Assembly (NCBI GenBank): GCA_964016885.1
Contig: OZ024743.1
Coordinates: 119,412,001 to 119,476,000, forward strand
Source: Eledone cirrhosa
Lineage: Eukaryota
DNA: 64,000 bases
Reading direction: 5' to 3'
The notes under the pieces were generated by a model. That model was not told the DNA's origin. It did no database searches and was given only the letters and a program-made list of their open reading frames with translations. Below are positions 1 to 64,000 of this stretch, in pieces (position 1 is the stretch's first letter; each line of letters opens with the position of its first letter). Position numbers and translations under genes: made by a program.

Positions 1-1363
1 ACCCGCCGGCCATCCGCTCCACCATCAGATCCAGGTTTCAACAGCTCCAGACTCTCACAAACGGACTGGGCTTGATTGACGGCCACCCATCTCTCTTTCT
101 GCTGAGGAACTGCTTTGCCATGCCGAAACTCCTCTATACACTCCACAGCGCTCCGTGCTACACCCATACATCTCTCCTCACTGACCTCGATACTTGTATC
201 CGAGCAGCAGCCGTTGAAATATGCAACATCAGGTTTGACGACATAGGGTGGCATAAGGACACTTTACCTGTCAGGTATGGCGGCCTTGGCCTCCGGTCCC
301 CGATCTCACTAGCTTTGCCGGCGTATCTTTTGTTGGTAACCTCGTGCCGCGTCTTCGTCAGCAGGGTTCTTCAAAACACAACAAAACCCTCTGTGTTCAG
401 AGAACGTGAGGCCGCCTGTGAGACGTGGGACTGGCTGGGACTTAGCCCAGTAGATGTCCCTCCTCCTTCACCCCCTGTTGACGTCAAGTCCCCCCAACGC
501 ACTTGGGATGCCATCCAGTGCATCCTGGCCTCAGACAGGCTCACGCGCCAGCTCGACCAGCACCGCCTTGCTTGTTTTCGTGCGGCCTCCAAACCCCACA
601 GTGGTGCCTGGTCCCATGCCCTGTCCTCCTTCTCAACTGACACGCAGCTAGACAACTATAGCCTGCGCATCGTCGTTTCCCTGAGGCTCGGCCTCCGGAT
701 CTTCCAGCCACACCAATGTCGCTGCGGTTCCACCGTGGAATCTTTCGGCCTCCACCAGCTTTCCTGTTGCCACAGTGCCGGCCGCATTCCACGCCATGCT
801 GCCCTCAACGAGGTCATTAAGCATGGCTTGGACGCTGCAGGCTTCTCTTCCCAGCTCGAGCCGGTGGGGCTGGATCGAGGGGACGACAAAAGGCCAGATG
901 GCATGACCATCTTCCCGTTCCACGGTGGCAAACCCCTCGTCTGGGATGCCACTTGCACTGACACTTTCTGCAGCCGCAACCTGGTGCAGTCTGCGACTGA
1001 CCCAGACTCTGCTGCACGTCGGGCTGAGCGGGCCAAACTACTCAAATACCGGTCGCTCTCCGACAGATTTGTGGTCGTACCCCTGGCAGTGGAGACTTCT
1101 GGTGTCCTCGGCCCCAGGGCTACCTTCTTACTCACTACCATAGGCGCTGAGCTGGCCAGCCACAGGTGTGAGCCCCGAGAGCTGGAGTGGCTTTTACAGC
1201 GCGTCTCCCTTGCTGTCCTCCGGGGAAAAGCCTTCTCGATTCTGTCCGCCGGGGCTGTGGGTGGGCCCCATCGCGTACCGTTGTAGTTGTTATGCTAACA
1301 GAATAAAGTTGCTTTAGTTTCTATGGTGACTGTTTCATTAAGAAAAAAAAAAAAAGAAAAAAA
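1..1363 (+). mobile_element. CRE-like RLE retrotransposon 3' end with poly(A) tail
   Basis: Stop at 1286, AATAAA at 1302-1307, A-rich tail at 1343-1363. Confidence 0.8.
3..1286 (+). CDS. C-terminal half of a CRE-clade non-LTR retrotransposon ORF (post-RT region, zinc knuckle, restriction-like endonuclease); runs off the window start
   Basis: The frame is open from nt 3. It contains RYGGLGLR, CRCG..GLHQLSC..RH, RPDG..WDATCTD, K..KY and PLAVETSG, the motif order of CRE/RLE elements. GC-rich relative to its flanks. Confidence 0.85.
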   Translation, partial: PPAIRSTIRSRFQQLQTLTNGLGLIDGHPSLFLLRNCFAMPKLLYTLHSAPCYTHTSLLTDLDTCIRAAAVEICNIRFDDIGWHKDTLPVRYGGLGLRSPISLALPAYLLLVTSCRVFVSRVLQNTTKPSVFREREAACETWDWLGLSPVDVPPPSPPVDVKSPQRTWDAIQCILASDRLTRQLDQHRLACFRAASKPHSGAWSHALSSFSTDTQLDNYSLRIVVSLRLGLRIFQPHQCRCGSTVESFGLHQLSCCHSAGRIPRHAALNEVIKHGLDAAGFSSQLEPVGLDRGDDKRPDGMTIFPFHGGKPLVWDATCTDTFCSRNLVQSATDPDSAARRAERAKLLKYRSLSDRFVVVPLAVETSGVLGPRATFLLTTIGAELASHRCEPRELEWLLQRVSLAVLRGKAFSILSAGAVGGPHRVPL

Positions 1364-1719
1364 GACGGAACTCTAACGTTTGGAAGTTTCATCTCAAGTA
1401 AGAAATAACAGAAAATACTAAAGGAAAAACAGTAGTGTACTTCTATGCAACAATACGCTAAATGTTGAATCTGTTGTGTGTTTCCAGAAATGGTTGACGT
1501 CTGACTTGACTGTCTATTCCTATTTTGATTGGAGTCACTATTTTTAGTTATACTCTCTGTGGTATAAGGAAGATAGATTCGATTAGAATTTCTGCTCCTT
1601 TTAGCAGTTTACATAGAAAGCAAGGATGAAATCAATAATACATTGCTAGCCAAAATGCTTGTATTTCGATCATATTACAACAATGTTTACCCTAGATTAA
1701 ATTTTGATTATACAGAAGA

Positions 1720-1900
1720 TCATTTGTTAAGAGATCAATTCTTTTATCTTATGTTACATTATTTGACCAGAGATCAAATTTTTATCTCATACCACAATAT
1801 TTGTTCATAGATCAAATTAAAAAAAAAAATTTATATCATATTATTAAGCTACAGAGAAAATTTTGATTTCAGACGCCATTGTTTGCTGAGAGATCAAAAT
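1720..1900. repeat. Degenerate ~39-bp minisatellite
   Basis: Recurring (ATTTG..)AGATCAA(A)TTT unit, about 4-5 copies. Confidence 0.45.
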
Positions 1901-3699
1901 TAAAACCTAATAGAGTAATGTGTCTAAGTGTCTGACACCACATTTTCACTTATATATATTACTTGCTATAATATTGATTATAATATTGACTTCTTACACA
2001 GAATTACAAAGTACATACGATATTACCAGTAAAACGAGAATCTTTTTGACGTTGAAATAGTTACTTGTTTTCAAAAGAGGCTCTAAGAAAACCATAACAA
2101 TGTGTTCCACTAAGAAGATAGAAGAAATCCATCGTTGCTGGTGATGGCTTGCTAGTGATTACCCTGAGCATTAATGGATGAAGTTGGAATGAATTATTGA
2201 GTCCCAGCTATCTCCGTCCCTTACAGGAAACTTGAAATTAAAAATTAGAAAGTCTGGATAAAATGGTGAAGTGGACTAAGACAATTTTAATAATCTAGTC
2301 TGAAGCTGAACATCTCTAGAAGAACGATTTTCCGCTCTCGAATTCCAAGTAACGAACGAACCAATTATATCATCAGATTGGAAATCTGTTGATCTCTTTA
2401 ACCTGCAATTGTTTAGGAGATTCGTCTACAAGTGCATGTTAATGTGGTCAATATGGATCGATTGCCGATATGATGGGATATATTGTTCAGGTAATTTTTA
2501 AATGATGCAATCGTGACGATTAGATATAAAAAGGTTCACTCCACATAAATAAGTACTTAGAACGTTAAAGCCAGAAGAACACTTTAACAATTTCTTCAAT
2601 CCACCATTATGGCTTAGTGTAGTTTTGATCCAGGAAAGTTGACCTCAGCAGGATTCGAAAGTAAAAGGGCCTGTAAAAATGTTTTAAGATATTTTACCGA
2701 TATTATCGATTCTGCTAATTTCTTCAGAAACAGTGGAAAAACAGGATAAAATGCCATAATAGAAACAAAAATATGCAAGTTGAAGATACGAGTCTATCAA
2801 TAGATAAACTAGTGCTTTATCCACTCTATCATTTCGTTCCAATTAGATATATACAACACGTTTTTAGGTTGTCTGTGCATGTCAGAACTTAATTAGAAAA
2901 GCAATATCCACTATAAAATCTAGGAAAATATTAAATATTCATTAGGTGCATGAGCATGAGTGTGTATATGCGCGTCAGTGTGTGGAGGTGTTTGTATGGA
3001 TGTGTGTTTGTGTACGTACATGCTCCTACGTGCTCATACAAGTGTACATATGTTGCTATAAGTTATTTTGAAGGTATATCTCTATATACACATACGTGTC
3101 TCTGCGATTTTATATAAATGTACATTCGTAAGGCTATATGTTCGGAAAGTTTGTCCTAATTTTCAAATTTCATTAAGAACTTATACCTGTACTTTGTATA
3201 TTAGTGGCATTCATTTTCTGGTTTGCAGAGAATTACATCATTTAATGCACCAAAGTACTGCAGCAACCTTTATATACTTGTTATTCGACTACTGTTGTTG
3301 TTGCTGTTAGTCACAGGTGAAAGTAGACCGATCAGACCTATGAAGAGATAGTCAGAAGAGATCCACAGAACAATTGCTCTAGATATGGTGTCTAACATCC
3401 TAGTTGAAAACCATACAGTGCACTCCAGTATTGCAGTGATTTATCAAGCGGGTTATTGTGTGGAGGCGCCATCGCTAGAATATATATAACAACAACGATG
3501 ACTAGGGACAAGCTGAACTTTAGAAAAGTCTTGCACATTTTACTGTTCTGCTTACATGTTATATTTTCAAAAGTGATAGTTAATTTGTCACTGTGCCTAT
3601 TTGGCTTTCTGTACACTGAGTTTAGTTAACTAGAGTTAATGGTTTGTTAGATTAGGTATACTTATGGTTAAGATCAAATTGGATGTGTATATGCACTTG

Positions 3700-4790
3700 G
3701 AAACTGATGATGGCTATAGCATTAGTATTTAGGCTTGTTACTGGCTCCTCTAATCTACCACAAGGCTGACATTGAATGTGGTAAAGCAGGTGAAATGCTT
3801 GCACTTCAGGAGAGGTTTCGTCAGCCATCTATTCTATCCATGACTGCCTGCCTAAAATATTCCAGCATCTGAAGAGTCACAGGTAGGCGTTAACAGAACT
3901 ATAATGACCATTTTAAGCTGTGGGCAATCCCTATTTGACTCATAGATAGAAATATAATCTTTGTAGGATAGCCAGAACGACTTTATTTGAGGTCTAGAAG
4001 GTGTAGAGACGGGTTGATTTCACTTTTCCCACCATGAAATTGGCTAAAAGCTAGCATAATTCTTAAGAAAGGTGATCTTTCTTCTCCCACAAAACTACCA
4101 GGTAATATCATTGAAGCCAGTTGCTGACGAAGTCTATAATAATATAATACTAAACTGACTTGTTCAATCGATCCATTCCTTCAAATGAACCCAAACAGTT
4201 TTAGATGAGGAAGATCTACTCTTGTTCAAATTTTGGTTGAAGAAATAAGAAATTCCAACAGGGATATGTTTTTGTAGAAGGAAATGAAATTATGAGAACT
4301 AACGATGTAATGTGTTTTGGTTCAGAAAAGCCCATTCGTGGTCACCTTGACAGAATCTGGCGTTCCAACGTACCAAAAGACTCCTCCAATTTACAATACA
4401 ACTAATACTTCTTTATGCTCCGTAAACCTCGACACTTACTATTATAGTGAAAGCGCCTCGATGGAGAAAATGCATCCTTGCCTCCTTCGCCTCAAAACAT
4501 AAGTGTGCTGGGGGGTTTAAGACTCTTAGAGAAATATACGATGGGCTCCCTGGTATTTATGATGTTGTATCAAAGAGGATTACGTGATTTCCTGGCAATA
4601 TGCATCATGCCAAGAATTGAGTGGCGTCTGCTTTTACGCTTTGGAGACCAACATTTTATCAAAATTCAAAGAGTTAGCAAGTTCAATCCAGATGTTATAG
4701 CCAGAAATTCTGGAATTCATGCTCAGGATTTAGGCAATGCAAAAAGCGACAGACCTTCGCGATTGCCACTTAGACATTTACTTACATAGG
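3700..4790 (+). pseudogene. Decayed LINE (RTE-like) reverse-transcriptase fragment
   Basis: At ~4040-4270, frameshifted WLKASII..KKGDLS.P.NY, VYNNIILN and IDPFLQMNPNSFR*GRSTLVQIL resemble RT domains 1-2 (NQ.GFR.GRST). Outer limits are approximate. Confidence 0.6.
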
Positions 4791-5836
4791 CAAATGTAAC
4801 TAATTATATGTAAATAATGTGAATACATAATCTGGACAGAGAAGTTGTAGATTTTGAAGCAATTGTCCGTAAATTTTCTCTCTCTCATTGATTTTGGAAA
4901 AAATGTCCATATTTGCAAAGCAACAGAAATCTATACATGTTTATTATTTCCTTCTTTCTATCTCAAGTGTTATATTCGCGATTGGCGAGTGTTTTAATGG
5001 GAATGTCCCGCGTATATGTCTTATATTGAAATTATATGTGTATGCAACAACAGAATGTTTTTCTAGCATAATACAAAGGCAGTTTTTCCTGTTAGTGGAA
5101 TTATATGTTGCTTCAGCAACGACATCATGCAGTATTACAAGGCTTATTTGGATATTTTCTGGCCACAAGTGTAATATCTTCCACAGATTTTCTGTTGAAG
5201 CATAAGGATTTATGGGCGTCACTGTCACTTTTGTATTTTGTAGCCAACTCCTACACGTGAATTGCAATCATATAAGTTTGCAAGGGCTACAATGCTTGTA
5301 AATATTAGCATTGTCCTAAAATCCACCAGAAATATATCCATGCATAACTTATATTAATACTTTTTTATGCTTTGTTTTTGTATTTCTTCTATATTTTTGT
5401 TGAAGTACATTAGTATAGCAATTTGGGGCTCGCATGTACCTTCATTAGAAAGTGAGTACTCATTGAGGCTTTTAGTAACGAAAAGTAAGATGATGCGTGT
5501 AAAATTTTAGTACGAGTACTGGTACTGAAAACACATATCTGGTTGTATTTAGGAACGTTCCAACAAGCATATATATATATGTATATTTACATACGTATAG
5601 GTGTAAAATTTCCTCTGCCTGATTGGGGTTTTAGCCTTTATTTTGACTGTCGATTTGTTTTCGCGCCATCATTTGTACAATCGTTAGTTTTTTAAATCGT
5701 TCGGATCTCTTTATTCTTTCAGATGAATTGTTTTATTTATATAGTATGAATTGTTGAATTACATTCGTTCTCTGAGAATCCATGTTCGACCTTACTTTGA
5801 TCTAGGTAGACTGGCTCATAGCTTGTAGAATTAATG

Positions 5837-6000
5837 ATAATTGTTTCTACTTTAGGCACAAGGCCAGCAATAACCCAGTGCATTACTGGTGCTTTATTTT
5901 ATCGACCCCGTCAGGATGAAAGGCAAAGTCAACCTCGGCGGGATTTGAACTCAGATCGTAAAGGGACGTAACTATATTGGAAAGCATGGCGTCCGACCCT
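5837..6000 (-). mobile_element. tRNA-derived SINE (5'-truncated)
   Basis: Matches the family at 35464-35650. Apparent ATGATAAT target-site duplication (TSD). Confidence 0.85.
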
Positions 6001-7159
6001 CATGATAATGAATATAAAGTGATGCCTATTTTGTGTAATAGATTTTCAGATTTCGCATTAATGTTTCATAGATGTTAATATCTCTTGTATTTTTTAACAA
6101 ATTGATATGAAGGAGGTAGAATATTTCTTTTTACCAAAATAATTTCATTGGGTTTTAATTTGGTTTATGCTTTTATATTTCAGTTACCCCATTATTATGT
6201 TGATTCATTGGTCTTATTATGTTCACTTTTATTAATTGTTATTACCTTTATTTTTTATACCATTCGGTGTTAGTTTGACTATCCCATCATGCATTATGAG
6301 AGTGAAGTATCTGAAGTATCTGAAGACCATTCCTTCACAGATGGCAAGAATATAGCTAATGTCCTCTATTTTGCATTCACACAGATTACTTTCTTTGTCA
6401 GATGCGCAGGAGATATATTGACGGTATTCTTGTTTACAGATTCCATTGAAGAACATCCAGAATAAGACGTTAAAAACTTGTGCTATATTTCATCAGGATT
6501 TTAAAGGGAATCATTCTCTCCATAGACTTTGTTTTTCGTTGCCCATGTTCAGTACATTATTCTTAGTGAATGAGTTCACTAGTTTTTGTTTGCTTGTTTT
6601 TTCATGTTTGTGCTATAATTGGGTTTTCAATGTTCATTGGGGAGAAATTAGTGTAAATATTTAGTTCATGTTTGTCTTTAAGTTCATTAGATATCCCAAT
6701 GAAGTTCTTATTTAAGCGTTGATAAAATTGAGCAAGGTAGTTACTGAGCTCTGTTCCTCCGGTAGGGTTGTTGATTCGGTGTTACAATGTGCATTACATA
6801 TGATATTACACAACTGCCTTCATGCATGTAGAATATAATTTGAAATTTGTCTACATCCCTACAGATGTTTAAAATTCCAGTAACGCTCAATATTATCCGA
6901 GTTATGATATCAATTAAGCTTGTTACCACATTTAAAAAGCCAAATTTAAGTATAGGGATAAACATTGCAAAGGTATTGTAAGCGACATGGTGATAACCAT
7001 ACTTTACTCTCATGATGTATTCATTGGTTACAGCCTCCAGGGGTAAATCATAGCTGACATTTTCATTTGTTTTAAACAAATTACAATTTACAACTGGCTG
7101 CATACGCCATTTAATTTTCAATTTTTCTGTAGAGAACAAATCCGCCCCCATGTCTTATA

Positions 7160-7590
7160 TGTCTATGTACGTATGTTCTTCTGGTTTTATAATTTTATAA
7201 TTTTTTACCAATAGATAGAGAGTCGGTTTCTAACATAGATACAAGACTCTCTCATTGGAATTTAAACAATATCAACTATGTATATATGTATGCATATGTG
7301 TGCAGGTGTAAATGTTATTGTATGCGTGGATGTGGATGTTTTGAGTTATATGTGTGCGTGTGAGAATGCTTTGTATCTATCTGTACATGTGTACATGCAA
7401 TTATAGATGCAGAATTTTTGGAATACTTTATATATTTTTACTGTTCCATTAATGGATTGTACTTGTAATTTCCTAACTAGTCGTGTTCTTTCTGTTTCTG
7501 TGAAGCCCAGCTTCTCAAGATTTCTACTGAGGCAGTTACTAATATACCCCAGAACCCCAATAATCACAGTTATAAATCTGAAGGGTAGTC
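7160..7590 (-). mobile_element. 3' end of an R4/Dong-like RLE retrotransposon, copy 1
   Basis: Minus frame IIGVLGYI..LEKLGF..KLQVQSINGTVKIYKVF is a typical RLE C-terminus, followed by a 3' UTR and a (CATA)n-like tail. Confidence 0.7.
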
Positions 7591-7640
7591 AGGGTGGAGT
7601 TTCTGTAGATTTCTCATTAGTTCTGCATAGATATTCTCCG

Positions 7641-7945
7641 TATGTATGTATGTATGTACGTTCTTCTGGTTTTATAATTTCACATAGGTTTACCAATAGA
7701 GAGAGAGTTGGTTTCTAACATAGACACAAGACTCTCTCATTGGAATTTACACATCAACTAGGTAGATATGCATGCATGTGTAGATATGGATGTTATTGTA
7801 TGTGTGGATGTGGATGTTTTGAGTTGTATGTATGCATGTGTATATGCTTTGCATCTGTACATGTGTATATGCAGTTATTAGATGCAAAGTTTTTGGAATG
7901 TTTTACATATTTTTACTGTTCCATTAATGGATTGTACTTGCAATT
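7641..7945 (-). mobile_element. Same R4/Dong-like family, copy 2 (5'-truncated), flanked by (TATG)n
   Basis: Near-identical to 7165-7470. (TATG)n-TACG occurs on both sides (7641-7660 and ~7946-7993). Confidence 0.75.
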
Positions 7946-8429
7946 TATGTATGTATGTATGTATGTATGTATGTATGTATGTATGTATGTACGCCTGTGT
8001 GTGTGTGTGTGTGTGTGCGCGCATGATTTTCTTTGCAATTTATTTTAATTCTTCACTGACGAAGTCACAAAACATTTTGGTTTGAGTTAAGACTGCCAGA
8101 GATTTGTAAATATCCGAGAGAATTAATATGAGAATATACTAGTGTATATGTGAATAATTTTTCACTCATAGTATGAGTAAACATTTTTCATTAGTAGACG
8201 AATATATGTGTTTGTGTGTGTGCATCTGTGTATGATCACTATTTATGAATGTGTCTGTATACCATATGCATGCATATGATTGTGTACATGTATGGATTAC
8301 AATAATTTCAAAAGTAGAATATTTGAAATTTTTCACAGTTCCAGGAGGGAATATTCTTTCATTCAACATAGTATCCTCTAGCTTGCAGGATATATATGTA
8401 TACATAACTTTCTGTTGGTATAATTAATG

Positions 8430-8617
8430 GTTTCTTATATAGGCACAAGGCCAACAATTTTGAGGGAGGGGAAAGTCGATTAAATCGACCCCTGTGCGTG
8501 ACTGGTACTTTATTTTATCAGCCCCGTAAGAATGAAAGGCAAAGTTAACCTCGGCAGAATTTGAACTCAGACCATAAAGCGCCGTAACTCTTTGCTGAAA
8601 AGTATGGCGTTCGACTC
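8430..8617 (-). mobile_element. tRNA-derived SINE with 19-bp TSD
   Basis: TCTGTTGGTATAATTAATG at 8411-8429 and 8618-8636; the body matches the SINE family. Confidence 0.9.
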
Positions 8618-9306
8618 TCTGTTGGTATAATTAATGCTTCTCCTCCAAGCTATGTATGGGTAGATTAGTTTAGCTATTCTTAGAACAGTTGTATATATTC
8701 AAATGTTATTCTTTGATTCTCAAGATGCCATTTTTCCAGATGATATCACTTGTAATATATTCATTTCTTCTGATACTGATTAGCAGGTATTGTCAAAATG
8801 GTACGATGTGACACACACACACAGATACCCTTTAGACTGATTTTACACCTCTATCTCTATCATTCCTTTTAACATAGAAACTGTGTCGCTGTTGAGGAAG
8901 AAGGTAGTAGTGGTATTTAGTAACTTCCTAGTCTTTATTTCCAAGATGCAGATCTCTTCATAAGTTTTGTCTATATTCTAAACACTTTGTACAAGCACTG
9001 GACTTATTTAATGTATCTTCAAAGTGATCTTTTTTTTACCTAGCTTTACTTGCAACACTAATCTATGCATCAATTTGAAGATGTTAGACATACCATTGAT
9101 ATATATATCCTTCATCTACTCACTAATATTACCCCCATTGCCTACCAAATATGCTCATTTGTCTTTATCAAACCCAATTCTAATGTGAATTGAGGATGTG
9201 GTCACCAGCAGTTTGTTTTTTTTTGCGTCATAAATATTACCTGAATATTGCTTAACATAGTTGACAATAAAGGCGTAGGTGACATTCAATTTTCTTTCTT
9301 TTGCAG

Positions 9307-9351
9307 ATCCGAAAATGCAGCATTGTCATTCCTCAACAACGCTGACAAGAG
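9307..9351 (+). other. Candidate 45-nt host exon
   Basis: Strong acceptor ttttctttcttttgcag and donor AG|GTTCGT; two frames are open. No homology recognised. Confidence 0.2.
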
Positions 9352-9524
9352 GTTCGTTGCCTACATGAAAATCATCACAAACTAGATGCCACCCTAAACA
9401 AATTTCCATCGATAAACTAATTCTGTTTGTGACTATAGTAGTTTCCGATTGTAGTCAAACTGGTGTGCACTGTATAATAGATATTACATACACTGACACA
9501 TACACACACATATACAAACTTGCT

Positions 9525-9690
9525 TGTATGTATGTATGCTCTTCTGGTTTTATAATTTCACAAACTTTTGCCAATAGAGTGAGAGTCGGTTTCTAACATA
9601 GTTAAAAGACTCTCTCATTGGAAGTTACACGACATCAACTAGGTAGATATGTATGCATATCTGCATGCATGTATGTATGTTTGAATTTAT
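9525..9690 (-). mobile_element. R4/Dong-like 3' UTR, copy 3
   Basis: Same TTCTGGTTTTATAATT..GGTTTCTAACATAG..GACTCTCTCATTGGAA block with (TATG)n. Confidence 0.7.
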
Positions 9691-9699
9691 GTATGAATG

Positions 9700-10190
9700 C
9701 ATTGTGCAAAGGACTCATTGAAAAAGCTGGTTTGATGGTGGCTGACTGGGAGATAGAAGCACTTGGAAGAGAAACTTGGCGTGGAATGGTGAATGATAGG
9801 GTCCATAATTTTGAGGACAGACGCATAGAGCGCAAGAGGATCAAACGGGAAGCGCGTAAGCAATCATCTGGTGTATCTTTTGAAACGATCGGTGTCTCTA
9901 TTGAATTGGTGAGCCCTGAGTGTGGAAAGATTTGCTTAAGCAAATCTGGTCTCAGGAGCCACAGATATGTTCAACGAGAACCAGTGAACTATGATCTCCA
10001 TTGTATTTTGAAGGTTCACAAGTAACCTGATGCAAGACCTGAGGCCAGGGATATCCATAGTTGTCGTCAATATGCGAAGGAGTGCAAGTCCCTAGCAGCC
10101 TTGAAAAGCCATATCCGAGCGTCACACACCTGAATCTAACAAGCGATTGCAATACACTTAGTAGAATTTGAAGCCATCATGTATGTATGT
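9700..10190 (+). mobile_element. 3' end of an RTE-clade LINE with C2H2 fingers and a TATG tail
   Basis: WEIEALGRETWRGMV..FEDRR..KR..RK, PECGKICLSKSGLRSH and CRQYAKECKSLAALKSHIRASH; ends gccatcATGTATGTATGT. Confidence 0.75.
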
Positions 10191-11139
10191 CGCACATTCA
10201 GTGCAAATATAATAAGCTCAGTTTATTTGCCATGTGTGTGGCTGCATATTCCTGTCAAACCCAGGACTCCAAAGCCGAATCAGGAGTCACATAGGCAACC
10301 CATCAGTAGATTATGCTTATTTTTACCGTTAGTTCAAAAACACAGATTTAATTTGCAGTCTCTGTGGGAAATTCTGTAAGTCTCCTGACAATACATATTG
10401 CATAACACATATATTTATATATTATATCAGGTCGCTTCTAAGCGCTACTGGTAATATGTTACCCATTACAAATTGTTGCATTGTCGGGTTGCCGAAAACT
10501 AAACCGGTAACTCCACCAGGAAAGTCAACGGCTATCTAATAAATATGTATATTATATATGTATATTATATACTTTTTTATGTATTTTATATGTATATATT
10601 TGTGTTTATCAATATGTTTCTATCTTTTTTATCTTTTCAATTTTTACTTTTTCTTTAAACTTCTGGCCTTTCCGTGTGGCTTCGCTAAATGTAGGGGTGA
10701 GGGCGGGTCCTGGTGCCTTAAATCTAGTGCTTTATCAAGTCAACCATCAATTAATCTGTGACATGACTGCATTTAACAAGTGGCATAGCGTGCACAAGTA
10801 CAAGCAAAATCTACTATAAGCAAATTCAAAGTGAAAGTCGTTTAACAGAAGGACAAAGGCAACTGCTTCGGCGATGAAGTGATGGTGAAGAGGATAGGTG
10901 GAGGATACCACTGGAGATCTCAAACATGAGCTTTGCACGTATGGTGGTAAGAAGTAGATGTCCGTTCTGTAAAACACCCGTAAGCAATTTCACAGCCCTC
11001 GTCCTATTCTTATCTATTATACAAAGCAACCATATTTAAGATGGCACTGATTTCCCGGAAATAGGAGGGGACTAGAAAATTGTTTGCTCACTTAATCCTT
11101 TCACGATGCTGCAAGTGACCGAACGTTCAATGTTGCAGT

Positions 11140-12600
11140 CGAAACAATACAAGAAATATCCTAAACTCCAGAAATGAAAGAAAGGGGTTATGGTGGCTTG
11201 GTATGTACGTACATCGCAAGATCACAAAAAACAACCAGAGCAGAGAACAGCCATTGTTGCACGTGTTCAGAAGGAAAAACGCAGAGCTGCCTTGTCAGAA
11301 ACAGACATCCAGACTCTGGTTAGCTTAAGGAAATATGCGGGGGTTACACCTTCTTTTGGGTTGGCAAACCTGAAACTGAAAAATCAAGAATTTGGAGTAG
11401 GCTTTGCCATTAGAACTGGCATTGCACAACACTTTGAATCTTTGCAAACGAGCATAAATGAACGTCATGTGTATTTGCGACTTCCATATCACCTTGATGG
11501 GATGCTAGGCCCCAACCTTGAACACTTATGAGATTATCAGAAATCAGTTTTATTCTGATTTTCGTGAATTTTTAAACCGTGTGCAAAGACATGGTGATTT
11601 AAATGCTCGTGTTGAGACCATCTTAACTGGCAAAATTGCTTTGATAAACATGGCATAAGTAAAGTCAATTCAAATGGACTTTCTTTGCCCCCTCTATGCA
11701 GCGAGTTTTATCTCTATAACAAATACCTTGATTCAACAGGCCAACAAATATAAAATCACCTGGAGGCAACCTAGATCAGACGATGGGAATATGCTTGATT
11801 ATGTCATGGTGTGCAGCCACAATAAAAGTGATTATAAATTATCTTGGCATTTTCACTCGACAGAGTGTTGAATAGACCTTGCTTTAGTACATTATTGCAT
11901 GAAAATAAAACTAAAGCCAGAATAAACAATACCGGAAACAACTTCCAAATAAACATCACTAAGCTCAAAACTGATAGAACAAGAAAACCTTAATGATTTA
12001 GATAAAACTCTGCAGAACATAAACATCATGGAAAATATATAGGAATGGTGAAACCCTGAATAAGCAATTTCAAGAAATGTACTGACTACACATAAAATTG
12101 AAAGCAGACAAATATAATTCTCAAAAGAAAAATCATTACAAAGTGGCAGAAAACACAATTCAAGCGAAGCTACTCAAAATGAAGGCAAAATAGAGGGATG
12201 TAAAACCGAAAGCTCTTCAGGAATCATCTGACAGTCACGACATGAACATTTTTATCGAAATTTGAAGGGAATGTTTGGACAAAGCAGGAATGGATGTTAT
12301 CACATCCTATCAGCTGATGGCAATCACTTGACAAATCGGCAGGATATAATAAAGCGTTGGGTACAGCCTTGAAAGAAGTACTCAACGGGGAATCAAATGC
12401 TGATACAAATGTGATAGAAAACCTCCCCCGAGGACCAATTGTATATTCTCTTGCAAATACTCCATCCACAGTAGAGGTGAATGCAGCTATTAAACAACTG
12501 AAAATGGGAAGGCTACAGGTGAGAATGGCATACCTAGAGAAATTCTTATGTGCGGAGGCAATGTTCTCATACAGAGAGTCACTGAACTTTTTTTTACTGG
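11140..12600 (+). pseudogene. Decayed RTE LINE ORF (APE endonuclease to start of RT)
   Basis: AWYVRT..EQRTAIVAR..AALSET, GVGFAI, GDLNARV, TWRQPRS..LDYV and PSTVEVNAAIKQLK, with many frameshifts. Confidence 0.8.
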
Positions 12601-12990
12601 TAAAATATACAAATTACACGAAAATAAAAGGCTGTCGTTCGGTTGAGAGATCGATAATCACATTAACATTCATAAATGGGATTAAACATGATTTAGTTTA
12701 TTCAAACTTCCTAAATGAATTTAGAATAATGCTGTCTGCCACTTCAGGAAATAAATTGCGAGATATCAAGGTGTGAATATTTTCAAATAAGATGTCGACA
12801 ATATATCCATTAAAGAGGTATATATAAAATACAACACAGTTGAGGTAACCCATTGTTCGTTTGTTTCAATATCGATTATTCAATTATGTTGATTAAAATC
12901 ATAAGCCACTGGAATTTCCGTAAGCTGGTGGGTATATATATATATATATATAGTAATAATAATAAATTTAAACTTTAATCTGTTATTTTA

Positions 12991-13043
<53 letters not shown>

Positions 13044-13077
13044 CACATGTATATACATATATATATATATAATAAAA

Positions 13078-30189: not shown

Positions 30190-30285
30190 CTTTGGTAGGG
30201 TCATGCTGTCAATAAAAACACACGCAACTGTTAGTTTTCACTTCAATTTATTATAAATTTCCGGTTGGCTGGTTGGTTGGTTGCT
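30185..30285 (+). repeat. Dispersed repeat abutting (TA)n; related copies at ~32205-32335 (-) and ~38290-38372 (-)
   Basis: TTATACTTTGG.AGGGTCATG.TG.CAATAA.AACACACGCA..TTTCACTTCAATTTATT..GGTTGGTTGG; possibly solo-LTR-like. Confidence 0.6.
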
Positions 30286-30806
30286 TCGATAACCGGAAGG
30301 TTGTTTATATAATGTCAAAGGTCTTTCGTCATATATTCGTCACACACACACAAATATATATATATATATATATATGAATAAAATTAGAGGGAGAAGACGT
30401 CCGTCATCAGTGATCTTCCAAGCGTCATTGGTATTTCTTCGCATTAACGATCATATACCTCTGGCTGGTGCGAGCAATAACTAAAAAAAGTTATTGGGAC
30501 ACGTAGAATAGGGTGAAGCGAGCGAGACATGTAAACAAATATATATATATATATATATAATTCACAAGAATCAAAGCTATGTTCAAAGCATTTATTCACT
30601 TACAATTGTTTCATCCAAACCTAGGCTTGGAGTCTTCGGAACATTTTTCAATGTTTGTACACATGATTGACCTCCTTTCTATTACATTGAGCTATTTATC
30701 TTACTGGTAATAAGGTAGTAATAAATTACTGACCTTCACTGTTTAGGGTTTAAAATATATATAACTATGAAAAGTTTTAGTATATACATAACCATAAATA
30801 GTATCC

Positions 30807-30845
<39 letters not shown>

Positions 30846-31587
30846 CACATAAACTTAAAAATAACAAAGAGAGGACAAGATAACGAACGAAAAACAATTT
30901 TTGATGGGCATACCACAAACAATTATTTTTAGAAAATACAAATACAAACGAAAGATACAAAACTCCAGGGTCATTGGTCTTTGAAGTAGACTTGGGCAGT
31001 TTCGACCCCTACCAAGGGTACAGCTGGCACACTCGGTGTCACAGCGTCTGACTGAAGCCACACGTTGTCCAGTGGAGTAAGAGACGAGAGACAAAACATT
31101 AATTTATAGCAACGAAACTACAAGTACACATATATTCAGGGCTGCATTTAGACCTTGGGGTGGCTCATACACAAACAAATTAGATTACACAGCAACTCCC
31201 CACCCCCACCCCACCACCACCACCACCACTCCCAATTTTACATAACGACGTTAGCTTGGCGGAAGTAATTGGAATTGAAAAGTTATACATACAGGTATTA
31301 AATTCGAAAATTCTAACCATCCTAAAACTAAAAACCCCAGCTGATGACACAAATAAATTACTACGGCCGTCGATGATGGGACCCCAGTGCAGGGGGCTCG
31401 GGGATATTTCCCCATTCGCCCCCCCCCCCCCGGCATTAATCCTGGTCCGGCATATATCTATACACAGTTTGGTACAAAATTCACAAGGCAATTTCAAAAT
31501 GTAATAACTGTGGACACCAGAATAGGAAGGCATACGCGTTCTCTCAACCCTTTATCAAATGTATAGGTATCTCCGATCGAGATATTG

Positions 31588-31960
31588 AAAATTAGGTTAT
31601 TCAAAGCAACGTTTGAATCCATTCTCCTCTACAGATGTGAGTCATAGTCACTAATAAAAACACTCACAAAGAAGATTAACGGCACATTCATGGGATTTCT
31701 AAGAAAGGTCCTGAACAAATCCTGGAAACCCCCACGTGGCTCTACGGTAAACACACTCACCTTTCTGACATCATAAAGCGTAGGAGGCTCGTATTAGACG
31801 GACAGGTGAAACGTCACAACAAAATTAGTGGTAGAGTTTTTTCTAGAATTATGATGTGTGCAGACGAGGTGAGAGACCAACCATCACACTGAAGGATATT
31901 CTTGAAGGTGACACCTGTTGGAGGAAGGGGACATTCAGAGAGTAATGTTGGACAGGGTGA
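31588..31960 (+). pseudogene. Decayed RTE LINE C-terminal fragment
   Basis: KIRLFKATFESILLYRCES*SL..LRKVLNKSW..LYG..IIKRRRL. Confidence 0.7.
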
Positions 31961-32330
31961 GCTGGCGGAAGAACTCCTATAGTCGAAATCATTATATATA
32001 TATATATAATTATATATATAACATGTAAATAAATAAATAAATAAACAAATAGATAAATGAACATAAACACACACAGACACCCGGATGTGGCGCATGCGCA
32101 AACTGAGCACACAACACACACACAGAAACAAAATGGCGTAGGACAGAACAAAGGAGAGGCACAGAAACAAAGAAAGGAATCCCCAGTCACTGAAGAGGTC
32201 ACAGAGAACCAACCAACCAACCAGAAATTTATAAATTTATAAATTTGTAAATTTATAAATATATAATAAATTGAAGTGAAAGCAACTGGTGCGTGTGTTT
32301 CTTATTGGCAACATGACCCTCCCAAAGTAT

Positions 32331-32420
<90 letters not shown>

Positions 32421-32480
32421 AGGAAATACAAAGTAGTCGAGTTCTCGAATTGAATTACATCAATGTTTACCGTGTATATT

Positions 32481-32515
<35 letters not shown>

Positions 32516-32530
32516 ATGTTATATACATAT

Positions 32531-32725
32531 AACAAAGGAATTGTGGTAAGGAACCAGATGGACCATAACGCACCAGAGTACTCAATACATAGGGTAGTAG
32601 AGTGGGAAATAGGAAAAAGTATGACCCCCGACGGCAGAGTTAAAGCCGTTTCGACGGCTATTTCTGGAATCCAGAAATACCCGTCGAAACGGCTTGAGCT
32701 CTGCCGTCGGGGTCATACTTTTTCC

Positions 32726-32728
<3 letters not shown>
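32531..32728 (+). mobile_element. Hairpin-ended dispersed repeat, copy 2
   Basis: Arms 32609-32668 / 32670-32728 with a 1-nt loop; TA flanks. Confidence 0.85.
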
Positions 32729-32756
<28 letters not shown>

Positions 32757-33399
32757 ACACACATCCGTACCTATCCCACATGCCATTTGATATTCGGCTT
32801 TTCAGCTGTCTATCATTCTTGCCATTTAACATTGCTTTTCTCTCATTACTTTTTGGGGGAGGGGGATAGTTTTTTTTTTGTTTCTTTGTATTGAGTCCTT
32901 TGTTTCTTTACTCACGCCATTCTCCATCCACTCCTTTCTATCCTTGTCATTTACTATCTATTTATCTATCTATCTATCTATCTGTCTATCTATCTATCTA
33001 TCTATCTATATATATATATATATATCTGTCTGTCTCTCTGGCCAGCTAGCTACCTATCTACCTATTTACCTTCCAATCTCCCTATCTATTTACTAATCTA
33101 GTCATATATATGACTTATTTTTATCACTTCTTCCTTTCCTTTTCACTTTCTTTCGTTCATTTTTTTTCTTTCTGTGTTTTTCCTTCTTTTTCTTCTTTAT
33201 ACTTCTTGCTGTTTCTCTAAACATTCACTTCTATATGCCTTTATTCTCATCACTAATTGGAATTTATTGGCACCCTCCATTACGTATGATAGGGAACAAT
33301 ACACTATTAAGTCTTCACACAATTCTTTTGAGCTATCAAAGCCACTTAGTCCTCATCATGAAAAGCCTAAATTGTTCTCCCGTCATTTTAAGATCTTGG

Positions 33400-34350
33400 A
33401 GTTACCTTTAGAGTATGTCTCACTGATGAAGTCTAATGAAACCGAAATATACCCCGAGTTGTCCCAATAATTGTTAACGATCGGGCTCATTTCTCACTGC
33501 ATTCCATATTTAATAGATTTAATTAATTAAAATATTGATGGTACCTTGATTGCTTTTTTGACAAATGTTAGTCAAATTGACAACTGTAAAATTTTATTTA
33601 AACTTATTTTCCCTATTTACTATTACATTTGCGTAATAGGGAAGACTATAGAGAGAGAATGAAAGAGTATTGTGATGAAAATTACCTGATGTTCTCAAAA
33701 TTGACTGCGAAGCAATTCCACCAACAAGCCTATGTACCCAGCAAAATTACCCGGCATCATCAACCACGAAACCTACACAAATATCAGTGGCTTAATAGAT
33801 AATTCTCTCGAGGTTGTTAGGATCACATGGCAGGATCAAACAAAGAACCCAGAACAATAACAATGTGAGGCAACTAAATGGACAGACAATAAGCACGTAC
33901 AAGCATATAAATATGAGTGGAGATTATAAACTACAGCTACATTAAATCAAAATTTACGGAACTCTTCACAATTTACACCGACAAACAAGTTAAGACACGG
34001 TTCGGTAGAAGGTTTTGTGACTTAAGTTTAGCTGTGATCTATGAAACTGCTAACAATATCTAGTACAGATTGAATCTCTCAGCTTTTACACATTGAATGT
34101 CCTACTGTATTTTGTTTCAGAAACCATTTGCCAACCGATGGGAGCACCAGGATCGACCAGAATGAAAATACATAACCGAAATAGATCATATCTCATCAAA
34201 GGAAAACTGGTAACCTATTGTAAAACATCAGAAAACTGGTTACAACCTTCAGGTGCAAAGTGAATAATAAATTCATGAATCGCCAGCTGCAACTGTACAT
34301 TGGACTATACAAATTATATGGGAGCTGAATAGTATTTGACATGGCATCTA
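33400..34350 (+). pseudogene. Possible old Penelope-like remnant
   Basis: FRCKVNNK..C.LYIG-like GIY-YIG trace at ~34248-34305, and a degenerate CTGATGA..GAAA at 33423-33447. Confidence 0.3.
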
Positions 34351-34391
34351 TATAAAAATTTGAGCGACTTTCGTCCGTCCTTTCGTCACAC

Positions 34392-34503
34392 ACTAGAGAT
34401 GACTGAGGAAGGAAGTGATGATGACGTCACTTACTAGAGATGATTGAGGAAGGAAGGGGTGATGACGTCACGGACTAGAGATGATTGGGGAAGGGGTGAT
34501 GAC
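34392..34503. repeat. 41-bp tandem repeat (about 2.7 copies) with TGACGTCA
   Basis: Units start at 34392, 34433 and 34474; TGACGTCA at 34422-29 and 34463-70. Confidence 0.85.
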
Positions 34504-35106
34504 AAACTACAGAAAACAGCGTCTAACATTCACTGGTGCAGGCTTCTACCACTGGCTACCTCATACTACCCCTCTCTCTACGTTTGATAATGCAAGCTGC
34601 TACCACACATATACACATAGGCGTTAACGTGTTAAAATAAATCTTAGTAACATATATGGCAGAGATTGTGGGAGTGGACCTGTTTATAAGTTGAAGTGGG
34701 CAGGCAGCATGTAGGATCAGCTATTGCAGTTCGTGTTAGCAGATATATACATTAATACATAAATATAAGTGTGACAACAACAAAAATAAAATTTATTAAA
34801 AAAATCATTACATTTTTTAACAATTTTTTGTAGATATTTCATAAATTGTCGTTAAAACATCAAAATGAAAATTTACGCTACCCTTGCCTCTTCCTACAGC
34901 TTGCCAACAGATATTTTATTGGTAGTAAAAAACAAAAAGTGGTCATCCCCAACAGGTGTCGAATACAAAATAAAAAACAGAAAACAAAACAAACATCAAA
35001 ACACAAATAAAATTATGCGACAAATCTTTACTTTTATATTTTAGGTATTTCTCTCTTTTCTTTTTTGTTAAACTGGTAGTTGGTTTCAATATTATTGTAT
35101 AAGTAA

Positions 35107-35325
35107 GGGCGGCGGATTAGCAATATCGGTAGAGCATCGGATACTATGCTTTGCAGCACAGAGTTATGTCCCTTTACGTTCTGATTTCAAATCCCACTAA
35201 GGTTACCTTTGCCTTTCATTTTTATGGGGTCGATAAAATAAAGTACCAGTAATGCACTTGGTTGGATTTAATCGACTTTTCCCTCTCCCCAAATTACTGG
35301 CCTTGTACCTATAGGAAAATCATTA
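35107..35325 (+). mobile_element. tRNA SINE, full length (longer variant)
   Basis: A-box- and B-box-like motifs and family body; ATTATTGT.TAA flanks. Confidence 0.85.
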
Positions 35326-35463
35326 TTATTGTGTAAATGCAGGTGACGCAAATTAATGATGAAAGGAATTACAGCTATTCCATGTTTGTTAATTTGTTGT
35401 TGATTCTCTTTTAAGGCTCACTGCATCTTGAGTGGTATTATTGCACGAGAATTATTGCACGAG

Positions 35464-35650
35464 GGCGCTGGATTGGCAGTATCGGTAGAGGGTCGGACGC
35501 CATACTTTCCAGCATAATTACGTCCCTTTATGATCTAAGTTCAAATCCCGCCGAGGTTAACTTTGCCTTTCATCCTTACGGGGTCGATAAAATAAAGTAC
35601 CAGTAATGCACTGGGATAATTGCTGGCCTTGTGCCTAAAGTAGAAACAAT
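35464..35650 (+). mobile_element. tRNA SINE, full length, 14-bp TSD
   Basis: A box TGGCAGTATCGG, B box GTTCAAATCC; AATTATTGCACGAG at 35450-63 and 35648-61. Confidence 0.9.
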
Positions 35651-35719
35651 TATTGCACGAGAATGGGATGCCAGATAGAGAGAAGGGCGGACGGACAACA
35701 ATAGGGTTTCGAGGAATAA

Positions 35720-35892
35720 ATAATTATTTCTACTTTTGGCCAGCAATTATCCAAGTGCATTACTGATGCTTTATTTTATCGACCCCTTAAGGATGAAAGG
35801 CAAAGTTAACCTCGGCGGGATTTGAACTCAAACCGCAAAGGGCCGTAACTCTATGCTGCAAATCATGGGGTTCGACCCCTACCGATACTGCC
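35720..35892 (-). mobile_element. tRNA SINE
   Basis: Family match; inverted relative to the 35464 copy ~70 bp away. Confidence 0.85.
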
Positions 35893-37732
35893 AGGTCAGT
35901 TCTTTGAACAGTACTCACACGAGGATGCGCCTGAGCCAGACTATTATCGTACCAACGGAAAGATATGTAAAGGAAACGTGGAATATGACTGCCTGGAGCA
36001 CTCAAATGCTGTATATATCCTATCAACTGCGTCTGTGTTGAGGGCATTAAGATTATATACAAGGACCAATTCAGTAACAACAAAGTCACGAGGAGAGGCA
36101 AACTGGGTAGACAGCAGAAAATTGTGGCGTTTAAGACATATATCCAGAATGCTATAATTAAATATTTTTCAAGTTGTTTGGGCTCACTTTTTTCAATTTT
36201 ATGGATTGTTATTTTCAGTTTTATAACCCAAACGCATTTTTAGTCTCTCTTTGGTATGTCATATGTGTGTATGTATGTATATAACGATGGATGAATGGTT
36301 GTGTATGTGTACGCGCAGGGCCATATTTAGACCTTTGGGACCCAAGGCAGTTCAGGTTTGGGGGGCATGGCTGTTCCTAGAGGGGAGCACTGTTTGACAA
36401 GGGTTGCCCAGGACTTTCACCTCCTCCACTTCCCGAAAAATCCGGCCCTCTGTACGTGTAAATGCCATGGAGTTTCTTAAAAGCGTTGACCATTCGTTCA
36501 AACAACAGAAGCAGCAGCCAAATCTCCTTCACAACAAAACCCCTGTCTGAATAAACGAGAGGCACTTTGGACAAATAAATTCTCAAAAAACAAAACGACA
36601 GAATGATCACAACTTGAATTCCTTTTATCATAGGCCTGATCAATTTGAAGTATCTTTAGGCTTATTTAGAACAAGGCTGAAGATAAAACTAATAAAATAG
36701 TTTAAAATGCTAACAGAAATCACACTACGTTACCGTCAAAACAGAAGATATCTCAGAAATCGTAGTATTTGATATAGAAAAGGGCGGATGTAAGATTTTC
36801 ATAGTAGATCTATTGAAACTAAGAATAACTAAGCAAATTGGCTCAAATGAAATATCCTCCAGCCTTAAAATGGAACGTCATCATATACATACATTTATAC
36901 ACACACACACATACACACATACGCACACAGCAACACATACACATATGCATAGATACACAGACACAGATACACACACATACACACACACACACATATATAC
37001 ACACACACACACGCAGCGGCGACGCTTGTCGAATCACTCGATGCTGTTACTGTGTCCGTCTCTCGCTGAGCTCTGCTCCAAGTTTATGGCGGCTGTATTT
37101 TGCAGTGTTTATATAAAGTGACAATAAGAATTGCAGCTTTTTGTAAACTTTATTGCATTTTACAATTTGTTTCCATATCGGTCAGCTCGTGTGTCATCGT
37201 GTGATCGGATCCTGACTCTTAATCATATCTGAAGAAGTGTCGTTTAGCAAAAAGGCTGGAGTTTGGAATATGTTTGTGACGAAATTCCAGAGCATTCAGC
37301 TAGTAGAACAAAATACGCATATAGGGAAAAAGAAACACCGAAACAGTAGAGTAGAAAAACCGTAAACCCGCATACACACTAACAAGTAGGCATAATCATG
37401 AATACATAGACTGACACATGCCTACGTGTATATGGACCAATATGCTGTCTTTCTAATAACACACACCTGGTTACTTTGCATCGTGTGAAGGTGTTTGCTG
37501 TTACACTCGATAGAAAGAAGTAGTAGGTAGGATAGTAAGCAGAATGTCATGCCTTAGTTATTAGGTTTAGTTGTAGCGATAGGCGAGAGTAGGTAGAGAT
37601 TGGGTGGGGGAAACGTAGTGGTAATGTTGCTAGAACAGGTCGACAATGGAGAAAAATGAAGCAGTGAAAAGTAAGAAGAGATGAAGAAAGATGAAAGTGA
37701 ATGAATGACCCATTGGAGTTCGAGAACGGGAT

Positions 37733-37822
37733 GAAGAAGAAGAAGAAGAAGAAGAAGAAGAAGAAGAAGAAGAAGAAGAAGAAGAAGAAGAAGAAGAAGA
37801 AGAAGAAGAAGAAGAAGAAGAA

Positions 37823-37856
<34 letters not shown>
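37733..37856. repeat. (GAA)n-(GAT)n compound microsatellite; a second (GAA)n lies at ~38626-38686
   Basis: Read directly from the sequence. Confidence 0.95.
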
Positions 37857-37971
37857 TATGACAATGTACATCAGAGGGTCTCAAAGTAGGGTGTTCAGAA
37901 GGTTCAGGAGTGATAGAGATGATACAATAGTAAATTAAATATAAAATGATACACACATATATATATATATA

Positions 37972-38006
<35 letters not shown>

Positions 38007-38007
38007 A

Positions 38008-38045
<38 letters not shown>

Positions 38046-39107
38046 CTTTGCGAGGTTTTTTATATGAAATCGAGTGTCGAAATAAATATTGTTAGAAAAT
38101 ACAATGCAACGGGAGGAAACAATAGCACCACTGACGATGTTGCAGATGTGCAACGAAAGAACTTTGATAAACTATATATATGTGCTTGTGTTTATATTGT
38201 ATCTGTGTTTTTGAGCGTTGGTCAGTCAATGGCAACATTGAGGACCGAATAATTTAAATTACCGATATAAAAGACACAGAAGAGAAAAGCGAAAACCAAC
38301 CAAACAGTGAATGTGTTCTGTTATAAATTCTGGCAATATTACACAAATATGACCCTACCCAAGTATAACAATATATATATAGTAAAATAAAAAATATATA
38401 TTTATTTATACATAGTATATATTACATTGTTTATTATAAATAATTTGATGTGTTTTTTTCATTGTATATTATTTACAATTTGCGTGTAGACAGGTCTCCC
38501 TGGAAATAGGGGAGAGAGCGCTGAGGGTATTACGTGACCGTGGGGGTGGGTGGTGGCCCAAAAAGTTTGAGAACCCTTGATGTACATTATGGACTGGAAC
38601 TACATTGTTTTCAACAATGATTGGAGAAGAAGAAGAAGAAGAAGAAGAAGAAGAAGAAGAAGAAGAAGAAGAAGAAGAAGAAGAAGAGTGGGACAAGATA
38701 ATGTGGAGACGGAAGGATAGATTTGGAAAAGAACCGAAAGGTGTGTTGCGATGTAAAAAGAGAGGTGTGTGAGGTTTGAGAAAATGGGACATCAGATGTA
38801 TGAAGAGGGTCGTTATCATTGTTTTTGTTGCTATTTAAACCCACCAATCCTAATTGAGCAGACGTAAACCTACGACATTATCTAAAATGTCCTTTTCTAT
38901 GACAGGGAAGTAGGAATCGCAGAAAATGTGATAACTATATCTAACAGATAGCGAAATTGACACAATTGGTAAAGCAGCGAATTAAATGCATTAATATATG
39001 TTCCCGTACTTTGCACCTTTAGTTCAAATCGCAAAATCCATTGTCCATAAATAAATTCCTAGTGTGGTTGTGGATTGATGGAATAATTAAAGAATTGGGT
39101 TTTGCAG

Positions 39108-39168
39108 AACCTGTTCCAATTCGGGGCGTTCTGATATAGAATTTCGTCTCGATGATGCAAAATCGGAG
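39108..39168 (+). other. Candidate 61-nt host exon
   Basis: ttttgcag acceptor, consensus GAG|GTAAGT donor, and a single open frame TCSNSGRSDIEFRLDDAKSE. Confidence 0.25.
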
Positions 39169-39934
39169 GTAAGTAGAGATGCCAAATAGATGGTAAATAG
39201 TGGAAATGGTAAGAACAGTGGAAACATAAATTCTTTGATCCAAACTGAGGATCGGTTCTGTTTTTTTTTCTCTCTAATAGATCGAACAATCTGCTAAATG
39301 TAAGAGAACGGGCATGAGGAGGATGAGGGTTAGAAGAAGGGGAGGGAGTGAGCAGGAGGAGCGATATGAAGGGGAGGGAAAGATAAAAATCTAGCAAGAG
39401 AGATGAGAAAATTACTTTAAAGGGAGAAGTAACATAAAATGTGATAGGAAGTAGAGAAGAATAAATGTAACTATACCCCGTACTTTAGCCTTACTTGTGA
39501 CCTGATGAAGTAGATCTATGATCAAAGGTGCTCAACAATGACATTTTGTATATCAATATCGTAGTATCTAATAAATGTAGAATCAACTAATATTATCCAA
39601 AAAATTAATAGACAAAAATGCATAATAGTTTTTAAAGTAAAAGCATATAACTAAAATAAGATTAGGTGATCCGAATCATTGACCAAAATAAACAAAGCGA
39701 ATTGAAATTAATCGTTAAATTCAACTGACGAAAGTAGTGGGCTTTTTGGAGAATTGAAAAGCAAATTTGAATTCTAACTACTTGAACTCAGACGCAAAGA
39801 GATATCAGTGTGATTATACTTGGTCACTCGATATCCGCTAAATAGCAGCCAAATTCACTCAGATGAACACCTCATACAATATTGTCTTTGAATCCTCTAA
39901 AGAGACGGGATATTAGATGATATTATAACCTTAG

Positions 39935-40055
39935 GCATTCTGAGTTCAAATCCCGCCAAGGTTAACTTTACCTTTCATCCTTACGGGGTCGATAAAATAA
40001 AGTAATAGTAATACACTGGGTGATTGCTGGTCTTGTACCAAAAGTAGAAACACTT
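39935..40055 (+). mobile_element. tRNA SINE, 5'-truncated
   Basis: B box to 3' end; TTATAACCTTAG repeated on both sides. Confidence 0.85.
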
Positions 40056-40121
40056 ATAACCTTAGTCAATGACCTGCTCAATCAAAGATAATCCGGGGCT
40101 AAGGAACAATGACTACTATAT

Positions 40122-40183
<62 letters not shown>

Positions 40184-41129
40184 GTAGCCCCATATTATCC
40201 GTCAGCAAGCAAACCGTTGATAAAAACTTTCCGGCTAACCCAGTCCTAATGATGTTATTAGTAGTGGTAATTGTGGTGGTTTTGATTTAGCTGCGGGTTG
40301 GTCCTGGTTGAGCAGTCCTATAATTAAAAGGCGCTCTAGTGGTGATTGGCCGGTTTATTTAGACTACATTACATAATATGACATTCCGTAGCTGATGTAC
40401 AATGAGTATATAGAAGCGCCCAGCCTCATGCCAATTTTAGGTGACCAAACGTATGATGAAACACTATCGTTAATATTCCGACTTTTGTTTTCTTCATTTA
40501 TGATACATTTTCACTCCAGCCTGGTGCATGTGTCTTTAGCGGATTCCATCCTGTGATAAGCAATCAGGCTAGATCTTTGGTTTGAGGATATATCGTTCAT
40601 CCTACCATAAATCTCAGAGTGTCTGAAATGTGTCATGAGCACTAGCCTTCCTTCTCTAAATAAATGCATAAATAAATGAATAATATATATATAAAACTTA
40701 TTGTATGTCCAATTTTAAAAACGACAGTCTGTGAAAATTGAGATAGATTTGGCAGTTATTTCTAGTAGGACGAATGATTATGTGGAGGGTCTCCCATTGA
40801 CTCGAAGCATTTTACGATTGATAGTATGGTTTTATTTAACAAGATTATTCCGTGGACTTACTTAACAAAATCTCATGTGATCTTATGCGATCTTTATTAA
40901 AAGGAATCGGATTGGTTGTAGAAGACAAAAAACTTACCGAGTTACCGAATATGTGTAGCAGTAAGAGGTATTGCGTCGTTGTTGAATAACCTTCCACACA
41001 TAAGAATAGATGTAAACATACACATACATGCACACCAAGTCCGAACACAGGGGAGCCGAACTCCTACTGTCACCGTCTCCATCTCTCTTGCTCTCCTCAT
41101 CTTTCACTATTATGAGCAAATGGGATCCC

Positions 41130-41390
41130 ACGCATTGACCTACCACAGCCCCGTTGGACAGAATAGAGAAGTCATTTCTCCGGAGGTTGGTAAGGGAGAT
41201 GCGCTGAAAAAGCCATCCCACGAGGCTCACACCTGCGGTTAGCCAGTTCAGCGCCTATGGTGGTGAGTAGCGAAGGAAGAGCACCAGAAGTCTCCACTGC
41301 TAGGGGCAAACCTATCGGAGAGCGATCGATACTTGGAAAGTTTACCCTCCTCAGCTCGAAGTGCAGCAGAGCCTGGGTTACTCGCAGACT
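41130..41390 (-). mobile_element. Decayed fragment of the same CRE-like family as 1-1286
   Basis: The reverse complement matches ~1000-1270 (PLAVETSG, IGAELA, RCEPR, QRISL). Confidence 0.8.
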
Positions 41391-41495
41391 ATTTTATATT
41401 GATGTCATGAAATTATTACATTGTTTCTTTCACCTAAATAGAATATACAAGCATCTTGAAAAACACACTCACGCGCGTACATGTATATATATATA

Positions 41496-42076
41496 TGTGA
41501 AGCGAAACCGTCGGTAATAGCATTTTGGATAGGTAAATATTTAAATAGTATTTTAATTTATTTAAAAGATTGTTTAATGTTTACTTGTTCCACTCATCTC
41601 AATTTTATAGTTCTAGTATCTAAAATTAATACCATTGAACAACAAATGTATTATAGACACCCTATATATTTCCGTGGGTACTTAGTACCTGTGGGGATAT
41701 TAATCTCATTTTATGTATATTCTCCCATGTGTAGAGAAGAAAGCGTTGTATCTTGCTGCTATTTTTAGTGGCGTGGCAAACAACACGTCTATAATATTAC
41801 CGCTTTAACTAACGACCAGTTTATGTGTGGGTCACTTTAACGGCCTGACCTCATACTAGCTGGCAGTAGGCGATATATTTACAAACTGTGAGACTTTACG
41901 TCCTATAGAATGGAAATAGCTATCTGAAGAGCTGATCTTTCCGTTGGAAATTCTCTGGATTTCCAATCTTTTGTGAAGCGAAACCGTCGGTAATAGCATT
42001 TTGGATAGGTAAATATTTAAATCGTATTTTAATTTATTTAAAAGATTGTTTAATGTTTACTTGTTCCGCTCATCTC

Positions 42077-42080
<4 letters not shown>
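41496..42080 (+). mobile_element. Non-coding retrozyme-like element: 476-nt monomer plus 109-nt terminal redundancy, inserted in (TA)n
   Basis: Direct repeat 41496-41604 / 41972-42080 begins inside the hammerhead; TA tracts on both sides. Confidence 0.8.
41919..41997 (+). ncRNA. Type I hammerhead ribozyme
   Basis: gctat-CTGAAGA(41924-30)-gct..ttggaaat/atttccaa..agc-GAAA(41980-83)-cc gtc gg-TA-atagc. Confidence 0.85.
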
Positions 42081-42110
<30 letters not shown>

Positions 42111-42126
42111 GTACATACATACATAT

Positions 42127-42248
<122 letters not shown>

Positions 42249-42404
42249 ATGTATGTATGTATGTATGTATGTATGTATGTATGTATGTGTGTGCTGTGTG
42301 TGTGTGAGTCAATTAATAATTGAAGCATAAGCTACGAACGTCAAACGATATTGAGTTAACTATTACAACAGTAATAACAACAACAAAAAGAACAACAACA
42401 ATAA

Positions 42405-42548
42405 CTGGCACAAGGCCAGCAATTATCTCAGTGCATTACTGGTACTTTATTTTATCGACCCCGTAAGGATGAAAGCCAAAGTAATCCTCGGCGGGAGTTG
42501 AACTCTGTCCATAAAGGGCCGTAACTCTTTGCTGCAAAACATGGCGTC
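42405..42548 (-). mobile_element. tRNA SINE
   Basis: Family match. Confidence 0.8.
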
Positions 42549-42934
42549 AAAACCACCACCACCACCAAATACCAGTGTTGTATTGGCAACAGAAATTACT
42601 TCAATGAATAAAACCGATTATATATGCTGGAAAATGTACTATAATAATAGCAAAAATAAAAAATAGAAATATAAGTATAAACACAAATAAAAAATGAATG
42701 ATAAAAAAGGGTATAACAACAGCAACAATAGAACACCAAAGAACGCCAAGAGACAACAGTGACAGTAATATAACAATAAAGACTACAACTGACACAAATG
42801 CTATAACGCCATTAAATACTGGGCGTCGACATTGGAAGAGTTTTAATTTTGGTTCGTAAATGTTTATAGAGCCTTCGCTTGAATTCAGTTGAAATATATC
42901 TAATGTGTATAGAAACCAGACGTTCAATCCAATG

Positions 42935-43717
42935 TTACGTTTTAAATGGGACACGTTGACACGAATATATTTCTGCATGATATATGCATGTTTGCATAGG
43001 ATTATATATGAATCGTTAGAGCGTCTGGCACCCTGCTTCGCAGCATACAGTTACGTCCCGTTATGTTTCTGAGTTCAAATCCTGCCGAGGTTAACTTTGC
43101 ATTTCATCCTTATGGGGTCGGTAAAATAAAGTACCAGTAATGCACTGGTGCCAAAAGTAGAAACAATTATGTATATTCGCTCGAGTCTTGAATAATCGAT
43201 CTCCACCCATGGTGCTTTTTCCAGATTTTTTCACCCCACCCCCACATATTTTGCTAATCTATTTACAGCGAAATTCTATTTTAAGGGGCAGCTTTCCTGC
43301 ACCAATTAATTTTCTTTAGACATTTAAAAACATTATATATGACAAAAAAGACATTACTAGAGATCCCATACGTTATAAAATAAATAGGATGGGTTGGGGC
43401 CTCCATGTAAACTAAACGACTAATTCTGGGTTTTCAAAAAATGAATGAAGACAACCTAGAAAAATTACCGATTTTCCAAGCATCATGCTTATTCCACCCC
43501 CACCCCTATACATAAATATATATATATTAATTCCAGAGTCGGGTGCGATTGACACATATCGAACCTTGAGCTGATCAATCGCGAAAGACGCGTCACATTT
43601 CAATAAATGTAATGATAATTTGACACCTCATCCATATTATATATACATATATATACTATGCAAACATGCATATAGTATGCGGGAATATATTCTTTTGAAC
43701 GTGTCCCATTTAAAACG

Positions 43718-43720
<3 letters not shown>
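42935..43720. repeat. ~65-bp inverted repeats bracketing ~650 bp that includes a SINE
   Basis: TTACGTTTTAAATGGGACACGTT..ATGCATGTTTGCATAG (42935-42999) versus 43656-43720. Confidence 0.75.
43013..43170 (+). mobile_element. tRNA SINE
   Basis: Family match with an internal deletion. Confidence 0.8.
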
Positions 43721-43788
<68 letters not shown>

Positions 43789-43793
<5 letters not shown>

Positions 43794-43981
43794 AAAAAGT
43801 ATGACCCCGACGGCATAGCTCAAGCCGTTTCGACGGCTATTTCTGGACTGAAATAGCCGTCGAAACGGCTTGAGCTCTGCCGTCTGGGTCATACTTTTTC
43901 CTATTTCCCACTCTACTACCCTAAGTATTGAGTACTCTGGTGCGTTATGGTCCATCTGGTTCCTTACCTCAATTCCTTTGT

Positions 43982-43982
<1 letters not shown>
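43789..43982 (-). mobile_element. Hairpin-ended dispersed repeat, copy 3
   Basis: Reverse complement of 32531-32728, with (TA)n on both sides. Confidence 0.85.
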
Positions 43983-44078
<96 letters not shown>

Positions 44079-44228
44079 ATATATATATATATATGCACAG
44101 ACAGACACGCAAACACATATACACACTCACAGAGAGAGAGAGACTCACATGCACACATATATATATAATCAAGTGGTTCAGTTGATTTGTGGTTTACTGA
44201 TGAAGGTACCAAAATCAGCACTCTATGG

Positions 44229-46741
44229 CAGTGCTTCTCAACCTTTTTCAGCCCATGGACCATTTTTTCTTCAAAAAATTCCAATGGACCACTCCTACTT
44301 TTACTTTTAAGCTGTTCCATTTTCACACTAAAATACTTAATGAAAAGACAAAATAGTCTATTTACACTTTAAAATTTATTTTAGTAAACAAGGAAAAACA
44401 CAGGATATCAAAATCAATTTTGATGAAGTCTTTCAGTTTTATTCCATTCAGCTAGTGACTACCTTGTTCTTGGTGTTTCTGACACAAGATATCATAATCA
44501 ATTTTGATGAAGTCATTCAGTCTTAGTCTGATAGTTCCTCTGCTGTTGAGATCTAATTTATTTCTTTTTATACAGAAAACATCCACAACAGCTGAAAATC
44601 CAGATTCCACCATCCATGTGGTAGGGAAAGAAATAATGCTTGCTTCTACATGCTGAAAAATATTTGGATGTCAGTCCTTTATCGATATGTAGGCAAAGAC
44701 ACCTTCTTTGTCAGTTCTTTTTCTCAGTTTTACATTCTCTTTCAAGTCCAACAATATTTCAGCCAACTCAACATTTTCATCTCTTGGCTCATAAATTTCT
44801 AGGTCTACAAACCAGAGTGGATAATCCATCTTTAATAGATCATTGTATCTTCTCTCAAAGTCTACATGAAGATCTTCAAGATGAGCAATGCATGCAGCAA
44901 TGTATTCTGATGTAGGAGCAGTGGTGTTGAAATTTTGAAATGATGCTAAATTTTTTTTCTCAAACTGTTTTTTCCAAAATTTCAATTTCCCCATATAACC
45001 TTATATATTCTGAGCACAGGTGACTACATCTGATCTTCTACCTTGCAGCTCCAAGTTAAGCAGATTCACTGTTTTAAAAATATCACTCAGGTAGAATATT
45101 TTTGATTTAAACTCAGGAAGTCTTTCGAAAATTTCCTTAGCTGTATCAGCTTGCTTCTTGGAGTTGTAATGAGTCATTTGGGACTTGAACATGAGAAAGT
45201 TGATTAATGGTTCCCACAAATTCACTAGTCTTTCACGGCTCAGGCCTTTTGACAACCATCTTACTTCTGTGTGAAGCAATAGGGTTTTAAAATTTTCATC
45301 TTCACAGAATTGCACAAAAAATCTATTATTCACTGAGTTTGATTTGACAAAGTTAATGACAAAGTTGCATGTATGGCAGTGTTGAGTGCTTCTTGCATGT
45401 CTCCTCCAATATTCTTAGCAACCAAATGCTGTCTGTGGATAATGCAATATATATAAAAGATGTGAGGAGCAACTGATTTCATTCTAGAAACAAAGCCTTT
45501 CACTTTTCCAGTCATGGCTGTAGATCCATCTCATGCAATGTTGATCAAATTAGTCAATGGAATATGTTGATCATTAAAATACTGCATTACTTCATTGAAT
45601 ATATCTTCTCCTTTAGTAGTTTCAGGCTAACTTTTAATGAATAACATTTCTTCCCTTTTATCATCTTCATGGATGAATCTGACATAGACCAGAAGGATAG
45701 CTTGGTTATGAATTGTGCTCTCATCAACCTGGATAGAAAACTTTGTCTTTTGCAGAATTTCCAACATATTCTCCTCAACAAAAGTAGACATTTCATCCTG
45801 TCTTCTTGCAATAGTGTCATTTGAAAGTGGAATTGTACTCAGGGTAGATGCAGCATCTTTTACCAGAACCTCATTTGCACAAGCTATCATAGCAGGCTTG
45901 GCAAGCTTCTCACCATAAACCTGAGGTGTTGCAAACTTGGCAATCATTTCAGAGACCAAATAACTTGGTTTGAGTGTCTTTGCTTTTGCAGTATTCGTCT
46001 TCTTTACAAAGTCGGGTAGTTTGACTGGCTGTCTTTTATTTTTATTCTCAAAATATTCCCTATCTTTACCAACAGATGATGGATGCTTTGATTTCTGGTG
46101 CTGCTCCAGCTTAACTTTCTTCACGTAATGATTTGTCAAGATGGCACCACATTCAAGACACATAGGTCTTGAGTCTACAGATACAAAGCCAAACATGATA
46201 AAATCTTCTGTGTAATTCTTCAGTTTTGCCTTTTTAGCAGTTGGTTCAGACATTCTTACAACTGATATGAAAAAAAAAAAATAATAAATACTTTATTACT
46301 ATAAATTACAAATATCAAATTTATTATCAAACAATATTGTGTAGTGACCTATTAGCATAGAAATATTTTTTTTGTTCCTTGTGGCGGACATAGGTACCGA
46401 GTCTTTGCTATTCTCTTGAATATCTTACTATAATTTGCCGAATGTCCGGCTGTCTGTCCGTTTTAGTTATCAATGAAGAAGATTTCACGGTACGTACATT
46501 CGTTACAAGTACCATTTTTTTATATGAATAAAAAAATAAAATAAATATAGCACTGCATAATACCTACGTAATTTCGAAATCTTCAAATATAATGGACATG
46601 TGTGTAATTAAACAAAATATTATATTAGTTACATTTTTGTGAAATTACTACAATTTTTTTATGGCTACGAATTCTCTGTGGACCACTAGAAATGCTATGC
46701 GCGCCACCGGTGGTCCACCTGAACCACGTTGAGAATCACTC
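44229..46741 (-). mobile_element. hAT DNA transposon, Buster/Charlie group
   Basis: TIRs CAGTGCTTCTCAAC / GTTGAGAATCACT; 8-bp TSD CTCTATGG (44221-28) / CTCTATGC (46742-49). Confidence 0.9.
44452..46253 (-). pseudogene. Frameshifted hAT transposase (ZBED5/SCAND3/Buster-like)
   Basis: BED finger CLEC..H..KH, IPLSNDT, FSIQVDEST, CIIHRQHL, LLLHTEVRWLSKG, YLSDIF, terminal QGSH*. Confidence 0.9.
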
Positions 46742-46770
46742 CTCTATGCTATGGCTGAGTGTCTGTAGTG

Positions 46771-46929
46771 AGAACAAGACGAGGTATCACATTAAGGTCT
46801 GCATAAGCAGATTGTGCTGGAGTCGGGTCGGGTCTATAATATTAACATGGATTCTGAGACTCCATCTGAGAAACGGTCAAGACTATTCATAATCAATAAA
46901 GACCTTAATGTGAAACCTCGTCTTGTTCT
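46771..46929. repeat. 30-bp inverted repeat (29/30 match), 99-bp spacer
   Basis: AGAACAAGACGAGGTATCACATTAAGGTCT versus 46900-46929. Confidence 0.85.
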
Positions 46930-47227
46930 TTGTTCTTCATATATATAAATATATAGACTTTGAAATTTATGAGAAAGAAGCTTCATCAAAACTTTTGTCT
47001 ATAGAAATATAATTTAAATCATATACAAAGAGACCACACGTTCATGTTTGCTGGATAAGCATTCAAGTCTGGCAAGCATGAAAGTCCATTCATGTCCTGA
47101 ATGTGCTAGATGTCCATCTTTTTCCGTTAAGGAAACCTATACAAATATGCCCTACTATTTAGACTATTTTTCTAGTCAAAACAATTTGATGAATCCTCTA
47201 ACGTTCTCAACAATTTCATTTATATAT

Positions 47228-48135
47228 AGAAGGGGATTTCAAAACGTTTGTGGAAAAGGGACAGTTTAAGTTATGATGTTTATTTTTGAACATATGCTCC
47301 AACTAGGTCAATACATGTTTGCAAACGTTGATACCAGCTTTTAAGTCCAGCTGTGTGAAACTGAGAGCCATGCGATTTAAACCATATCAAAGCAGCTTTT
47401 TTTACATCTTTCACTGATGGAATATGAGTATTTGTTAATGATTTGGTTTAGGTTTGGAAACAAAAAGAAGTTGGATCGGGACTGTAAAGTATGTGTCGGA
47501 TGATTTCCCATTGAAATTCGCGTAAGATAGCTCGTGTTGCGCCGAGCCCCGTGAACGGGCGCATTATCGTGGTGGAAGAGGACGCGCCGATGTAGCGTAC
47601 CCGGGTATTTTTCTGCAATTTTCTTGGCCAGTTTTCTCAAAACTCCTTCATAATATGCAGCTTTAATTGTTCTCTTGTTCTCGAGGAAATCAACCAGCAA
47701 AATCCCATCCGACTTTGCCTTGACTCGTCCACTTCCACCCCTGGGCAGCTACGCTTCGATTGAGTTTTGTGATCATCTTCAACCTCATCTCTTCCACTTC
47801 TTAAACGACATATTCATTTGTAGGTTATTGATTTTTTGGGGACATTGTCCACTTAAACTTGCTCCAGAGCTTCAATGATTTGGCTGCTCTTCCACCCTAG
47901 CTTCACCATGACTTAGATGTTTGTCCTGGCCTCAATTTTGATGGAGGCTATGTTTTTGTCGAGCGTGTGCTGACTTCCGACTGGTGGCCTCGCGTTGCAA
48001 CATACATTTAAGGGTTCATGATAGAACATGTTATGACACGTTAGTACGAGAACGTACAGGTGCACTGAAAATCAAAATCTCAGCAAATGAGTTTTAGCTA
48101 TGTACGTTTAGTATGAACCTTTTGAAGCCTCTTCG
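47228..48135 (-). mobile_element. Internally deleted mariner (Hsmar2/irritans-like)
   Basis: GILLVDFLE..AYYEGVLRKLAK..VLFHHDNAPVH, FFLFPNL; TIR-like GAAG.GG.TTCAAAA.GTT at both ends with TA. Confidence 0.85.
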
Positions 48136-48641
48136 TATATATGAATTTGAAGCAGTGCGGGTAGGCACGGTAAGTTTGGAATTTGAAAATATGAAACATG
48201 AGAGTGCTAAATGTTGAAAATTACTGTAATATAAGTAGAATATTATAGATAATATTTGAGAACATTAGGGAATGGTCGTCTCTTAAGAGTGTAGTTATTT
48301 TATGTTTGAAACTCTCACATTTCAAATTTTTATTTGGTGGTAGGTGATGTCGGAGATAGAAAAGGTAGGATAGAAGATTGAATTTCGAAGATCAAGGAAA
48401 ACTTGGGTATTCAAATATCTTCACATAAAAAGTTGTAATCAGAGAATTTTGAATTAAGTATTTTGTATTATGCGTCAGTCTGTCATGTTTAACGATATTG
48501 TGCTATCACTTAAATGAATATATTCATTCTGCAAAACGTGTTGTGTATCGTATTTGCGTTCACGACATTCTAATATCTACATACATACAGGCATACATAC
48601 ATAAATACATGCATATACAGACATATCTATCCCCCCACCCA

Positions 48642-48674
<33 letters not shown>

Positions 48675-48687
48675 GCCTCACACATAA

Positions 48688-48744
<57 letters not shown>

Positions 48745-49480
48745 AAGATATATAATATATATATGTATATATAAACATGCTCACACACACGCATATATGC
48801 ACACACACAAATACACACACAAACATATATATATACATACATAAATATATATGTGTAAGTGTGTATGTCTGTGTGTCTGTGTATCTATGTGTCTTTGTGT
48901 CTTTTTATGGTGTATATACATTTTATGATACTAAAAACAAGAAACCATAATTTTTCGATCCCACCTCATTTGGAAATGATCCAGACTTGAATAAACACAA
49001 GTAAATAGGTGATTAGTCAGCAAGAACTAACTGATTTCTGGTCGACCACTGTTGTAGTTTTACTGCGTGGTCACTTTATATTAGGTTCGATTAATCTGAT
49101 CTGTGAACTAGAGCAGAACTAATTACTATGTGTTCGACCGTATGAATAGATTACCGTTCTCGGCAGACAAGCGCAGAGAGCGATATAGACAAATATATTA
49201 TGATAACACCAATAGCCAATAAATACATGTCTATTATACATTTCACAATCTACCGAGTAAGACATAAACACGCCTACACGTATGTATAATATACGTATGT
49301 GTATCTATCAGTATGTATATGTATGTATATATGTATGTATGTACGTATATATGAATGTGTGTGTATATATATATGGGGGGGGGGACGTGTATATAAATGG
49401 ATACACATAGCCTCACACATAAGTATATATATATATACCAAGATAATAATAAATGGTAACTATATTTATAGAACCATATT

Positions 49481-49545
49481 TATTTTATTATATATATTTC
49501 AAGGGCGACCAAGCAAATCTTGGTGCGCATTCATCAGATAAAATA
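49481..49545 (-). ncRNA. Type I hammerhead ribozyme
   Basis: Reverse-complement copy of 49669-49733 with an intact core. Confidence 0.85.
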
Positions 49546-49668
49546 CAAAATTTGTTTTATAAATAATGACATACCCATGGAAATCACACCTTAACGGTCC
49601 GATAATTTGCTGGATAGTGTTAATGTGTGATTTCCATGGGTATGTCATTATTTATAAAACTAATTTTG

Positions 49669-49733
49669 TATTTTATCTGATGAAAGCGCACCAAGGTTTG
49701 CTTGGTCGCCCTTGAAATATATATAATAAAATA
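49669..49733 (+). ncRNA. Type I hammerhead ribozyme
   Basis: tattttat-CTGATGA(49677-83)-accaag/cttggt stem II-GAAA(49714-17)-tatata-TA-ataaaata. Confidence 0.85.
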
Positions 49734-49859
49734 AATATGCTTTTATAAATATAGTTTCCTTTTATTATTATCTTGGAATATTTACTCCAGTAACTTGTTG
49801 CTTTATATAAGTTATAAACATTTATGTTTGTCGGAATTCCAACAAATTAAATACAGCTC

Positions 49860-49998
<139 letters not shown>

Positions 49999-50238
49999 TA
50001 AACAATTCAAAGAAATACAACGACACATGCGAATACATACATATACATGCATATACCCACATATATCCCTGAATTTGTGTGGTGCCAACCTTAACCGTTG
50101 TTGCTCTATGAATAATAGGGATAAAATAATCTGAATGGATTAGATTGATTCAATATCAGAGCTATATAATACATTATACAGAGAGAAGAAACATTAGACA
50201 TAAAATAAAAAATATATAATATACCCAAATTCCTTCAT

Positions 50239-50334
50239 TATCCTCGACTGCGTAGTTTTGTGGCTACTTTGCAAAAACACTACATCATAGAGATATAGTA
50301 TTTTTGTGAGGTTTGCCGACTTATCAAGAGAATA
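50239..50334 (-). ncRNA. Hammerhead variant (C3U/G8A, plus G12A in this copy)
   Basis: Reverse complement of 50577-50672 with GAAA changed to AAAA. Confidence 0.6.
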
Positions 50335-50576
50335 CCTCAATTAGAGTTTCAAAACACGTCTGTTGGACGCGAGATAGAATCCCGAAAGGTGGAGGGGGAA
50401 CTTATCACGTGATACAACGGTCAAGAAACAGAGTTAAGCCTCTTAAAACCAAGAGAAAAATACCACAAAAGGCGGAGGGGGGTATTTATGTCAAGGCCAT
50501 AGACGAGTTGGCTAGGAGGGCGAGGGCGGGATTCTATCTCGCGTCCAACGGACCTGTTATGAAACTCTAATTGAAG

Positions 50577-50672
50577 TATTCTCTTGATAAGTCGGCAAAC
50601 CTCACAAAAATACTACATCTCTATGATGTAATGTTTTTGCAAAGTAGCCACGAAACTACGTAGTCGAGGATA
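50577..50672 (+). ncRNA. Type I hammerhead with compensatory C3U/G8A core
   Basis: tattctc-TTGATAA(50584-90)-gtcggc..gccac-GAAA(50652-55)-ctacgtag-TC-gaggata. Confidence 0.75.
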
Positions 50673-51087
50673 TTATATTTTTTTATTCTATGTCTAATGT
50701 TTCTTCTTTCTTTATAATATTATATAGCCCCTGATATTGAATCAATCTAATCCATTCAGATTATTTTGTCCCTATTATTCATAGAGCAACAACGGTTAAG
50801 GTTGGCACCACACAAATTCAGGGATATATGTGGGTATATGAATGTATATGTATGTATTCGCATGTGTCGTTGTATTTCTTTGTACGGTAGAGTAACCACT
50901 GAAGTGTAGTGACTGCTATAAAGCTTACACTACCCACACTTCTCGCCCTCCTAGCCAACTCGTCTATGGCCTTGACATAAATACCCCCTCCGCCTTTTGT
51001 GGTATTTTTCTCTTGGTTGTAAGAGGCTTAACTCTGTTTCTTGACCGCTGTATCACGTGATAAGTTCCCCCTCCGCCTTTCGGGATT

Positions 51088-51441
51088 CTACCAATATTTT
51101 ATTAACTTTTTTATTTCCGAGATTTGTCCTTTTAAAGTTCTAAGGTATTGGTGACCTATATATGGGTTTTTCCTGAATTTAATTTTCTTAAGTATACTTA
51201 GCATTTCAGTTTCAAAATCCTCCAGGAGTTTGTTGTATGGAGGATTCTTTCTGGATTTAAATATAGTTTTGAAATAATTACTGTTGGTTTTTCTTTTAGC
51301 TTCTTTATTATCGAAATGAAATGCTCGCCATCTCACTCTTCTTATACAAGAGTTTGTTTGTTCAATAAGTTTCCCCATGTATTCCTCATTAGATGATATA
51401 CGTATATCCTTGAGGGATGTCGGGAAGGTGAAGAATTCCAT
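51088..51441 (-). pseudogene. Inverted N-terminus of the PLE ORF
   Basis: SLKDI..Y..KLIEQ..IRRVRWRAFHF..FKS..PP..L.DFE; 51090-51192 is the reverse complement of 52664-52767. Confidence 0.85.
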
Positions 51442-51643
51442 AATTTATTAAATATTCAATCTATTGTAGAGAAAAGTGCTCAACCAGCTGGGAGCTATAT
51501 ATATTTAAAAGTTAAAAAAGGTTCAATGAATACATCAAAGAATGAGTTTTACAATAGATTGGAAGCACTTAACAGATAAGGTTTTCCAGAGTTATTAATA
51601 TTAATTCAAAATATTAACAAAAGAGATATTCTTGTAATCAATT

Positions 51644-51710
51644 TATTTTATTATACATATTTCAGAGGTACTGGGTTAAGTTCAACAGTACGTCCTCATC
51701 AGATAAAATA
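51644..51710 (-). ncRNA. Type I hammerhead in the 5' (inverted) pLTR
   Basis: Reverse complement: tattttat-CTGATGA-..gtactg/cagtac..-GAAA-tatgta-TA-ataaaata. Confidence 0.85.
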
Positions 51711-52663
51711 AGATGATGCATGACATACCCTGACATAGTAGATGGTTAAGATTCAGTCATGGTAGTGATTAACATATGACAAAACTCAATATTTATACCC
51801 TAATATTGAGAACATGAGAAAAATATATAATACAAACAATAGAGAGGGTGCGTGTAATACAGCTTAAAAAATACATGGCATCAATATAACAGTTAAAACA
51901 TTTTTATTTTATTTTAAACTACTGAAGAAAGAGGAAAGAAAGGAAAGCATAGAGGAAGAAACAGTTGATGTGAAAATATATTTAGTAGGTGCCTCGAAAA
52001 ACAAATGAAAGATGATTAAAGAGAGAGACAGAGATAAAGGGGAGTAATTTATGTTCAAGTTTATAGACAATTATCCATATATGCAATATATATCCAAACT
52101 TATTTAGTTGACCGTTAATATTCAAAATATTTAATTTAAGTTATTTCAGAGTAATGAGTAATATTTTAGGTTTTAGAAGTTAATAGGTATTTGTATTAAT
52201 ATTATATTATACTGTCAAGTTTAATTTCTAAAAGTCAAATTTTATGAAAACAAATTTAAAGGATTTACGAAACACGAGAAAGAAAATATATAATGCTTTT
52301 ATACCCTCACGAAGGTAATCTTTACCAAAATTATTTGTAATATTGACAACAGTTTATATAATATAATTTATAAAATAATTATACTTATAATTATTAAAGA
52401 ATTTATGATTAAACAGTTTGAGTGCCTAAAGGATCAACCGGCCTTATAACTAACCTTAAAGAAGTCTGAATTTTTAATTATATATATGTGTTAATCAAAA
52501 AATACACAAGGATTATAATGTCTAAAAACTTAAGGTGATACCTTTCAAATATATATAATATAATAAAATACAATAATACAATATAGTAAATAAGTAAATA
52601 ATTTTTTTTATTTTAAACTACTGAAGAAAGAGGAAAGAAAGGAAAGCATAGAGGAAGAAACAG

Positions 52664-54730
52664 CTTAAGAAAATTAAATTCAGGAAAAACCCATATATAG
52701 GTCACCAATACCTTAGAACTTTAAAAGAAAAAATCTCGAAAATAAAAAAAGTTAATAAAATATTGGTTAAATCTGACAAAACAAATAATTTATATGGGAT
52801 AAATAAAGAAGAATATAATGATTTGATTTTAAAAGAACTAAGGAAAAATTATAAAAAAGCCCCAGATGAAGATCTTACAGACATCAATAATGATGCATAT
52901 AAATTAATTGCAAAGTTAAGAATTGAAGGAAGAACCGAGCCTCTTATACCTAGACAGCCGAGGATCAATTTTAAAGATCACAAAAGAAACTTTGAGGAAG
53001 ACCTGCCAGTTAGACTGATTGCTCCATCTAAATCGGATATTGGAGTAATCAGTAAAAATATTATTGATAGAATCCTACCTATTTTGAAATTGAGGTCTAA
53101 ATTGAGCTTGTGGAAGGATACAAATAAAGTGATTGGTATAAAAATATAGATGTTAAGAAAAACCATAAATTCATCCAGATGGACATAACAAGCTATTACT
53201 CTTCCATTACGCCTAACCTACTAAATAAGGTTTTATCATACGCTTACAAACATACAGATCTAACTACGGATGAAATTGATATTATATTAACTGCTAGAAA
53301 AACTCTAATTAACTTCAACAATGAGTATTGGACCCGCTCAGATAGAAATAGAAACTTCGACATTACCATGGGATCAGCGCAAGTCACGGATCTTCTGGGG
53401 ATTTTCATCTTAAATATGATAAATAGAAAACTGCCGGAGATTACCGGTGGTTTATATAGGTACGATATTTTATTTACGGTTGTTAAACACAACAATACAG
53501 AACTAAATAGGGTAAAGAAAAATATAATTGAATTCTTTAAAAATTACGACCTTAAACTAGAGGTAGAAAGTGGCACCAAAATAGTTAATTTCCTTGATGT
53601 TACCCTTAACTTAAACTCTGGTTTTTATTACCCTTTCCATAAGCCCAATGAAAACTTAAATTACGTTAGTTATTACTCTAATCACCCTAAATCTGTGAAA
53701 AACGCAATTGTAAATAGTGTACAGAAACGCGTAACTAGAATATCTGCCAATAAATCAATATTTGATGAAAAAGCTGTATATAACAATGATGCGCCAAGAA
53801 AGGCAGGTTATAAAACTAATTGTTTCTACTTTTGGCACAAGGCCAGCAATTAACCAGTACATTACTGGTACTTTATTTTATCGACCCCGTAAGGATGAAA
53901 GGCAAAGTTAAAAATAATATAGAATATATAGACAATAATAATCTGAGTCTTAATCCTGATAAAAATAATGGCATATATAAACGAAATTCTAAAAATTCCA
54001 ATAATTATAATTCAAACACCTGTACTGTGAGTAGATCGGGGAAAAGAACCAGAACTAAATCAGTTATATGGTTTTCCCCCCTGCTCCTGTAGCAGTAAGA
54101 ACACCAATAGCTAATCTATTTTTTAAAGCTTTAGATAGTTCCTTCCCTGGTCAACATAAATACCACTCCATATTTAATAGACACACAATTAAACTTTCTT
54201 ATTCTACAACTATGAATATGGCCCAAAACATCGCTAAACTAAATAGTATAATTCTAAACCAAAATCAACATAATGCTATTAATAATAGTGTTAATATAAA
54301 TAATAATAAATTGAAATGTAATTGTAGAAATAAACCAGATTTCCCTCTTCAAAATAATTGTCTGGATAACAAATAACAACACATACAACTACATAGGGGC
54401 AACTTCTTCGACATTTAAATCGAGATTTGCGAATCACGAATGCTCATTTTCGAATTTTAATAGGAAGTCTTCGACTTCTTTATCACAACTTATATGGTCA
54501 TTAAAAGACAAAAATTTTAAATACTCGATCTTTTGGACGAAGCTTTGTAATAGTAAAATATACACAAACTCGTCTATATCAGCTAACTGCAACCTCTGCA
54601 CAAAGGAGACCCTATTAATAATTACTAATTATGAAAACTTAATTAACAAAAAAGTGAATTATTCTCAAACTACCTTCATAAATCTTTGTCTACATTCGAA
54701 GCCTCGCAAAAAGTCAGGAAAAAACACTAA
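52664..54730 (+). pseudogene. PLE reverse transcriptase + GIY-YIG endonuclease (defective)
   Basis: SDKTNNLY, KDHK, RLIAPSKS, DITSYYSSI, FDITMGS, GLYRYD (YRDD mutated), NFLDVTLNL, SNHP, CNCR..PL..C, YIG..FKSRF.NH..SF, LS.LIWSLK, CNLC.KE. Frameshift at ~53134 and a SINE insertion. Confidence 0.92.
53821..53909 (-). mobile_element. 5'-truncated tRNA SINE inserted in the PLE ORF
   Basis: Family 3' half with AAAA(C/A)TAAT flanks; removing it restores AGYKTNIEY. Confidence 0.9.
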
Positions 54731-56708
54731 ACAATCAGGCTTTAATTTTTCACGTCTCTTATCAACTGTTGGGCCTAAAAAGTCATAACGGTTTATAAAA
54801 CTTTAATAATGCTTTATCTTCTAATCGTTTATGATAGAATTAATGTTAGAATGAAGGATCCTCTTTAGATATATAAACATATTATTTGGTAACTTTTTTA
54901 CTTGATAAATATGCACACCTTAGGATTATTTGAGATATTTATCATTTTGATTCGGATCTTTATTTATCTGTCTCTGTTTTAAATATATAATTTGGATATT
55001 TAACTTGTAAATTTACCGATTATAATTGAACTGTAGATCATTCATGCATTTGCATATTTTACTAATTTTGAGTATGTTTTGGGGACTCAGAAAGTTAGAT
55101 TTGCTTTTATTTATTTTTTATATATATCTAGGTATAAATATAACAAACCATAAAAGTCGACAAATATTGGTCTCTCTCTCCACTGAACTGGAGGTAAAAC
55201 TACAATTAGAGCATTACTAATAATGATTATAATTATTTATTTATTAAATGTATACCGTTTCAGTAATACCTATAATAATATCTCTATATAGCTGTACAAA
55301 TATGTTTACCTAGTGTAATAACATACTCGTAGTTACATTTATAAATAATTTAGACACTCAAATGACTCTATATTGTTATAAGTGTTTGATATTCCCTGGA
55401 AGTTCGAATTTATATAATAATTTTTACTTAATTTAATATAATTTAATTTAATTTAATTTAATTTATTTTAATTAAATTTAGATTACTTTCGGCTTTTTCA
55501 AATATTTATCTCCTCTTTCTATCACATTCGCTAAAATATTTTAGACGTGTCTTTTGTCTACTATATATTAAAACCCTATTACATTTTATAATATATTTTT
55601 AATATTGGGCATCTTTAACTTTCGCAAACAATTCATTATTTTTATTTTTTCATTTTTATATTTATTTTGTATCTAGCCCCTATCATTAGGACTCATGTAG
55701 TTTTGACTTATATATTTAGAGTATATATCAACTAAATGAAAATAATTGATATAAAACATTAATTTTTTAACAATATATTTTAACTATATATATTTTTTTA
55801 AAATATTTTCAGTAACTTATTTACTATATTGTATTATTGTATTTTATTATATTATATTATATATATTTGAAAGGTATCACCTTAAGTCTTTAGACATTAT
55901 AATCCTTGTGTATTTTTTGATTAACACATATATATAATTAAAAATTCAGTCTTCTTTAAGGTTAGTTATAAGGCCGGTTGATCCTTTAGGCACTCAAACT
56001 GTTTAATCATAAATTCTTTAATAATTATAAGTATAATTATTTTATAAATTATATTATATAAACTGTTGTCAATATTATAAATAATTTTGGTAAAGATTAC
56101 CTTCGTGAAGGGATAAAAGCATTATATATTTTCTTTCTCGTGTTTCGTAAATCCTTTAAATTTGTTTTCATAAAATTTGAATTTTAAAAATTAAACTTGA
56201 CAGTATAATATAATATTAATACAAATACCTATTAACTTCTAAAACCTAAAATATTACTCATTACACTGAAATAACTTAAATTAAATATTTTGAATATTAA
56301 CGGTCAACTAAATAAGTTTGGATATATATTGCATATATGAATAATTGTCTATAAACTTGAACATAAATTACTCCTCTTTGTCTCTCTCTCTCTCTCTCTT
56401 TAATCATCTTTCATTTGTTTTTCGAGGCACCTACTAAATATATTTTCACATCAACTGTTTCTTCCTCTATGCTTTCCTTTCTTTCCTCTTTCTTCAGTAG
56501 TTTAAAATAAAAAATATTTTTTTGAACTGTTATATTGATGCCATGTATTTTTTAAACTGTATTACACCCACCCTCTCTATTGTTTGTATTATATATTTTT
56601 CTCATGTTCTCAATATTAAAATATAAATATTGAGTTTTGTCATATGTTAATCACTACCATGACTGAATCTTAACCATCTACTATGTCAGGGTATGTCATG
56701 CATCATCT

Positions 56709-56775
56709 TATTTTATCTGATGAGGACGTACTGTTGAACTTAACTCAGTACCTCTGAAATCTGTATAATAAAATA
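56709..56775 (+). ncRNA. Type I hammerhead in the 3' pLTR
   Basis: CTGATGA at 56717-23, GAAA at 56756-59, UA cleavage after 56767, stem I tattttat/ataaaata. Confidence 0.85.
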
Positions 56776-56815
56776 TAATTGATCACAAGAATATCTATTT
56801 TGTTAATATTTTGAA

Positions 56816-64000: not shown

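What the first reader, a model, noticed from the sequence alone, without database searches (positions are those of the whole stretch)
41496..42080. 476-nt non-coding retrozyme monomer inserted in (TA)n
Seen: a 109-bp direct repeat with a 476-bp period. The first copy starts with the 3' half of the hammerhead, and the complete hammerhead (41919-41997) spans into the second. There is no meaningful ORF, and TA tracts flank both sides. Inference: this is what reverse transcription slightly more than once round a 476-nt circular or tandem RNA would leave.
Basis: partly seen in the sequence, partly recalled or inferred. Interest (0 to 1): 0.75.

Follow-up and report, generated by a model that had tools for sequence, protein, structure and literature searches.

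The report
Hammerhead retrozyme copied by Penelope transposon
This is one older copy of a protein-free jumping repeat with hundreds of copies in this animal genome and a predicted self-cutting RNA, and the family's fixed ends, back-to-back arrays and two hybrid copies suggest that a Neptune-type Penelope transposon enzyme likely copied a small RNA circle into TA repeats.

Summary
Observation confirmed: a 109-bp repeat (107/109 identical), 476-bp period, type I hammerhead at 41919-41997, TA tracts on both sides. The copy belongs to a non-coding family with 893 exact hammerhead-core matches and 457-491-nt subfamilies, from fragments to a 28-unit array. I found no coding Penelope-like element (PLE) that uses it as its terminal repeat.

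It carries a PLE footprint. 120 of 140 3' ends fall at two fixed sites, and 18 of 18 scorable two-armed insertions use one site on each arm. A young Neptune-like PLE shows the same pattern, and two hybrid copies join the family to it, one exactly at both predicted cut sites.

A circular template is favoured. One variant occurs only in the 28-unit array, on both arms, and 5' ends do not pile up at the cut site (2 of 99). Cleavage and circular RNA are untested.

Verdict: a new family of a known kind (animal non-LTR retrozyme); this locus is an ordinary older 1.23-unit copy. The scan noted similar families in this genome before.

The parts
41484..41496 (.). Short (TA)n tract at the 5' junction (target microsatellite)
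   Evidence: sequence
41497..42080 (+). Whole insertion: 1.23 units of the 476-nt subfamily, 5'-truncated, single arm
41496..41604 (+). First copy of the 109-bp terminal repeat; shares 3 non-majority variants with the second copy
41497..41521 (+). 3' half of a hammerhead (GAAA, palindromic stem III, predicted cut after 41516, stem I 3' strand); predicted to pair with the core of the second hammerhead
   Evidence: sequence; constrained folding (prediction)
41517..41992 (+). Predicted 476-nt monomer between the two cut motifs; 34% GC; folds as a circle at z -5.9 against 25 shuffles
41700..41714 (+). Internal copy of the second fixed 3' end (E2, about 197 nt after the cut), a U-rich stretch just 3' of a conserved hairpin; it is the insertion end in other copies
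41919..41997 (+). Complete type I hammerhead with canonical G10.1-C11.1 pair, long stem II (upper hairpin 41944-41966), 3-bp palindromic stem III, predicted cut after 41992
41972..42080 (+). Second copy of the repeat, ending at fixed site E1, 88 nt after the predicted cut
42080..42109 (.). (TA)15 tract at the 3' junction, continuing as a compound microsatellite to about 42306

Best explanation
This is a 5'-truncated, 1.23-unit copy of a non-coding, hammerhead-bearing repeat family (an animal non-LTR retrozyme), likely inserted into (TA)n by the reverse transcriptase-endonuclease of a Neptune-type Penelope-like element, probably copying a circular 476-nt RNA. Steps: (1) multi-unit loci are transcribed (inferred); (2) neighbouring hammerheads pair through their palindromic stem III and cut out a monomer (predicted; covariation shown); (3) the monomer is closed into a circle (inferred); (4) the PLE protein nicks (TA)n and primes at one of two fixed U-rich sites, about 88 or 200 nt after the cut, one site per strand when both are used (ends shown; enzyme inferred); (5) it copies through the joined cut site for anything from part of a round to about 19 rounds. 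Here it started at the first site and stopped 20 nt past a second cut motif.
For: Copy number: 893 exact core matches, reversed-pattern control 0; 457-491-nt subfamilies at about 70-100% identity. Fixed ends: 75 E1 + 45 E2 of 140 terminal motifs in 118 loci; 18 of 18 two-armed loci with scorable ends pair E1 with E2. A young Neptune-like PLE (RT + GIY-YIG; DKG and CxxxxCxxC linker) shows the same pattern: 39 of 41 ends at +75-85 or +140-152, and all 7 two-strand loci contain both end types. Hybrids: L231 joins the retrozyme at E1 to the Neptune E1-E2 tail; L222 joins it at its predicted cut site to the sequence after Neptune's predicted cut. One template per insertion: in a two-armed 28-hammerhead array, 17 of 26 whole units are identical and all 26 share 2 variants absent from the other whole units of that subfamily in hand. 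A 27-nt pattern with one of them hits 27 times genome-wide, all in that array, on both arms. Repeats within a locus share rare variants 0.53-0.92 vs 0.12 per 100 columns (476 subfamily) and 0.16-0.29 vs 0.012 (457 subfamily). 5' ends do not gather at the cut site: 2 of 99 arms within 6 nt, about 3 expected if uniform (expectation is my arithmetic). The hybrid hammerhead is favoured over the single one by about 6 kcal/mol in this copy.
Against: No RNA evidence and no cleavage test. Under nearest-neighbour folding both active folds are rare (about 1e-5 to 1e-9). In the 2026 preprint 8 of 9 Xenopus retrozyme dimers did not cleave in vitro, and in the anole PLE cleavage was not needed for insertion. 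Each hybrid type was found only once genome-wide, the reciprocal cut-site hybrid was not found (14 hits, none a hybrid: 13 read as Neptune tail variants, none matched the retrozyme), and L222 has 6 nt of microhomology at its junction. The retrozyme and Neptune tails are not more alike than shuffles (475 of 500 shuffles as high). Within-locus pairs are not independent, and sub-lineages inflate variant sharing. In the large array two adjacent units share two changes and one change recurs in 5 of 26 units, which pure rolling-circle copying does not explain.
Confidence: 0.7

Rival explanations
1. Same non-autonomous PLE-mobilised element, but the template is a linear, uncut multi-unit transcript of a tandem source locus; the hammerhead is dispensable, as for the anole PLE in vitro.
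For: PMC11167929 found unprocessed RNA to be the main substrate and priming internal. 5' ends ignoring the cut site fit this too. For this copy a dimer transcript is enough; 14 of 99 arms hold two or more cut motifs.
Against: A variant private to one 28-unit array is on both arms and nowhere else in the assembly, so a linear source of 19 or more units carrying it would have to be missing. Other loci also carry their own locus-wide variants (8 in 16 loci of the young subfamily). Hammerhead stems covary across subfamilies about 70% identical.
Confidence: 0.17
2. The template is a cut linear monomer; the reverse transcriptase jumps from its 5' end back to its 3' end to make multimers, with no covalent circle.
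For: Hybrid L222 switches partner exactly at both predicted cut sites, which a jump between cut RNA ends would give.
Against: All 26 whole array units are exact across the cut site, and 5' ends do not gather there; jumps would be expected to leave stops or ragged joints (inference). L222 can also be read as ligation of two cut RNAs or as a switch at microhomology.
Confidence: 0.07
3. Short PLE-derived copies insert, and arrays then grow at the DNA level (slippage, unequal exchange), as proposed in the 2026 preprint; or the unit is the solo terminal repeat of a coding PLE not sampled here.
For: Two adjacent array units share two changes. The search for a coding partner sampled only a small part of the PLE copies (150 of 10,597 GIY-YIG candidates scored).
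Against: Both inverted arms, with their own E1 and E2 ends, are multimeric and share the private variant, at about 0.1% divergence. Upstream of the hammerhead, family copies run on as unit sequence until they break off in TA, an inversion or unrelated flank. Short-stem pattern searches found only deletion variants and two other non-coding elements (16 loci).
Confidence: 0.06

Closest known systems
Animal non-LTR retrozymes (coral, mussel, axolotl; Cervera and de la Pena 2020, PMC7229834; Li, Clavereau and Pollet 2026, bioRxiv 10.64898/2026.07.22.740005)
   Same: Non-coding, low-GC unit with one type I hammerhead; dispersed monomers plus dimers and multimers; co-exists with PLEs; predicted to fold strongly as a circle.
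   Different: Unit 457-491 nt (about 170-400 in PMC7229834; within the 51-972 range of the preprint); unusually long stem II; circRNA and cleavage not shown here. The parts of those papers that I read propose PLE mobilisation and rolling-circle copying but give no insertion-end, two-arm, private-variant or hybrid evidence. By the preprint's definition this copy is a 'monomer', not 'active' (one complete hammerhead).
EN+ Penelope-like elements, Neptune/Nematis type (PMC8557442) and anole Poseidon PAc (PMC11167929)
   Same: 5' truncation, partial tandems, inverted 5' copy, two alternative 3' ends (the 'tail'), (TA)n targeting, hammerhead upstream of the 3' end. E1 is 88 nt after the cut; PAc primes at +111-118 with the cut at +26.
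   Different: No RT or GIY-YIG ORF; the whole element is one 476-nt unit; E1 to E2 spacing is about 110 nt rather than 30-40 nt.
PLE and newt-type dimer-activated hammerheads (PMC4209133)
   Same: Short palindromic helix III, long helix II and short helix I; predicted to work as dimers.
   Different: Helix II of about 49 nt with an internal loop and upper hairpin; several subfamilies have U-U in place of G10.1-C11.1 (16 of 22 rows unpaired there).

Membership tests
Animal non-LTR retrozyme | Type I hammerhead in each unit | tested here: met
   Core motifs read; covariation 7 of 24 pairs, 0 of 500 shuffles; no Rfam hit
Animal non-LTR retrozyme | Short tandem repeats from dimers to multimers, plus dispersed monomers | tested here: met
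   Met for the family (arrays of 2, 3, 4 and 28 hammerheads); this copy is 1.23 units
Animal non-LTR retrozyme | Non-coding, GC under 45% | tested here: met
   GC 0.34-0.38; no ORF kept across subfamilies; no Pfam hit for the 102-codon frame
Animal non-LTR retrozyme | Two complete hammerheads ('active' by the 2026 preprint's definition) | tested here: not met
   This copy has one complete and one 3' half; other copies have two or more
Animal non-LTR retrozyme | Self-cleavage of the RNA | not testable with these tools
   Only folding and one cut-site hybrid
Animal non-LTR retrozyme | Expressed as circular monomer RNA | not testable with these tools
   Needs RNA data or bench work
Autonomous Penelope-like element | RT plus GIY-YIG ORF between terminal repeats | tested here: not met
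   Successive hammerheads are one unit (457-491 nt) apart with no ORF between; PLE protein hits lie only in flanks
PLE-mobilised element | Two fixed 3' ends, 5' truncation, inverted second arm, microsatellite target | tested here: met
   120 of 140 ends at E1 or E2; 18 of 18 two-armed loci pair E1 with E2; same pattern in the Neptune-like family
PLE-mobilised element | Sequence homology to the terminal repeat of a coding PLE (as in Xenopus) | tested here: inconclusive
   No homologous terminal repeat in 65 PLE loci or stretches; tail similarity to the Neptune-like family not above shuffles; two hybrids link them physically; PLE sampling small

The most novel reading that the evidence does not exclude
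The family is a genomic record of rolling-circle reverse transcription of a ribozyme-made RNA circle by an identified Neptune-type PLE. Two enzymes prime at two fixed sites on one circle from both sides of a nick and run up to about 19 rounds. Hybrid L222 records cleavage of both retrozyme and Neptune RNA at their predicted sites in the living cell. Even this 1.23-unit copy could release its own monomer, because its half-hammerhead is cut by the core of the complete one.
Probability: 0.4. Interest if true: 0.72.

Novelty: new member of a known kind. Interest (0 to 1): 0.5.

Why it matters
How animal retrozymes move has been proposed (circular RNA copied by PLE enzymes; PMC4209133, PMC7229834, 2026 preprint) but was not shown in the parts of those papers that I read. 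This family supplies defined priming sites, a very young array with a private variant, and a candidate partner with many intact RT-endonuclease frames. With the in vitro PLE assay of PMC11167929, that makes the model directly testable. The locus itself is an older, ordinary copy.

Tried and rejected
Rfam: no hammerhead model matched.

Sequencing runs: no RNA holder listed. The contig runs laid are of unrecorded kind and say nothing on expression; one search listed no letter differences, so it neither confirmed nor denied the array-private variant.

The degraded PLE in the window at about 51-56.8 kb is not the source: different hammerhead, no nucleotide match. The Neptune-like ORFs beside family copies in L103 and L143/L275 have their own hammerheads and are separated by TA tracts.

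A coding-circle reading was rejected.

A-to-I editing scars, a lead from earlier notes: 4 of 8 locus-wide private variants are A>G and none T>C in the young subfamily, but 2 A>G and 3 T>C of 8 in this copy's subfamily; inconclusive.

No target-site duplication could be told inside the microsatellite. In one search one of nine rows (L138) was cut wrongly and includes flank, so that consensus fold is used only for hairpin positions.

Rows dropped before counts: 12 overlapping duplicate loci, segments under 84% or 93-94% identity, L151/L152 overlapping Neptune loci. One search's 118 loci still include L226 (another element) and the two hybrids. L001-L030 were chosen for length and were left out of the 99-arm count.

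Paper searches listed no description of this family or of two-armed retrozyme insertions; only open-licence papers are covered, and the preprint's supplements could not be seen.

Full report
1. Observation. A 109-nt repeat (41496-41604 and 41972-42080, 2 mismatches) has a 476-nt period. A type I hammerhead spans 41919-41997 with a predicted cut after 41992; the first repeat holds only its 3' half, with a cut motif after 41516. TA tracts flank both ends, 13 nt on the left and 30 nt on the right. Rfam does not detect the motif. Across 22 distinct family copies, 7 of 24 pairs change on both sides, stem II above all, and slid controls fall to 21-51% paired against 91.8%. The core was fixed by the pattern used to collect them. 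No ORF is kept across subfamilies.

2. The family. The window lies at G000:C4:119.41-119.48 Mb in a 3.0-Gb animal assembly. A DNA search gave 3168 first-look candidates, 40 scored. A hammerhead-core pattern gave 893 exact matches, control 0, first 100 listed. Whole units fall into subfamilies of 457-491 nt, about 70-100% alike, GC 0.34-0.38, and 8 of 8 tested fold as circles better than shuffles (z -2.6 to -6.5, 25 shuffles each). This copy's subfamily is older (mean 5.8% from the column majority); the 457-nt subfamily is very young (0.8%).

3. PLE footprint. In 118 loci, 120 of 140 terminal cut motifs are followed by (TA)n at one of two distances: E1 (75-105 nt; 75 cases, including this copy at 88) or E2 (180-225 nt; 45 cases). 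All 18 two-armed loci with scorable ends have E1 on one arm and E2 on the other. Each site is a U-rich stretch just 3' of a conserved hairpin. Copies are 5'-truncated at scattered points, often with an inverted arm. PMC8557442 (passages) describes partial tandems, an inverted 5' copy, an optional tail and (TA)n bias for PLEs. PMC11167929 (parts 1-2 of 4) shows two internal priming sites downstream of the hammerhead.

4. Not a coding PLE, but linked to one. None of 65 loci or stretches picked for PLE ORFs had the unit as its terminal repeat; L103 has a sister copy as a separate insertion beyond a TA tract. The ORF in L103 led to a young Neptune-like family (150 scored hits at 96-100% identity, many with 775-codon frames; RT and GIY-YIG; DKG and CxxxxCxxC linker; the Neptune/Nematis label rests on PMC8557442's description, with no tree). 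It has its own hammerhead-like motif and the same two-end pattern (39 of 41 ends). Two hybrids were found among 16 short-stem loci. L231 is retrozyme up to E1, then the Neptune E1-E2 tail. L222 is retrozyme up to its predicted cut, then the sequence after Neptune's predicted cut. Each occurs once genome-wide by exact pattern, the reciprocal cut-site hybrid was not found, and the tails are not alike beyond chance. The link is therefore suggestive, not proven, and other PLE families could also serve.

5. Template. At C1:156.426-156.438 Mb a single two-armed insertion holds 19 + 9 hammerheads and ends at E1 on one arm and E2 on the other. 17 of 26 whole units are identical; all share two variants absent from the other whole units of that subfamily in hand. 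A pattern with one variant hits 27 times in the genome, all in this array. Repeats within a locus share rare variants 4-7 times (476 subfamily) and 14-24 times (457 subfamily) as often as random pairs from different loci (pairs not independent). The two repeats in the window share 3 non-majority variants. 5' ends show no excess at the cut site (2 of 99), so linear monomers with free cut ends are unlikely to be the usual template. The simplest reading is one circular molecule copied round and round. Against it: two adjacent units share two changes, one change recurs in 5 of 26 units, and a lost or unassembled source array cannot be excluded.

6. The ribozyme. Stem III is 3 bp and palindromic, the type that PMC4209133 (passages) says needs a second copy. 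In the window's 584-nt transcript the half-hammerhead can pair with the complete one in a nested fold that would cut after 41516; this is favoured over the single fold by about 6 kcal/mol, though both are rare in the computed ensemble. This is a prediction only. The 2026 preprint (parts 1-3 of 5; supplements not seen) found cleavage in 1 of 9 dimers.

7. Comparison and novelty. It works like, and at family level meets the testable defining features of, animal non-LTR retrozymes (PMC7229834: passages and sections 14 and 17). Cleavage and circular RNA could not be tested. It is not an autonomous PLE. Four paper searches listed no description of this family or of two-armed retrozyme insertions. 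Earlier notes of this scan describe similar families in this genome with two arms, fixed ends, private variants and, once, two hybrid copies; a look-up by this sequence found none. These notes are not independent support. I saw the notes before counting the E1-E2 pairing.

8. Verdict. Real feature; new member of a known kind; interest 0.5. Confidence is about 0.9 that it is a non-autonomous, PLE-mobilised hammerhead element, and about 0.7 for the full route through a circle with a Neptune-type enzyme.

Noticed in passing
window 51084-56822: Degraded PLE (RT fragments 52652-53850, GIY-YIG-like 54315-54785, SINE-like piece near 53820-53910) with 1-kb inverted repeats (51598-52595 / 55815-56822, 96%) and its own type I hammerheads at 51702(-) and 56717(+); the family has 150 scored hits at 75-100% identity.
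   Followed up: partly
window 49677(+), 24464(-) and 24559(+): Further hammerhead-like motifs found by pattern; the pair near 24.5 kb is inverted.
   Followed up: no
L201-L205 (e.g. L203:1574-6340): Young Neptune-like PLE with two overlapping frames (409 and 775 codons) and a hammerhead-like core in which C3-G8 appears replaced by U3-A8; many intact copies.
   Followed up: partly
G000:C1:156425778-156438443 (L151, L152): 28-hammerhead two-armed array of the 457-nt subfamily, about 0.1% internal divergence, with private variants.
   Followed up: yes
L216-L231: Most of these 16 loci are family copies with deletions in the long stem II, as if the hairpin was skipped during copying; L226 is an unrelated hammerhead element whose 3' end resembles the Neptune E2 end, and L230 is a divergent relative.
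   Followed up: partly
L277:4717-5341 (minus-strand count): Another hammerhead repeat with a 312-nt period, probably the roughly 310-nt family of earlier notes.
   Followed up: no
L275 minus strand 1850-4660: A second, degraded Neptune-like family (about 50-58% protein identity to the first) with its own hammerhead-like motif.
   Followed up: partly
L011, L049, L052, L130, L148 flanks: Another repeat repeatedly abuts the same TA tracts; several TA-targeting elements pile up at shared sites.
   Followed up: no
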